Shown here piece by piece: positions 1 through 64,000 of a stretch of 64,000 nt of DNA; within the stretch, counting starts at the first letter, position 1; each line of letters opens with the position of its first letter. The stretch comes from Atribacterota bacterium (GTDB lineage: Bacteria > Atribacterota > Phoenicimicrobiia > Phoenicimicrobiales > Stramentimicrobiaceae): contig JAXGNR010000004.1 in the NCBI GenBank assembly GCA_040767965.1, forward strand, positions 785,335 to 849,334. Reading direction: 5' to 3'. The notes beneath the pieces were generated by a model. That model worked only from the letters and a program-made list of their open reading frames with translations. It was not told the origin of the DNA and searched no databases. The position numbers and the translations under genes are program-made.

Positions 1-4
1 AATA

Positions 5-37
5 TGCATATTTATGCAATAAATTGCATTGAATGCA
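5..37. promoter_or_regulatory. Phased TGCA-N6-TGCA palindromic array, candidate upstream activating sequences for a sigma54 enhancer-binding protein
   Basis: TGCA at 5, 15, 25 and 34 (TGCATATTTATGCA, TGCAATAAATTGCA), just past the 3' end of a sigma54 activator gene. Confidence 0.45.
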
Positions 38-122
38 CTATATTTTATAAAAATACAAAAACAAGTTCATTTTCTTTTATTCAAAAAACATGTTTTTCTT
101 ATTTTTATTTTCGTCAGATAGT

Positions 123-1613
123 TTATTCTGATTGGAAATTGTATATTTTTTTAATCTCATATTTTTGCATTTTATAGTACAAAGTTCTTATGCTTATACC
201 TAAATAAGGTGCGCTTCTTTGACAATCTCCATTAAATTTTTGCAATGCCTTTAGAATAGCATCTTTTTCTGCTTCTATTTTTAAAGAATTTAAATCTTTT
301 TTTTCTTCTGGATAAATGTATTTTACTTTTTTTTGCAGCTCGCATTTATCTACTGTACAAATACTGCCCTCAATCAGGCTGATAAACTGGGGTATATGAT
401 TTGAATTTAGTATTTCTTCAGTGATTTTCATATTAATAATAGCTCTCTCGATAACATTTTCCAACTCTCTTATATTGCCCGGCCAGGAATAATTTAATAA
501 ATATTCAATAACTTCTGAGCTAGCATTTTTAATATTACGTCCAAATTCCTGATTGCATTTTCTGATGATATTTTTAACTAAGAGGCCTAAATCTTCTTTT
601 CTATCTCTTAATGGTGGAATAAATATTGGTATTACATATAGTCTATAATAGAGATCATCCCGAAATTTTCCTCTTTTTACAGCTTCTTCCAAATTTATGT
701 TAGTGGCAGAAATTATACGTACGTCAACATTTACTGGTTCATTTCCTCCAACTCTCAATATTTCTTTTTCTTGCAGGACTCTTAGCAATTTTGCCTGTAA
801 ATTCATACTCATCATCCCAATTTCATCTAAAAATATTGTACCCCGATCGGCTTCTTCAAAAAGTCCTTTTTTGCCTTTCTTATTAGCTCCGGTAAAAGCA
901 CCGCTTTCATAACCAAAAAGTTCACTTTCCAGAAGGCTTTCCGTCAATGCAGAACAATTTACCCGTATAAATTGTTTTTCTCTTCTATTGCTGTGATTAT
1001 GGATTGCATGTGCGAATAATTCCTTACCTGTGCCACTTTCGCCATACAACAAAACAGTAGCAGGCGTCATTGCTGCTTTAATTGCCTGCTCTTTAGCTAT
1101 AATCATTGGTCTACTTTTTCCTATAATATCATCGAAAGTATATTTAGCTTCCAGATGGCGTACCCGTTTTCTAACATTATTTAGTTCATCAGTTAAACTT
1201 CTAATTTCTGATAAATCATGTATTACTGCCACACTGCCCTTCAATTCCCCATCTACAATCACCGGGGCAACATTTACTAAAACATCTTTTTTATTAGGGC
1301 CAACCTTCATTTTAACCCCATGAACAGACTCTTTAGTTTTTAAAACCTTTAGATGCATGCTCTCTCCTTCAGCTATATCTATGCTGGAAGATTTTCCTAA
1401 TACATCTTGATCAGTTAATCCAATTAACCTGGTATAAGCCTCATTAACTATAGTATGGATACCTTTTTCATCAACAACTGATATAGCATCATCGGTAGAA
1501 TTAATGATTGCTTTTAGAGTACTTAATGTTTCCTTCTGTATTTTTATTACCTGAAGAAGCTCTTTTTTTATTTTTTCTCCTTCATTTTTCATCTTTGAGG
1601 AAATCCTTTCCAT
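123..1613 (-). CDS. PAS-domain sigma54-dependent transcriptional activator (RocR/BkdR-like)
   Basis: N-terminal PAS, Walker A GESGTGKE, GAFTGA loop, FLDEIG, WPGNIRELEN and C-terminal Fis-type HTH. Confidence 0.93.
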   Translation of the reverse strand: MERISSKMKNEGEKIKKELLQVIKIQKETLSTLKAIINSTDDAISVVDEKGIHTIVNEAYTRLIGLTDQDVLGKSSSIDIAEGESMHLKVLKTKESVHGVKMKVGPNKKDVLVNVAPVIVDGELKGSVAVIHDLSEIRSLTDELNNVRKRVRHLEAKYTFDDIIGKSRPMIIAKEQAIKAAMTPATVLLYGESGTGKELFAHAIHNHSNRREKQFIRVNCSALTESLLESELFGYESGAFTGANKKGKKGLFEEADRGTIFLDEIGMMSMNLQAKLLRVLQEKEILRVGGNEPVNVDVRIISATNINLEEAVKRGKFRDDLYYRLYVIPIFIPPLRDRKEDLGLLVKNIIRKCNQEFGRNIKNASSEVIEYLLNYSWPGNIRELENVIERAIINMKITEEILNSNHIPQFISLIEGSICTVDKCELQKKVKYIYPEEKKDLNSLKIEAEKDAILKALQKFNGDCQRSAPYLGISIRTLYYKMQKYEIKKIYNFQSE

Positions 1614-3339
1614 AGAGCATTTCCCGTGCGTGTTCCAAACTTATAAAACCATATTGTTCCCCATCAATCATCCTGGCAATTTCTTCAAGCTGTTCTTTCC
1701 CTTTCAAAATTTTTAATTGTATATTAGTTTTAGTTTTGTCTATATATTTATTTATATATAGATGCCTGTTTGCTCTACAAGCGATTTGAGGTAAATGAGT
1801 CACAGTGATTATTTGATGATTTCTTGATATTTTTTTTAATTTAGTAGCAATTATCTCTCCTAATCGAGCCCCAACACCGCTGTCAATTTCATCAAAAATC
1901 ATTGTTGGAACCTCATCCACTTTACCTAAAATTGATTTTAGACCTAACATTATTCTAGAAGCTTCTCCCCCAGAAACTATTTCTGCAAGGGGCTTTTTCT
2001 GTTCTCCAACGTTTGTCGCAATAAAAAATTCTACCTGATCAATCCCATTAGAATTAATTTTGATTAATTTGTTGTTAATGTTTATTCCATTAGAATCTTC
2101 CTGTTGATTTATTTTGATGTCAAAAGAGCAGTTTTTCATGTTCAATTCATTTAATTCTTTTATAATATCATTTGCTAATTTTTCAGCAATTATTTTTCTT
2201 TGCTCGCTTAAGTAAAGAGATAATATTGTCAAGTTTTTTTCATCCTCTTTTATTTCATTTTTTAAAACTTCCATCTTCTTTTGATTATCTTCAATATTAT
2301 CTAATTGATTTTGCAAAAAATCTCTTTTTTCTAAGATTTCTTTTATATCTGAACCATATTTCTTTTTCAGATGATTTATTAAATCAATTCTATTTTCAAA
2401 TTCCTGTAATTGTTGAGCATCAAAATCAAGCTTTTCTTTATACTCAATTACCTTGTCTGCAATATCTTCAATTTTAAATTGAACTTCCAATAGATCGTTT
2501 TTAATATTTGCAATTTCAATATCCAATCTTGTGATAATGTTAAAGTTATTAATTAAACGAACAATTGTATCCCTTACAGAAGCTTCTCCTTCCTCATTTC
2601 CTTCGTATAGAGCAAGATAAGCCATTTCCATGATTTCTTTTATTTTAACCGTATTATGAATAATATTAATTTTATTTTCTAATTCCTCATCTTCTTTCTC
2701 TATCAGTTTTGCATCATCAATTTCCTGTAATTGAAATAACAAAAAATCTTTTTTAGATAAATTTTCTGCTCTATTTTTTGAAAGATTGTTTAGTAAAAAT
2801 TTTTTTGCCTTCCACTGTGAATAGCATTTAAATAATTCATTTTTTTTCTGGAAAAATATTGACCCTCCAAGATTATCAATAAATTCTATGTGACTGCTTG
2901 CGCTAAGCAGTGATTGGTGACTGTGCTGACCATGTAAATCAATTAGATAGTTTCCAATTTCCTGTAATGTCGATAAAGAAGTTAAATGATCATTAATCCA
3001 GCATTTATTTTTTTTCTTTCGATTTATCTGCCTTCTTATTATTATTTGATCATCGGTTATAATTTCCTTATATTTCTGTAATAATTTGGTTTGTTTTTTT
3101 AAAATTATTCCTATATTAAATAAGGCTTCTATTTCCAGATAGTCCTTATTGCTTTTTATTAAATTGCTATTAGCTGGGCTTCCTAAAATAACATTTATTG
3201 CTTCAATTATAATTGATTTACCAGCACCTGTTTCCCCAGTAATTACATTTAATCCATCATCAAACTCGATATTTAATTCTTCAATTAAAGCAAAGTTTTT
3301 TATTTTAAGACAAAAAAGCATTTTTCTTCCTGCCAACAT
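1582..3339 (-). CDS. recN: DNA repair protein RecN
   Basis: IKNFALIE, TGETGAGKS, HGQH, SGGE, FDEIDSG and THLPQIA motifs; next to nadK and tlyA. Confidence 0.96.
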   Translation of the reverse strand: MLAGRKMLFCLKIKNFALIEELNIEFDDGLNVITGETGAGKSIIIEAINVILGSPANSNLIKSNKDYLEIEALFNIGIILKKQTKLLQKYKEIITDDQIIIRRQINRKKKNKCWINDHLTSLSTLQEIGNYLIDLHGQHSHQSLLSASSHIEFIDNLGGSIFFQKKNELFKCYSQWKAKKFLLNNLSKNRAENLSKKDFLLFQLQEIDDAKLIEKEDEELENKINIIHNTVKIKEIMEMAYLALYEGNEEGEASVRDTIVRLINNFNIITRLDIEIANIKNDLLEVQFKIEDIADKVIEYKEKLDFDAQQLQEFENRIDLINHLKKKYGSDIKEILEKRDFLQNQLDNIEDNQKKMEVLKNEIKEDEKNLTILSLYLSEQRKIIAEKLANDIIKELNELNMKNCSFDIKINQQEDSNGININNKLIKINSNGIDQVEFFIATNVGEQKKPLAEIVSGGEASRIMLGLKSILGKVDEVPTMIFDEIDSGVGARLGEIIATKLKKISRNHQIITVTHLPQIACRANRHLYINKYIDKTKTNIQLKILKGKEQLEEIARMIDGEQYGFISLEHAREMLYGKDFLKDEK

Positions 3340-3358
3340 TTTTTATTTAAAATAGATT

Positions 3359-4231
3359 TTAAGAAATAACCCTTCCGCTCCATTTAAGCTTTTTTCTTAA
3401 GGTGCTATAAAAGGTCTTCTCGCTAAAAGTTACTAATTGTGTTTTTTTCTTGGATTTTTTTATAATGATAAGATCATTTTCTTCTAATTCAAAAGCTTCC
3501 TGGCCATCAACTGTTAACATAACATCCTTACCTTTGGATTTTACTATTATTTTTATGATATCATTATGATGGATAACCAAAGTTCTTGCTGAAAGAGTAT
3601 GAGGGCAAATAGGTGTAATTATCATGTTTTTAATAACAGGATAAATTATTGGGCCCCCTGCTGATAAGGAATATGCTGTGGAGCCAGTTGGAGTGGAAAC
3701 AATAAGACCATCTGCATCATAATGAATTACATATTCATCATTAATGTATGTTTCTAGACGAATTAGTCTTGCGACCAATTTTTTTGCGGCAACAATATCA
3801 TTTAAACAGTAAAACTGATTAATTTTTTTATTATTCCTAACTATAATCCCTGTCAACATCATCCGGTCTTCAGTTTTATATTTACCATTTAAAATAAGAT
3901 TAATATATTCAGGGATCTCATGGACCCCAATTTGGGTTAAAAAGCCAAGTCCGCCCAGATTAACTCCGCAAACAGGTATATTATTATTAGTAACCAGTCT
4001 TGCAGCTCTTAGTAGCGTCCCATCTCCTCCTAAAGAAAATATCATATCTATATCTTTAAAAGGCATTGCTAGAATATTAATATCAAAAGAAGCAATGAGT
4101 TTATCCTTTATTTTTTTATTCACAAAAACCTGAATATTCTTTTTTACCAGTTCTTCAATTATCTGGTTAGTTACATTTAAATTGCTATCTTTTTCATCAT
4201 TAACTACTAATCCTACCTTTTTGATTGCCAT
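3359..4231 (-). CDS. nadK: NAD(+) kinase
   Basis: GGDGTLL, NLGGLGFL and DGLIVSTPTGSTAYSLSAGGP motifs. Confidence 0.97.
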   Translation of the reverse strand: MAIKKVGLVVNDEKDSNLNVTNQIIEELVKKNIQVFVNKKIKDKLIASFDINILAMPFKDIDMIFSLGGDGTLLRAARLVTNNNIPVCGVNLGGLGFLTQIGVHEIPEYINLILNGKYKTEDRMMLTGIIVRNNKKINQFYCLNDIVAAKKLVARLIRLETYINDEYVIHYDADGLIVSTPTGSTAYSLSAGGPIIYPVIKNMIITPICPHTLSARTLVIHHNDIIKIIVKSKGKDVMLTVDGQEAFELEENDLIIIKKSKKKTQLVTFSEKTFYSTLRKKLKWSGRVIS

Positions 4232-4323
4232 CTTTTCTCCTATTTAGATATTTGCTAAAAAATTAATGCAGCCACCATTTATTTAATATAGATATATTTT
4301 GCACAGATTATTTAATGTTTAGT

Positions 4324-5131
4324 TTAAGCAAAAAAACAATGTGCTTCTGTGATTGTTTTTTTTATAAGATTATTATCTAAAGGCAATATACCATGAATAT
4401 TTTTTTTCACAACAGATTAAATATTCAATATTTCCGGGAGAGTTTTTAATTGGCGAAAATGTGATGTTTTTACAAATATAATCGGAACTAATATTTTTTA
4501 ATAAATTATGGATGGTATCAAAATGTATTTCCGGATCATCAACAATACCACCTTTTTTTACATGTTCTCTGCCTGCTTCAAATTGGGGTTTTATTAAGGC
4601 AATTATTTTCCCATTACTTTTTAATAAATCACTTACAATCGGAAGAACAATTTTCAAAGAAATAAAAGAAACATCAACAGTAATCATATCAAACTTAAAA
4701 TTAAATATAGTTTTATCAAGGTATCTTATGTTGGTTTTTTCTATATTAATTACTCTGTTATCGTTTCTCAATTTCCAGTCTAACTGACCATAACCAACAT
4801 CCACGCAATAAATTTTTTTAGCACCATGCTGAAGCAAACAATCAGTAAAACCTCCAGTAGATGCACCAATATCAAGAATAATCAAATTATTTGGATAAAT
4901 TTCAAAACAATGTAATGCTTTTTCTAATTTTAATCCACCCCTGCTGACATATTTCTCACTTATATTGTCAATTTCAATTACACTATCAGTATCAATTTTA
5001 GTGCCTGCCTTATTTATTTTTACACCATTGACTTTAACCTGGTTAGCCATTATAATTCTCTTGGCTTTTTCTCTTGTGAAAACCAGTTTTTTATCTACTA
5101 ATATTTTATCTAATCTTTCTTTTTTATTCAT
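4324..5131 (-). CDS. tlyA: TlyA family rRNA 2'-O-methyltransferase; apparent 1-nt frameshift near the 3' end
   Basis: S4 domain, YVSRGGLKL, DIGASTGGFTD, LIKPQFEAG. The ORF ends at 4373, but removing one base from the T8 run at 4400-4407 gives a typical C-terminus (..KKTITEAHCFFA*) ending at 4324. Confidence 0.9.
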
Positions 5132-5161
5132 TTAATAAATAACACTTTATTATTTATAATT

Positions 5162-5770
5162 TTATTTTAACCAGTGCTCATCTCTTTCAATAGGCATACT
5201 TATGTCAAGATGACCTACTAAGGTTTCTCCGCTGTTACCATCTATAAGAAGCTGTACTTTTTCAATTTCTGGAAATGTTGTCAAGGTCATTACAATAGAA
5301 TATACTGTTAACAGCTCTCCAGTACTTCCTCCTGGATGATCTTTAATCAGGTCTGATGATAAATCAATATAAGCAATTTTATCACTAACAAAAACAGTGT
5401 TAACTTTTGTAGATGGCGGTATAGTTGGAAAAAGATTTTTATTAGTTGGTCCTTTTATTAATTCTGTTATAATTTGCTTGATATTATAATCTGCATTTTT
5501 TATAGTCCTGTTTTCTGGGATTAAATATTGAGCATTATCATCAGAAAAGTATAGTAGTACTTCAATTTCATCTTCTTTATCGACAATTGCTGTTTTTTCT
5601 GCTTCATCTTCAATTTTTACTGATTCTTTAGTGGAGATATCTTTTTTCTGCAGAATTGGTAATAAAAAATTTTGAAATAAAATAAATACAAAAAATAATA
5701 ATAGTAATAATATTATTAAATTGAAAATTGATTTGAAATTATTTTTCTTTTTTTTTCTTCTTCTAGACAT
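5162..5770 (-). CDS. GerMN domain membrane-anchored protein
   Basis: N-terminal TM helix; LYFSD..YLIPE.R, ELIKGP, GGSTGELLTVYSIV.TLT and VQLLIDG pattern. Confidence 0.88.
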   Translation of the reverse strand: MSRRRKKKKNNFKSIFNLIILLLLLFFVFILFQNFLLPILQKKDISTKESVKIEDEAEKTAIVDKEDEIEVLLYFSDDNAQYLIPENRTIKNADYNIKQIITELIKGPTNKNLFPTIPPSTKVNTVFVSDKIAYIDLSSDLIKDHPGGSTGELLTVYSIVMTLTTFPEIEKVQLLIDGNSGETLVGHLDISMPIERDEHWLK

Positions 5771-5799
5771 TTAAAACCCCTTCTACTTAATAAAAAATA

Positions 5800-7357
5800 C
5801 TATTCTATAGGAATGGTTTTTATGTATTCTGTAACAGATTCACCCAGGGCTTGTGCAACTTTTTCTCTAAATTCAGAGGTTTTTAAAAGCTTTTCCTCTT
5901 CAGGATTTGAAATAAAGCCAACTTCTACCAGTACTGCAGCCATGTTGACACCTTTCAGAACTATAAAAGGAGCTTGCTTTACTCCTCTGCTAGACAAACC
6001 AGTATGTTGAACAAGTTTTTTTTGTACAATATCAGCAAAATCTAAACTAAAACCTATACTAGCGCTCTCTTCCAAATCAGCTATAATCTGGTTTAAAACA
6101 TTATCCTCATAATTATGAAATTGACTAGCCTTATTTTCCCTATCAGCTACATCCTTAGCAGAAGCTCCAATATAACGAGAATTTAAAACATATGTCTCAA
6201 TTCCACGAGCTGTTGTAGAACCTTTTTGTAATGCGGAATTAACATGTATACTTATAAAGGCAGAAGCTTCTTTTTTAGCGGCTATCAAAGGTCTGTCTTC
6301 TAATGGGACATCTATGTCTTTTTCTCTTGTTAAGTAAACCTGGTAGCCCTTATTTTGAAGAATTTTCTGTAACTTTATCGCCACATCCAAAACAATGTCT
6401 TTTTCTTTTAAACCACTAGGACCAATAGCCCCAGGGTGAGAACCGCCATGACCTGGATCAATAACAATAATATGTTTTTCATTTTGCCTTTCATCTAATT
6501 CAATGTCGGTTGCAGGAATATGAGATGGCTCTATTGGTTTTGCTTCTATCGCTACTTGAACACCATCACTTTGCTTGATTTCATCAGAATTAAATACATC
6601 TACAACTATTCTTTCAGGTGATTTCAAAGCAAAAACCTCATACTGAAAATTATTTATCAGGTCTAATACAATTCTAGCAGTATTAAGATCAAACTGTCCT
6701 ATTCTAACTTTTTTTACTGTATTATCATCTATCAAAAATTCTTTTTGTTCATTATTTTTTAACCCAGTTAAGGCATTTATGTCAATAACAATTCTGTCCG
6801 GGTTATCAAGTTTAAGAATTTTGAAATCAGATGAATCGGTAACATCAATAACTATTCTTGTTTTATCATCATAAGTAAAGCTTCTTACATTGTTAACAAA
6901 TTACCCTTTCTTAAAATGTTAAGAATTTTGATTTCATATCCCATTCAACTACAATATTGTCTAGTGTTTTTAATATTTCAACAGGAATCATAACTCTATT
7001 TTCTATTATTTTTGCAGGAGTTTCCAATTCTATTTTTTCTTTATTTACTTCTGCTTCTAAAGCATCTATAACTACACTTATTTCTTTCTCTGGCATAATT
7101 ATATTTAATAATTTTAAAGCTGGAAACCAAACAATTCTGCCATTTAATAGTTCAACTACATCTCTAACGGGTAAGAAAACTCTTCCATCGATTACAATTG
7201 CATTATTTTCAGTTTCCAATAAATTCCCATCAAGATAAACCTTAACTTCCTCCTGGGCATTTAGAAGAAAAACATTAGGTGTTAAGTTAAGTATAAGTAT
7301 TAAAACAAAAATAAGAATAATGCTTCTTTTTCTAATCATCAAGCCTTTTCTCCTCAT
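5800..7357 (-). CDS. N-acetylmuramoyl-L-alanine amidase (Amidase_3) with copper-amine-oxidase-like N-terminal domain and AMIN domains; split by apparent frameshifts at ~6898-6930
   Basis: 5800..6735 has IDPGHGG, SIHVN and LVEVGFISN. That frame stays open upstream to ~6896 (VNNVRSFTYDDKTRIVIDV..NPDRIVID). 6911..7357 has a signal peptide and GRVFLPVR. Confidence 0.82.
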
Positions 7358-8380
7358 GGACTAAATATCGATACATTATTACTTTTAAAGTCGCTGCTAT
7401 CGGAATTGCAAACAAAACTCCCAAAAAACCAAGGAGGCCTCCAAATGTCAGCATTGCAAAAATTATGGTGAGCGGATGTAGGCCTAATTCCTTTCCAAGT
7501 ATTTTTGGATTTAACCAAATTGCCTCAATCTGATTTACAGCAACAAATAAAACAGTAACTGAAATAAATATAGACCAGGGCCTTCCAATAACAAAAAATA
7601 ATGCTATCACCCATCCAACAATTGGACCCAGGTATGGTATAAAATTTAAAATTCCTGAAATCAAACCAATAATAAGATAAAATTTTATCTGAAGGAAATA
7701 AAGACCAAGAGTAATTAGAGCACCCACAATAAAACATACAACTAGCCTTCCGCGAATAAAATTGCTTAATATTCTATCAATCTCAATGACTATTTCACGA
7801 AAATTATCTTTATTTTTCTGTGAAACAAATATCAGAAGATTATCTTTAAAAAGTTCTAAATCGATCAATAAATAATAAAGAATCAGGGGAATTACAATAA
7901 CTCCAAATCCGAATTTTGTAACAAACGAAGAAAGTTCAAATATTGCATTTCTAGAAAAAGTCAATAATCCTCTTTGTATCTCTGCAAAAATATCCTGCAA
8001 GAAAACCGCTAAGTTTGCTGAATCTTCCAGCCATTCAAAAATAAATTCTATGGATAGTAACAAATCTTGAATACTGGATATCAACCCGGGTATTTCTCTG
8101 GATAATTGGTTTAATTCATTAATAGTATTTGGTATAAGGAAAAAAACCACAAGGACAGCAAAAGCAATAATAATGGCAAAAATAATTAAAATTGCTATTT
8201 TTTTTGATATTTTTTTATCAATTAAAAATCTATAAAGAGGTCCAAAAAATAAGCGAGAAATAAGGATAAACTAAAATAAATCAAAATTAATTCTAATCTG
8301 TGTGCAATAAAACAAAAAATTATTATACTGATAATCAGTTTTATAACTAATCTGCTTTCTTTATCTTGAATTATTTCCAT
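7332..8380 (-). CDS. AI-2E family transporter; apparent frameshift at ~8245
   Basis: FIRG, NFIPYLGP and LNPKILGKELGLHPL motifs. ATG at 8380 gives the N-terminal TM part, which joins the 7332..8150 frame with +1 nt in the A6 run at 8244-8249. Confidence 0.85.
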
Positions 8381-8541
8381 TTTTTACCTTATATTCTCTG
8401 TGATTAACTGCCGTTATTTTCAAAAAAGATTGCGTTTAAAATAATTGCACTTGTATTAATATAATTTATATCAAATAAATTGATATTAATCAATTATCAA
8501 TAAATAAGAAATAATAATTATGTTTTATCTTATTAGAAAAT

Positions 8542-8578
8542 AAAAAGATAACCTGATTTTTATTCAGGTTATCTTTTT
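8542..8578 (-). terminator. Intrinsic terminator downstream of ssrA
   Basis: Perfect 15-bp inverted repeat AAAAAGATAACCTGA / TCAGGTTATCTTTTT. Confidence 0.85.
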
Positions 8579-8591
8579 CTAAATCATTAAA

Positions 8592-8945
8592 TGGTAGAGG
8601 CGGCGAGATTCGAACTCGCGTCCAGAGAACCATCAATAAAAAATACTACGAGTGTAGTCTATGTTCTATTGTTTCATATTACCTAACTCCCATAGACTGG
8701 ATTTAAATAATACTAGCTTCATAGTTTCTCTGAATCATTTGAAGCAAAATGAATCAGATAGCCTGTTTTTTGTTACACCCGCAATAAACTTACAAGCGAA
8801 AGTTCATTGCAGACGAGCAGCTATTAAGCTGCTAAAGCCAATTCGTTATCGTTGGCAATTAATGTTTTTCCCTAAGTTTAACGAGGATAAGGACCTCGAC
8901 TCGCATTCTTTACCCCTGTTTTCCCTGTCGAAACCTATCGCCCCC
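8592..8945 (-). ncRNA. ssrA: tmRNA (354 nt)
   Basis: 5' GGGGGCGATAGGTTTCGAC and 3' T-arm/acceptor GCGAGTTCGAATCTCGCCGCCTCTACCA with G3-U70 alanine determinant; internal tag ORF; directly follows smpB. Confidence 0.97.
8824..8856 (-). other. tmRNA proteolysis tag reading frame (A)ANDNELALAA*
   Basis: GCC AAC GAT AAC GAA TTG GCT TTA GCA GCT TAA followed by a second stop TAG. Confidence 0.93.
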
Positions 8946-9414
8946 ATTGTTTATTTTTTAACTCTCTTTCAACTTCTCTCTGGATAGCCTTCTTGGTCAG
9001 ATCATCTCTTTTATCAAATAACTTTTTTCCTTTAGCTAATCCAAGCTCTACTTTTGCATATCCATTTTTAAAATATACCTTTAAAGGAATTAATGTGAAC
9101 CCTTTACTGCTGGTTTGACCCTTCAGTTTTTTTAATTGTTTATTTTGCAATAATAACTTGCGATCTCTTTTTGGTTCTAAGTTAAACCGATTACCAAATT
9201 CATAAGGGGAAACATGCATATTGATTACGAATAATTCATCGCCTTTAAACTGTGCATAACTTTCTTTTATACTGAGTTGATGGTTTCTGATTGATTTAAC
9301 TTCAGTTCCTTTTAAAACGATACCTGCTTCATATGTTTCCAGTATATGATAATCATGTCTGGCCTTACGGTTAACTGACACGGTTTTAAGTTCATTTATG
9401 TTTTTTTCAGGCAT
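8935..9414 (-). CDS. smpB: SsrA-binding protein SmpB
   Basis: NRKARHDY, EAGIVLKGTEVKS, RKLLL and GKKLFDKR motifs. Confidence 0.98.
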   Translation of the reverse strand: MPEKNINELKTVSVNRKARHDYHILETYEAGIVLKGTEVKSIRNHQLSIKESYAQFKGDELFVINMHVSPYEFGNRFNLEPKRDRKLLLQNKQLKKLKGQTSSKGFTLIPLKVYFKNGYAKVELGLAKGKKLFDKRDDLTKKAIQREVERELKNKQWGR

Positions 9415-9437
9415 TATATTTCCCTGTTTTGTATTAA

Positions 9438-9466
9438 ATTATAGCATAAAAACATTCACTTTTCAA
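9438..9466 (-). promoter_or_regulatory. Sigma70-type promoter for smpB-ssrA
   Basis: TTGAAA, 17-nt spacer ending in TGC, TATAAT on the minus strand (extended -10). Confidence 0.7.
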
Positions 9467-9525
9467 TTAAAGAAACGCTTTTGAAAAAGTAACCTTCAAT
9501 GGGCAATCAGATAGTTTAATTAATC

Positions 9526-10557
9526 TTAATTAGAAGCTCTTCTTAATCGGTCCATTATTGCACTTCCAAGTCCTTTGTTTTCAAAACTCTCAGAAATTAT
9601 AATATCGCATTGCAAATCATCCAATAATCGCATCTTGCTATATAAATTATGAGCATATAATTCCAGATTATTTTCAAATCCCAATGCCTCAACAATAAAG
9701 ATATTCGGATATCTATTCATATTTTCAAAACTGGACAAAATACCAATTTTTTTCCCAAGTCCATGGTAGTAAAAAGCTTTTTTAATTATTTCCTGAATCA
9801 TTTTTTCTTTTCCTCCCTCTACTAAAAAAAGCTTAGCCTTAGTAGCATAATGCTTTTTAAGCATACCGGGAGATTTGCTTTCATTCAAAATACTATCTTG
9901 ATTTATAGTAATATCTGGAATTACTTTTTTTAGATCTTCTACTGTAATCCCACCTAAGCGTAAAATATTTACTGGATTTATGGAAACATCAATTACTGTT
10001 GATTCAACTCCTACTGATGTTTCTCCACCATCGATTATGATATCTATTCTATTTTTTAAATCTGTAAAAACATGTTGTGCATTAGTGGAGCTCGTATGAG
10101 TGAATATATTTGCACTAGGTGCTGCTATTGGCCTTTTAGATTCTCGAATAAGTTCTAAAGCGATGGGATGTTTAGGTATCCTTACGGCAACAGTATCAAG
10201 CCCCGCAGTTACATATTGAGATATTTTTTTATTTTTTTTCATAACTATTGTTAGAGGTCCTGGCCAAAACATTTTGCTAATTTTTTTTGCTATATCTGGA
10301 AAATCAGATACAATATCTTGTAACTCTTCCAGACACGATATATGCACTATTAAAGGGTCAAAAAATGGCCTTTCCTTTACTTGAAATATTTTTTTTACAG
10401 CATTTTCATTTAAAGCATCAGCACCTAACCCATATACTGTTTCTGTAGGAAATGCAACAAGCTTACCATCTTTTATTGCTTTTCCTGCTATTTTAATTTT
10501 TTCTTTATCGATATTATCTTTATTTATTTCAATAAATGCCGTTTTTATCTTTTCCAT
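9526..10557 (-). CDS. sua5: Threonylcarbamoyl-AMP synthase (Sua5, long form)
   Basis: VAFPTETVYGLGA, AAPSAN, GVESTVID, SPGMLKKHYA and AIMDRLRRAS motifs. Confidence 0.95.
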   Translation of the reverse strand: MEKIKTAFIEINKDNIDKEKIKIAGKAIKDGKLVAFPTETVYGLGADALNENAVKKIFQVKERPFFDPLIVHISCLEELQDIVSDFPDIAKKISKMFWPGPLTIVMKKNKKISQYVTAGLDTVAVRIPKHPIALELIRESKRPIAAPSANIFTHTSSTNAQHVFTDLKNRIDIIIDGGETSVGVESTVIDVSINPVNILRLGGITVEDLKKVIPDITINQDSILNESKSPGMLKKHYATKAKLFLVEGGKEKMIQEIIKKAFYYHGLGKKIGILSSFENMNRYPNIFIVEALGFENNLELYAHNLYSKMRLLDDLQCDIIISESFENKGLGSAIMDRLRRASN

Positions 10558-10587
10558 TTTTTTCCCATATTTTTTATTTTCTATATT

Positions 10588-10614
10588 AAAAAAAGCAGGA
10601 TAGCCTGCTCTTTT
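10588..10614 (-). terminator. Intrinsic terminator after tRNA-Glu
   Basis: AGCAGG-ATAG-CCTGCT hairpin followed by a U7 run on the minus strand. Confidence 0.7.
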
Positions 10615-10626
10615 ATATTATTTCTA

Positions 10627-10701
10627 TGGTGGCGCAAGGGGGAATTGAACCCCCGTTTGCTGATTGAGAGCCAGCTGAATTAACCACTATTCGATTGCGC
10701 C
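10627..10701 (-). tRNA. tRNA-Glu (anticodon CTC)
   Basis: GGCGCAA/TTGCGCC acceptor stem, GCTGG-CT-CTC-AA-TCAGC anticodon arm, GGGGG-TTCAATT-CCCCC T arm, encoded CCA. Confidence 0.95.
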
Positions 10702-10854
10702 ATGCTAAACAAATATATTTTACTTTATATATTTATAAAACGCAATTTTTGCGTTTTATTTTCTACAGCTCTTTAGAATGTTCAATGTTTTTTTTATTAA
10801 ACTAATAAGGACAGGGTATCTTTTTAACAGAGACTCTGCCCTTATAATTAAAGG

Positions 10855-10925
10855 CTGAGGGAGGTGGGGTCGAACCACCGCTCCCAGATCCAGAGTCTGG
10901 TGTCCTACCACTAGACGATCCCTCA
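10855..10925 (-). tRNA. tRNA-Gln (anticodon CTG)
   Basis: TGAGGGA/TCCCTCA acceptor stem (U1-A72), CCAGA-CT-CTG-GA-TCTGG anticodon arm, GGTGG-TTCGACC-CCACC T arm; CCA not fully encoded (CCT). Confidence 0.95.
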
Positions 10926-10957
10926 ATATTTATAATGTACATTTACTTAACATTAAT

Positions 10958-10985
10958 ATTTTACAACATATTCTTTATAGGTCAA
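10958..10985 (-). promoter_or_regulatory. Candidate sigma70 promoter for the tRNA pair
   Basis: TTGACC-16 nt-TAAAAT on the minus strand, ~30 nt upstream of tRNA-Gln. Confidence 0.45.
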
Positions 10986-11023
10986 ATTTTTTTTAAGCAT
11001 TTTAAGATATTTTTATCAAAATA

Positions 11024-12493
11024 TTAATTATATATTCCATTTATAGCTTTTTTCAATCGTTCTATATTTGTTTTTTTACCTAAAACTTCCATCAAAGAAA
11101 ACAAACTCGGCCCAATTTTTTTGCCAGATAAAGACGCTCTTGTTGGATGTATAATTTGTTTCCCTTTTAATTTCATCTCTTCAGCCATCTCTCGAACAAC
11201 TTTTTCAATATTTTCTTCTTTCCAATATTCTATTGCATTCAATCTTTTAGATAATTCTTCTAGGATATTTTTAGTTTCATCTGACGCTAGAATTTTTTTA
11301 GCATCATCTTCAAATTTAAAATCATCTGTAAAAAAATAATCACCGTATTCAACAAACTGTCTAAAATTTCTTACCCTGGTTTTCATTAATGACACAACAC
11401 TATTTAACCATTTTAACCTTTTAGAATCAGGATTATTCTCAAATAATTCAGCTTCCTGTAAAAAAGGTATCAGCTTGTCTATATAAATGTCGTTTGATAT
11501 ATTTTTTAAATATTCACCATTAAACCAATTCAATTTTTCCATGTCAAAAATTGCAGCATGTTTAGATATTTTATCTAATGTGAAGTTTTTAACAAGTTCT
11601 CCTATTGAAAAGATCTCTTGATTGGTTCCAGAGGACCACCCTAGATGCGCAATATAATTTACAACAGCTTCAGGCAAAAATCCCATTTTTTGATATTCTA
11701 TAACAGACGTAGCTCCATGTCTTTTGCTCAATCTGGTGTTGTCTGGGCCCATTATCATTGGTATATGAGCAAAATTAGGAATTGGAGCATTTAAGGCCTG
11801 GTATATAACAATTTGTTTGGGGGTATTTGATATATGGTCATCACCACGCATTACCAGCGATATCTCCATATTTATGTCATCTACAACAACCGCAAAATTA
11901 TATGTAGGAATTCCATCAGATTTAATTATGACAAAATCAGTAAATAGACTGGTATCAAACTCCATTTCTCCTTTGATTTTATCTTGAACTTTAATTATTT
12001 CTGCAGGCATTTTCAGTCTGATAACAGGCTTTCTTCCTTCTTTTCGAAAAGCAGACTTCTCTTCCTCGCTTAAATTAAGACATTTTCGATCATATAAGGC
12101 ATTTTTATTTTCTTTAGCTTGCTTATTTCTTCTTTCTTCCAATTCTTCAGGAGTACAATAACAATAATAAGCTTTTCCTTCTATCAAAAGCTGTTCAGTA
12201 TATTTTTGGTAAGTATCAATTCTCTGCATTTGAAAATATGGCCCATATTGACCACCAACTTCAGGTCCTTCATCCCAGTTTAACCCCAGCCATTTCATAC
12301 CATCAAATATAGCTTTAACAGCATCTGTTGTAGATCTGACTCGATCAGTATCTTCTATTCTTAATACAAATGTACCATTATTATGTTTTGCATAAAGCCA
12401 GTTAAACAATGCTGTTCTCGCTCCTCCAATATGCAAATACCCTGTAGGGCTTGGGGCAAATCTAACTCTTATTTCTTTATTTCTGACGATCAT
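11024..12493 (-). CDS. gltX: Glutamate--tRNA ligase
   Basis: RFAPSPTGYLHIGG (HIGH), LRIEDTD and LSKRHG (KMSKS-like) motifs. Confidence 0.98.
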   Translation of the reverse strand: MIVRNKEIRVRFAPSPTGYLHIGGARTALFNWLYAKHNNGTFVLRIEDTDRVRSTTDAVKAIFDGMKWLGLNWDEGPEVGGQYGPYFQMQRIDTYQKYTEQLLIEGKAYYCYCTPEELEERRNKQAKENKNALYDRKCLNLSEEEKSAFRKEGRKPVIRLKMPAEIIKVQDKIKGEMEFDTSLFTDFVIIKSDGIPTYNFAVVVDDINMEISLVMRGDDHISNTPKQIVIYQALNAPIPNFAHIPMIMGPDNTRLSKRHGATSVIEYQKMGFLPEAVVNYIAHLGWSSGTNQEIFSIGELVKNFTLDKISKHAAIFDMEKLNWFNGEYLKNISNDIYIDKLIPFLQEAELFENNPDSKRLKWLNSVVSLMKTRVRNFRQFVEYGDYFFTDDFKFEDDAKKILASDETKNILEELSKRLNAIEYWKEENIEKVVREMAEEMKLKGKQIIHPTRASLSGKKIGPSLFSLMEVLGKKTNIERLKKAINGIYN

Positions 12494-12550
12494 ATTTCCT
12501 CCAAAGTAGACTGTTTCATGTTAAAATTTCAATTTGATTTCATATTATAT

Positions 12551-13489
12551 TTATTTTACTAATTGTGTTAATTTTACTACTTCAATATTTTTTGAATAAA
12601 GCAGAGGGGTTACCTCTTCTAAAATATCTACTGTATTACAATATGGATGTCCAATCGCTATGGCAGATCCATATTTTAAAGCTAAATCTATCAGTATTTC
12701 AAATTGTTTTCTTATGTAATCTAATTCCTGATTATTATCAAGAAATACTGAACGAAAAGCAGTTTCAACACCCATTTCTTTACCTAAAGCATACCCAATA
12801 GAATTGGGGCTGGTCATGCTGTCTACAAAAAACAAATTTTGATTTTTTATTTCTTGTAAAATAACTTTCATTACCTTTTCATTTTCAGTAACTTTTGATC
12901 CCATGTGATTATTCACTCCATCAACACCAGGCAAGTTATTCAAGTTTGCTAATAGTTTATTTTTTATTTCTTCTTCAGTCATGTTTGAATAAATAGCGCC
13001 TTTCCCAGGGTTAATATTAGAATCATGCGGCTCCATTGGTAAATGCATCAATATTGTTATATTATTTTCTTTCGCCATTTTAAAAACAACCTGTGAGTAA
13101 GGTAAATATGGTAAAATAGAAAAAGCAACCGGGTAATCCAGGCTTAACAATCTTTCAGCTATTTCTACTTGATACCCCAGGTCATCTATTATAATAGCAA
13201 TTTTTGGTTTATCTGTTTTTACTTCTTTTTTTTCTTGTAAAAATCTTTCAATTAAAAGCTCTTCTTCTTTCTGATTAAAAATTTCATAAGGAAACTTTAT
13301 CGGGATACTCTCAATGTTTCTTTCTTCAATTATTTGCTCCCGACTATTTATGGTTTGTTTGTTTTCAAAATCAACACTATTATGTTCTTTTATCCCATTT
13401 CCATCCAGGTGCAAAAAGATACCAAGTAACAATAGTAATATTATTGATAATAGGATTGAAAACGTGTAATTCCAAAGTTTTTTTTCCAT
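12551..13489 (-). CDS. Divergent polysaccharide deacetylase family protein (YibQ-like)
   Basis: IAIIIDDLG, HLPMEP, GVNNHMGS, FVDS.T, VFLDN and AIAIGHP motifs. Confidence 0.93.
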   Translation of the reverse strand: MEKKLWNYTFSILLSIILLLLLGIFLHLDGNGIKEHNSVDFENKQTINSREQIIEERNIESIPIKFPYEIFNQKEEELLIERFLQEKKEVKTDKPKIAIIIDDLGYQVEIAERLLSLDYPVAFSILPYLPYSQVVFKMAKENNITILMHLPMEPHDSNINPGKGAIYSNMTEEEIKNKLLANLNNLPGVDGVNNHMGSKVTENEKVMKVILQEIKNQNLFFVDSMTSPNSIGYALGKEMGVETAFRSVFLDNNQELDYIRKQFEILIDLALKYGSAIAIGHPYCNTVDILEEVTPLLYSKNIEVVKLTQLVK

Positions 13490-13509
13490 TTTATCTTATT
13501 TTATAACTA

Positions 13510-14682
13510 TTATTTTGTAGTTACATTCCCTTTCAGTAGATAGTCAATAGCTGCTTCCAACTGATAGTCATCATTATCATCATTTTGGCTTACTAATATG
13601 TTTGGTTCTATACCTATATTATTAATAACCCGACCAGAAGGAGTGTAATATTCTGAAGTAGATACCATTACTGCTGAATCGTCAGCCAGGGTATATACTT
13701 GCTGAACCAATCCTTTCCCAAAAGTATTTTCCCCTAAAACAATACCCCTTCCCGAATCCTGAATAGCCCCGGCTACTATTTCAGAAGCACTGGCACTTCC
13801 AATATTTACCAGGACAATTACTGGCCATTGAGGATTATCATTGCCATAAGAATTATAAATTTTTATTATATTATTTCTCCCTTTTATTCTCACTATCTCA
13901 CCTTCATCAATAAACTGGCTCGCAACATCAATTGCTGAATCTAAAAGTCCTCCGGGATTATTCCTTAGATCAACTATAATTCCACTTAAAGAGGAATTTT
14001 TGTAGGAGTTCAATACCTGTTTTAATTCAGGACCAGTGTTAGCATTAAATGTTGATATTCTTATGTAAGCAATTCTCTCATCTTCAATAACCTTTTCCTT
14101 AACTGCTTCTACCATTATTGTATCCCTTATAATTTCTACTTCAAATAATTCATCAAATTTTTCTCTTTGTATAGTCAAAGTAACCAGGGTGCCTTTTTCT
14201 CCACGTAAAATATTAACCGCATCATCTAAGCTCATTGACTTGGTTGGTTCGCCATCTATCTGCATTATATTGTCACCTGCTTTTATTCCTGCCTGGTAGG
14301 CAGGGGTATCTTCAATAGGAGAAATGACAGTCAATTGATTGTCAACAATAGTAACTATTATTCCTAATCCGTCAAAATGTCCCATGAATAGATTTTCTCT
14401 TTCCCTTTGAAAGCTGATTGGGTCCAGGTATCTAGAATATGGATCATCTAATTCCAGCAACATTCCTTTAATTGCACCCTGAACTAATTGCTCTATATTA
14501 ATATTTTTTTCTATATATTCACTTCTTACAATGCTGATAGCCTCAAAAAATGGCTCCAGATCATTAAAAATGCTGTCAGTTTGACTGGAAACTTTGTTAT
14601 CATTAAACGGGTTGAGAATGATAACACCAATTATAAGAAAAAACAATACTGATAATATTAAATATTTTTGTTTATTTTTCAT
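13510..14682 (-). CDS. S41 family C-terminal processing peptidase (CtpA-like)
   Basis: PDZ domain, DLRNNPGG, SASASEI and TFGKGLVQ motifs. Confidence 0.95.
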   Translation of the reverse strand: MKNKQKYLILSVLFFLIIGVIILNPFNDNKVSSQTDSIFNDLEPFFEAISIVRSEYIEKNINIEQLVQGAIKGMLLELDDPYSRYLDPISFQRERENLFMGHFDGLGIIVTIVDNQLTVISPIEDTPAYQAGIKAGDNIMQIDGEPTKSMSLDDAVNILRGEKGTLVTLTIQREKFDELFEVEIIRDTIMVEAVKEKVIEDERIAYIRISTFNANTGPELKQVLNSYKNSSLSGIIVDLRNNPGGLLDSAIDVASQFIDEGEIVRIKGRNNIIKIYNSYGNDNPQWPVIVLVNIGSASASEIVAGAIQDSGRGIVLGENTFGKGLVQQVYTLADDSAVMVSTSEYYTPSGRVINNIGIEPNILVSQNDDNDDYQLEAAIDYLLKGNVTTK

Positions 14683-14729
14683 ACTAACACCTATTTTATT
14701 CCTCTATATTTTTTAACATTAAAAAGTTT

Positions 14730-15947
14730 TTACAACCATTCAAAAGGATCAACAGGCTTACCTTCTACTCTTATTTCAAAATGTAATCTTGGAGAAGGAA
14801 CTCCACCACTTTTGCCTACCTGCCCTATAATTTGTCCTTTTGAAACCTGATCATTTAATTTAACTATAATTTTTGATAAATGGGCATATAACGTAACTAC
14901 ATTGCCTCCATGATCAACTATAATAATATCACCATAGCCTTTAACATTTCCAGTATAAATAACTATGCCAAACGAAGCTGCTTTGACTGGATCACCTAAA
15001 GAAGCATTTATATCTATACCGGAATTAAATACAAAAGCATTTAAATCTGCTTGCTTTTGTTCACCATAGTTGGCCAATATTGTACCTTTTACAGGCAATT
15101 CAAAAATACCTTTTTTAGCTTGTAATGCTGGATCTTTCTTTACAGGAGAATCAACTGCAGATTTTTTTTGTTCCTCAATTTGCCTTATTTTTTCTTTTTC
15201 CTTATAAGCAGTTTCAATAATATTTTTAATTTGAGCTGAAGATTTTTCTAATTCTTCAAGAATAGACAACTGTTTTTTTTGCTCTTGCTCAATTTTAATA
15301 ATATATTTATTTTTTGCATCTAAAGACATTTGAATATTTTCTTTTTCTTTTGAAATTTCCTTTTCCAACATTGTTATTATATCTTTTTTATTTTGCAAAC
15401 TTTCCTTTTGTTTTCTCACAAACTCTACTTGTTCATCAACTTGCTTTATAATATCAAAGTCATTCTCCAAAATGCATTCCAAATAGCGATATCTGTTTAA
15501 AAACTGTGCAAAATCTTTACTTTCAAATAAAACAGAAAGATAAGATGCACTGCTGTGTTTATAAAATTTATTCAACCTGTTTTTTAATATTATTAATTGT
15601 AAATCAAGTTTATTTTGTTCTATTTCCAATTCTTCTTCCAATTTTTCTATTTCTTTAATGGTGTTACTATAACTTTTTTGGGCTTCCTTTAATTCTCTTT
15701 CGGCATCATTGTAAAGTTTTTCTATTTGTTCTAAAGAATTATTATAATCAATTTTCTCCTGTTTTAATTTGTCTATCTCTGCCTGGATGCTCATTTTTCT
15801 TTTTTCAACTTCTTTTAATCTTTCCTCTTGCTGTAAAATGTTAACTTCCTGAGACTCTGCTATCATCTCAATTTGTAATATAATTCCAAAAAAGAATATA
15901 AAAAATATAATTAAAAAGCTATTTATTTTATTTTTTTTAATTATCAT
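14730..15947 (-). CDS. EnvC-like coiled-coil/M23 murein hydrolase activator
   Basis: Signal/TM, long coiled coil, C-terminal M23 domain (TLYAHL, LHFEIR); downstream of ftsEX. Confidence 0.88.
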   Translation of the reverse strand: MIIKKNKINSFLIIFFIFFFGIILQIEMIAESQEVNILQQEERLKEVEKRKMSIQAEIDKLKQEKIDYNNSLEQIEKLYNDAERELKEAQKSYSNTIKEIEKLEEELEIEQNKLDLQLIILKNRLNKFYKHSSASYLSVLFESKDFAQFLNRYRYLECILENDFDIIKQVDEQVEFVRKQKESLQNKKDIITMLEKEISKEKENIQMSLDAKNKYIIKIEQEQKKQLSILEELEKSSAQIKNIIETAYKEKEKIRQIEEQKKSAVDSPVKKDPALQAKKGIFELPVKGTILANYGEQKQADLNAFVFNSGIDINASLGDPVKAASFGIVIYTGNVKGYGDIIIVDHGGNVVTLYAHLSKIIVKLNDQVSKGQIIGQVGKSGGVPSPRLHFEIRVEGKPVDPFEWL

Positions 15948-16831
15948 ATTTCTTCAAACCTTATTTTTCTTAAAGAAATCATGCTGCCCAGTATACCAAT
16001 TGTGGTCCCTAGTAATAGTAATATTAAAGAAACTTTGAATATTAAACTTTCGTTTATTGCAAAAGTAAGTATAGGTAGCAGCTCAAACATTTTACTCAAA
16101 TAATAAGAATAAAATCTAAATAAAACAGCAGTTGCCATTAAAGAAGACAGAAGTCCTTTTAAAAACCCTTCGATTATAAAAGGCCAACGAATAAACCAGC
16201 TTGTTGCTCCAACCAAAGCCATTATTTCTATTTCTTTGTTTCGAGAATGGACGCTAATTTTAATCACGCTAACCATAATCAAAATTGCTGTGAATATTGA
16301 AACTATAATTATTATTAATCCAGTATTTCTGATAAAGTCAAAAACAAGAGTTAAGTTTTTTGTTAATTGACCACCATAATCCACTTCTTCTATTTCTTCA
16401 TATTGTTGTAGCTGAAAAGCTATTTCTTCTAAGAAAGAAGAATTATCTACTGAGATTTCTATGGAAGAAGGAAGAGGATTTTCCAGAATTCCGGCTAGGA
16501 TTTCTTTATGCTCAGATAAATCATCTTTTAGTAATTTAAATGCTTCTTCTTTAGAAACATATTTAACATCCTTTATTCCCTGTAATTCTAAAAGATTTTC
16601 AGATAAAACAGTTGCTTTTTCTTCAGAGACACCATCTTTTAAATAAGCAACTGCTATTAACTGTGATTCAATAGTCTCCAAAAATAAGTTTAAATTTAAA
16701 AATATGAGCAATAGTACACCAACAATAATCAATGTTGCAGACAAACTAACAATAGTTGCCAAACTCATAATTCCATTTTTTTTTGTACTAAAAAAAGCTT
16801 CTTTAATAAAAAATAGAATATTCCTTAGCAT
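15944..16831 (-). CDS. ftsX: Cell division permease FtsX
   Basis: YVSKEEA, ENPLPSS and EIEIMALVGAT.WFIRWPFIIEG motifs. Confidence 0.95.
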   Translation of the reverse strand: MLRNILFFIKEAFFSTKKNGIMSLATIVSLSATLIIVGVLLLIFLNLNLFLETIESQLIAVAYLKDGVSEEKATVLSENLLELQGIKDVKYVSKEEAFKLLKDDLSEHKEILAGILENPLPSSIEISVDNSSFLEEIAFQLQQYEEIEEVDYGGQLTKNLTLVFDFIRNTGLIIIIVSIFTAILIMVSVIKISVHSRNKEIEIMALVGATSWFIRWPFIIEGFLKGLLSSLMATAVLFRFYSYYLSKMFELLPILTFAINESLIFKVSLILLLLGTTIGILGSMISLRKIRFEEI

Positions 16832-17511
16832 TATTTTGGATATATCCCCTTCTGAGTATCTGATGTCACTTTTCCTTGTTCTATCCTAATAACTCTTTTT
16901 TGTGCCTGGTCAACCATCAATTTATCATGAGATGCCACAATTACCGTGGTTCCCCATATATTTATTTTAAGCAACAATTGTAAAATATCCCATGATGTTT
17001 CCGGGTCAAGGTTTCCAGTAGGTTCATCTGTAATTAAAATTAAAGGATGGATTACAACTGCCCTTGCAATGCATAACTTTTGCTGCTCTCCTCCTGAAAG
17101 GAAATGGGGATTAGTGTTTTTTTTATGTGTAAGACCTATTATATCTAAAATATTATTCACTTCTCTTTTAATCACAGAATTTTTCGCACCTACCACTCTT
17201 AAACTAAAAGCAACATTTTCAAAAACATTCCTATCGAATAAAAGCTTAAAATCTTGAAAAACTACACCAATTTCCCTTCTTAAATAAGGAACTAAAGATG
17301 TTTTAAGTCTGGCAAGGTTTACTCCATCAATAATAACCTGACCCTTTGTTGGCAATATTCCACGGTAAATTAATTTTAAAAAAGTTGTTTTTCCAGCACC
17401 AGTTGGCCCTACTAAAAAAACAAATTCTCCTTTTTTTATATGAATATTCACATCACATAGAGCATGAACTTTATTCGGAAATGTTTTAAAAACATGAAAC
17501 ATTCGTATCAA
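16831..17511 (-). CDS. ftsE: Cell division ATP-binding protein FtsE
   Basis: GPTGAGKTT, VVFQDFKLL, LSGGEQQ and DEPTGNLD motifs; adjacent to ftsX. Confidence 0.96.
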   Translation of the reverse strand: MIRMFHVFKTFPNKVHALCDVNIHIKKGEFVFLVGPTGAGKTTFLKLIYRGILPTKGQVIIDGVNLARLKTSLVPYLRREIGVVFQDFKLLFDRNVFENVAFSLRVVGAKNSVIKREVNNILDIIGLTHKKNTNPHFLSGGEQQKLCIARAVVIHPLILITDEPTGNLDPETSWDILQLLLKINIWGTTVIVASHDKLMVDQAQKRVIRIEQGKVTSDTQKGIYPK

Positions 17512-17515
17512 TTTT

Positions 17516-18670
17516 TTAATTCCTTCCTAAAACATTTTCGTCAATAAACTTGTTAAATAAATAAGTATTTAAGCTGGCTTTTTGCTCAAATTGAATTCTT
17601 TTTTCCTTTAATCGAGATTTAATCATTTTCTCATTTATATCTATATATTTTAACTTATCCTCAATATTTTTTACAGTTAATTGATTCAGATTTATTAACA
17701 ATTCGTTAAGAGATAAAGAATTTACATAATCTTTTACTTTAGAATTATACTCAATTGCAATGAAAGGTATTTCGTTTATTGTGGCAAATATAATTGAGTG
17801 AAGTCTCATTCCAATAATTAAAGTAAATTCGGAAATAAGGGACAATATTTCTTTAGGGTTTAGTTTTTCATCAATTATCCTGGCTGATGTAAATTTCATT
17901 TTGTTTTTAATATCCTTGATAATTGCTATATCTGCATCTGATTGGAAAGGAATAAAAAACAATGTAGATTTATGTTTTTCTATTAAATAATCTGCTATTT
18001 TAGCTAATTGTGTTATTTTTTTTTCATAATCTTTTGCTATATCATTGCAATTTCTTATTACTATTCCTATTTTTAAATTGTTATTATCAATAAAGGATAA
18101 TTTGTCCATTTCGTACTTTTTTTTAATAGTGTTAGGAATATTTGCTTTTTTTAATAAAAAGGCTATATCTGCATTGACTATGATATTTTTATTCAGAACA
18201 TTCATTTTTTCCAAAAATACTTTTGATTCATCATCTCTAACTATAATTAAATTTACATTTTTAAAAGCATTTTTTACAAGCAATTGATTGAATTTATTTT
18301 TAATAGGCCCAATACTCTGACCATAGACAATAGCAGGGACTTTAAATAATCCAGCCAAAAATATAAGACCGGCATAGTACAGTACACTAAATCCCTTACC
18401 TGTAACATCCTGTAACAGTCCTCCTCCTCCACTGATAATAACACTTGTCTGTTTTAGTTTATTAATTATTGATAAAAGATCTGTTCTTAATATAGAATCA
18501 ACCTGATATAAGTCTTTTGTTTTTTCAGGTTGATTTGAAAGAACTGTTATTTTTTCTTTAGGAATATATTTTGAAAATTCTTGGATCATTACCATCAAAA
18601 TGGCTTCATCCCCACAATTATCAAATCCATAATATCCTGAAATCATAATTGACTTATTTTTGTTAATCAA
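17516..18670 (-). CDS. csaB: Polysaccharide pyruvyl transferase CsaB
   Basis: SGYYGFDNCGDEAIL, SGGGGLLQD, GQSIGP, VRD..S and GMRLHS motifs. Confidence 0.9.
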   Translation of the reverse strand: MINKNKSIMISGYYGFDNCGDEAILMVMIQEFSKYIPKEKITVLSNQPEKTKDLYQVDSILRTDLLSIINKLKQTSVIISGGGGLLQDVTGKGFSVLYYAGLIFLAGLFKVPAIVYGQSIGPIKNKFNQLLVKNAFKNVNLIIVRDDESKVFLEKMNVLNKNIIVNADIAFLLKKANIPNTIKKKYEMDKLSFIDNNNLKIGIVIRNCNDIAKDYEKKITQLAKIADYLIEKHKSTLFFIPFQSDADIAIIKDIKNKMKFTSARIIDEKLNPKEILSLISEFTLIIGMRLHSIIFATINEIPFIAIEYNSKVKDYVNSLSLNELLINLNQLTVKNIEDKLKYIDINEKMIKSRLKEKRIQFEQKASLNTYLFNKFIDENVLGRN

Positions 18671-20640
18671 TTTTTAAATACTCTTTTCCTGTATCGATCA
18701 TATGCAATAAAAAATATAAATCCTAAAAGAATGCTAATAATAATCCCTAACCAAAATCCATTAAAGGTTCTTAGCAGTGAAAAATAAAAAGGTGTGTGAA
18801 CATGGCAAAAGGTATTTATAATTGTAACTGGAGCAACTGTGCCCATTATAATAAATAATATTTTTGTATATTGAAAGTTAAAATAATTCATTGCAATTGC
18901 TATCGAGATCAAGGGGTATCCGATTAAAAATTCTTTATTTCTTGGCCTTGCTATTAAAGTGTTTTCAAGAAAAAGCCTCATTTTCTCTTCAATGACAGGG
19001 ACAGGTAAAAATGAAAAATTACCTGAACGTGCAATATAAATCACACCAAATATCAAAAGAATAGCTGCTAAAAATGCGTGTTCAAACAGTATCGGCTTTT
19101 TAAAGTCATCAAAAACATCTTTTTTGCCAATTTTACTTACCCACCAAAAATAAAAAGCAACCAACGCTAATGGTAAAATATAAGCAATCTTAACCCCGCT
19201 GAACAATTGAATCGCTAACATGAATTTGTAATCAGTTAGCAGTGCCCCGCTAATAATTCCACCTATCAAAGATATTAGCATAATACCGGAAATTCCAAAC
19301 AAAATATTTTTTATCAACTCCATTAAATTATTTTTTTTGTTAATAGAGTAGTTTATTAAATATTTCTTGTTTTTTATAATTGCTAAAACAGGAAATACTA
19401 CAGCACTTATCAATGAAAGTATTTTTATTAAAAATATTTCTCCCATTACTTTTTTTGTTAAAATAAAAAATAGTAAGCTTACTATAAATAAGAAAATTGA
19501 GTATTTCTTAAAAATATCAAAGAAGTCAATGAGCAGCAATAAACCTGCAGAAATAATTCCTAGCCCTATTAAAATAATTAAATTATTTGATGTCTGATAG
19601 CTGGGGAGCAAGCTAGCCTGGCCAATAGTATACTTTTTTTGAATAAGATTACTAGTTATACTTTCAATATAATCCAAATTATATTGTATTAAATTATCTG
19701 TTCTTGTTTTTAAAAAAGGATTTAGGTAAAAAATTCTAATATTTCTCTCTTGCGCTGCTCTAATCCACCTGTCAACAGCTATGCCAGGTGATATTTTTTC
19801 CATCTCTTCACTTGTAATACTATGCACCCTAACAGATAACTGACCAATATTATCAGCTATATTTTGAATACCTTTTTGAGAGGTGAATTCAATTATTCCA
19901 AAGGGCATATTTTTATTTTGCATAAATTGACTTGTTTCAAGAATCATTCTTTCTGATGGATATCCAAGAACTTCCTCTTCATCAAAGATTATTGCAGATA
20001 TATTTTCTAACTTTTCTATATATGATAACTTATGTTGTAGTATTTCTGAATTTATTTTTGCAGGATTTTTTGGTCTTAATATAACATTGTAATCTAATTC
20101 TTGTATTTTTTTAATATCTTCATTAGAAAAATTCAAGCCCATTTTTATTATATCTTCATTACCGGAAACCAAAAGACAGTAATCTTCATTGCTAAATACA
20201 TTCTTTTGTAATAATACATTGCTTGAATTTTGTCGAAAAACATCCTCAATCCTTTTTATTAAAAAATAATCTCGTGATACAATCATCCATTGTCCAGCAG
20301 TGATCTGCTTTTCATTAAAAAAATGCAAATCATGGATTAGGTTAATTTCTATTAAATCTTTTGCAGCTAAAAATGCTATTCTGCCTTGCGCCAATAGACT
20401 CTCTATAGTGTCTTCATGGATTGCAATACTGGTAATTCCTTTTGATTTAAATTGTGTAAGCAGCTCATTTTCATTGTAATTCTCTTTAAGAGACAATTCT
20501 CTAACTTTATTCAAACTAATAACCAGTTCGATTTGTTTAAAATTTTTTTCCAGATTTATTCGCTGAACACTAATTATTAAGGATACTATTATGGAAATCA
20601 ATATAAAAAATATGAATATATATTTATAATTAAATTTCAC
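18667..20640 (-). CDS. DUF5693-like integral membrane protein (csaB-associated)
   Basis: RAAQERNIR, FSGVK, RPRNKEFLIGYP and NTFCHVHTP motifs; multi-TM C-terminal half. Confidence 0.8.
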   Translation of the reverse strand: MKFNYKYIFIFFILISIIVSLIISVQRINLEKNFKQIELVISLNKVRELSLKENYNENELLTQFKSKGITSIAIHEDTIESLLAQGRIAFLAAKDLIEINLIHDLHFFNEKQITAGQWMIVSRDYFLIKRIEDVFRQNSSNVLLQKNVFSNEDYCLLVSGNEDIIKMGLNFSNEDIKKIQELDYNVILRPKNPAKINSEILQHKLSYIEKLENISAIIFDEEEVLGYPSERMILETSQFMQNKNMPFGIIEFTSQKGIQNIADNIGQLSVRVHSITSEEMEKISPGIAVDRWIRAAQERNIRIFYLNPFLKTRTDNLIQYNLDYIESITSNLIQKKYTIGQASLLPSYQTSNNLIILIGLGIISAGLLLLIDFFDIFKKYSIFLFIVSLLFFILTKKVMGEIFLIKILSLISAVVFPVLAIIKNKKYLINYSINKKNNLMELIKNILFGISGIMLISLIGGIISGALLTDYKFMLAIQLFSGVKIAYILPLALVAFYFWWVSKIGKKDVFDDFKKPILFEHAFLAAILLIFGVIYIARSGNFSFLPVPVIEEKMRLFLENTLIARPRNKEFLIGYPLISIAIAMNYFNFQYTKILFIIMGTVAPVTIINTFCHVHTPFYFSLLRTFNGFWLGIIISILLGFIFFIAYDRYRKRVFKN

Positions 20641-20957
20641 TACCCTGCTACCTCTTTTGTTTTTAAAAAATCAAATATTTTAATACACAATATTTATTTG
20701 TAAAAAAAACACCCTTCTAATATACCATAAAGGGGCATTCTAAAAAATATTTTTAATATAATTTTTCTAATAGATTTCTTCCACAAAAATAAATATGTTT
20801 TTTACGATTTTTGCAATAAAATGCTTTTTACTAAAACCAATAATAACATTTAGAAAATTAATAATTTATTTATTCTAATAATAATTGAACATTCTCATCG
20901 TCTTTATATTTAAAATAACCTTATCTGAAAATTATAAAAAATATTTTTTTAATAATA

Positions 20958-22076
20958 TTATTGCAATAGAGTCAGCATCACGCCAGCTGTTATCGTAGTT
21001 GCAATTGCACCTGCTACATTTGGGCCCATAGCATGCATTAAAAGAAAATTGCGAGGATTGGCTTTCTGGCCAACTGTTTGCGCTACTCTGGCTGACATAG
21101 GTACTGCAGACACCCCTGCCGCTCCAATTAAAGGATTGATTTTGCCTCCTGAAAGCTTGTACATAACTCTGCCGAATATTACCCCACCAAAAGTTCCAAA
21201 TGCAAATGCTATCAATCCTAATGTAATTATTTTTAAGGTTTCAACTGTTAAAAAATACTCTGCCTGCATTGTTGCACCAACGCAAATTCCTAAAAAGATT
21301 GTTACAATATTAATTAGCTCATTTTGTGCTGTATTTGACAATCTGTTTACTACCAAGCTTTCTCTGAATAAATTACCTAACATCATGGTGCATACCAGTG
21401 GCACCGATTTTGGTAGTACTAATCCCACAAAAATGGTACTGATAATAGGAAATAATATTTTTTCAGCTCTGGAGACCGGTCGCAGTTGTTTCATTACAGA
21501 TTTTCTTTGTTCTTCAGTAGTGAACATTTTCATTATGGGAGGTTGTATTAAAGGAACTAGAGACATATAAGAATAAGAAGCAACTGCAATTGCGCCCAAA
21601 AGATGTGGTGCTAGCTTGGAAGCCAGATAGATAGAAGTAGGACCGCTAGCTCCACCTATAATAGCAACTGCTGCAGATTCCTGTAAGTTGAATCCTAACA
21701 GTACCGCACCAAGCAAAGCAATAGAAACACCTAATTGAGCAGCTGCCCCCAGAAGAAAAGTTAGCGGATTAGCCAATAGGGGTCCAAAATCTGTCATCGC
21801 ACCAATTCCCATAAAAATTAGAATAGGAAATAGTTCATGTCTGATACCAAAAGAAAGGATTTGCAAGAAACCTCCTTCTTCCATCAATCCAGTGAAAGGT
21901 AAATTTACCAAAATTGAACCAAAAGCAATTGGTATTAATAATAACGGTTCATATTTCTTAACAATAGCCAGGTAAAGCAATATACCACCCAAAATAATCA
22001 TTATAATATTTTTCACTGTTAAGCCGGTAAATCCTGACATATTGATAATCGATGATAATAATATTGTAAAGTTCAT
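20958..22076 (-). CDS. mmdB: Na+-translocating decarboxylase beta subunit (MmdB/OadB family)
   Basis: YEPLLLIPI, GAMTDFGPL, SYSYMSLVPLIQPP, NPLIGAAGVSAVPMSAR and HAMGPNVAG motifs. Confidence 0.93.
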   Translation of the reverse strand: MNFTILLSSIINMSGFTGLTVKNIIMIILGGILLYLAIVKKYEPLLLIPIAFGSILVNLPFTGLMEEGGFLQILSFGIRHELFPILIFMGIGAMTDFGPLLANPLTFLLGAAAQLGVSIALLGAVLLGFNLQESAAVAIIGGASGPTSIYLASKLAPHLLGAIAVASYSYMSLVPLIQPPIMKMFTTEEQRKSVMKQLRPVSRAEKILFPIISTIFVGLVLPKSVPLVCTMMLGNLFRESLVVNRLSNTAQNELINIVTIFLGICVGATMQAEYFLTVETLKIITLGLIAFAFGTFGGVIFGRVMYKLSGGKINPLIGAAGVSAVPMSARVAQTVGQKANPRNFLLMHAMGPNVAGAIATTITAGVMLTLLQ

Positions 22077-22094
22077 CTATATTCCCCTTTCTGG

Positions 22095-22514
22095 TTAATG
22101 CTCGATTAGCAGCAGAATATCATCAGTTTCAACGACATCATTTATTGCAACAAATATTTTTTTAACTTTTCCAGCATTATCAGCAATGATCTCATTTTCC
22201 ATTTTCATTGCTTCCAGAATCAGAATTACATCACCTTCATTTACACTATCTCCTTCTATCACATTTATTTTTAAAATTTTCCCAGGCATTGGAGCTTTTA
22301 CTTCTTCATCTTCAGATATATCCTGATCACCAATATGTTTTACTTCTTTATTCAGGACTTTATTTGCTTCAGCATGCTTTTCTGCTTCTATTTTTTCAGG
22401 TTTTTTTTCCTCTTGAAAACTAGAATCAGACGAAACCTGTTGCTTTGTTTCTAAAATTTCTTCTACTTCTACCATATATTCCTGTCCATTAACCTTAACT
22501 TTGTACTGTTTCAT
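22095..22514 (-). CDS. mmdC: Biotin carboxyl carrier subunit
   Basis: APMPG and EAMKMENEI biotinylation motif. Confidence 0.92.
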   Translation of the reverse strand: MKQYKVKVNGQEYMVEVEEILETKQQVSSDSSFQEEKKPEKIEAEKHAEANKVLNKEVKHIGDQDISEDEEVKAPMPGKILKINVIEGDSVNEGDVILILEAMKMENEIIADNAGKVKKIFVAINDVVETDDILLLIEH

Positions 22515-22518
22515 TGTA

Positions 22519-22932
22519 CTATAGCCCTCCTTCTTTCCTGGGACTTATTGAAATTTTATTAAAAATGCGATTTTGCAAACCTGAGACAACCCATGGACTT
22601 ATATAATCTGATGACACTCTTTTTATATTAAGTATTTTTACCTGCTTTATGTTTCCTTCAAGGTAATTTACTAAAGAAGCTGTTATAACAGCAACTAATA
22701 TATCATCGGGATTATTGCTTTTTTGATTAGAGTTTTTCAATACTGTATTTTTTGTAATTTTTATTTCATTTTTTAAAGGAAGTACTCTCTCTGCTTTACT
22801 GGTTTTTTTTGAAGCAAGATTTATAATTTTCTGAACTCCCATAACTAAGGCTGCCAGTAATGATAATATAAAAAAAACTAAAATTATGGATATAAAAGCT
22901 ATTTTAAAAGCGCCTTCTATTCCTGAATACAT
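22519..22932 (-). CDS. mmdD: Decarboxylase membrane anchor subunit (OadG/MmdD family)
   Basis: Single N-terminal TM, VAVITAS motif, SPW..SG tail; lies between the alpha and biotin-carrier genes. Confidence 0.8.
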   Translation of the reverse strand: MYSGIEGAFKIAFISIILVFFILSLLAALVMGVQKIINLASKKTSKAERVLPLKNEIKITKNTVLKNSNQKSNNPDDILVAVITASLVNYLEGNIKQVKILNIKRVSSDYISPWVVSGLQNRIFNKISISPRKEGGL

Positions 22933-22959
22933 TTTAATACCCCTTCTTTTGATTGGAAG

Positions 22960-24543
22960 TTAAACAGGGAAATTCCCATGTTTTTTACCAGGCATATTCT
23001 CACTTTTTGTTGATAACATTTCAAATGTAGTGATTAATATTGGTCTAGTTTCTCTCGGATCGATAATTTTATCTACATAACCTCTGCCAGCAGCTACATA
23101 TGGGTTAGAAAATCTTTCACTATATTCCTTGATCTTTTCACGTCGATATTCATTTGGGTCTTCAGAATCAGATATTTCTTTTTTAAATATTATATTTGCT
23201 GCACCCTGAGATCCCATAACTGCTATTTCCGCAGTAGGCCAGGCAATAACCTGATCAGCTCTTTGGTGTTTGCTACACATAGCTAAATATGCTCCGCCAT
23301 AAGCCTTTCTGATGACAACAGTTACCTTAGGAACAGTAGCTTCTGAATATGCATACAACAATTTTGCACCATGCCTAATAATCCCACCATATTCCTGAGC
23401 AGTACCTGGTAAGAATCCCGGTACATCAACCAATGTCAGGAGAGGTATATTAAAAGCATCACAAAATCTGACAAAGCGTGCAGCTTTATCAGAGGCATCA
23501 ATATCAAGACAACCGGCAAGGACTTTAGGTTGATTAGCAATAACCCCAACAGGCTTACCATTTAGTCTTGCAAACCCTGTTATTATATTTTTAGCAAAAT
23601 GTTTATGTAATTCAAAAAAGTCACCACTATCGATAATGCAATGTATTATATCCTTCATTTCATATGGTTTATTAGGGTCATCAGGAACAATATTCAACAA
23701 GGATTCTTCTATTCTATTCTGGTTATCTTTATTTTCAGCAACAGGAGGTATTTCCATATTATTAGATGGAAAGAAGCTAATCATTTTTCTAACAGAATCA
23801 AATACTTCCTGTTCATTCTCTGCAGCAAAATGAGCAACTCCACTTTTTTGATTATGAGTCATTGCCCCGCCCAATTTTTCAGAAGAAACATTTTCACCAG
23901 TAACAGCTTTTATTACATTAGGGCCAGTTATATGCATTATTCCTGTCTTTTTAACCATAAAAACAAAATCCATTATAGCTGGTGAATATACTGCTCCGCC
24001 AGCAGTAGGGCCAACAACAATTGATATTTGTGGTATTACTCCTGAGGCAATTGTATTCCTGTAAAAAATTTCTCCATAACCGCTAAGAGAGTCAACGCCT
24101 TCCTGTATTCTCGCGCCTCCAGAATCATTAATACCGATAATGGGAGCTCCCATTTTCATGGCCATATCCATTACTTTGCATATTTTTTGGGCATGCATTT
24201 CTCCTAATGAGCCACCAATTACAGTAAAATCCTGAGAAAACACATAAACCAAACGTCCTTCTATTGTTCCATAACCTGTGACGACACCATCAGCAGGGAT
24301 TTCTTTATTCTCCATGTCAAAGTTTATACATCGGTGTTCTATTAAAAGATCCAATTCAGAGAAACTATCATTGTCTAATAATAAATCAATTCTCTCTCTT
24401 GCGGTTAATTTTCCTTTTTCATGCTGTGAATTAATTCTTTTTTCCCCGCCTCCAGCCATAGCTTTTTCCGTTTTTTCTTGCAATTGTTTCAACAATTCAT
24501 TGATCGATTTGTCCATTAAGCTTGCACCTCTTTCATTAACCAA
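22960..24543 (-). CDS. mmdA: Methylmalonyl-CoA decarboxylase alpha (carboxyltransferase) subunit
   Basis: GKLTARERI, DSGGARIQEG, DVPGFLPG, RKAYGGAY and KKHGNFPV motifs. Confidence 0.93.
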   Translation of the reverse strand: MVNERGASLMDKSINELLKQLQEKTEKAMAGGGEKRINSQHEKGKLTARERIDLLLDNDSFSELDLLIEHRCINFDMENKEIPADGVVTGYGTIEGRLVYVFSQDFTVIGGSLGEMHAQKICKVMDMAMKMGAPIIGINDSGGARIQEGVDSLSGYGEIFYRNTIASGVIPQISIVVGPTAGGAVYSPAIMDFVFMVKKTGIMHITGPNVIKAVTGENVSSEKLGGAMTHNQKSGVAHFAAENEQEVFDSVRKMISFFPSNNMEIPPVAENKDNQNRIEESLLNIVPDDPNKPYEMKDIIHCIIDSGDFFELHKHFAKNIITGFARLNGKPVGVIANQPKVLAGCLDIDASDKAARFVRFCDAFNIPLLTLVDVPGFLPGTAQEYGGIIRHGAKLLYAYSEATVPKVTVVIRKAYGGAYLAMCSKHQRADQVIAWPTAEIAVMGSQGAANIIFKKEISDSEDPNEYRREKIKEYSERFSNPYVAAGRGYVDKIIDPRETRPILITTFEMLSTKSENMPGKKHGNFPV

Positions 24544-24635
24544 CTGGTCTCTGCTTTGAAATATTTATATTGAATATTTTTTAAAGTAATAAATGTTAAT
24601 CTGATATTTGTTCATTGTGATGAATTTGTTTTTCT

Positions 24636-25040
24636 TTAAGAATTATGTTCGCAGAGTTCAATTAAGACGCCACTGGTACACTGAGGGTGCAAAAAAGCAA
24701 TTCTTGCTCCTCCAGCACCACATCGTGGCTTTTTATCAATTAATTGAAATCCTTTTTTCTCTAAATCAACTAATTTAGCCTCAAGGTTTTTCACTTCAAA
24801 TGCAATATGGTGAACTCCTTCTCCATTTTTTTCAATAAATTTAGCGATTTTTCCATCAGTAGAAGTAGATTCTAATAATTCAATTTCACTATCACCTACC
24901 GGGAGAAAAGCTACTTTTACATTTTGTCCATCTACAACTTCTTCACCTTTACACTCTACACCCAGTATGTTTTTAAATATAGAAATGGAATCTTCAATAT
25001 TTTTTACCGCTATCCCTATATGGCTAATTTTGTTAAACAT
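24636..25040 (-). CDS. mce: Methylmalonyl-CoA epimerase
   Basis: HIGIAV, EIELLE, GEGVHHIAF and GVLIELCE motifs; context. Confidence 0.95.
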   Translation of the reverse strand: MFNKISHIGIAVKNIEDSISIFKNILGVECKGEEVVDGQNVKVAFLPVGDSEIELLESTSTDGKIAKFIEKNGEGVHHIAFEVKNLEAKLVDLEKKGFQLIDKKPRCGAGGARIAFLHPQCTSGVLIELCEHNS

Positions 25041-25995
25041 AAAAATCCTCCTTAAATATTTTTTCCTTAAAAAGTAAAATAAGATTTTTTACTGCACTGT
25101 ACGGATCATCGTTTTGATATAATACTGTGCTTATCTCTTTCTCTATTCTTTCTTTGCCGATATATTCAAAAAACATCTCTCTCCAAGTTTCCTGTAAAAG
25201 ATCAATAATTTCTTTTCTGGTTCTATTTTTTCTTCTTTCCAATAAATCTCCACTTTCTTTTAAGTGAATAAATAATCTATTTATTTCTTGCCATAGCAAA
25301 TTAATTCCAATATTTTCGGTTCCTATTGTTTTTATAATAGAAGGTTCCCATTTTTTTTCCAGTGGGTTTAAATGTAGCAACATCTCTATTTCAGCAACCA
25401 ATTTATCGCTTCCATCCCGATCAGATTTGTTTACAACAAAGATATCACCTATCTCCATAATACCAGCCTTTATAATTTGTATGTCATCCCCCATGCCTGG
25501 CATAACAATCAGTAGAACGACATCTGAAACTTTTATTATATCTATTTCAGATTGTCCAACACCCACAGTTTCAATAAAAATAATATCTTTACCCATGGCA
25601 TCCATAATCCTAACTATTGCTTGGGTAGATCTGGATAAGCCCCCTAAATGACCCCTGGCTCCGATACTTCTTATAAAAACATCTTTATCAGTGGTGTGAT
25701 CCTGCATTCTTATTCTGTCTCCTAAAATGGCACCACCAGAAAATGGGCTACTGGGATCTATGGCAATTATGCCAACTTTTTTATTTAAATGGCGAAGGTG
25801 TTTTGTTAGCTTATCTGTAATAGTGCTTTTGCCTGAACCTGGAGATCCTGTAATTCCAATCACTATGGCCTTCCCACAATATTTGTGCAATTCTTTCAAT
25901 ATCGGTTGAGAAGACTGAAAATCATTTTCGACCATAGATATTAATCTTGCAACTGATCTAGTATCACCTTCTCTAATTCTTGTAATAAGATCCAT
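25033..25995 (-). CDS. meaB: MeaB GTPase chaperone of methylmalonyl-CoA mutase
   Basis: GSPGSGKST, DPSSPFSGGAILGDRIRM, ETVGVGQSE and NKSD motifs. Confidence 0.96.
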   Translation of the reverse strand: MDLITRIREGDTRSVARLISMVENDFQSSQPILKELHKYCGKAIVIGITGSPGSGKSTITDKLTKHLRHLNKKVGIIAIDPSSPFSGGAILGDRIRMQDHTTDKDVFIRSIGARGHLGGLSRSTQAIVRIMDAMGKDIIFIETVGVGQSEIDIIKVSDVVLLIVMPGMGDDIQIIKAGIMEIGDIFVVNKSDRDGSDKLVAEIEMLLHLNPLEKKWEPSIIKTIGTENIGINLLWQEINRLFIHLKESGDLLERRKNRTRKEIIDLLQETWREMFFEYIGKERIEKEISTVLYQNDDPYSAVKNLILLFKEKIFKEDFYV

Positions 25996-26018
25996 ATGGT
26001 TTTGCCTTTACTCTAAAA

Positions 26019-26420
26019 TTAATTTATATAAACATTTTCTTTTATAAATTCAACAATTTTCTTAGTTTCGGTACCAGGAGTAAATATTTCTTTAATTCCA
26101 ATCTTTTTTAATTCAATTATATCTTCACTGGGTATTATTCCACCAGCAATAATAAGAATATCAGTTATTTTTTTTTCTGCAAGCATTTGGATTATTTTTG
26201 GAAATATGTACATATGAGCACCAGACAATATACTAAGACCAATTACATTTACATCTTCCTGAATAGCTGTTTCAATTATCTGTTCAGGGGTTTGTCTTAA
26301 TCCGGTATATATAACTTCCATTCCAGCATCTCTTAAAGCTCTGGCAATTACTTTAGCTCCACGATCATGTCCATCCAAACCAGGTTTAGCAATTAGCACT
26401 CTGATCCTTGTATTTCCCAT
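26019..26420 (-). CDS. Methylmalonyl-CoA mutase cobalamin-binding subunit
   Basis: [11 protein letters not shown]12-binding motif, SILSGAH, GGIIP. Confidence 0.95.
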
Positions 26421-26438
26421 AACCTATCCTCCCGGTCA

Positions 26439-28124
26439 TTATATTTTCATAGAATCTTTGTATTCACCGAATACATCTCTTAGTTCATTGCATATTTCTC
26501 CTAATGTAGCATAACTTTTAATACAATCCACTATAAAAGGCATTAAATTATCATCAGTTTTTGCAGCTTCTTTAAGTCTGGTTAAATTTTCTATTACTTC
26601 TTTTTCACTTCGGGCGCTTTTTGTTTGTTCCAACTTTTTAATTTGCTGTTTTTCTATTTCTGGATTTACTTTAAGCAAATCCTTTAATTCATCTTCTTCT
26701 GACTGAAATTGATTTAATCCAACAATAATTCTTTTTTTACCTTCAATATCTTTTTGATATTGATATGCGCTATTTTGTATTTCTTTTTGAATATAACCTT
26801 TCTCTATAGCTTTTGGGCTCCCTCCCAGCTTGTCAATTTGATGAATATAATCAATTACTGCTTCTTCAATATCTTTAGTCATTTTTTCAATATAATAGGA
26901 GCCAGCAAGCGGATCAACAGTTTCATTAACACAACTTTCATGAGCAATAATTTGTTGTGTCCTTAGTGCTATTCGTACTGATTTTTGTGAAGGCAAGGAA
27001 AGTGCTTCGTCTCTAGAGTTAGTATGTAAAGACTGAGTCCCTCCCAGCACAGCGGCCAATGCTTGTAAAGTAACTCTTATAATATTATTATCTGGCTGTT
27101 GAGCAGTTAAGGTACAACCTGCAGTTTGTGTATGAAAGCGAAGCATTAAAGATTTAGGATTTTTTGCTTTAAATCGATTTTTCATAATATTTGCCCACAG
27201 TTTTCTCGCTGCTCTAAACTTTGCAACTTCTTCAAATAAATCATTATGAGAGTTAAAGAAAAAAGATATTCTTGGAGCAAAGTCATCTATATCCAATCCT
27301 TTTTTTACAGCAGCATTAACATATGCAATACCATTTGCTAATGTAAAAGCAATTTCTTGTATGGCTGTAGAGCCTGCTTCTCTTATATGATAACCACTGA
27401 TACTTATAGTGTTCCATTTAGGCAATTTTTTTGAACAATACTCAAAAGTATCAGTAACCAATCTCATCGAGGGTGAAGGTGGGAAAATATAAGTTCCTCT
27501 GGCCACATATTCTTTGAGAATATCATTCTGAATAGTTCCACTCAATTTTTCAATGGATACACCTTGTTTTTCAGCAACTACTATATACATTGCCAGCAAA
27601 ATAGCAGCAGGAGCATTTATGGTCATTGAAGTGCTAACTTTTTCTAATGGTATTCCCTGGAATAGTATTTCCATATCTTTTAGTGAATCAATAGCTACAC
27701 CAACTTTCCCAACCTCTCCAAGTGACATGGGATGGTCAGAGTCATAGCCAATTTGAGTTGGTAAATCAAAAGCAATGCTTAATCCAGTTTGCCCGTTTTT
27801 CAACAAATATTTGTATCTTTTATTGGATTCTTCTGCATCACCAAAACCGGCATATTGTCTCATAGTCCATAAACGGCCTCGATACATGGTAGGTTGCACA
27901 CCTCTAGTAAAAGGGTATTCTCCTGGATAACCTATATCATCAAGAAAGCTGATTTTTTCCAGGTCTAAGGGATCATATATTCGCTGAATCTCCTGATTTG
28001 ATCCGGTTAAAAAATTACTTTTCCTCTCAGGAAACTTAGTTAAAACTTCTGATAAAGTATTTTCTTCCCAATACTTTTTTGCTGATTGTATATTTTTTTT
28101 ATTCATCTCATTCATTATAAGCAT
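26439..28124 (-). CDS. Methylmalonyl-CoA mutase, substrate-binding subunit
   Basis: [16 protein letters not shown] (Tyr specificity residue), [12 protein letters not shown] (Arg specificity residue) and SLHTNS.DE. Confidence 0.95.
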
Positions 28125-28346
28125 GCCTCCTCTTTCTGAATAATCAATATTAAAAACGAATACTTTTATGCTTTTTAAATAATTTTTAATATTCCTATAC
28201 TTTTAATTTAGAGAGATATAGATCTATAAAGAAAAGAATATTTAATAAAATAATAGCCAATATAAAAAAAGATATGAAATAATTATATCTTCCGAAGAAT
28301 AAAGAATACTAAATTTGATCTCAGGGTAAATATTTAATTTGGATTT

Positions 28347-29207
28347 TTATTCTGAATTATTAATGTTGTTGATATTTTTTTCTAGTATTAAATCTTCAAT
28401 TATAACATCTATTTTAATAACATTAATTCCGGTTATATAATACAATTCTCTTTTTAATTTTTCTTGCACTTCTTTAACTGTATTAGTAAGATTACCGCCA
28501 TATTGCAGGATTAAACTCATCTGGATCAAAATACCTTCTTCACTCATATTTATCTTGGTTTTACCTAGTCTGATTATTTCTTTAAAATCTTGAATTCCAA
28601 AAAAAATAACATCCAGAATAGCGTTTTCAGAAATAAATAATTTTCCAAAATAACTGAATGGAGGTCTGACAACGGTTCTTTCTCCTATCTTTCTGCTTGC
28701 ATATCTCTTTTTATAGAATATTTCCAATGATTCAACTAAATTAATCGGAAATTTTCTTTGAACTTCTATGCTTGGCAGAGGAATTATATGTGTTCCATCT
28801 TTTGATCTACTATTTCTTGCTAACTGGATTTCTTTTTCTGTTGAAATGTCTTCTATTTTTATGATACGATTTATTTCTGAAAGCTCTAATGTTTGAACAA
28901 TTTTATCAATCATTTCAACAGAAGTTCCCAAAATCATAATTTTTTTAGGCATTTCCTGTCTTAATATTTCCTTTACTGACTGTGCATGCTCTTTTTCGAA
29001 AAAAATAGCTCTTCTTATAGCTTGTATTCTATTTGCTTCTTTTTTAGCTGAAAGTCCTGCTAATATTTTGTCTTTTTTTATTAACAAACCATCATCAATT
29101 ATGTATTCAATATTTTCTTTATGAGCAATCAATAATGCCTTATGGCTTTTGCCTGTTCCGCTTTCTCCAACTAGTGCTATTACTTTCATATTACAATTTA
29201 ACCTCAA
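28347..29207 (-). CDS. P-loop NTP-binding domain fused to an Asp23/Gls24-like C-terminal domain
   Basis: GESGTGKS, IIDDGLLI and LGTS motifs; C-terminal GKLFISENAI..VQEKLKRELYYITG.NV..IDVII. Likely ATG start at 29189. Confidence 0.7.
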   Translation of the reverse strand: MRLNCNMKVIALVGESGTGKSHKALLIAHKENIEYIIDDGLLIKKDKILAGLSAKKEANRIQAIRRAIFFEKEHAQSVKEILRQEMPKKIMILGTSVEMIDKIVQTLELSEINRIIKIEDISTEKEIQLARNSRSKDGTHIIPLPSIEVQRKFPINLVESLEIFYKKRYASRKIGERTVVRPPFSYFGKLFISENAILDVIFFGIQDFKEIIRLGKTKINMSEEGILIQMSLILQYGGNLTNTVKEVQEKLKRELYYITGINVIKIDVIIEDLILEKNINNINNSE

Positions 29208-29290
29208 TCAGTTTTATGAAACACCTTCTAATAATTAATAATTGTAAGAATATTCAGACTTCTGGTAATAAATTTACTCTCAAAATATAC

Positions 29291-30607
29291 TTATTTCAGT
29301 TTACAGCTTCTAATCCATCCTCTTCCTTCAACTGCATCTGCAACTCTTTTCACTGCTATCATATAAGCTGCCTCTCTGGGGTAAAGATTTTCTTTTTTTG
29401 CTAATTCATCAACATCTGTGAATGCAGAAGTAATTACTCGGTCCAGTTTTTCTAATACTTCTTCTTTTGGCCAATAATAATTCATATTATTTTGTACTTG
29501 TTCAAAATAAGAAACTGTTACTCCACCTGCATTACAGAGAAAATCTGGAATCACATAAATCCCTTTTTCTCGAATGATTTTATCAGCGCCTGGTGTTGTA
29601 GGCGTGTTGGCTGATTCTGCATAAATTTTAACTTTATTAAAATCTATTTCATTTACATTGGCATTATGTACTGCCGAACCCAGAGCAGCAGGCATTATAA
29701 TAGTAACAGGCTTTCTCAGCCATGCATCTGCATCTTCCTGTACCCATCCAAAAGATTTGGCTTTTTGCGGGCTGATAGTACCAAATTTATCCAGAGTACC
29801 TGGGGAAAATAAATCATCAGGATTAATTCCTCTTTCAGAACTATACGTATAGGCTTTTTTTTCCATGGCATCCCAACAAGATATTGCTAATACTTTACCA
29901 CCATATTCTGTGAATTTTTTAACAGCATATGACCCAACATTTCCTGCTCCCTGAATTGACAAAGTAGATTCATTTATATTGATTTTTAACTTCTTTAAAG
30001 CTTCTCTTATGCAAAAAATGGCACCAAAACCAGTAGCTTCTTTTCTTCCTAAAGAACCACCTATTCCAACTGATTTCCCAGTGACGAAACCTGGTTTCCT
30101 GCATCTTGCAATAGTGTCATATTCATCCATTATCCATAACATATCCTGCGGATTAGTGGCTACATCAGGGGCAGGGACATCAATTTCTGGCCCAACAAAA
30201 TCATATACTTTTCTAACCCAACCACGGCAAAGCTTTTCAATTTCTCTGTCTGATAATTCCCTTGGGTTGCACACTATTCCTCCTTTCCCGCCTCCAAGGG
30301 GAATATTTACAACAGCACATTTCCAGGTCATCATCATCGCCAATCCTCTAACCATATCAAGTGTTTCATCTTCAGCAAACCTTAAACCACCTTTAGCGGG
30401 ACCCCTTGCAGTAGAATGCTGTACCCGAAATCCAGTAAATGTTTTTGAATTTCCGTCATCCATTTCAATAGGGATTCTTATTATAACTTCTCTCTCGGCT
30501 TCTCTCAGAAAATTTTGAAGTGGTTTGCTTAAACAGCATTTCTCTGCATTAGAATCAAATTGCGATTGTACAATTTCAAATGGATTCATTTTCTTATCTT
30601 CAATCAT
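29291..30607 (-). CDS. gdh: Glu/Leu/Phe/Val dehydrogenase, probably glutamate dehydrogenase
   Basis: RGPAKGGLR, GGGKGG, DVPAPDV, TGKSVGIGGSLGR.EATG, QGAGNVG and PDFLCNAGGVTVSYFE motifs. Confidence 0.9.
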   Translation of the reverse strand: MIEDKKMNPFEIVQSQFDSNAEKCCLSKPLQNFLREAEREVIIRIPIEMDDGNSKTFTGFRVQHSTARGPAKGGLRFAEDETLDMVRGLAMMMTWKCAVVNIPLGGGKGGIVCNPRELSDREIEKLCRGWVRKVYDFVGPEIDVPAPDVATNPQDMLWIMDEYDTIARCRKPGFVTGKSVGIGGSLGRKEATGFGAIFCIREALKKLKININESTLSIQGAGNVGSYAVKKFTEYGGKVLAISCWDAMEKKAYTYSSERGINPDDLFSPGTLDKFGTISPQKAKSFGWVQEDADAWLRKPVTIIMPAALGSAVHNANVNEIDFNKVKIYAESANTPTTPGADKIIREKGIYVIPDFLCNAGGVTVSYFEQVQNNMNYYWPKEEVLEKLDRVITSAFTDVDELAKKENLYPREAAYMIAVKRVADAVEGRGWIRSCKLK

Positions 30608-30631
30608 TTTTAACCTCCTAAAAATAATTGA

Positions 30632-32065
30632 TCATTTATCTTTTCTCAAGCTTTTACCAGAAGTTAAGTATTTATGAATTGATCTTGCAGCAACTTTGCC
30701 ATCACCAACCGCAGAAATAACAGTAGCTGCACCTCTGACTATATCACCCCCTGCAAAAATTCCTTCTACTGCAGTCATTTTTGTTTTTTCATCGACTAAA
30801 AAATATCCCCATTTATTCACTTTAACATCAGTTGCATCATTTGCAATAATAGGGTTAGCCATTGTTCCTATTGCATCAATAACCATATCAATTTTAATAA
30901 CGAAATTAGAATTTTCAATTTGAATAGGTCTTCTTCTTCCAGATTCGTCCGGATCTCCTAATTCCATTTTTATACATTCAATTCCTGTTACAATACCCTT
31001 TTCATCACCAAGAATTCTTACAGGAAGTGTTAGAAAATGGAAAATAATCCCTTCTTCTTCTGCGTGATGCACTTCTTCTAATCTTGCTGGAACTTCTTTT
31101 CTGGAACGTCGATAAATAATATAAGAATTTTTTGCACCAAGACGCAAAGCCGTTCTTGCAGAATCCATTGCAACATTTCCAGCACCTATTACCGCAGCGT
31201 TTTCACCAATTTTTATAGGTGTATCAAATTCTGGAAAGAGGTAAGCTTTCATCAGATTAGAGCGGGTTAAAAATTCATTTGCAGAATATACATTATTCAT
31301 ATTTTCACCAGGGATATTCATGAAACGAGGAGCCCCAGCGCCATTCGCCAAAAAAATAGCATCAAATTCTTTTTTTAAATTTTTAATTTTGCCAGTAGCA
31401 CCTACTATATAATTAGTAACAATCTTAACTCCCAGTTTCTCAATTTCCTCAACTTCATATCTTACAATTTCTTTTGGTAACCTGAATTCTGGAATACCAT
31501 ATACCAGAACTCCTCCAGGTTTATGCAGGGCTTCAAAAAGAGTCACTTTATATCCCATTTTAGCGAGATCTGCTGCACAGGTAAGTCCTGCTGGTCCTGA
31601 ACCAACTACAGCTACTGATAAATTATTTTTTGATTTCCCAGATTGTTCTCCGTGGATATTATTTTTTCTGGCCCAATCGGCTACAAAACGTTCCAATCTG
31701 CCAATTTCAATTGGTTTTCCTTTTTTATTTAGAACGCATTCTTTCTGACATTGTTCCTCTTGAGGGCAAACTCTTCCAGTAACAGCTGGTAATGTATCTG
31801 TTTCTAAAATTGTTTGATAAGCTTTCTTAAAGTCTTCTTCAACAATATATTTTATAAATATAGGTATGTTAATTTCTGCCGGACAACCATTTATGCAAGT
31901 TGGATTTTTGCATTGCAGACATCTTTGAGCTTCTTTTATAGCCTCTTCTTTACTATAACCCAAAGGAACCTCGTCAAAATTTTTTATCCGGACAGATGGA
32001 TTTTGTTCTCTCATGGAAATCGGTTCTTGTTTTACTCTATCTTTTAAAGGTAACATCTCAGCCAT
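30632..32065 (-). CDS. nfnB: Electron-bifurcating transhydrogenase large subunit NfnB (GltD/SudA-like)
   Basis: RCLQC..P.C..GCP, GRVCPQEEQC, GSGPAG, YGIPEFRLP and GAGNVAMD motifs; paired with nfnA; no gltB nearby. Confidence 0.88.
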   Translation of the reverse strand: MAEMLPLKDRVKQEPISMREQNPSVRIKNFDEVPLGYSKEEAIKEAQRCLQCKNPTCINGCPAEINIPIFIKYIVEEDFKKAYQTILETDTLPAVTGRVCPQEEQCQKECVLNKKGKPIEIGRLERFVADWARKNNIHGEQSGKSKNNLSVAVVGSGPAGLTCAADLAKMGYKVTLFEALHKPGGVLVYGIPEFRLPKEIVRYEVEEIEKLGVKIVTNYIVGATGKIKNLKKEFDAIFLANGAGAPRFMNIPGENMNNVYSANEFLTRSNLMKAYLFPEFDTPIKIGENAAVIGAGNVAMDSARTALRLGAKNSYIIYRRSRKEVPARLEEVHHAEEEGIIFHFLTLPVRILGDEKGIVTGIECIKMELGDPDESGRRRPIQIENSNFVIKIDMVIDAIGTMANPIIANDATDVKVNKWGYFLVDEKTKMTAVEGIFAGGDIVRGAATVISAVGDGKVAARSIHKYLTSGKSLRKDK

Positions 32066-32937
32066 TAGTCATTCCCTCCCCTTGAACTGTCACACTGACA
32101 AGATTTTTTCTTTTTTTGGTTGTCCCATGATTTACCTTCTTCATTTCTATAGCGGTTAATACGATTCATAAACTCATCCCATTCAACTAATTGACCATCA
32201 AATTCTGGTCCATCGGTACAAACAAATTTAGTTTCTCCACCTATTGTAACTCTGCACGAACCACACATCCCAGTGCCGTCCACCATAATAGTATTGAGGC
32301 TTACAATAGTTTCCACCGGATATGATTTAGTTAAAGCAGTTGTTACTTTCATCATAATAGGAGGGCCAATAGTCCATATTTTTTTAATAGTTTTATCATT
32401 GTCTAACTTTTCTTTTAACACTTCAGTTACAAAACCTTTTCTGCCATAACTGCCATCATCGGTTGTTATAATAAGTTCATCAGAAACTTTCCGCAATTCT
32501 TTTTCCATAATTATTAGTTCTTTAGACCTGGCCCCAATTATAGTTATAACTTTATTGCCAGCTTTTTTTAAATTACGTGCAATGGGATGAACACATGCAA
32601 TACCTGTTCCTCCCCCCACCAATACAACTGTTCCATAGTTTTCTATTTCGCTTTTTTTCCCCAATGGGCCTGTAAACGAATAAAGATATTCCCCTTCTTC
32701 GAAATTTGATAATTGATCAGTAGTTTTTCCGGCTACCTGGAATACAATTTGTATTGTTCCTTTTTGTCTGTCATAGTCAGCAACAGTTAGTGGAATCCTT
32801 TCCCCTTTTTCATCTGTCATTAATACTACAAACTGACCTGGCTGTACATTCTTTGCGATCTGGGGGGCATCTATCCACATAGAAAAAATATTCTTATAAA
32901 GGATTTCTTTTTTAATTATTTTAAACATTTTTAGCAA
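32065..32937 (-). CDS. nfnA: Electron-bifurcating transhydrogenase small subunit NfnA (SudB-like)
   Basis: GERIPLTVAD, GGGTG, GPPIMMK, MVDGTGMCGSCR and CTDGPEF (2Fe-2S) motifs. Confidence 0.9.
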   Translation of the reverse strand: MLKMFKIIKKEILYKNIFSMWIDAPQIAKNVQPGQFVVLMTDEKGERIPLTVADYDRQKGTIQIVFQVAGKTTDQLSNFEEGEYLYSFTGPLGKKSEIENYGTVVLVGGGTGIACVHPIARNLKKAGNKVITIIGARSKELIIMEKELRKVSDELIITTDDGSYGRKGFVTEVLKEKLDNDKTIKKIWTIGPPIMMKVTTALTKSYPVETIVSLNTIMVDGTGMCGSCRVTIGGETKFVCTDGPEFDGQLVEWDEFMNRINRYRNEEGKSWDNQKKKKSCQCDSSRGGND

Positions 32938-34172
32938 TTTCCCACCTTGTTTTTATTATTTAATTTTTTACATATATCCATAGTATCACGAGCAATCATC
33001 AATTCTTCATTGGTAGGTATAACCAGAACAGTTACCTTTGAATTATCCTTGCTTATCACGCCAAATTTTCCCCTGGCTGCACTGTTTTTCTCACAATCAA
33101 TGTCAATACCGAAATAATTAAGATCCTGGCATACTTCTTTTCTTAAAGATGGTGAATTTTCACCTATACCTGCAGTAAAAATTAATACATCCAGGCCATT
33201 CATTGCTGCAATGTAAGATCCTATGTATTTTTTTATTCCATAATTTAATACATCCAAAGCTCTTTTTGCCTTTTCATTTCCTTCTTTGGCTTTTTCTTCC
33301 AAATCTCTTTTATCGCTTGATATTCCTTCAGATAAACCAATAAAACCACTTTCTTTATTCATGATTGTATTCATCTGTTCATGGTTAACTTTTTCTTTAT
33401 CCATTAAAAATGTAACTACTGCTGGGTCGATATCACCGCATCTAGTCCCCATAATTATTCCAGGAACCGGAGTAAAGCCCATACTGGTATCAATTGATTT
33501 TCCATCTTTGATAGCTGTAATACTTGAACCATTTCCTAAGTGGCAAGTAATTATCTTTAATTCCTTTAATTCTTTTTTCAGGATTTCAGCTGCTTTATGG
33601 GCAACATATTTATGGGAGGTTCCGTGAAAGCCATATCTTCTTATTTTGTATTTTTCATAATATCTGTAAGGCAAACCATACAAATAGGCGTATTCAGGAA
33701 TTGTTTGGTGAAAAGCAGTGTCGAAAACCCCGATTTGAGGAGTTTCAGGTAATAGCTCTTGGCAAACTTTTATTCCAAGAATGTTAGGAGGATTATGTAA
33801 AGGAGCTAATTCAATGCATTCATTTAAAGTATCCATAATATCTTTATTTATTAAAACTGAACCTGAATATTTTTCACCGCCATGTACAACACGATGGCCA
33901 ATCGCATAAATCTCTGAAATATTTTCAATTACCCCATAATCCTTATTCAGCAAGGATTCAATAACCAGTTCAATTCCTTTGCGATGATCAGAAATATTGA
34001 CCTTTTTTTTCATTGCTTCTTTACCTGCAGGGTAATGGTTTATCAATGAACCGTCTATGCCAATTCTTTCTACTAATCCTTTTGCTAATATAGACTCATC
34101 AGTCATATCATAAAGCCGATATTTAATAGATGAGCTACCGCTGTTGACCACTAATACTTTCATTATTTTCAC
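32931..34172 (-). CDS. ackA: Acetate/propionate kinase
   Basis: NSGSSSIKY, GHRVVHGG, LAPLHNP, DTAFH, RYGFHGTSH and PTNEE motifs. Confidence 0.97.
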   Translation of the reverse strand: MKIMKVLVVNSGSSSIKYRLYDMTDESILAKGLVERIGIDGSLINHYPAGKEAMKKKVNISDHRKGIELVIESLLNKDYGVIENISEIYAIGHRVVHGGEKYSGSVLINKDIMDTLNECIELAPLHNPPNILGIKVCQELLPETPQIGVFDTAFHQTIPEYAYLYGLPYRYYEKYKIRRYGFHGTSHKYVAHKAAEILKKELKELKIITCHLGNGSSITAIKDGKSIDTSMGFTPVPGIIMGTRCGDIDPAVVTFLMDKEKVNHEQMNTIMNKESGFIGLSEGISSDKRDLEEKAKEGNEKAKRALDVLNYGIKKYIGSYIAAMNGLDVLIFTAGIGENSPSLRKEVCQDLNYFGIDIDCEKNSAARGKFGVISKDNSKVTVLVIPTNEELMIARDTMDICKKLNNKNKVGNC

Positions 34173-34190
34173 CTTTCATACAAAAATATT

Positions 34191-34736
34191 TTATAATTTT
34201 CCTCCGATTAAAAAGCCATGCTCTAAAGCTTTTAAGTTGATATCCATTATTCTGTCTGGTATTCTGGCAAAAATGGCATTTTTTATCGATTTATATGATA
34301 TTATATTTGCAATCTTAGCAATAATACCCAGAGAAATAATATTTGCCACCAATTTATTTCCGATAACTTTGACAGCATCCTCAGTAATCGGGTAGTGATA
34401 TATTTTACCAGAAAAAGCAGGTATTTTTAAAACATTTGTGGAGTCAGCTAATAAAATCCCACTATCTTTAAGTTCGATAATATACTTATCACATGCTTGT
34501 TGAGTTAAAGCTAATAATATATCTGATTGTATTACTTTCGGATAATCAATTTTGTCATTGCTTATAATTATTTCAGATCTGCTTGCACCACCTCTTGCCT
34601 CTGGCCCATAGGATTGGGTTTGAACTACTTCGAAACCATCGTATATTCCAGCTGCTTCAGCCAATATTATTCCAGCTAAAATCAGACCCTGACCCCCTGA
34701 ACCACTTAAACAGATTTCTTTTCTGAATTTATTCAT
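34191..34736 (-). CDS. 2-oxoacid:ferredoxin oxidoreductase gamma subunit
   Basis: GSGGQG and QSYGPEARGGASRSE motifs. Confidence 0.93.
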   Translation of the reverse strand: MNKFRKEICLSGSGGQGLILAGIILAEAAGIYDGFEVVQTQSYGPEARGGASRSEIIISNDKIDYPKVIQSDILLALTQQACDKYIIELKDSGILLADSTNVLKIPAFSGKIYHYPITEDAVKVIGNKLVANIISLGIIAKIANIISYKSIKNAIFARIPDRIMDINLKALEHGFLIGGKL

Positions 34737-35594
34737 CTAGTTCACCCCTTTGTTGAATCAAATTGCATATTTCCTGGTATTTTTCAGTATATTCAGGTTT
34801 ATCTAAATTTAAAAATTCCCCAAAGGTATTTTTTCTTTTTTATCATTATCAGACAATTTTTGCCATGTTTTTAAAGGAACAGTCAATTCTTTTATCCATT
34901 CAAGCATTTTTATAGGAGTTCTTAATTTATTCATTTTGCCATAAGAAACTGGGCAACTGGAGATCATTTCAACTAATGAAAATCCTTTTTTGAGCAAAGC
35001 TTTTTTCATAAAACCAATACTTTGATTGACATTAAGTATTGAACTTCTAGCAACATATGACGCTCCTGCACAGGCTGCTAAATTAGATAAATCAAAATTT
35101 TGATCAATATTACCATAAGGAGCAGTGGATCCATATTTCCCAGTAGGCGTTAATGGCGAATATTGTCCTCCAGTCATACCATAAACCATGTTATTTATTA
35201 TAATAGCAGTTATATCTATATTTCTCCTGGCAGAATGAATAAAATGATTGCCACCGATTGCGGAACAATCTCCATCACCCATAACTGCAATTACTTTTAA
35301 ATTAGGTTTAGCCATCTTTATTCCAGTGGCAAAAGCCAAAGCCCTACCATGGGTGGTATTCATGGTATTGAAATCTACATATCCTGTAATTCTGCTGGAA
35401 CAACCTATCCCGGAAACCATGACAATATCATCTTTTTCCCAACCAAGAGTATGGATTGCTCTAAGAATGGCACCTAATACTATACCATTTCCACATCCAG
35501 GACACCATATATGAGGAAACATATCCATTCTGAGATACTGGTCTATTATCTTATTACCACTGACCATACTACTCATTATCAACTTCCTCCTCAA
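34729..35594 (-). CDS. 2-oxoacid:ferredoxin oxidoreductase beta subunit; apparent frameshift at ~34818
   Basis: WCPGCG, SGIGCS, HGRA, GDGD and NN.VYGMTGGQ motifs. The ORF stops at 34809, but +1 G in the G4 run restores GEFLNLDKPEYTEKYQEI..., overlapping the gamma-subunit start. Confidence 0.9.
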
Positions 35595-36720
35595 TTTTTA
35601 CAAGGATCTCCATTGGAGTAATTAAATTACCATCAATGCGACTATATTTTATTACTGGACATTTTCCTTGTACATTTCTTTCCACTTCTCCAACCATTTG
35701 ACCCAAATTCATCTCTGGCACAATTATTAATTTTACTTTTTCTGACAACATCTTGATTGCACAATCATTAAAAGGCCATAATGTTATCAACTTTAATAAT
35801 CCTGCTTTTATACCTTTCTCTCTTGCCATTTTAACTGTTCTTTCTGCTGCTCTGGCAACAGAACCATATGCAATAATGGCAATATCTGCATCTTCTAACA
35901 GGAATCCTTCTTCAAGAAAAATATCTTTTTTATTAAATTCAATTTTATTATTTATTCTTCTTAAAAAATGATCAATTTCTTTTGTATCAGATGTAGGGTA
36001 ACCTTTTTCATTATGAACCAACCCGGTAACATGATACCTGTATCCATCACCAAAGTCAGCCATTGGTGGAACTAAATCATCATCAGCCTTGAAAGGCATA
36101 AAACAATCTTTACCTTCTCTAGGCTTTTTCCTATTAATTATTTCCAATTCATCCAAAGAAGGAACGAGAACTTTTTCTCTCATATGAGATATTACTTCAT
36201 CTAATAAAATCATTACAGGAGTCCTGTATTTTTCGCTAAAGTTTACGGCTTTTATTGTTGTAAGTAGAACTTCTTTAACATTTGATGGTGCTAGAGCAAT
36301 CACCGGATGATCTCCATGCGTACCCCATCTTGCTTGCATAACATCTCCCTGCGAAGGCTTAGTGGGTAATCCTGTGCTTGGTCCACCACGTTGAGAATTT
36401 ACAATTACACAAGGTATTTCACCGATTGTTGCAAAACCAATATTTTCAAGTTTTAAACAAATACCAGGCCCTGAACTTGCTGTCATTGATTTTAACCCAG
36501 TTAGAGATGCCCCAATAACTGCAGCCATACTTGCAATTTCATCCTCCATTTGCATAAACTTGCCTCCAATTCCTGGTAGCTTTCGAGCCATTTCTTCAGC
36601 TATCTCAGAAGCAGGAGTAATTGGATAACCTGCAAAAAACATGACACCAGCCATCAATGCCCCTTCAACACATGCTTCATTACCTTGTAATATCTTTATT
36701 TTTGCTTTGTTATCAGACAT
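35569..36720 (-). CDS. 2-oxoacid:ferredoxin oxidoreductase alpha subunit (KorA-like)
   Basis: GYPITP.SE, QMEDEIA, SSGPG, QRGGPSTGLPT and EMNLGQ motifs. Confidence 0.93.
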   Translation of the reverse strand: MSDNKAKIKILQGNEACVEGALMAGVMFFAGYPITPASEIAEEMARKLPGIGGKFMQMEDEIASMAAVIGASLTGLKSMTASSGPGICLKLENIGFATIGEIPCVIVNSQRGGPSTGLPTKPSQGDVMQARWGTHGDHPVIALAPSNVKEVLLTTIKAVNFSEKYRTPVMILLDEVISHMREKVLVPSLDELEIINRKKPREGKDCFMPFKADDDLVPPMADFGDGYRYHVTGLVHNEKGYPTSDTKEIDHFLRRINNKIEFNKKDIFLEEGFLLEDADIAIIAYGSVARAAERTVKMAREKGIKAGLLKLITLWPFNDCAIKMLSEKVKLIIVPEMNLGQMVGEVERNVQGKCPVIKYSRIDGNLITPMEILVKIEEEVDNE

Positions 36721-36721
36721 G

Positions 36722-36994
36722 TTAATCTTTCAAACCTCCCTTTGAGATGCTGTTGTGAAGACTGTTTTCCTTTATTTCAACCATAATAGCAAAATCAGGG
36801 CACCTCAATTCACATAACATGCATTGAATGCATTCATTTATAAATTTTGCAACTGGTTTACCATTTTCATTTGCGACTAAAACTTTTTTGGGGCAGTAAT
36901 TAATACAAATGTTGCATTCTTTACACCAATTTTCTTTTATAGATATTCTTGTTTTTTCATTTTCATATATTTTTAACATTTCTTCCTGATGCAT
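36722..36994 (-). CDS. 2-oxoacid:ferredoxin oxidoreductase delta subunit (2x4Fe-4S)
   Basis: CKECNICINYCP and CIQCMLCELRCPDFAI. Confidence 0.93.
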   Translation of the reverse strand: MHQEEMLKIYENEKTRISIKENWCKECNICINYCPKKVLVANENGKPVAKFINECIQCMLCELRCPDFAIMVEIKENSLHNSISKGGLKD

Positions 36995-37001
36995 GTTAAT
37001 A

Positions 37002-37988
37002 TCATCTCACCTCTTTCTCTTTTATGCTCAAAATAGTTTTTTTTAATGTATCAATTGACCCTTTATCCGGAATGTATATGAATTCAATTACAGGTATAGG
37101 GTTTCCTATCATTTTTTCAACTTCTTTTTTTCTGCCTGGGGATACCATAATCGCATCATTTTCACTAATAAATTTTGCTATCTCTTCCTTTTCATGAGAA
37201 ATATTAAAATTGAGTTTTTTGTATTTTAAACCAGCATTTTTAATTGATTTAAATACTCTTTCAGCAAATTTCTCCGTAAGGCAAACTAATCCAACTTTCA
37301 TTTCAGGAGAAGTGATTCTGGCAATATTAACCATGGTTTCTATCTGAGGATCAAGCGCAATGGGAATAATATTCTTTTCTTCATCTTTTAAAAAATCTTC
37401 CACTTCCTGTAAATGAAAAAATGTTGTAACAATCAAATCTGCTGCTTTTAATTTATTAATAGTTGTTTCGCTTCTGTTATACATTTCATCGATTAATATT
37501 GGGATAAAATGTATTCCGGTACCTAATTCCAGTTTCTTTGAAAAATAATAAAGTTGCTCCTGGTTGCATTCCACAAAAGCTACTTTGATATTATTTAATA
37601 AATGTTTCTTTTCAGAAATTCTCTGGTGTAAAAGAAACATAAAATCTTCTATCTGAATATTTAAATCAAATGCTTTTTGAATTGCTGAATCAATAATTTT
37701 AGTAATCGGTAAATAAATCTCTTTTGATAATAATATTTTTGAAGGATATTCATCTGAGGTAATAAAGGTTCCTTTGCCTGAAATTGAAGAAATTACTTCT
37801 TTTCGGGCAAGTTCTTTGTAAGCCATGCTGACGGTGTTTCTACTAACTCCTAATTTTAAAGAAAGTTCTCTTTCAGTAGGTAGCTGAGAACCTCTTCCAA
37901 GTTCTCCTTTTTCTATTTCATTCATTAATGATTCTTTTATTTGAAGATAAAGAGGGATCTTGCTATTTTTATCAATAAAAATATTCAT
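37002..37988 (-). CDS. GntR family transcriptional regulator
   Basis: PLYLQI..LPTERELS..LGVSRNTV..AY..L..GKGTF winged HTH plus a long C-terminal domain. Confidence 0.9.
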   Translation of the reverse strand: MNIFIDKNSKIPLYLQIKESLMNEIEKGELGRGSQLPTERELSLKLGVSRNTVSMAYKELARKEVISSISGKGTFITSDEYPSKILLSKEIYLPITKIIDSAIQKAFDLNIQIEDFMFLLHQRISEKKHLLNNIKVAFVECNQEQLYYFSKKLELGTGIHFIPILIDEMYNRSETTINKLKAADLIVTTFFHLQEVEDFLKDEEKNIIPIALDPQIETMVNIARITSPEMKVGLVCLTEKFAERVFKSIKNAGLKYKKLNFNISHEKEEIAKFISENDAIMVSPGRKKEVEKMIGNPIPVIEFIYIPDKGSIDTLKKTILSIKEKEVR

Positions 37989-38038
37989 TTACACCTTTTT
38001 TATTTCTGGACTAATTGACTAATTGTTTAACCATTTAT

Positions 38039-38068
38039 AGAATACAACAAATTTTCTTTTGTTGTCAA
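38039..38068 (-). promoter_or_regulatory. Candidate sigma70 promoter of the gntR-oxidoreductase-ackA-nfn-gdh operon
   Basis: TTGACA-18 nt-TATTCT on the minus strand, between the upstream terminator and gntR. Confidence 0.55.
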
Positions 38069-38075
38069 TTAGTTT

Positions 38076-38126
38076 GTAAAAAATAAAAACCAGAAATATA
38101 AGGGTCTTCTGGTTTTTATTTTTACT
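38076..38126 (-). terminator. Intrinsic terminator after the cyclohydrolase gene
   Basis: AAAAATAAAAACCAGAA ... TTCTGGTTTTTATTTTT inverted repeat. Confidence 0.75.
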
Positions 38127-38187
38127 ATTAATAGTTTGTCAATGTTCAATCTGAGCGGCCTAGAATAACGGTTATAATATATTAAAA

Positions 38188-38805
38188 TTAAATATCAATA
38201 ATTTGCATTACCTTTTCTTTTTTGCCAGCATTTTTCTCAATTAATTTATTAATCTTATCATTAATTATTTCTTTTTGTTTTGTATCTTTTATTGATTTTA
38301 AATTTATCTTAACATTTAAGATAGCACTTTCCAGGGTTGCTTCTGCTAATATAGCACCGACTCCAGCATCACTTATAACATTCTTATTGCCTAATTTAGA
38401 GATTTCTACACAGATATCCATTAACTTTTCACTTTTTTCTGCAATTTCTAAAGGGACCAAAGCTGCTTTCATTAAAGCCTCTTGTACTTTTTGTTTACGT
38501 TCTTTTTTTTGCTGTTCGGAAATATTTGGTAACCCCGTTGCTTTCATAAAATTACTAAATGCATCAATATCTTTTTCTATTAATAATTCGTAATCATATC
38601 GAAGTTTTTCACACTCATATAATATTTTTTTAATATCATCTCGATGATTCTGATACCCATCTTTTCCAATTGTTAAATTAGCTACCATGGATACCAAGGC
38701 TGCTCCTAATGCTCCAGATAAGGCAGCAACGCTACCTCCTCCAGGAGTGGGAGACTTAGATGACAATACTTCTAAAAAATCTTTTACGCTTTTATCTTTT
38801 ATCAA
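38188..38805 (-). CDS. Formiminotransferase-cyclodeaminase / methenyl-THF cyclohydrolase family (FchA-like)
   Basis: S.SPTPGGGSVAAL, SDAGVG and A.LNVKINL motifs. Confidence 0.9.
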   Translation of the reverse strand: MIKDKSVKDFLEVLSSKSPTPGGGSVAALSGALGAALVSMVANLTIGKDGYQNHRDDIKKILYECEKLRYDYELLIEKDIDAFSNFMKATGLPNISEQQKKERKQKVQEALMKAALVPLEIAEKSEKLMDICVEISKLGNKNVISDAGVGAILAEATLESAILNVKINLKSIKDTKQKEIINDKINKLIEKNAGKKEKVMQIIDI

Positions 38806-38825
38806 TATTAACCTCCAAATAATAC

Positions 38826-39936
38826 TTATCGCTTGCTGTAATATTTTAAATAAGCATCTATAAATATTTGAATATCACCATCCATAACTGATTGAATATT
38901 GCCACTCTCAGCTTTTGTCCGGTGATCTTTTACCAGCTGATATGGTTGAAATATATATGATCTAATCTGATTACCCCAGGCAATATCTTTTTTTTCACCA
39001 CCAATTTTTTCCATTTCTTTTTCTTTTTTCTTTTGATAGTATTCAAATAACTTGGCTTTTAATATCCTCATTGCAGTAATGCGGTTACTATATTGTGATC
39101 TTTCATTTTGACATTGAACAACAATATTAGTAGGAAGATGAGTTATTCTTACTGCTGAATCTGTAGTATTTACATGCTGCCCACCTGCCCCAGTGGACCG
39201 ATAAGTATCCACTCTGATATCTGACTCAGCTATTTCTATATCTATTTCTTCATCTATCTCCGGGATAACATCAACCGAAACAAAGGATGTATGTCTTCTT
39301 TTATTTGAATCAAAAGGAGATATCCTCACTAAACGATGTATTCCTTTTTCTGATTTTAATAAACCATATGCGTTTTTCCCATTTACCGTAAATGTAGCGC
39401 TTTTAACGCCAGCTTCTTCTCCTGGTAACAAATCTACTACTTCTGCTTTGAAATTATTTTTTTCACACCATCTCAAATACATTCTTAAAAGCATTTCTGC
39501 CCAGTCTTGTGATTCAGTTCCTCCTGCACCAGGATGGATGGACATTATAGCATTATTTTTATCATATTTATCAATAAAGAAAATATCTCTTTCTTCTTTT
39601 GCAATTTCCTTCTCAAGTTGGTCTATTTTTTGCAGTATCTCGTTCCATATTTCTGTGCTGTTTTCTTGTAAATTAAGCTCAAAAAGAATTTCAATGTCTT
39701 CAATATTTTTTATTGTGATGTTAAAATTTTCAATTATATTTTGCAAATCTTTTAGTTCTTTCGATTTCTGATTAGCTTCAGATTGATCTTTCCAAAAAGA
39801 ATTATCAGTCATCATTTTTGAAATTTCTTTAATTCTTTTTTCTTTTTCATCTAATTCAAAGATGACTCCGTAATTCAAATATTTTATTTTTCAAATCAAT
39901 TATTTTTCCATTTAATTCTGCATTTGAAATATCCAT
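38826..39936 (-). CDS. prfB: Peptide chain release factor 2, programmed +1 frameshift
   Basis: GGTES.DW, SPF and GGQ motifs. ATG at 39936 after AAGGAG, 26 codons, then GGAGT-CAT-CTT-TGA-A shift site joining the 38826 frame. Confidence 0.96.
39855..39870 (-). other. prfB +1 frameshift cassette
   Basis: CGGAGTCATCTTTGAA on the minus strand: internal SD-like GGAG, slippery CTT-T, in-frame TGA. Confidence 0.9.
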
Positions 39937-39975
39937 TATTTCTCCTTATTTGTTAAAAATTATTGTTAACAGACA

Positions 39976-42510
39976 TCATTTTTTCTTACCACAACAATGT
40001 TTATATTTCTTACCACTTCCACATGGGCAAGGATCGTTTCTGCCAATTTTTTTCTTTGAATTAATAAAGTCAGTTTTAGTTTTTTGCGTTTTTAAATTTG
40101 GTCTTTCCTGGCTGTTTTGAAAATCATTTGTATTGCTGGTTTGGTTAATATTATTGGATGGTGCTTGTTGGATTTTTACTCTATATATATATTTAATACT
40201 GTCCTCTTTTATATTTTCAACCATATTTTGAAACATATTGTGAGCTTCAAAATGGTATTCTGTCAGAGGATCTTTTTGACCATATGCACGTAAACCAATC
40301 CCCTGTTTAAGATCATCTAATCTTTTTAAGTGATCCTTCCATTCGCGATCTACAATTCTTAGTAAGATCATTTTTTCAATTTGTCTCATAATAGCAGTAC
40401 TTACTTCATTTTCTTTTTTCTGATAAGCTATTTGAGCTTCTTTCAATAAATCATTTTCCAATTTTTCAACTGTTAGCCTGGTAATATCTTCGGTAAAATC
40501 TATATTTATTCCAAAAGTATCATAGAAATGATCTTTTAATGCAGTCAAATTCCATTCTTCAGGGAATACTTCTTTGTTCGTATACCTTTGCAACATCCCT
40601 TTGATAGTATCTTCCAACATGTCTACAATAATATTTTTTACGTTACTGCTAAATAAAACTGTTTTCCTTTGCTCATAAATAATTCTTCTTTGGTATTCCA
40701 TTTCGTTATCAAATTCTAATAGTTGTTTTCTTATCTCAAAATTTCTTGCTTCAACTCTTTTTTGTGCACCTTCAATTGATCTTGTAATGAAAGGATGCTC
40801 TATGGGAGTTCCTTCTTCAACACCCAGCTTTTCCATAAAGACTGATATTTTTTCAGATCCGAACAATCGCAATAAATCATCCTGTAGTGAAAGAAAAAAT
40901 CGCGAAGAACCTGGATCACCCTGTCGGCCAGATCTTCCTCTTAACTGGTTATCTATTCTTCTGCTTTCATGTCTTTCAGTGCCAATAACATGTAAACCTC
41001 CTAAATCAGCAACTTCTGAACCTAAAACAATGTCAGTTCCACGTCCTGCCATATTAGTAGAGATAGTCACTTTTCCTTTCTGTCCTGCTTCTGCTATAAT
41101 TTCTGCCTCTTTCTCATGGTTTTTCGCATTTAAAACATTATGTTCTATTTTTTCTTTTTTAAGCAGATTGCTAAGCTTTTCAGATTTATCAATGGAAACA
41201 GTCCCTACTAGTATGGGTCGGCCATTTTTATTTAAATTTTTTATTTCTTCTACAACTGCATCGTATTTTTCCTTTTCAGTTCTATAAATTACATCAGAAT
41301 AACTGTTTCGAATAAGTTCTTTGTTTGTAGGGATAATGTTAACAGGTAAATTGTAGATCTCAATAAATTCATCTTCTTCAGTTTTAGCAGTGCCGGTCAT
41401 ACCAGCTAATTTTTTGTATAATCTGAAATAATTTTGGAAAGTAATAGTAGCAAGAGTTTGGCTTTCTCTTGCAATTGGGACATTTTCTTTAGCTTCTATG
41501 GCCTGGTGTAACCCATCGCTATATCTTCTGCCAAACATTAGTCTCCCCGTAAATTCATCTACAATTACTACCTCACCTTCCTTAACCACATAATCTACAT
41601 CCTTTTTAAATAGATAATGAGCTCTTAGCGCCTGTATTATATGATGTTGCAATGCCATATTATTTTGTGCATATAAATTATCCACTCCTAGCAATTTTTC
41701 CATTTTGGCTACACCATTTTCTGTTAAAAATATATTTCTTTCTTTTTCTTCTATTTTATAATCAGCTTCTTTTTTCAGGTGAAATATTAATTTGTCAATT
41801 TGGAAATATTTTTTTGTTGATTCATCGGTAGGTCCAGATATAATAAGAGGAGTTCTTGCTTCATCTATTAATATACTGTCAACTTCATCTACGATTGCAA
41901 ATTTATGCTGTCTTTGCACAATATCTTCTGGCCTAATACTCATATTATCTCTGAGGTAATCAAAGCCAAATTCATTATTGGTTCCATATACTATATCTGC
42001 TTGATAAGCATTCTTTCTTTGATCAGTACTCATATCATGCTGAATAAGTCCGACTTTAAGTCCCAAGAATTCATACACAGGTCCCATCCAAAAACGATCC
42101 CTTTTTGCCAGATAATCATTTACAGTCACAATATGCACACTGTCACCATTTAAAGAGTTCAAGTAAGCTGGCAGAGTTGCAACTAATGTTTTACCTTCTC
42201 CAGTTGCCATTTCTGCAATTTTTCCTTGATGAAGCACTACTCCTCCAATTAATTGGACATCAAAATGCCTCATTCCAATTGTTCTTTTTGCAGCTTCCCT
42301 AACTACCGCAAAAGCTTCTGGTAAAATTTCGTTTATTTCAACTCCCAGTTTTATTTTTTCCTTTAAAAATACAGTTTTATTTTTTAAATCTGCATCACTT
42401 AAAACAGTTATTTCTTTTTCCAATAAATTTATTTTTTCCGTTAACGGTTTTATCTTATTTAATTCTTTGGCATTTGGATCGCCAAATATTTTTTTAACAA
42501 TGTTAAGCAT
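39976..42510 (-). CDS. secA: Preprotein translocase ATPase SecA
   Basis: MATGEGKT, DEVDSILIDEARTP, TNMAGRGTDI, QLRGRSGRQGD and C-terminal CPCGSGKKYKHCC. Confidence 0.99.
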   Translation of the reverse strand: MLNIVKKIFGDPNAKELNKIKPLTEKINLLEKEITVLSDADLKNKTVFLKEKIKLGVEINEILPEAFAVVREAAKRTIGMRHFDVQLIGGVVLHQGKIAEMATGEGKTLVATLPAYLNSLNGDSVHIVTVNDYLAKRDRFWMGPVYEFLGLKVGLIQHDMSTDQRKNAYQADIVYGTNNEFGFDYLRDNMSIRPEDIVQRQHKFAIVDEVDSILIDEARTPLIISGPTDESTKKYFQIDKLIFHLKKEADYKIEEKERNIFLTENGVAKMEKLLGVDNLYAQNNMALQHHIIQALRAHYLFKKDVDYVVKEGEVVIVDEFTGRLMFGRRYSDGLHQAIEAKENVPIARESQTLATITFQNYFRLYKKLAGMTGTAKTEEDEFIEIYNLPVNIIPTNKELIRNSYSDVIYRTEKEKYDAVVEEIKNLNKNGRPILVGTVSIDKSEKLSNLLKKEKIEHNVLNAKNHEKEAEIIAEAGQKGKVTISTNMAGRGTDIVLGSEVADLGGLHVIGTERHESRRIDNQLRGRSGRQGDPGSSRFFLSLQDDLLRLFGSEKISVFMEKLGVEEGTPIEHPFITRSIEGAQKRVEARNFEIRKQLLEFDNEMEYQRRIIYEQRKTVLFSSNVKNIIVDMLEDTIKGMLQRYTNKEVFPEEWNLTALKDHFYDTFGINIDFTEDITRLTVEKLENDLLKEAQIAYQKKENEVSTAIMRQIEKMILLRIVDREWKDHLKRLDDLKQGIGLRAYGQKDPLTEYHFEAHNMFQNMVENIKEDSIKYIYRVKIQQAPSNNINQTSNTNDFQNSQERPNLKTQKTKTDFINSKKKIGRNDPCPCGSGKKYKHCCGKKK

Positions 42511-42639
42511 TTTTTAAATACCTTCCTTCGTTTTTGACATTCTTCCTGATTCTATAGACATGGAAATAAACAATTATTATATTCTTTTTAAAAAGTGATG
42601 TTGTTAATATATTTCAAAAATATACTGATATTTATTTCA

Positions 42640-43197
42640 TTATGACGGTATTTCATCATTAATCATTATTTTTTGAATAAGAACAAACAAACCAACAATT
42701 ATAATTATATCACCAACACTTAATATAGAAGTATCAGGAAAAGGTTTAGGCAGTTGGAAAATATCCCCCAAAAAAGTAAACATGGTATTTTCGTTTTTTA
42801 TTAAATGAATAGCATTTTTACCATTATTAAATAAAGTTTCTATGTCTATCTGTTCAACAGTTTTCTCACTTAAAAGCACTGGCATTTTCCCGCCATTGAT
42901 AAGAATTACAAAAGAATTAAGTGATAATCCTAAAATTATATATTTAAATCCATCAATTTTTATATTCGTAAAAGAAGCATATAATAAAAATAAATATGAT
43001 AAAACAGAAAAATAGCCTATATAATTGACAATTGCAGATATGTTTAAACCCGCAATAACCCAAATAAGTATTCTTAAGCCTAAAGCAATAGCAAAAAGAT
43101 AAACACTTTTAATAGATATTTCAAACAAGCGCTCTAGGTCGCCACCTCTTAAAAGTGCTATTATAATAGCCAAAGTAATAATTATTAAATAAAACAT
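42640..43197 (-). CDS. DUF5317-like multi-pass membrane protein
   Basis: RGG.L..L, LN..VILINGGKMPV, FLGDIF and SVGDIII pattern, recognised from memory as DUF5317; about 5 TM helices. Confidence 0.75.
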   Translation of the reverse strand: MFYLIIITLAIIIALLRGGDLERLFEISIKSVYLFAIALGLRILIWVIAGLNISAIVNYIGYFSVLSYLFLLYASFTNIKIDGFKYIILGLSLNSFVILINGGKMPVLLSEKTVEQIDIETLFNNGKNAIHLIKNENTMFTFLGDIFQLPKPFPDTSILSVGDIIIIVGLFVLIQKIMINDEIPS

Positions 43198-43201
43198 GGC
43201 T

Positions 43202-44443
43202 TTAATTTTCCTCGTTTTTTTCCAACAATAATATAAATTCTGGAACTATCTTAGGATCAAATTGTGTACCAGAACCTTTTTTTAATTCTATTAATATTTC
43301 ACTTCTTTTTAGTTTTTTCCTGTAAGGTCGATCAGAGTTCATAGCATCATAGGAGTCTACTATTGCGAGAACCCGAGATAACCTTGGTATCTCTTCTCCT
43401 TTCAATCCTTCCGGATAACCTTTTCCATCGTAACGTTCATGATGATATAAGACTGTTTTTGAACATTTTTTTAAAAATTCTATTGACTCTATAATTCCAG
43501 CTCCAATTATAGGATGTTGTTTTATTTTTTCATATTCTTCATCATTTAACTTATCTTTTTTACCTAAGATTCTATCTTCTATTCCTATTTTACCAATATC
43601 ATGCAAAATAGCAGCATATTCTAAGTATTCTACCTCACTATCCATGTATCCTAATTTTCTTGCCAGCTGTACTGCCATTTTTGATACTCTATCAGAGTGA
43701 CCATGGGTGTAAGGGTCTTTTGCATCAATTGTTGCAGCAAGGGTTTTTATGGTATCCAAATACATTTTACGCATTTTGGTATATAATTCAAAAGAACGTC
43801 TTGCTAAAATCAATGGGAAAAAAAATAATAAAATTCCCAGCATACCAACTTGCACATAAACAATTGCCATAATGAAACCTAAAGGTGCTTCAGCTAAATA
43901 GCTGGGCAAAACTTCTTTTATGTTCACTTTATATACCTTGGTAATATTTATATTTGTATTAAGTGATATTCCAATGGTTACTAAAATTGAATTAATAATG
44001 CAATAAGTTAAAGCGCATAAAATAGCCGGGAAAACATAATTAAAATAATTAACTTTACCCAAAGCTCCACCCATATAGTTATAAACACTTCCTGCAACTC
44101 CTGAAGCAATTGAGAATTGAGCAGCATTAAATATAATTTTCCCCAGCTGCTTATCATCATCCTTTCCTAAAAGTATCCCTAAAACACTAAATGCGGATAC
44201 TATCATAGCCATTCCAGGCCCGTGAACTAATATAACAACAAAGTCAATAGGAAAAGTAATTGTTATTTGTCCTCCTGCAGGAAGTGAAACAGGAAATATT
44301 TCTGCGATTATGGAAATAAAAATAAAAAATATTAAAGTTAACCAGATTTCAGAAAAATGGGGAATTGTAGGAATAAAGGCATAAAATAAAATAACAGACA
44401 GTAAAGATATTGCAATAGTATATTTTTTTAATTTCCTATTCAA
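43202..44443 (-). CDS. HD-GYP cyclic-dinucleotide phosphodiesterase with N-terminal multi-TM sensor (MASE9-like)
   Basis: DAKDPYTHGHS.RV, LHDIGKIG, HHERYDGKGYP and DSYDAM.SDRPYR motifs; about 7 hydrophobic segments in the first ~215 aa; TTG start after AGGAG. Confidence 0.92.
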   Translation of the reverse strand: MNRKLKKYTIAISLLSVILFYAFIPTIPHFSEIWLTLIFFIFISIIAEIFPVSLPAGGQITITFPIDFVVILVHGPGMAMIVSAFSVLGILLGKDDDKQLGKIIFNAAQFSIASGVAGSVYNYMGGALGKVNYFNYVFPAILCALTYCIINSILVTIGISLNTNINITKVYKVNIKEVLPSYLAEAPLGFIMAIVYVQVGMLGILLFFFPLILARRSFELYTKMRKMYLDTIKTLAATIDAKDPYTHGHSDRVSKMAVQLARKLGYMDSEVEYLEYAAILHDIGKIGIEDRILGKKDKLNDEEYEKIKQHPIIGAGIIESIEFLKKCSKTVLYHHERYDGKGYPEGLKGEEIPRLSRVLAIVDSYDAMNSDRPYRKKLKRSEILIELKKGSGTQFDPKIVPEFILLLEKNEEN

Positions 44444-44507
44444 ACTTTACTCCTTGTACTTGCATCGATGCATCGATAAAAATAATCATGAATAATAATT
44501 AAAGAAA

Positions 44508-44730
44508 AAATAGGCCGGTGATTTTTATATTACAATCTGAATCTAGCGCCGCCGGCTAGTAGCAAAGCCATGACACTAATTAAAAAGCTGATTATCTTAG
44601 CTCTATTAATTTTCATATAGCACCTCCACGGTTTTTCTTTGTTCTAGTGAACAAGCAAAAACCGCTTCGCTTCGCTTCAAAAGTAAATTGCTACTTTTTT
44701 TATATTTTTATAATAATCACCGGCCTATTT
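44508..44730. repeat. 22-bp long-range inverted repeat (1 mismatch) enclosing the peptide gene and its leader
   Basis: AAATAGGCCGGTGATTTTTATA at 44508-44529 vs TATAATAATCACCGGCCTATTT at 44709-44730. Confidence 0.9.
44530..44616 (-). CDS. Unannotated 28-aa peptide MKINRAKIISFLISVMALLLAGGARFRL (putative signalling-peptide precursor)
   Basis: Strong SD GGAGGTG 5 nt before ATG; signal-peptide-like architecture (basic N region, hydrophobic core, AGGA, short RFRL tail); in line with the HD-GYP operon. Confidence 0.8.
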   Translation of the reverse strand: MKINRAKIISFLISVMALLLAGGARFRL

Positions 44731-44770
44731 ATTATACCTCCTAATTATGTTAGATTATTTTTAAAATATT

Positions 44771-45434
44771 TTACATGAATATTCTTCTGTTGATAGCTTT
44801 CAAAGTGGCATTAACAATAGATCTATTATATTCTTCTTCTATTAACGCAGCTCCTACTAAGCATTCTTTCCCATCTGGTTTAACAAGTTGGATACCAACT
44901 AAAAATAATTCTTTTTCATCTAACGTGGTTTTTTTGATTTCTTCAAGCTGAAAAAAGAATCTTCCATTCATAAATGAAGTTACAGCTTCCAGAGTAGCTT
45001 TTGCTATAACGTATTCTACATTATTTCCCCAATTAGAACATTCAATAATACCTTCACAAAATCTATTGCAATTCTCTAGTTTAACATTTACGGATAAATT
45101 ATCTTTATCAAAAATTACTTTAATATCAGATATTTTTAATCTGCTTGTATCACTTATTTCATCTTGAACCTGAGCAATGCTAATTTTGCGATAATCAATT
45201 AATATATTATATTTAGCTATTAAAATAGATTCTATATCTCTTGTTATTTTTTTTGGATTACAGTTCTCTTTGGTTATAATGTGAATTTCTTTAATTTCTT
45301 GCTTATCTGATAATATGATTTTTGAAAAATAAAATACCATTTAATTTATTTATTGATTTTTCAATTTCAATTATTTTTGAATTAAGTTTGGAAGATAGAT
45401 TGCTTCCATAATCTTCTACAGGAATATCACTCAT
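44771..45434 (-). CDS. Conserved hypothetical protein with a C-terminal region resembling the LeuA allosteric domain; apparent frameshift at ~45325
   Basis: EIHI..PKKITRDIES..IDYRKISIAQ and GAAL..SIVNATLKAINR. ATG at 45434 after AAGGGG joins the 44771..45340 frame after removing one base from an A-run. Confidence 0.7.
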
Positions 45435-45452
45435 TGGAACCCCTTTTCTTTT

Positions 45453-46010
45453 TTAGACTTCGGGCTCTATTAATCCGAGATTACCGTCTTTTCTTTTATA
45501 AATAACATTAATTTGATCAGTCGCTTCATTATTAAAAACAAAAAAGCTATGCCCGAGTAATTCCATTTGCAAAGAAGCTTCTTCTGGTGACATCGGTTTC
45601 ATTACAAATCTTTTTGTCTTGACAATTTTGACATCTTCTTCATATGATGTAGAATTTTCTATTTTTAAATTTTCTAAGGATATATCGATTTCTTTTATTT
45701 TGTCTTGTTCATTAAGTGATTTATTGTACAATTTTTCTTTATACTTAATTATCTGTCTCTCTAACTTTTCAACAACCCGATCAACAGAATTATAAATATT
45801 GTCACTTTCTTCTTCTGCCCTTATAATAGCTCTTTTTGCCTGTAATGTAACCTCAAATATTTTTCTGTTTTTTTCTGTATTTACAGTAGCAGTTGCTTCC
45901 ATGATTTGGTCAAAATATTTATTCAATTTTTCCATTTTTTTTCTTATATAGCTTTCAATGGAATCTGTAATTTCAGTATTTTTACCTTTGATTATTAGAT
46001 TCATTTGCAT
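45453..46010 (-). CDS. hpf: Ribosome hibernation promoting factor (long HPF/RaiA)
   Basis: IKGKN.EIT, KLERQI.KYK, KPMSPEEA.LQMELLGH.F and YKRKDGNLGLIEP motifs. Confidence 0.95.
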   Translation of the reverse strand: MQMNLIIKGKNTEITDSIESYIRKKMEKLNKYFDQIMEATATVNTEKNRKIFEVTLQAKRAIIRAEEESDNIYNSVDRVVEKLERQIIKYKEKLYNKSLNEQDKIKEIDISLENLKIENSTSYEEDVKIVKTKRFVMKPMSPEEASLQMELLGHSFFVFNNEATDQINVIYKRKDGNLGLIEPEV

Positions 46011-46160
46011 TTGCCTCCTTTATTTATTTTACCGTATAGTAATTTTAATTTTATCAACACATATTTGTTTTAATTTTATTACATCTAAAATAAAATATAT
46101 TTTTTTTACAAGAGTGAAGTCCATTTTTAAGTATATTTTAAATATGTTTTTTCAATAGAT

Positions 46161-46394
46161 ATTCCCTTCTTAGACTGACCTGGTTTTTTACCCCACACTC
46201 GCCTGCTGAGAGGTTCGCTATCTTTTCACTACTACTCTTCTCTTTTCATTTTTTATCAATTATGACAAATATAATGATAAGGCAGGACTTACTCCAAAAC
46301 CGCACCATGCTCAGCAACTAATAATCGTTACCTTACGTGGATCGTTTCGCCTGCGGCTGGCATCGATTTTCAACCACAGCTCTAAGAAGGGAAT
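46161..46394 (-). ncRNA. raiA motif RNA
   Basis: 14-bp closing stem ATTCCCTTCTTAGA/TCTAAGAAGGGAAT; conserved-looking blocks TGTGGTTGAAA.TCGATGCCAG.CGCAGGC.AAACGATCCACGTAAG, CATGGTGCGG, AGTAAGTCCTGCC, TAGTAGTG and CAGCAGGCGAGTGTGGGGT..ACCAGGTCA; located between comF and raiA/hpf. Confidence 0.88.
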
Positions 46395-46397
46395 CTT

Positions 46398-47153
46398 TTA
46401 AATTCCTCTAGCCAATGTTAACACATACATATTTTTTACTCCAGTTTTTTTTAACTCTTTACAGCAAGCTTCAATCGTTGCTCCAGTAGTAAAAATATCA
46501 TCAATTAGCATTATTTTTGATAAAGAAGATAATTTGTAAGAATAATTGACCTCATATACATTTAGAACATTCTTTTTTCTTTCTTCTCTTGTTAAACCAA
46601 CTTGTGATTTATTTTTATTTTTTTTTATCAGCAATTCATTCGTAAATTTAATTGAAAAGTATTTAGCGATATATCTTGCCAATAGTTCACTTTGGTTAAA
46701 ACCTCTGATCAAAAAATCTTCTTTTTGTAAAGGGACTGGTATTATATAATCTATTTTATTTATATCTTCAGAAACATTTTTTGATAGATAATTAATCATA
46801 ATATTGCCTAATGGTTTTATTAATTTTACCTGTTTTTTATATTTAAGTAAATGAATACATTTTCTCATTACATCTTTATAATATGTAACTGATCTGATGG
46901 TGCAAAATTTCATTTTCTTGTTTTGACAATCAGCACAAAGGGCTCCTTTTTCAAAAGAAACTAAAACTGATAACGGTTTACCGCAACTTTGACATATTGG
47001 AAAATTAATAAATTCAATTTTTTTCATACAGTTGGCACAAATTGAATATCCTTCTGATTCTCTAATATTAGAACCACAAGACTCGCAAACCAGGGGGAAA
47101 AGAAAATTTAATAAACCTTCTTTCGCATATTCTAAAAATCTATAGAAACCCAT
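46398..47153 (-). CDS. comF: ComF family protein (zinc ribbon + PRTase)
   Basis: Four CxxC motifs, IPVPL, RGFNQSELLA and LIDDIFTTGAT. Confidence 0.93.
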   Translation of the reverse strand: MGFYRFLEYAKEGLLNFLFPLVCESCGSNIRESEGYSICANCMKKIEFINFPICQSCGKPLSVLVSFEKGALCADCQNKKMKFCTIRSVTYYKDVMRKCIHLLKYKKQVKLIKPLGNIMINYLSKNVSEDINKIDYIIPVPLQKEDFLIRGFNQSELLARYIAKYFSIKFTNELLIKKNKNKSQVGLTREERKKNVLNVYEVNYSYKLSSLSKIMLIDDIFTTGATIEACCKELKKTGVKNMYVLTLARGI

Positions 47154-47206
47154 CTTTATTATCCTAATAAAACTAATTTTTCTACATGATTGGCTAACAG
47201 CAAATA

Positions 47207-48463
47207 TTAAGTTCCTTCTTCCCAGCTATTTAAATATTTTTTTTGTTCAGGTGTAAGCTGATCAATCTCAATATTCATACTTTTCAACTTCAAAAGGGCA
47301 ATTTTTTCATCAATATGACTTGGAACACTGTATACCTTGTTTGCAAGCTTTTTGTTTTCTTTTAACAGGTACTCTATAGATAGGATTTGATTGGCAAAAC
47401 TCATATCCATTACACTTGCCGGATGCCCTTCAGCAGCTGATAAATTTAGCAATCTTCCTTCTGAAAGAAGATAAAGGACTTTATTCTTTTCTAATCTGTA
47501 AGAGGTTATATTTTCTTTAACAATTTCTTTGCCAATAGATAGCTTTTCTAAAGAGGTAATATCTATTTCTACATTAAAATGGCCTGCATTAGCTATAATT
47601 GCATTGTTTTTCATATTTAAAAAAGCTTCTTTAGAAATTACACTTTTACCGCCAGTTGAAGTAATAAAAATATCTCCTACTTTTGCTGCTTCTTTAATGG
47701 TAGTAACTTGAAAGCCATCCATAACAGCCTCTAAGGCTTTTATCGGGTCAATTTCTGTTACAATAACTCTAGCACCCATTCCTTTTGCACGACTAGCAAT
47801 CCCCCTTGCACACCAGCCATACCCGCAAACTACAAAGATTTTCCCGGCTAATAAAATATTCGTGGCTCTAAGCAAGCCATCCAACGTGCTTTGTCCGGTT
47901 CCATACCTATTATCAAAAAGATGTTTGGTTAAAGCATCATTAACTGCAATAATTGGGTATTTTAAACTATTGTCTTTTTGCATACTTCTCAAGCGGATGA
48001 CACCAGTTGTGGTTTCCTCAGTACCACCAATAATCTCATTTATCAATAGCGGATATTGGGAATGTATTGTTGATACTAAATCTGCTCCATCATCCATGGT
48101 TATGTTAGGTTTAATCTTTAATGTATTTATAAGGTGTTGGTAGTACTTTTCTTTTTCAATACCCTTGATAGCAAAAACCGGTATTTTATAATTTTTCACT
48201 AAAGAGGCTGCGACATCATCTTGTGTGCTGAGTGGGTTTGAAGCACAAAGACATATTTCAGCTCCACCTGCCTTTAAAGCAATCATAAGGCTTGCAGTTT
48301 CAGTAGTCACATGAAGACAAGAAGATATTTTTATATTTTTAAAAGGTTTGGTTTTTGTGAAAATATTTTTTATTTTTGTAAGTACAGGCATTTGATTTTC
48401 TGCCCATGCTATTCTCTTTTTCCCTATTCCTGCTAAATTTATATCCTTGATATCATACAGCAT
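47207..48463 (-). CDS. ahcY: Adenosylhomocysteinase
   Basis: CLHVTTET, NPLSTQD, EETTTG, FDNRYGTGQS and GHPASVMDMSF motifs. Confidence 0.97.
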   Translation of the reverse strand: MLYDIKDINLAGIGKKRIAWAENQMPVLTKIKNIFTKTKPFKNIKISSCLHVTTETASLMIALKAGGAEICLCASNPLSTQDDVAASLVKNYKIPVFAIKGIEKEKYYQHLINTLKIKPNITMDDGADLVSTIHSQYPLLINEIIGGTEETTTGVIRLRSMQKDNSLKYPIIAVNDALTKHLFDNRYGTGQSTLDGLLRATNILLAGKIFVVCGYGWCARGIASRAKGMGARVIVTEIDPIKALEAVMDGFQVTTIKEAAKVGDIFITSTGGKSVISKEAFLNMKNNAIIANAGHFNVEIDITSLEKLSIGKEIVKENITSYRLEKNKVLYLLSEGRLLNLSAAEGHPASVMDMSFANQILSIEYLLKENKKLANKVYSVPSHIDEKIALLKLKSMNIEIDQLTPEQKKYLNSWEEGT

Positions 48464-48491
48464 TTAAACTTCCTCCAAAATTAATTGAAAG

Positions 48492-49127
48492 TTATTGTAA
48501 CCAGGGATTATTTTTAAGTTCATAATTCAACTTAGAGATAGGACCATGTCCTGGTAAAATTATGTAATTGCGGTCCAAGACAGTTATTTTTTCCTTTATA
48601 GAATGAATCATTTGCTCATCTGAACCACCTGGCAAGTCTGTCCTGCCAATTCCATTTGCAAAAAGAGTATCACCGGTGAATAAATATTTATCTACTTTCA
48701 GGATAATGCTGCCAGGAGAATGACCTGGAGTATGAATTATAAGTATACTTAATTGACCAATCTTTATAATATCTTCATTCATTAATTGTCTGTCTGCCGG
48801 AGGAGAAACAATAAGGTTTCCTGTAAAAAAAGATAAATTTTCCTGGATGTCCAACAACATATTACTGTCCATTCTGTGAATAGCTAAAATAGATTTATAC
48901 CTGGATTTTAATAATTCATTGCCTGCAATATGATCAGCATGTCCATGAGTATTAATAATATATTTAAGTTTGAATCTATTTTTTTCTATTACTTCTATTA
49001 TTTTGTCATTTTTTTCTGCCGGGTCAATAACTGCTAACTCTTTTGTTTTAGAGCAAACAAGAAAGTAACAATTAGTAGAAAGTGGACCAAGAATTAATTT
49101 TTTTATAATAACCTTTTTTTTCTCCAA
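48492..49127 (-). CDS. MBL-fold metallo-hydrolase (glyoxalase II-like)
   Basis: THGHADH, HTPGHSPG, FTGDTLF and PGHG motifs. Confidence 0.93.
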   Translation of the reverse strand: MEKKKVIIKKLILGPLSTNCYFLVCSKTKELAVIDPAEKNDKIIEVIEKNRFKLKYIINTHGHADHIAGNELLKSRYKSILAIHRMDSNMLLDIQENLSFFTGNLIVSPPADRQLMNEDIIKIGQLSILIIHTPGHSPGSIILKVDKYLFTGDTLFANGIGRTDLPGGSDEQMIHSIKEKITVLDRNYIILPGHGPISKLNYELKNNPWLQ

Positions 49128-49155
49128 AATATTAACCTTTTTATACTAATAATTT

Positions 49156-49602
49156 TTATAGTTCATTACTGTCCAATATAATGGTAACAGGTCCGTTATT
49201 AATAATCTCTACTTCCATAAATGCCTGAAAACGCCCTGCTTGAACAGAAATATTATTATTCTTTAAATATTCTATGAAGTACTGATAAAGATAATCTGCC
49301 TTTTCGGGTGGTGCAGCTTCGATAAAGCTAGGTCTTCTTCCTTTTTTGCAATTACCGTAAAGAGTGAATTGAGATACTACTAAAAGCGGATAACCTTTTT
49401 CAGCTAAAGAAAGATTCATTTTGCCTTCTTCATCACTAAATATTCTAAGATTTATTATTTTTTGAGCTAACAATTCTACCTCTTTTTCTGTATCATCATT
49501 TTTAACCCCAAGCAATATAACAAGTCCTTGATCTATGCTGGATATTTTTTTTTCATCAATTTTTACTGAAGCCCTCTTGACTCTTTGAATCACTGCTTTC
49601 AT
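49156..49602 (-). CDS. dtd: D-aminoacyl-tRNA deacylase
   Basis: AVIQRV, SQFTL and NGPVT motifs. Confidence 0.97.
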   Translation of the reverse strand: MKAVIQRVKRASVKIDEKKISSIDQGLVILLGVKNDDTEKEVELLAQKIINLRIFSDEEGKMNLSLAEKGYPLLVVSQFTLYGNCKKGRRPSFIEAAPPEKADYLYQYFIEYLKNNNISVQAGRFQAFMEVEIINNGPVTIILDSNEL

Positions 49603-49612
49603 ATGCTTACCC

Positions 49613-51769
49613 TTAATCCCCTTCCAGTCTTTTTACCTCTTTTACAGCTCTTAAGCTTTTTATTCTGGAAATAATCTCTTTCAAATGAGAAACTGTTTTT
49701 ACTTCAATAGTTAAACTTAATATAGCAATACCATTTTTATCAGTTGATCCATGTATTTGCATTATTGAGGCTTTATAATTTGAAATTATCATTGAAACAT
49801 CAGAAACTAAATTTTTTCTATCAACAGAAATAATTTTTATCTTTGCCGGGAAATAATCGCTCTCTGTTTTATTCCATGTAGCATTTATTAAGCGTCCTTC
49901 TTCATTTGTTAGGTTTTTTAAATTTTGGCATTCAACACGGTGAATAGTAACTCCTCTTCCTCTTGTAATATATCCAATAATTTCATCTCCCGGTACCGGG
50001 TGACAGCATTGAGCAAATCTAATCAAGATATTATCAACACCATCTACCTTTACACCTCTATCGGCATAGCTTTTTTTATCAATAACACTTTTCACCGGAA
50101 GTTGCTGTTTTTTTTCTTGAGGTAATATTTTATTCACAAGCTGGCTTGGATTTATTTTTTTATAGCCTGTAGCTTCTAGCAATGAGTCTAAATCTGTGTA
50201 TCCCATTGGCCGGCACATTTCTTCAAATTTTTCTTCTAATTCAACAGTCCATGGAATTTTATATTTGTCTAGCTCTCTTAAAAGTAAATTTTTCCCTTTT
50301 TCAATATTTTCATTTCTTAATTCCTTTTTAAACCAAGCTTTTATACGAGTCTTAGCACTTGATGTTTTAATAAATTTCAACCAATCTTTACTTGGTCCGC
50401 TTGAGGTTTTAGTGGTTAGAATTTCTACAATATCACCACTCTTTAACCTTCGATCCAAAGGAACAATCTTGTTATTTATTTTGGCACCTACACAGCTATG
50501 ACCTATCTCTGTATGAATGGCATAGGCAAAATCTACAGGAGTAGAGCCTAAAGGGAGTACTTTTACATCTCCTTTTGGCGTGAAAGTGTATACTTCATAT
50601 TGCAAAAGGTCTATCTTAAGGTTCTCCATAAATTCCATCGGATCTTTAAGTTCTTTTTGCCATTCAAGTATTTGCCTAAGCCAGGTCAATCTTTCTTCAA
50701 ACTTTTTATCTTTTAAACTATCTCCCTTTTCTTTGTATTTCCAATGAGCGGCAATTCCATATTCTGAAGTCCTGTGCATTTCCTCAGTTCTAATCTGAAC
50801 CTCAAGAGGTTCACCTTCTTTTGTAATTACAGTAGTATGCAAAGATTGGTACATGTTTGATTTTGGCATAGCTATGTAATCCTTAAATCTGCCTGGCATC
50901 GGTTTCCAGATAGAGTGCAAGAGGCCCAATGCTCCATAACAATCCTTTATAGAATTACAGATAATTCTTATTGCCATTAAATCATATATTTGAAAAAAAT
51001 CTTTGTCCTGCTCTTCCATTTTTTTATAAATACTATAAATATTTTTCGGCCTTCCCTGAATACTTGCTTTAATACCAAATTTTTTTAATTCATCTGCCAT
51101 TACTGTCTTTATATTTTCGATATATTTTTCTCTTTCGGCTCTACTTTTGGCAACTTTCGCTGCAAGCTCATTATATTTTCTTGGAGCAATGTTTAACAAT
51201 GAATAATCTTCCAATTCCCACTTTATTCGATACAATCCTAGCCTATTAGCAATCGGTACATAAATATCCAGAGTTTCTTTTGCTTTTACTAAACGTTTTG
51301 GTGCAGGCATATATTTTAAAGTTCTCATATTATTAAGACGATCAGCAAGCTTGATTATTATTACCCGGATATCTTCTGCAATAGCCAGAAACATTTTCCT
51401 GAAATTTTCTGCCTGGCGTTCCTCTTTTGTTTGAAAAGCTATCTTGCTTAATTTGGTAACACCGTTTACCAGCATTGCCACTTCTTGACCAAATTGATTT
51501 TTTATTTCATCAAGGGAAATATGAGTATCTTCTACTACATCATGCAATAATCCGGCAGCAATAGTTGTGGGATCCATATTTAGCTCAGTTAAAATATTTG
51601 CAACCTCCAAGGGGTGGGACAAATAAGGCTGACCAGAATACCTTTTTTGGTTTCTATGTGCTTCCTGACAAAAAGAATATGCTTTCCAGACTATGTCGAT
51701 ATCAGCTTCTGGATTATATTTTTTTATTTTTTTAATTAATTCTTCAATTGTAGTAGTAATTTCAAGCAT
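49613..51769 (-). CDS. rel: Bifunctional (p)ppGpp synthetase/hydrolase Rel
   Basis: Intact HD motif (LLHDVVED), RFKDYI, YQSLHT, EVQIRT, plus TGS and ACT domains. Confidence 0.96.
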   Translation of the reverse strand: MLEITTTIEELIKKIKKYNPEADIDIVWKAYSFCQEAHRNQKRYSGQPYLSHPLEVANILTELNMDPTTIAAGLLHDVVEDTHISLDEIKNQFGQEVAMLVNGVTKLSKIAFQTKEERQAENFRKMFLAIAEDIRVIIIKLADRLNNMRTLKYMPAPKRLVKAKETLDIYVPIANRLGLYRIKWELEDYSLLNIAPRKYNELAAKVAKSRAEREKYIENIKTVMADELKKFGIKASIQGRPKNIYSIYKKMEEQDKDFFQIYDLMAIRIICNSIKDCYGALGLLHSIWKPMPGRFKDYIAMPKSNMYQSLHTTVITKEGEPLEVQIRTEEMHRTSEYGIAAHWKYKEKGDSLKDKKFEERLTWLRQILEWQKELKDPMEFMENLKIDLLQYEVYTFTPKGDVKVLPLGSTPVDFAYAIHTEIGHSCVGAKINNKIVPLDRRLKSGDIVEILTTKTSSGPSKDWLKFIKTSSAKTRIKAWFKKELRNENIEKGKNLLLRELDKYKIPWTVELEEKFEEMCRPMGYTDLDSLLEATGYKKINPSQLVNKILPQEKKQQLPVKSVIDKKSYADRGVKVDGVDNILIRFAQCCHPVPGDEIIGYITRGRGVTIHRVECQNLKNLTNEEGRLINATWNKTESDYFPAKIKIISVDRKNLVSDVSMIISNYKASIMQIHGSTDKNGIAILSLTIEVKTVSHLKEIISRIKSLRAVKEVKRLEGD

Positions 51770-51821
51770 ATTACACCAATTTTTTAAACTCTAATAGTTG
51801 ATTTATTTTAAAAAAGTTTAT

Positions 51822-52340
51822 TTATTTATTATACTGCACTAGAGAAAATATTTCATATCCTTTTAACTTTTCTCTTCCATTCAAAGATGCCAGTTCAATT
51901 ATAAAATCAGCACCGACTACTTCGCCGCCTAGCTTTTCGATTAATTTAAAAACAGCCAAGGTAGTTCCTCCTGTTGCCAGCAAATCGTCAATTACCATTA
52001 TGCGTTCACCATCCTTGATAGCATCTTTATGTATTTCTAATATGTTTTCCCCATATTCAAGTTGATACGAAATTCTCTCAATATCTGCAGGTAGTTTTCC
52101 TTTTTTTCTGATTAATAAAAACCCAACATTTAAATTATAAGCAACTGGTGCCCCAATAATAAAACCTCTGGCTTCAATTCCAGCCACATGATCAATTTTC
52201 ATATTTCGGCAATGTTCTGTTACTTTGTCTATGCAATACTTAAAAGCATCTTTATCTCTAAGCAAGGTAGTGATATCTTTAAATTGTATCCCTTTTACCG
52301 GGAAATCAGGTATATTTCTTATTTTATCTTTCAAATTCAT
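51822..52340 (-). CDS. apt: Adenine phosphoribosyltransferase
   Basis: PDFP.KGIQFKDITT, GIEARGF, LEYG and DDLLATGGT motifs. Confidence 0.98.
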   Translation of the reverse strand: MNLKDKIRNIPDFPVKGIQFKDITTLLRDKDAFKYCIDKVTEHCRNMKIDHVAGIEARGFIIGAPVAYNLNVGFLLIRKKGKLPADIERISYQLEYGENILEIHKDAIKDGERIMVIDDLLATGGTTLAVFKLIEKLGGEVVGADFIIELASLNGREKLKGYEIFSLVQYNK

Positions 52341-52344
52341 TTTG

Positions 52345-54054
52345 CTAGAAACCCTCCTTAATAGGTTTAATATCTTTAATCAACAGCTGAATTGTTTTTT
52401 TCCCATTCCACTGATTCTTATCTAGTTGAAATGCAATATTAACTTTATTTTGGTCTTTTAGTTCAGAACCTTTTTCTCCCAGTTGAAAACCAATTCCATC
52501 ATAATAATATCCATTTTCACCAAAGCATAATTTTAAATGATTATTTTCTTTTCCTACAACTTTCCATGATCTTAAGGGGTAGTTATGTCCGCAAAAAATT
52601 GGCTGAGGATTCCCAGGACCAAAAGGCTTCAACAAATCAATCAAATTAAGAAAATCCCAATTCATTTTATCTAAATCTAGATTGCTGTCTATATTTAGTA
52701 TTTGTTCATTATTTTTATTTAGAATATTATGTTGTAATTTTTTGTTAATCATTTCTCTAAAAGTATCGATATTTTTTTCAGCGATGGTTATTCCTGCGGC
52801 ATATTTATGACCACCATATTTTTCTAACAATTCAGAACATTCAGCTAAAATTTCTGAAAAATCAAACTCTCCTTGATTTCTACCAGAACCTTTGCCATTA
52901 CCGTTACAGGTAGAAATAATCATGGCAGGCTTACCAAACTCTTCCATTATTCTAGAGGCAATAATTCCGATTATTCCCGGATGCCAATTATTTGAAGAAA
53001 GTACTAATATTTTTTGGTTATCCCCAAAGGTATTTCCTTTAACAATTTTTCTAGCTTCTAATAATATTTTTTGTGTTATTGTTTTTCTTTCTTCATTTAA
53101 TTTTATCATTTCTTCAGCTAGATGATTAGCCATGTATGAGGATTCTGTTAGAAATAGATCAACTGCATAGTTAGGGTTACCTATTCTTCCTGTGGCATTC
53201 AACACAGGAATTAATTCAAAACTAAGTTCCTTTACAGACATCACTTCTGTTTTTTTCTTATTATTTTGTATTTTTTGTAAAAGTATTTTTAACCCTTTTT
53301 TATTATTGCTTATAAGTTGCAAAAGACCTTCTTTAACGAATATTCTATTTTCATTTAATAGCGGCACAGAATCTGCAATTGTTCCTAGTGCTACCAAATC
53401 TAAGTTTTGTTTAACATCATTGTCATTACCTTCTAATTCAAATGATAAAGCTTGTGCTAATTTAAAAGCAACTCCAACACCTGCTAATTCCTTAAATGGA
53501 TAATCACAGCACTTTGGATTTATTATAGTAAAAGCATCAGGTTTTTCTTCTAAAGGCTGATGATGATCGGTAATTATTGTATCGATTTTCAGATTATTAA
53601 GTTTTTTTATCTCATGAAAAGAGGTAATACCACAATCTACTGTAATCATCAGAGTAATCTTGTATTTTATAATAAAATTCATTCCTGTCTCACTTAACCC
53701 ATAACCTTCTTCAGTCCGATCAGGAATATAATAATAAACATCAGGGGTATGCTTTTTTAAAATTGAATATAATAAAGCGATACTTGTCATCCCATCAACA
53801 TCATAATCACCATAAATCAGTATTTTTTCTTTTTCATAAATTGCTTTAATGATTCTATTGACAGCTTTATCTAATCCATGTAACAATTTATAGCTTATCA
53901 GTTTATCAAAATGAGGGTTTAAAAAATTTGATATATCTTTGTAATCATTCAAGCCACGATTGATTAAGAGTTGAGCAACTACTGGATCAATAGAAAATTG
54001 ATTTGATATTTCTTTCTGTAATATTTCATTTTCATTAGCAATTAACCATTTGAT
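52345..54054 (-). CDS. recJ: Single-stranded DNA exonuclease RecJ (start uncertain)
   Basis: YGDYDVDG, TVDCG, TDHH, LGTIAD and GGH.YAAG motifs. The frame is open upstream of 53952 and encodes the typical KW..IDPVVAQLLINRG N-terminus. Confidence 0.92.
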   Translation of the reverse strand: MKWLIANENEILQKEISNQFSIDPVVAQLLINRGLNDYKDISNFLNPHFDKLISYKLLHGLDKAVNRIIKAIYEKEKILIYGDYDVDGMTSIALLYSILKKHTPDVYYYIPDRTEEGYGLSETGMNFIIKYKITLMITVDCGITSFHEIKKLNNLKIDTIITDHHQPLEEKPDAFTIINPKCCDYPFKELAGVGVAFKLAQALSFELEGNDNDVKQNLDLVALGTIADSVPLLNENRIFVKEGLLQLISNNKKGLKILLQKIQNNKKKTEVMSVKELSFELIPVLNATGRIGNPNYAVDLFLTESSYMANHLAEEMIKLNEERKTITQKILLEARKIVKGNTFGDNQKILVLSSNNWHPGIIGIIASRIMEEFGKPAMIISTCNGNGKGSGRNQGEFDFSEILAECSELLEKYGGHKYAAGITIAEKNIDTFREMINKKLQHNILNKNNEQILNIDSNLDLDKMNWDFLNLIDLLKPFGPGNPQPIFCGHNYPLRSWKVVGKENNHLKLCFGENGYYYDGIGFQLGEKGSELKDQNKVNIAFQLDKNQWNGKKTIQLLIKDIKPIKEGF

Positions 54055-54157
54055 ATTTTTTACCTCTTTTTTTTCTTTTAAAATTATATTACTTGTTAAC
54101 CATTTTTTATTTTTATTATTTTAATGGTAACACTTCTCTAAGTATATTTTATTATTT

Positions 54158-55030
54158 CTAAGGCATTTTAGTCCTTTTTTGCAATTCCAACAATAAAGGG
54201 CCGGCCATACAAATAGATGAATAAGTACCAACAGTAATCCCAACCAGTAAAACAAAAGCAAAATCTGATAATGTTCCGCCAAAGAAGTAAAGAGCCAAAA
54301 CTGGTAATAATGTGGTTATTGCGGTATTTATAGTTCTGGTTAACGATTGATTAATACTTAAATCTATAATGCTTTCTAAAGAGGCTCTGGTTTTTAGTTT
54401 TCTATTTTCTCTTAGTCTATCAAATATAACAATAGTGTTATTGAGAGAATAACCGACAATTGTTAAAACTGCAGCAATAATAGGAATAGTTATTTCTTTT
54501 TGTAGAAGAGAAAGTACCCCCAGGGCAATGAGGACATCGTGCCCCAATGCTATTATAGAAGTTATAGCATATTTAAACTCAAATCTGATAGTAATATAAA
54601 TAATTATGCCTATAAAAGCAAAAATAATAGCCATTAATGCTAATTGTTTTAAGGAATCTCCAATTACCGGTCCAACCATTTCCACTTTTAATACTTCAAA
54701 AACTCCTACATTTTCTTCAATGTGATTTAATATTTCATTTCTTTGATCTATTGCAGTTTGATCTGTTCGGATAACAAATTCATTATTAGTTAATGTTTGA
54801 ATAGTACTGCTGGCTAAATTCATTTCTGCTAAAACGCTTCGAATATCTGCAACAGACGTGTTTTCAGCAAAATCCAGTTGTATCAAGGTTCCTCCGGCAA
54901 AATCAATGCCGTAATTAAACCCTTGAAACAATAAAGAAATTATGCCAAATAATATTACTATAGCAGATATTTTATAGAATAATTTCCTCTTTAAGACAAA
55001 TTTCAGATTCGTGTCTTTGATGATATCCAT
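54158..55030 (-). CDS. secF: Protein translocase subunit SecF
   Basis: GIDFAGG, VGPVIG, IRFE, HD and GYSLNNTIVIFDR motifs. Confidence 0.96.
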   Translation of the reverse strand: MDIIKDTNLKFVLKRKLFYKISAIVILFGIISLLFQGFNYGIDFAGGTLIQLDFAENTSVADIRSVLAEMNLASSTIQTLTNNEFVIRTDQTAIDQRNEILNHIEENVGVFEVLKVEMVGPVIGDSLKQLALMAIIFAFIGIIIYITIRFEFKYAITSIIALGHDVLIALGVLSLLQKEITIPIIAAVLTIVGYSLNNTIVIFDRLRENRKLKTRASLESIIDLSINQSLTRTINTAITTLLPVLALYFFGGTLSDFAFVLLVGITVGTYSSICMAGPLLLELQKRTKMP

Positions 55031-55186
55031 TTATAATCCTCCAATATACTTTGTGTCAAAGAATAGAATATTTTTGACTAATCTATCATTTTTCAATATT
55101 TTTTTAAATTTTATTTATTTTTTCAAATCTTTAATCAGGCCACTTATTTATATTATCTTGTTAATATAAAATATCATTACTAATCC

Positions 55187-56377
55187 TTAAATTAATAACT
55201 TTTTATTAAAACGCTGTCCTATTATTTCTAAAATAAGTTTAGTTACCACTATTGCTGTAAACATACTCACTGCAATTCCAATACTTAAAGTGACTGCAAA
55301 TCCTCTTATTGGACCAGATCCAAAATACAAGAGAGCTACAGCTGCGATCAATGTTGTAATATTTGCATCCAGTATAGTTCTAAATGCTTTTGAAAAACCT
55401 GCTTCTATTGAAGCTCTAAACGTTTTATCCAATTTTAATTCTTCTTTTATGCGTTCAAATATGAGTATATTTGCATCTACTGCCATTCCAATAGTTAATA
55501 CAATTCCAGCAATACCTGGTAAGGTAAGAGTTGCATTTAAAATAGCTAAACAACCAAAAATTAGCAATAGGCATATTGCCAAAGCTAAATTAGCAACAAT
55601 TCCAAATCCTTTGTAAATGATAATCATAAAAATAATAATCAACAGCAATCCAATAAGACCCGCCTTAACACCTTTACTGATTGAGTCTCTTCCTAATGTT
55701 GGGCCAACAGATCGATTTTCAAGAATTTCAACTTTTACCGGAAGAGAACCGCTTCTTAGCAATAGAGCCAGTCTTTGGGCATCTTCAACGCTGAATTGTC
55801 CAACAATGGATGCCTCTCCATTTGGAATAGGTTCTTCTACTACAGGAGCAGATATTTCCTGACCGTCCAGCGTAATTGAAATAATTCTACCTACATTCCT
55901 GGTAGTTGCTTGTTCGAATAATTTGGCTCCTTCATCATCAAATTCCAATACAACATTTGCTCTTCCGAATCTGTCAAAAGAAGCTTTTGCATTTTTTAAA
56001 TTTGCACCTGTCAACAAAGTAACACCAGCTTCATCTTTGAATTCCAATAAAGCCGTTTTTCCAATCAGATCTTCAGCTTCCTGAGGATCTTCCATGCCAG
56101 GGAGCTGAACTAATATTCTTCTTTCTCCTTGTCTTTGAATTAGAGGTTCTTTAACACCTTCAGGATTGATTCTGTTTGAAATTATCTCCATAACTCTCCT
56201 AACAGCATCATCATCGACTAGAGCATTTGGAGTATCTACACATTCAAGCAAGATATGTGAACCACCTTGTAAATCTAATCCTAAGTTAATATTTTTTTCT
56301 AAAGGAAAAGTGTAAAAAATAGCAACTCCTAAAACAAATATAATTAAAATCAATCTTACTAATCTAAACTGTTTCAT
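55187..56377 (-). CDS. secD: Protein translocase subunit SecD
   Basis: LGLDLQGG, VGPTLG, GMAVDANILIFERI and DANITT motifs. Confidence 0.97.
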   Translation of the reverse strand: MKQFRLVRLILIIFVLGVAIFYTFPLEKNINLGLDLQGGSHILLECVDTPNALVDDDAVRRVMEIISNRINPEGVKEPLIQRQGERRILVQLPGMEDPQEAEDLIGKTALLEFKDEAGVTLLTGANLKNAKASFDRFGRANVVLEFDDEGAKLFEQATTRNVGRIISITLDGQEISAPVVEEPIPNGEASIVGQFSVEDAQRLALLLRSGSLPVKVEILENRSVGPTLGRDSISKGVKAGLIGLLLIIIFMIIIYKGFGIVANLALAICLLLIFGCLAILNATLTLPGIAGIVLTIGMAVDANILIFERIKEELKLDKTFRASIEAGFSKAFRTILDANITTLIAAVALLYFGSGPIRGFAVTLSIGIAVSMFTAIVVTKLILEIIGQRFNKKLLI

Positions 56378-56590
56378 AAATAAAACTCCTTATATATAAT
56401 TATATATAAATAATAATTGCAACATTAAAATAGTAATACAACATATAGAATAGGTAGCTGGATTACTTAATTCTAAATATTATATTATATAATTTTAATC
56501 ATTGTTACCTTAAAACATCTAAAGTGAATATCTTTTGAATAAAAAACAATATTATCTACAAGTATTCTTTCCAAAAGTTAATGTAAACAA

Positions 56591-56620
56591 AATTAAAGGC
56601 AGGTTCAAAACCTGCCTAAT
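56591..56620 (-). terminator. Hairpin/terminator after yajC
   Basis: AGGCAGGTT-CAA-AACCTGCCT 9-bp stem with a U-rich tail on the minus strand. Confidence 0.65.
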
Positions 56621-56648
56621 TAATCTTTTTCATTTTTTATATATTATT

Positions 56649-56909
56649 TTATTTATCTCTTTTAGTTCCAATTGCATTTTTAGTTGTATTTATTTTGATA
56701 TCTTTTGAAATTTCCAAAGTAAATACATCCCCTTTTATATCTCTAATTATTCCGTAAATACCACCAATGGTTATTATTTTATCGCCAACCTTTAAGCTAT
56801 CTAACATTTCTTTATGTTTTTTTTGTCTCTGTTGCTGGGGACGAATCAAAATAAAATAAAAAATGGCAAATATAATAATCAAAGGCAAAAACTGTTCAAT
56901 ACCACCCAT
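56649..56909 (-). CDS. yajC: Preprotein translocase subunit YajC
   Basis: FYFILIRPQQ and L.VGD.IITIGGIYG motifs. Confidence 0.96.
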   Translation of the reverse strand: MGGIEQFLPLIIIFAIFYFILIRPQQQRQKKHKEMLDSLKVGDKIITIGGIYGIIRDIKGDVFTLEISKDIKINTTKNAIGTKRDK

Positions 56910-57011
56910 TTCTTCACACCTTTCTTTCTTAAAAATTCTTTTAAATTATACCTAATTAATCTATTTTTATCAAATAAATTAATAATTTATTTTTATATTA
57001 TTTATTGTTTT

Positions 57012-58127
57012 TTAATTGCAATAATTTTCTAAAAACTTTTTTTTATAGGAATCAAAACGATTTTCTTTAATGGCAAATCTGATTTCAATCATAAGATTAT
57101 TCATAAAATAAAGGTTATGTATAGTCCCCAATATTGGCGCTAGCATTTCATTAGCAATATATAAATGTCTTAAATACGCTTTAGTAAAATTATTGCATAC
57201 ATAACACTGACATTTCTCATCGATAGGCGTTAAATCTTTTTTAAATTTAGAATTTGTTATCGATATTTTACCTTTAAAAGTGAAAAGAGATCCATTTCTG
57301 CCATTCCTGGTAGGAAGCACACAATCAAACATATCGATACCTCTAGAAACAGCCTCTAATATTGATTCTGGAGCTCCAACTCCCATTAAATATTTTGGCT
57401 TTTGTTTTGGTAAAATCATAGAAATTTCATCCAGGATTTCATACATTAAAGGCTTGGGTTCTCCAACGCTCAATCCCCCCAAAGCATAACCAGGAAAATT
57501 CAAATCTATTAGCTGCTGCGCGTTTTCTTTTCTTAAGTCTGGATAGATGCCTCCTTGTACTATCCCAAACAAGGATTGTGTTTTTTTAAAATGATGTTTT
57601 TGACATTCTTTTGCCCACTGAAAAGTACGTTTTGCCGCAATTTCTGTTTCTCTCCTGGTTGCAGGATATGGAGCGCATTGATCAAAAACCATTGCAATAT
57701 CAGAGCCTAAATCCATTTGTATTTCCATAGCCTGCTTCGGGCCAATAAAATGTCTGGATCCATCAATGTAAGATTGAAAAGTAACTCCTTCATCATTGAT
57801 TTTATTTATTTTCCCAAGACTAAATACCTGGAAGCCACCGCTGTCTGTTAAAATAGATTTATCCCAACCCATAAAACGGTGCAATCCGCCAGCTTTAGAT
57901 ATTAGCTCATGTCCAGGTCTTAAAAACAGATGATAAGCATTGCTTAAGATAATTGAAAAGCCTAAACTTTCAATTTCCTTTGGCAATATCCCCTTTATTG
58001 TTCCCTGTGTCCCTACCGGCATAAATACCGGAGTTTCTATCACACTGTGTTCGGTTTTGAGTATTCCCAATCTGGCATTACTATTTAACTCTTTTGCTTC
58101 TTTAATAAGTTTAAATTTTATAGACAT
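57012..58127 (-). CDS. tgt: tRNA guanosine(34) transglycosylase
   Basis: TPVFMPVGT, TDSGGFQVFSL, DMFDCVLPTR and C.C..C zinc site. Confidence 0.98.
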   Translation of the reverse strand: MSIKFKLIKEAKELNSNARLGILKTEHSVIETPVFMPVGTQGTIKGILPKEIESLGFSIILSNAYHLFLRPGHELISKAGGLHRFMGWDKSILTDSGGFQVFSLGKINKINDEGVTFQSYIDGSRHFIGPKQAMEIQMDLGSDIAMVFDQCAPYPATRRETEIAAKRTFQWAKECQKHHFKKTQSLFGIVQGGIYPDLRKENAQQLIDLNFPGYALGGLSVGEPKPLMYEILDEISMILPKQKPKYLMGVGAPESILEAVSRGIDMFDCVLPTRNGRNGSLFTFKGKISITNSKFKKDLTPIDEKCQCYVCNNFTKAYLRHLYIANEMLAPILGTIHNLYFMNNLMIEIRFAIKENRFDSYKKKFLENYCN

Positions 58128-58149
58128 CTTTAAATGTTTTTCTTTTATT

Positions 58150-59172
58150 TTAATTTATAAACATTGAATCGCCAAAACTATAAAAACGATACTTATTTTT
58201 TATAGCTTCCTGATAAGCATTTAGCAAGTTTTCTTTCCCAGCAAATGCAGAGGCTAGCATAAGAGGCGTAGATCTGGGCAGATGAAAATTAGTAATAAGA
58301 GCATCAACCACCTTAAAATTGAAACCGGGATAAATAAACAAATCAGTCCAATATGTTCCAGTGGTAATTTTGTCTTTTTTAACGGAAGATTCCAATGTTC
58401 TGGTAACTGATGTGCCAACACCAATAATTCTTGTTCCTTTTTTTAAAGACTGTTCAATTATTTGAGAATTTTTTTCAGATATAGTGTATAGTTCTGGTTT
58501 CATTTTGTGTTTTTCAATTTGATCTTCTCTAATCATTTCAAATGTGCCCCTGCCAATGTGCAAGGTAATGTAGATTATTTTAACTCCTTTTTTAGCAATG
58601 CTAGCTAAGAGCTCTTTTGTAAAGTGAAAACCTGCTGTTGGAGCTGCAATGGATCCTTCTTCTTGTGCATAAACAGTTTGATATGAACTAGAATCATTGA
58701 TTTCTTTTTTTATATAAGGAGGGGTCGGCATTTTACCAATTTTATACAAAATATCATTAAAAATACCAATATAATTCATTTGAACCAAATAAGTACTATC
58801 CGTGTTATCTTTGTCAATTACTATTCCTTCTAATTCTTCGGAAAATGAAATAATTGTACCATTATGTATTCTCTTCCCTGGTTTAAGCAGAGCTCTCCAT
58901 ACATTTGAAGAAATTGGGTTTATTAAAAGAGCTTCTATCTCGCCACCGGTATTCTTTTTTTGCCCGAACAACCTCATAGGCAAAACCTTACTGTTATTCA
59001 GTACCAATAAATCTTCAGGTTGAAATAAATCTACTATTTGATAAAAATTTTTATGCTGTATTTTCCCGGTATTTTTATTTAAAACCATTAATTTACTATT
59101 ATGCCTTATTGTTAATGGCTCCTGAGCAATAAAATCTGCTGGAAGTTGATAATCAAAATCTTTAATATTCAT
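58150..59172 (-). CDS. queA: S-adenosylmethionine:tRNA ribosyltransferase-isomerase
   Basis: FDY.LP..IAQ.P, PPYI, AAPTAGFHF, TNFHLP.ST and YRFYSFGD motifs. Confidence 0.97.
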   Translation of the reverse strand: MNIKDFDYQLPADFIAQEPLTIRHNSKLMVLNKNTGKIQHKNFYQIVDLFQPEDLLVLNNSKVLPMRLFGQKKNTGGEIEALLINPISSNVWRALLKPGKRIHNGTIISFSEELEGIVIDKDNTDSTYLVQMNYIGIFNDILYKIGKMPTPPYIKKEINDSSSYQTVYAQEEGSIAAPTAGFHFTKELLASIAKKGVKIIYITLHIGRGTFEMIREDQIEKHKMKPELYTISEKNSQIIEQSLKKGTRIIGVGTSVTRTLESSVKKDKITTGTYWTDLFIYPGFNFKVVDALITNFHLPRSTPLMLASAFAGKENLLNAYQEAIKNKYRFYSFGDSMFIN

Positions 59173-59234
59173 AATATGATGAATTCCTTTTAAGTTTATC
59201 TATTTATAAAATATATTCATATGGAATATTTTTT

Positions 59235-60605
59235 TCAATATTTCTTCAAAAGTTGTATGTCATGGTAATAATATTTGAGTATTTCCTCATAATTGTATCC
59301 CTTTTCAGCCATTCCGTATGCACCCCACTGAGACAATCCAACCCCATGTCCATTTCCTTTTCCGGCAAAAGTAAATGCTAGCTCGCAAATATCAGTTTCA
59401 TTTACTTCTTCTTTTTCTTCAAAGACTGTTTCTTTTATTGTTCTTTCTTCTTTGGAGGTCTGTAATAAATTAATTAGTTCAGCAATGCTAAAATCCTGCC
59501 TTTCATTTAAAATATCTCTTACAGTTTTTTTTGATTTGTTTTGTACTTCTTCCTTTATATCAATAAAAATATCCTCTTGAGGAATTTTGTTAATACTATT
59601 TGTATTGATATTAAACAAAGAACTTCTAATCAGCGTAGGGCCTATAATTAACCTGAAATCATTTACTTTCAAGGTTATTTTCTGGTTTTCATTGTCATAA
59701 ATATCAACAGAAATAACCCTTCCTTCCTCTGTTCTAGTGTTAATTACAATCTCTCTGATATTATTTATTTTATATCCATTTTGCTGAAGTTTTACCAATA
59801 TCTCCTCTTCTTTTAAGGTATAATCCCACTCATGGTTTGGCGGTGAAACAATATCTTCATATTCAGATTTTTTCCCTCTTAAATATGGAACAATCCCTCC
59901 CCAAACATCTTCACTGTTTTCCGTATGACCACCGCTATCAGAATGGTAAACGGCATTTATAGGCTCATCTTGATAAACTGCAATTATTCCGCGAGTATCA
60001 TTTACAGCTTTGTTAGTAGACGGATGTTCGGCATTTAATCCACCATATGCCTGGCTGTTTGTAGTAGCGCATATATTGTATCCTTGATCAATATATTTAT
60101 TCATATTAAACAGTGCAAAGGTTCTGGCGGCGATAGCTTGTGCCTTTAATGCTTCTTCTGGCCAGTCTGGTGATATCTCCTTTTTTAAGACCCCATACAA
60201 ATATTCTTCAATATTAATTATATTAATAACATTTAAACAATTTTGTTGATTAATAATTTCAATCTCGCCTCTATACTCATTGCCTTCTACCTGGATAAAT
60301 CCTCTTTCAGAGGGAAGTATCCTGATAGTATTAATAGAATTTAATAATTTTCCATTTAGCGTAAAACCACTATTGCTGGTAGTTATTTTCAATTTTGCAT
60401 TTTTAGTGAAATTAGCAATTTCTCTTTGGGAATCAATATCATACACAGATAATCCGTTATCACTGGTAATATTTATTTCTTTTTGGTTTAAAAATAATCC
60501 TACCCGTAAAGTAGTTTCGATAGCAAAACATTTTAATTGCAGAATTACAAAGAATAAAAACAGCAAAAATAATAAACCAATATATTTTGTACAATACTTC
60601 ATCAT
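59235..60605 (-). CDS. SpoIID/LytB domain peptidoglycan lytic protein
   Basis: EEYLYGV..E, ALKAQAIAART, QAYGG, YHSDSGGHTE and G.GHGVGLSQWGA motifs. Confidence 0.92.
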   Translation of the reverse strand: MMKYCTKYIGLLFLLFLFFVILQLKCFAIETTLRVGLFLNQKEINITSDNGLSVYDIDSQREIANFTKNAKLKITTSNSGFTLNGKLLNSINTIRILPSERGFIQVEGNEYRGEIEIINQQNCLNVINIINIEEYLYGVLKKEISPDWPEEALKAQAIAARTFALFNMNKYIDQGYNICATTNSQAYGGLNAEHPSTNKAVNDTRGIIAVYQDEPINAVYHSDSGGHTENSEDVWGGIVPYLRGKKSEYEDIVSPPNHEWDYTLKEEEILVKLQQNGYKINNIREIVINTRTEEGRVISVDIYDNENQKITLKVNDFRLIIGPTLIRSSLFNINTNSINKIPQEDIFIDIKEEVQNKSKKTVRDILNERQDFSIAELINLLQTSKEERTIKETVFEEKEEVNETDICELAFTFAGKGNGHGVGLSQWGAYGMAEKGYNYEEILKYYYHDIQLLKKY

Positions 60606-60650
60606 AACCTCATTTTTTATTAAATATATTTGTAAGTAGTTTTGGTTAGG

Positions 60651-60875
60651 CTATCTTTTAAATAAACGAAGGATTAAAGTTAAAAGAATACTTAAAAGAA
60701 TACTTAAGCCTAATGGAAAGTAAAAAACAAAATTTTTCTTTTTAATCAAAATATCCCCAGGCATCCTGGTTGGAAAAGAAGGAAATTTCCCAATCAATAA
60801 AAGGAAAATACCCAATAGGAAAAAAATAATTCCTAATACAATTAGTGTTTTTGCAATCACATTAAATTCATTCAT
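60651..60875 (-). CDS. DUF2905 family small membrane protein
   Basis: RMPGDI..NF.FYFPL motif; conserved position after ruvB. Confidence 0.85.
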   Translation of the reverse strand: MNEFNVIAKTLIVLGIIFFLLGIFLLLIGKFPSFPTRMPGDILIKKKNFVFYFPLGLSILLSILLTLILRLFKR

Positions 60876-60920
60876 TTTAAATAAAAAACCTTAAAAAAAA
60901 TAAAGAATCATTTTATTTTT

Positions 60921-61937
60921 TTATTCTTTAATAATACTGCTGAAATATTTAAAAGCTAGATCGGTTGTTTTTCTGCCTTGTGGTGTTCTAGCCAAAAATC
61001 CTTTCTGTAGAAGGTATGGTTCATGGACATCACAGATAGTTTCTTTATCTTCATTTATAGAAGCAGCTAAAGTGCCTAATCCAACGGGTCCACCGTTAAA
61101 CTTATCAATTATCGTTAAAAGCAACCTTTTATCAATTTCACACAAACCCAAATCATCAATCCCCATACTTTTAAGAGCAAAAGAAGCTATTTCATAGTTG
61201 ATAATTCCCTGCCCCTCTATCTGAGCATAATCCCTGATTCTTCTTAGAAGCCGATTAGCAATCCTGGGAGTACCCCTGGAACGTTTTGCAATTTCTAACG
61301 AAGCAGCTTCTTCAATTTTAATATTTAAGATTGCAGCAGATCGCGTAATTATTTTTTGTAATTCCTCATCTTTGTAATAACCAATTCTAGATATGACACC
61401 AAATCGGCTTCTCAGTGGAGAGGTAATTAATCCGGTTCTGGTAGTGGCGCCGATTAAAGTAAATTTTGCTAGGTCAATCCTGATAGACCTTGCACTGGGG
61501 CCTTTCCCAATCATTATATCTAAAACGAAATCTTCTAAAGCAGGATATAAGATTTCTTCTACTGAACGATTAAGGCGATGAATTTCATCAATAAACAATA
61601 TGTCTTTTTCTTTTAGGTTGGTAAGGATTGCTGCCAGATCTCCTGCTCTTTCAATAACTGGCCCGGAAGTCATTTTTATATTTACTCCCATTTCCTTAGC
61701 AATAATATTTGCTAGTGTTGTTTTCCCTAAACCAGGTGGCCCATACAATAAAGTATGGTCAATTGGTTCTCCTCGCTTTAAAGCAGCTTGAATATATACA
61801 GTCAGATTATCCTTAACATTTTTTTGTCCTACAAAATAAAGTAAAGACTGAGGTCTTAAATTTATCTCAGATTCCGTTCCTTCTGTTTTTAATTCCTGTT
61901 CTATTAAATCTTCTTTTTTATGCATATTAACTTCCAT
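60921..61937 (-). CDS. ruvB: Holliday junction branch migration helicase RuvB
   Basis: [22 protein letters not shown] and [11 protein letters not shown] motifs. Confidence 0.99.
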
Positions 61938-61981
61938 AAAGAATAATTTCTATTAAATAATTAACTTAGCACACACTGTAA

Positions 61982-62584
61982 TTATAGTATTTTTTTGTTT
62001 AATGCGATTTTAATTAAATCTTCTAAAACAATGCTCTTTTGATTTTTTAGATCTTTCAATGTTGAAATAATTCTTTGTTTGGCCTCTTTTTCCGTATAAC
62101 CTAGTGTTTTCAAAACTTCAATACTATCTTTAATAAATCCTTTATCAGTATCATTACCTTCAGGAATATAATCTAAATTTGTTTTTAATTTTTTAAATTT
62201 TTCTTTAAGTTCTAAAACAATTTTTTTAGCAAGTCTATTCCCAATTCCAGGAACACTACTTATGAGACTAAGATTTTCTTCTAGGACAGCTTTTTTAAAT
62301 TCCTCAGGAATCATATCAATTATTATATTAAAAGCAACTTTAGGTCCTATTCCAGGGGTTTCAATTAAAATTTTAAAAAAATCTCTTTCTTTTTTTATTG
62401 GAAAGCCGTATAGAACCATCTTATCTTCTCTAATATATAAATAGGTAAAAACGCTTTGTTTTTCACTGCTTAAAACAAATTTATCTATAACCGGGACATA
62501 GACTTGATATCCGATATCATTTACATTTACAATGATTGAATCAGGTTCTTTACTTTCTATTATTCCTCTTAAAAAAGAAATCAT
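61982..62584 (-). CDS. ruvA: Holliday junction branch migration protein RuvA
   Basis: MISFLRG, RED..LYGF, GIGPK and HhH motifs. Confidence 0.96.
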   Translation of the reverse strand: MISFLRGIIESKEPDSIIVNVNDIGYQVYVPVIDKFVLSSEKQSVFTYLYIREDKMVLYGFPIKKERDFFKILIETPGIGPKVAFNIIIDMIPEEFKKAVLEENLSLISSVPGIGNRLAKKIVLELKEKFKKLKTNLDYIPEGNDTDKGFIKDSIEVLKTLGYTEKEAKQRIISTLKDLKNQKSIVLEDLIKIALNKKIL

Positions 62585-62694
62585 ATTATTATCCCGTTAT
62601 ATTCTATTTTTTCTATTTTATATATTTGCCAATTGTATACTGTAGTTTTAAATAATTATGAAAATTTTTAACAGAAGGAAATGTGTCGTTTTAT

Positions 62695-63171
62695 TCAATA
62701 AGGGTGTTTTGAATTTATATGGCAGATAGCCACTGCTAATGCATCAGCAGCATGGTCTGGCCTTGGAATGCTTGACAAAAATAGCAGGATCTTAACCATA
62801 GCCTGAACCTGATTTTTTGAAGCTATTCCATAACCAACTACCGCCTGTTTAACCTGTAATGGCGTGTAAATAAAAATATCTAAGTCAGACAAAATTGCTG
62901 TTGATGCAACTGCTCCACATACCTTCCCCACATCAATTGCACTTCTAGTATTCTTGCTAAAAAATATCTCCTCAAGAGCTAATTCATGAGGAGAGTATTT
63001 TTTAATTAATTCATCAATTTTGCAATTAATGTTTCTTATTTTTTCTTGAAAGCTAGCGTCGGACTTATTAGTAACACAACCGTAATCTAATGCAATTATT
63101 TTATTATCTTTAACTTCTACCATCCCATAGCCAGTATGGTTCAAACCAGGATCTATACCTAAAATAATCAA
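62695..63171 (-). CDS. ruvC: Crossover junction endodeoxyribonuclease RuvC
   Basis: LGIDPG, EEIFF, YTPLQVK and DHAADALAVAICH motifs. Confidence 0.97.
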   Translation of the reverse strand: MIILGIDPGLNHTGYGMVEVKDNKIIALDYGCVTNKSDASFQEKIRNINCKIDELIKKYSPHELALEEIFFSKNTRSAIDVGKVCGAVASTAILSDLDIFIYTPLQVKQAVVGYGIASKNQVQAMVKILLFLSSIPRPDHAADALAVAICHINSKHPY

Positions 63172-63183
63172 TTTTCCCCTCTA

Positions 63184-63930
63184 CTAAGTTGATAATTCTT
63201 CCATTACCTTTTCATCTATATTAAAATTAGCATAAACATTTTGAACATCATCAAGATCTTCCAGTTGCTCCATTAAGTTTAGCATTTGCTCTGCCTTTTT
63301 ACCTTCCAAATCAACAGTAGTTTGAGGTATCATAGTTATTTCTGCAACAGAATATTCTATTTCATTATCAGCTAATATTTTTTTATATTTTTCATAATCT
63401 GTTGGAGGCAAAGTAACCTCAATATTTTTTTCATCGGTTTCGATATCTTCAACTTCCACTTCTAGCGATAAATCTAAAAGAGTGTCCTGATTAACTTTTG
63501 CTTTGTCGAAAGAAAAATATGATTTCCTGGAAAATATCCAGGCAACACAACCGTTAGAACCAAGATTACCACCATTTTTTGTAAAAACCCTTCTGATTTC
63601 AGATACAGTTCTGTTACGGTTATCTGTTAAAACTTTTATTAATACAGCAACTCCTCCTGGGCCATACCCTTCGTAAGTAACATCTTCATAGGATACTCCT
63701 TCTATTTCTCCGGTACCTTTTTTGATGGCTCTTTCAATATTTTCATTTGGCATATTGTTTTCTCTTGCAAGCTGGACAGCATTGCGCAAATCAACATTTG
63801 TTTCCGGGTCACCACCATTTCGGGCTGCTACTGATATAAACCGGTTAAGCTTACCAAATAATTTTCCTTTTTGAGCATCCGCTTTTCCTTTTTTCCTTTT
63901 TATGGTACTCCACTTCGAATGTCCTGACAT
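63184..63930 (-). CDS. yebC: YebC/PmpR family protein
   Basis: MSGHSKW..IKRKK, YEGYGPGG, TDNRNRT and DDVQNVYAN motifs. Confidence 0.97.
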   Translation of the reverse strand: MSGHSKWSTIKRKKGKADAQKGKLFGKLNRFISVAARNGGDPETNVDLRNAVQLARENNMPNENIERAIKKGTGEIEGVSYEDVTYEGYGPGGVAVLIKVLTDNRNRTVSEIRRVFTKNGGNLGSNGCVAWIFSRKSYFSFDKAKVNQDTLLDLSLEVEVEDIETDEKNIEVTLPPTDYEKYKKILADNEIEYSVAEITMIPQTTVDLEGKKAEQMLNLMEQLEDLDDVQNVYANFNIDEKVMEELST

Positions 63931-64000
63931 ATTATTTTCCTCTTTTAAATTTTTTTTATTTTATCATATAAAAAAAATCGTTGCAATTTACCTATAAATA

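What the first reader, a model, noticed from the sequence alone, without database searches (positions are those of the whole stretch)
44530..44616. Unannotated 28-aa peptide MKINRAKIISFLISVMALLLAGGA-RFRL
Seen: below the ORF-track cutoff, with a near-perfect SD (GGAGGTG, 5 nt from ATG) and GC-rich codons (GCC GGC GGC GCT) in an AT-rich region. It has a basic N-terminus, a ~13-residue hydrophobic core, then LAGGA and a 4-residue cationic/aromatic tail. LLAGG resembles a lipobox (LAGC) without Cys, a double-glycine site, or a small-residue signal-peptidase site. Inference: almost the whole peptide is a leader and the cargo is only 4-5 residues (RFRL or ARFRL), as expected for a pheromone precursor.
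Basis: partly seen in the sequence, partly recalled or inferred. Interest (0 to 1): 0.85.

Follow-up and report, generated by a model that had tools for sequence, protein, structure and literature searches.

The report
Conserved Atribacterota membrane micropeptide gene
The 28-codon reading frame is a real, expressed and very strongly conserved gene for a tiny signal-peptide-like membrane peptide that every sampled family of the phylum Atribacterota keeps directly in front of a membrane-bound c-di-GMP phosphodiesterase, but it has not been shown to be a pheromone precursor.

Summary
The ORF (window 44530-44616, minus strand) is there as described. It is a real gene: it is intact in all 55 complete relatives I read. 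dN/dS is 0.08 in the JS1 order and 0.10 in the other families. A profile finds it in about 73 of 86 Atribacterota species genomes, covering all 7 families. It is single-copy and has no Pfam, NCBIfam or Rfam name.

It sits in a separate unit of about 220 nt whose 5' and 3' ends pair. That clamp helix has compensatory changes in 15 of 16 pairs in the non-JS1 families. Exact stand-alone RNA contigs of 160-206 nt from two metatranscriptome studies cover just this unit.

In 67 of 67 loci that reach downstream, the next gene is a MASE9-HD-GYP phosphodiesterase, usually followed by DUF5317. DUF5317 gives a weak but control-beating profile match to lipoprotein signal peptidase.

The family-wide motif is L-A-(G/S)-G-A-x-aromatic-x-W. 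It looks like a lipobox without Cys, or a signal-peptidase site. The window's RFRL tail is an atypical variant.

My best reading is a membrane micropeptide that works with the two downstream membrane proteins. Whether it is cleaved is open. A classical secreted pheromone is possible but unsupported. A type I toxin is unlikely.

The parts
44530..44616 (-). Coding sequence of the 28-aa micropeptide, stop codon included: MKINRAKIISFLISVMALLLAGGARFRL.
   Evidence: Conserved and under purifying selection.
44621..44627 (-). Shine-Dalgarno GGAGGTG, 4 nt before the ATG. CCGTGGAGGTGC is invariant in 31 of 31 JS1 units.
   Evidence: Predicted mostly unpaired in JS1: mean P(unpaired) 0.78, against 0.37 for the whole unit.
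44629..44664 (-). 5'-UTR hairpin: two 16-nt arms and a 4-nt loop, directly upstream of the SD.
   Evidence: (I8). The equivalent hairpin in non-JS1 families has both-side changes in 5 of 7 pairs.
44662..44678 (-). Purine-rich repeat GAAGCGAAGCGAAGCGG (family consensus GAGCG(A/G)AGCGG). Nearly invariant, role unknown.
44709..44733 (-). 5' arm of the clamp helix that closes the transcript.
   Evidence: I1: 25 nt, 92% complementary. Unique in the genome. Covariation.
44505..44529 (-). 3' arm of the clamp helix. It ends in a U-run and starts right after the stop codon.
44731..44736 (-). TATAAT hexamer just upstream of the 5' arm. Inferred -10 box of the unit's own promoter.
   Evidence: Read. The promoter scan did not list it because there is no good -35. 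Relatives have TAnAAT-like hexamers at the same distance. This is inference only.
44505..44733 (-). The whole clamp-closed small-mRNA unit, about 229 nt.
   Evidence: MFE -73.3 kcal/mol, z -6.87. Exact RNA contigs cover 44514-44719, 44517-44710 and 44522-44681.
43202..44443 (-). Next gene downstream: MASE9-HD-GYP membrane phosphodiesterase, 413 aa.
   Evidence: Pfam HD_5 1e-38, MASE9 3e-12. Adjacent in 67 of 67 loci that reach downstream.
42640..43197 (-). Second gene downstream: DUF5317 membrane protein, 185 aa, with invariant D145 (FLGD) and D163 (SVGD).
   Evidence: Pfam 9.5e-36. Invariant columns. Weak LspA-like signals, with controls.

Best explanation
Shown. The ORF is a real, expressed, phylum-wide gene for a 25-29-residue micropeptide. 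The peptide has a basic N-terminus, one hydrophobic helix, the small-residue block L-A-(G/S)-G-A, and an aromatic/basic end x-Phi-x-W(-R). It is carried on its own small mRNA of about 200-250 nt. The 5' and 3' ends of that mRNA pair into a long clamp helix, and there is a conserved 5'-UTR hairpin.

Inferred. The peptide inserts into the cytoplasmic membrane N-in/C-out, like a signal anchor. It works there with the products of the two genes that always follow it: the MASE9-HD-GYP c-di-GMP phosphodiesterase, whose sensor domain has been proposed to bind its ligand inside the membrane, and DUF5317. The peptide would act either as an intramembrane partner or ligand that sets phosphodiesterase activity, or after trimming at the lipobox-like L-A-(G/S)|G-A site by DUF5317, which may be a distant relative of lipoprotein signal peptidase. 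The clamp and compact fold make the message stable and abundant. The ribosome has to open the clamp to finish translation, because in family f1 the clamp includes the last codons.
For: Coding:
- 32 of 32 complete JS1 copies and 23 of 23 non-JS1 copies are intact.
- In JS1, pS is 0.50 and pN 0.063, giving dN/dS 0.08.
- In non-JS1, pS is 0.66 and pN 0.14, giving dN/dS 0.10.

Distribution:
- Profile A2 finds the gene in 76 of 86 phylum genomes at E<=0.5. By my count 73 of these score E<1e-4, and they cover all 7 families.
- There is one copy in the window's own genome.
- The 5 checked genomes without the gene lack the locus or have it cut at a contig end.

Expression:
- Whole RNA contigs of 206, 194 and 160 nt, from two studies, match exactly and lie inside the unit.
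- Those runs show nothing on the flanking genes.
- Contigs of relatives have depth near 500.

RNA structure:
- In JS1, 98.5% of cells are paired, against 32-49% when the partners are slid.
- In non-JS1, 95.4% are paired against 36-51% slid, 21 of 32 pairs have both-side changes, and the covariation score is 0.470 against 0.235 in shuffles, with 0 of 500 shuffles reaching it.

Link to neighbours:
- HD-GYP follows in 38 of 38 JS1 loci, 23 of 23 non-JS1 loci and 6 of 6 metagenome loci that reach downstream.
- DUF5317 follows in most of them.
- The upstream neighbours change in f7 and in the metagenome clade.

MASE9: the authors suggest that ligand binding occurs within the membrane (bioRxiv 10.1101/2021.11.05.467447, passages read).

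DUF5317:
- It has two invariant Asp residues.
- hhalign against the phylum's LspA gives probability 66% and E 5.6e-5, with SVGD placed on FNIAD.
- Two membrane-protein controls give 0.8% and 0.2%.
- LspA chains 5dir_A and 6ryp_A appear at Z 5.3 and 4.9 with rmsd 3.2 A. Their names were checked.
Against: - No direct evidence exists for translation, membrane insertion, binding or cleavage.
- Gene neighbourhood alone is weak evidence for a physical partnership.
- The RNA contigs are unstranded. They could reflect an abundant non-coding or antisense RNA, or a terminated leader transcript.
- The LspA link is weak. Z values near 5 are within the noise for helical bundles, according to the tool's own note. 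Foldseek found nothing, with a best E of 3.4. The profile match covers only 43 columns.
- The hydrophobic span in JS1 is only about 17 residues, which is short for a stable transmembrane helix and typical of a signal peptide.
- Some nucleotide conservation at synonymous sites comes from the in-ORF helices: pair 205/214 is CG in 16 sequences and UA in 14. Part of the apparent peptide invariance may therefore be RNA-driven.
Confidence: 0.5

Rival explanations
1. Secreted peptide signal. The peptide is essentially a Sec-type or lipoprotein-like signal peptide. Signal peptidase I, or the LspA-like DUF5317, cleaves it at or beside L-A-(G/S)-G-A. This releases a 4-7-residue C-terminal peptide (x-Phi-x-W-R) outside the cell, which acts as a diffusible cue, possibly sensed by MASE9-HD-GYP.
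For: - The n/h/c layout and small residues at -1 and -3 are family-wide.
- The Phi-x-W tail is conserved across the phylum and in metagenome relatives.
- Some relatives give sub-threshold hits to the signal-peptide models Phr_nterm, PhrK and LPAM_1.
- DUF5317 shows a possible LspA-like relationship.
- RNA abundance is high.
Against: - Within JS1 the 'leader' is nearly invariant (dN/dS 0.03) while the 'cargo' varies. Ordinary signal peptides conserve hydrophobicity, not sequence (established knowledge, recalled).
- No RRNPP receptor, oligopeptide permease, C39 or ABC exporter lies within about 3 kb.
- A pheromone shared almost unchanged by whole families gives no species specificity.
- In non-JS1 peptides Phi-x-W completes a helix of about 21 residues, which reads as an interfacial anchor.
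- All model hits are below their cut-offs, and the window peptide hits nothing.
Confidence: 0.18
2. A membrane micropeptide whose partner is not a neighbouring gene, for example a small subunit or regulator of a transporter, respiratory complex or secretion complex. On this reading the fixed position is just inherited gene order.
For: - It is a phylum-wide, single-copy gene with housekeeping-like conservation: 71-93% identity within the order, against 65-85% for the SecA N-terminus.
- It has its own promoter-like hexamer and its own end, and a canonical terminator in f7.
- Many known bacterial micropeptides act on proteins encoded elsewhere (recalled).
Against: Adjacency to HD-GYP/DUF5317 survives where the upstream neighbourhood has changed, in f7 and in the metagenome clade. 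That is more than simple inertia of gene order.
Confidence: 0.15
3. The RNA is the main actor. The unit is a cis-regulatory leader or attenuator of the HD-GYP operon, or a trans-acting small RNA, and the ORF is a regulatory uORF or a secondary feature.
For: - The structure is strong and supported by covariation.
- The 5'-UTR motif GAGCG(A/G)AGCGG is invariant.
- In JS1 the clamp plus U-run sits just before the HD-GYP start.
- RNA contigs stop at the clamp and nothing is seen on HD-GYP.
- Synonymous sites covary to keep the helices.
Against: - dN/dS of 0.08-0.10 with saturated synonymous sites shows selection on the amino-acid sequence itself.
- f7 and the metagenome relatives keep the peptide but lack the clamp and long leader.
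- No Rfam family matches.
Confidence: 0.1
4. Type I toxin. A small hydrophobic membrane-damaging peptide whose mRNA is kept inert by 5'-3' pairing and by an antisense RNA.
For: - It is a small hydrophobic peptide.
- A long 5'-3' clamp encloses the ORF, as in the hok and aapA1 mRNAs (recalled).
- A promoter-like match, ATGACA-17-TATCTT, lies on the opposite strand at 44570-44598.
- In non-JS1 units the SD is predicted to be mostly paired, with mean P(unpaired) 0.24.
Against: - It is single-copy, strictly syntenic and vertically inherited across a phylum, under strong purifying selection.
- The SD is open in JS1 (0.78).
- f7 has a plain promoter, a strong SD and a terminator.
- The antisense promoter match lies in coding sequence and is not independently conserved.
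- No PADLOC or TA search was run.
Confidence: 0.05

Closest known systems
Small membrane-protein regulators of sensor or enzyme complexes (MgrB-PhoQ, AcrZ-AcrB, KdpF-KdpABC, Prli42-stressosome; all recalled, none retrieved here)
   Same: These are 25-50 residues with one hydrophobic helix and charged ends. They are missed by gene callers and act by helix-helix contact with a larger membrane protein, which is sometimes encoded next door.
   Different: There is no sequence similarity to any named family. The partner here would be an HD-GYP phosphodiesterase with a MASE9 domain, for which I found no micropeptide partner in print. Conservation spans a whole phylum. The mRNA has a clamp structure.
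Phr/RRNPP and SHP-type peptide pheromone precursors, and enterococcal pheromones cut from lipoprotein signal peptides (recalled)
   Same: These are short precursors with a basic N-terminus and a hydrophobic core. The active part lies at or near the C-terminal end. Some relatives give weak sub-threshold hits to the Phr N-terminal models.
   Different: No cognate cytoplasmic receptor gene lies beside it. There is no Cys lipobox. The precursor is 25-29 aa in total, leaving at most 4-7 residues after the site. The 'leader' is more conserved than the 'cargo' within JS1.
hok/Sok and aapA1/IsoA1 type I toxin mRNAs (recalled)
   Same: A small hydrophobic ORF is enclosed by a long-distance 5'-3' pairing in a compact, stable mRNA.
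   Different: No antisense RNA is shown. The SD is open in JS1. The gene is single-copy and syntenic across the phylum, rather than patchy and multi-copy.
Lipoprotein signal peptides and lipoprotein signal peptidase LspA (Peptidase_A8, PF01252)
   Same: L-A-(G/S)-G-A resembles the lipobox L-[AS]-[GA]-C at the end of the hydrophobic core. DUF5317, two genes downstream, has two invariant Asp residues and a 66%-probability profile match of its last helix to the LspA FNIAD helix.
   Different: None of the 55 window, JS1 and non-JS1 peptides or the 16 library relatives I read has a Cys at the +1 position of the motif. The genome has a normal LspA elsewhere. The DUF5317-LspA relationship is below the level of proof.

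Membership tests
Sec-type (SPase I) signal peptide | Tripartite n/h/c regions with small residues at -1 and -3 | tested here: met
   Tested by inspection only: MKINKAK / LISFLISVMALLL / AGGA, then K/R. The layout holds in 42 aligned family members. SignalP was not available, and the -3/-1 rule is recalled.
Sec-type (SPase I) signal peptide | A mature domain follows the cleavage site, and cleavage actually occurs | not testable with these tools
   Only 4-5 residues follow the site. No proteomic data were available.
RRNPP / Phr-type pheromone precursor | Match to Phr precursor models above cut-off | tested here: not met
   The window peptide gives no hit at E<=10. Two relatives score 13-14 bits against Phr_nterm or PhrK, where the cut-offs are 25 and 35.
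RRNPP / Phr-type pheromone precursor | Adjacent cognate receptor gene (Rap, NprR, PlcR, PrgX or Rgg) | tested here: not met
   The neighbours are HPF, an unnamed protein with a fold like the LeuA regulatory domain, MASE9-HD-GYP, DUF5317 and SecA.
Bacterial lipoprotein signal peptide | Lipobox with an invariant Cys at +1 | tested here: not met
   No peptide has a Cys at +1 of the motif. This holds for 32 JS1 peptides including the window, 23 non-JS1 peptides and 16 library relatives. LPAM_1 hits are below cut-off: 15.7 bits against 20.
Double-glycine leader (class II bacteriocin / ComC type) | GG site followed by a mature peptide, with a C39-peptidase ABC exporter nearby | tested here: not met
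   Only A plus 4 residues follow GG. Non-JS1 members have SG instead of GG. No ABC or C39 gene is among the conserved neighbours.
Type I toxin-antitoxin | Small hydrophobic peptide with 5'-3' long-range pairing of its mRNA | tested here: met
Type I toxin-antitoxin | Antisense RNA antitoxin | not testable with these tools
   The RNA contigs carry no strand information. There is only a consensus promoter match on the opposite strand.
Type I toxin-antitoxin | Translation blocked in the full-length mRNA (SD sequestered) | tested here: inconclusive
   Predicted P(unpaired) of the SD is 0.78 in 31 JS1 units and 0.24 in 19 non-JS1 units. This is a thermodynamic prediction only.
Named small-protein or RNA families (Pfam-A, NCBIfam, Rfam 15, PDB sequences) | Significant profile match | tested here: not met
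   Pfam and NCBIfam give no family for the window peptide at E<=10. Rfam gives nothing at the unit in the window or in 7 relatives. The best PDB sequence hit has E 0.29.
DUF5317 as Peptidase_A8 (LspA)-like aspartyl peptidase | Homology to LspA including the catalytic Asp helix | tested here: inconclusive
   hhalign gives probability 66% and E 5.6e-5 over 43 columns, with SVGD on FNIAD. Controls give 0.8% and 0.2%. VIA-align places LspA chains at Z 5.3 and 4.9, within noise. Foldseek found no match.

The most novel reading that the evidence does not exclude
A previously unseen three-part membrane signalling module that is universal in Atribacterota. An abundant, clamp-stabilised mini-mRNA makes a lipobox-like peptide that lacks Cys. 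DUF5317, a divergent relative of lipoprotein signal peptidase, cuts it at L-A-(G/S)|G-A. The resulting membrane-embedded or released fragment is the ligand that the MASE9 domain senses to switch the HD-GYP phosphodiesterase. This would be a peptide-to-c-di-GMP signalling path, and it would assign a first ligand to MASE9 and a first function to DUF5317.
Probability: 0.12. Interest if true: 0.85.

Novelty: new variant of a known kind. Interest (0 to 1): 0.62.

Why it matters
Genes shorter than 30 codons are dropped by standard gene callers. Only 2 of 10 exact peptide sequences I looked up exist in a collection of about 15 billion proteins, and neither has a name.

This one is among the most conserved genes of its neighbourhood in a phylum, Atribacterota, that is largely known from metagenome-assembled genomes. 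It appears as stand-alone contigs in metatranscriptomes.

It offers a concrete, testable candidate for what the orphan MASE9 sensor domain and DUF5317 do. It is also an example of an mRNA whose two ends are clamped together by a helix with phylum-wide covariation.

The conserved 170-nt core also seems to break metagenome assemblies at this locus, which is of practical interest.

Tried and rejected
- MITE or repeat element: rejected. The clamp core GGCCGGTGAT occurs only at the two arms of this unit in the 2.33-Mb genome.
- Paralogues of the peptide in the own genome: none.
- Known RNA family (6S, SRP, riboswitch): nothing at the unit.
- Complex prediction with MASE9 residues 1-232, DUF5317 and the peptide: no verdict, score 0.01, controls not run, and a 28-aa chain lies outside the tool's calibration. 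I count this neither for nor against binding.
- DUF5317 fold: Foldseek against the PDB gave nothing, with a best E of 3.4. VIA-align wide gave a best Z of 6.2 to a designed helical barrel. No prepilin-peptidase or presenilin-type chain was among the 50 rows shown, so my first idea of a GxGD protease gained no support.
- Upstream 189-aa protein: no Pfam or NCBIfam family. Its model has pLDDT 88.5 and resembles the LeuA/citramalate synthase regulatory domain (E 2e-5, TMq 0.45). This gives no link to peptide processing.
- Literature: searches for MASE9; 'Atribacterota' with 'small protein'; DUF5317; 'HD-GYP' with 'small membrane protein'; and 'Atribacteria' with three metatranscriptome terms gave only the MASE9 preprint as relevant. 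From that preprint I read passages only. The other titles I saw only as search listings. Supplementary files were not opened.
- RNA runs: there was no cover on the flanking genes in X15, X16 and X19. I treat that only as a weak hint of a discrete RNA.
SignalP or TMHMM-type predictors were not available.
- Rows dropped. L085 was left out of the HD-GYP alignment because its translation contained a stop. L135 was left out of the non-JS1 RNA alignment, and L124's coordinates were widened by hand. L114, L115 and L119 were excluded from that alignment because they have no clamp or lie at a contig edge. DUF5317 ORFs outside 175-205 aa were dropped from A5. The arms of the non-JS1 units were located by searching for complementarity, which favours finding a helix. 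The covariation across different arm sequences is the independent part.
Full report
**What is there.** On the minus strand of the window, 44616 to 44530, lies a 28-codon ORF: MKINRAKIISFLISVMALLLAGGARFRL, ending in TAA. GGAGGTG precedes it at 44627-44621, 4 nt before the ATG. Otherwise the description is exact, including the G+C-rich codons GCC GGC GGC GCT in a genome of 32.8% G+C. Two further features surround the ORF. A 25-nt inverted repeat, 44505-44529 with 44709-44733 and 92% complementary, brackets the whole ORF and its leader. A 16-bp hairpin at 44629-44664 abuts the SD. The repeat core is unique to this locus in the 2.33-Mb genome, so it is not a mobile repeat. The peptide has no paralogue in the genome.

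**It is a gene.** A 361-nt query around the ORF matched relatives only over the unit itself. Identity was 75-88% in 20 of 21 other genomes of the same family and 76-82% in most genomes of a second family. Record titles place these genomes in Atribacterota, JS1 lineage. I fetched or received 34 related loci.
- With the window, 32 of 32 complete copies keep an open frame of 28-29 codons.
- Two more copies are cut by contig ends.
- One contig ends inside the unit.

The alignment shows changes concentrated at third codon positions: 11, 7 and 22 variable columns of 28. pS is 0.50 against pN 0.063, giving dN/dS 0.08, and 0.03 for codons 1-24. Four of the other five frames carry a stop in all 32 copies, and the fifth in 2 of 32. 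The JS1 consensus is MKINKAKLISFLISVMALLLAGGAKFxW. The window's R5, I8 and final L are minority states. Three exact RNA contigs confirm the TTG Leu codon.

**Phylum-wide distribution.** Weak profile hits in other Atribacterota families turned out to lie at the same place, directly upstream of the HD-GYP gene. A profile that includes them finds the gene in 76 of 86 species genomes of the phylum at E<=0.5. By my count 73 of these score E<1e-4: the own genome, 20 of 21 in f1, 23 of 30 in f2, 9 of 11 in f3, 14 of 17 in f4, 1 of 1 in f5, 3 of 3 in f6 and 2 of 2 in f7. I read 23 non-JS1 loci. All have an intact 25-26-codon ORF, for example MAKVLSVLLGLLAIILASGAGFSWR(P), MKKLLSILLGLLAIVLASGAGFHWR and MK(L/Y)VYK(V/I)LFAIIALILAGGANFTWR. 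For 21 of them dN/dS is 0.10, with synonymous sites near saturation at pS 0.66.

Five genomes without a hit were checked. In two, the orthologous HD-GYP gene is cut at a contig start. In three, only paralogous HD domains are present. In all five, therefore, the locus is simply not assembled.

An exhaustive profile search of 1.84 billion representative proteins gave 18 hits at E<=0.001. The 16 small ones I read share ...AL(V/L)LA(G/S)GA(N/G/K)(F/Y/M)xW. None is named. Only 2 of 10 exact sequences I looked up are in the collection of about 15 billion proteins. Pfam, NCBIfam and PDB sequences give nothing significant.

**The RNA.** The window's unit (44508-44729) folds to -73.3 kcal/mol, z -6.87 against shuffles. 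RNAalifold on 31 JS1 units predicts four elements:
- the clamp helix;
- the leader hairpin;
- a short helix that places GGAGG in an internal loop;
- two helices inside the ORF.

For this structure 98.5% of cells are paired, against 32-49% when the partners are slid. Both-side changes occur in 4 of 12 clamp pairs, and at a pair formed by two synonymous sites that is CG in 16 sequences and UA in 14. In family f1 the clamp extends to 16+4+6 bp and includes the Trp codon and the first base of the stop.

In the G+C-richer families f3-f6 the clamp is a 14-21-bp helix whose sequence differs from genus to genus. On 19 aligned units, 15 of 16 clamp pairs and 5 of 7 hairpin pairs show both-side changes. 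Pairing is 95.4% against 36-51% when slid. The covariation score is 0.470 against 0.235 in shuffles, and 0 of 500 shuffles reach it. I located these arms by complementarity, which biases towards finding a helix. The many different compensated sequences are the real evidence.

The motif GAGCG(A/G)AGCGG in the leader is nearly invariant and unexplained. Family f7 and a metagenome clade keep the peptide but have a short leader and, in one case, a canonical terminator. The peptide is therefore the universal element, and the clamp is a widespread addition.

**Expression.** One call laid four runs on 44300-45000.
- Two metatranscriptomes of one study hold whole contigs of 206 nt (44514-44719) and 194 nt (44517-44710) with no differences.
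- A sediment metatranscriptome of another study holds a 160-nt contig (44522-44681).
- All three lie inside the clamp-to-clamp unit. None of the three runs shows anything on the flanking genes.
- Contigs of close relatives have depth near 500.

Contigs give no strand and no true ends.

**Context.** In 41 JS1 loci from species genomes the order is AhcY, ComF, HPF, a 189-aa protein, the peptide, MASE9-HD-GYP, DUF5317, SecA. HD-GYP is present in 38 of 38 loci that reach downstream, and the 189-aa gene in 37 of 37 that reach upstream. In 23 non-JS1 loci HD-GYP follows in 23 of 23. The upstream pair is absent in f7 locus L115. In 7 metagenome loci of a further clade HD-GYP follows in 6 of 6 that reach it, DUF5317 in 5, and the upstream genes differ. 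So the constant link is peptide, then MASE9-HD-GYP, then DUF5317.

Within the order the peptide is 71-93% identical to the window's copy, against 52-73% for HD-GYP and 65-85% for the SecA N-terminus. The authors who defined MASE9 suggest that it binds its ligand within the membrane (bioRxiv 10.1101/2021.11.05.467447, passages read).

DUF5317 has invariant D145 (FLGD) and D163 (SVGD). Its model has pLDDT 78 and gave no Foldseek match. In a wide structural search the best Z was 6.2. Two lipoprotein signal peptidase chains appeared at Z 5.3 and 4.9, which is within noise; their names were checked. A profile-profile comparison with the phylum's own LspA gave 66% probability (E 5.6e-5, 43 columns) and aligned SVGD on the FNIAD helix. 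Two membrane-protein controls gave 0.8% and 0.2%. This is a lead, not a finding.

**Interpretation.** The layout of the peptide is that of a signal peptide or signal anchor. The best-conserved block across the family, L-A-(G/S)-G-A followed by x-Phi-x-W, can be read in three ways:
- as a signal peptidase I site;
- as a lipobox in which Gly replaces Cys;
- as a small-residue helix-packing face ending in an interfacial Trp anchor.

Residue-level invariance of the hydrophobic core within JS1, single-copy vertical inheritance and the lack of any receptor or exporter gene argue against a classical pheromone precursor whose leader is a mere address tag. The constant company of two membrane proteins argues for a role with them. 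I therefore favour a membrane micropeptide that acts with MASE9-HD-GYP and DUF5317 (confidence about 0.5), with cleavage left open. Other readings and their confidences are:
- a secreted short peptide, about 0.18;
- a micropeptide with an unrelated partner, 0.15;
- a primarily RNA-level function, 0.10;
- a type I toxin, 0.05.

The complex prediction returned no verdict and is not used.

**Novelty and verdict.** The family and its RNA structure are unnamed in the libraries searched, and I found nothing about them in the paper searches listed. In kind it is a bacterial small membrane protein, so it is not categorically new. Four things make it worth a bench test: its phylum-wide conservation, the covarying end-to-end clamp of its mRNA, its apparent abundance, and its fixed pairing with an orphan c-di-GMP sensor enzyme and a possible LspA-like protein.

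Noticed in passing
window 46166-46389 (-): A raiA RNA motif (RF03072, 168.7 bits against a gathering score of 101.3) lies upstream of the hibernation factor gene, about 1.5 kb upstream of the micropeptide unit. It is also present in relatives L034 and L011.
   Followed up: partly
window 8592-8945 (-); 10630-10701 and 10855-10925 (-): A tmRNA gene and two tRNA genes were found in the whole-window Rfam scan.
   Followed up: no
window 44771-45434 (-): The 189-aa gene upstream of the unit seems to have lost its N-terminus to a frame change. The 43-aa ORF at 45303-45434 carries ...EKSINKLNGILF, which in relatives is the in-frame N-terminal part of the same protein. This could be a real frameshift or an assembly error.
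   Followed up: partly
window 44774-45340 (-): This protein has no Pfam or NCBIfam family. Its AlphaFold model (pLDDT 88.5) has repeated beta-beta-beta-alpha units that match the regulatory domain of LeuA/citramalate synthase (Foldseek E 2e-5; 3f6h TMt 0.63). It is therefore a possible small-molecule-binding protein conserved next to HPF across the phylum.
   Followed up: partly
window 42640-43197 (-): DUF5317 has two invariant Asp residues and a weak profile match, better than both controls, to lipoprotein signal peptidase. It may be an uncharacterised intramembrane aspartyl peptidase.
   Followed up: partly
window 44457-44484: A tandem or palindromic GCATCGAT GCATCGAT lies between the unit and the TTG start of the HD-GYP gene (I13). 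It could be an operator site.
   Followed up: no
related genomes G010, G013, G027, G030, G032, G033, G082: Many metagenome-assembled genomes have a contig end inside or beside this unit, and one has three short contigs each carrying a copy. The near-identical 170-nt core shared by co-occurring species probably breaks assemblies here, as rRNA genes do.
   Followed up: partly
L115 (G074:C26), about 250 nt downstream of the first copy: A second, tandem copy of the micropeptide ORF starts (MKYVYKILFAI...) and then runs into withheld bases.
   Followed up: no
L111 and L112: Two records that carry the typical Atribacterota locus are titled 'Actinomycetota bacterium' and 'bacterium'. These are probably mis-binned or mislabelled contigs.
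   Followed up: no
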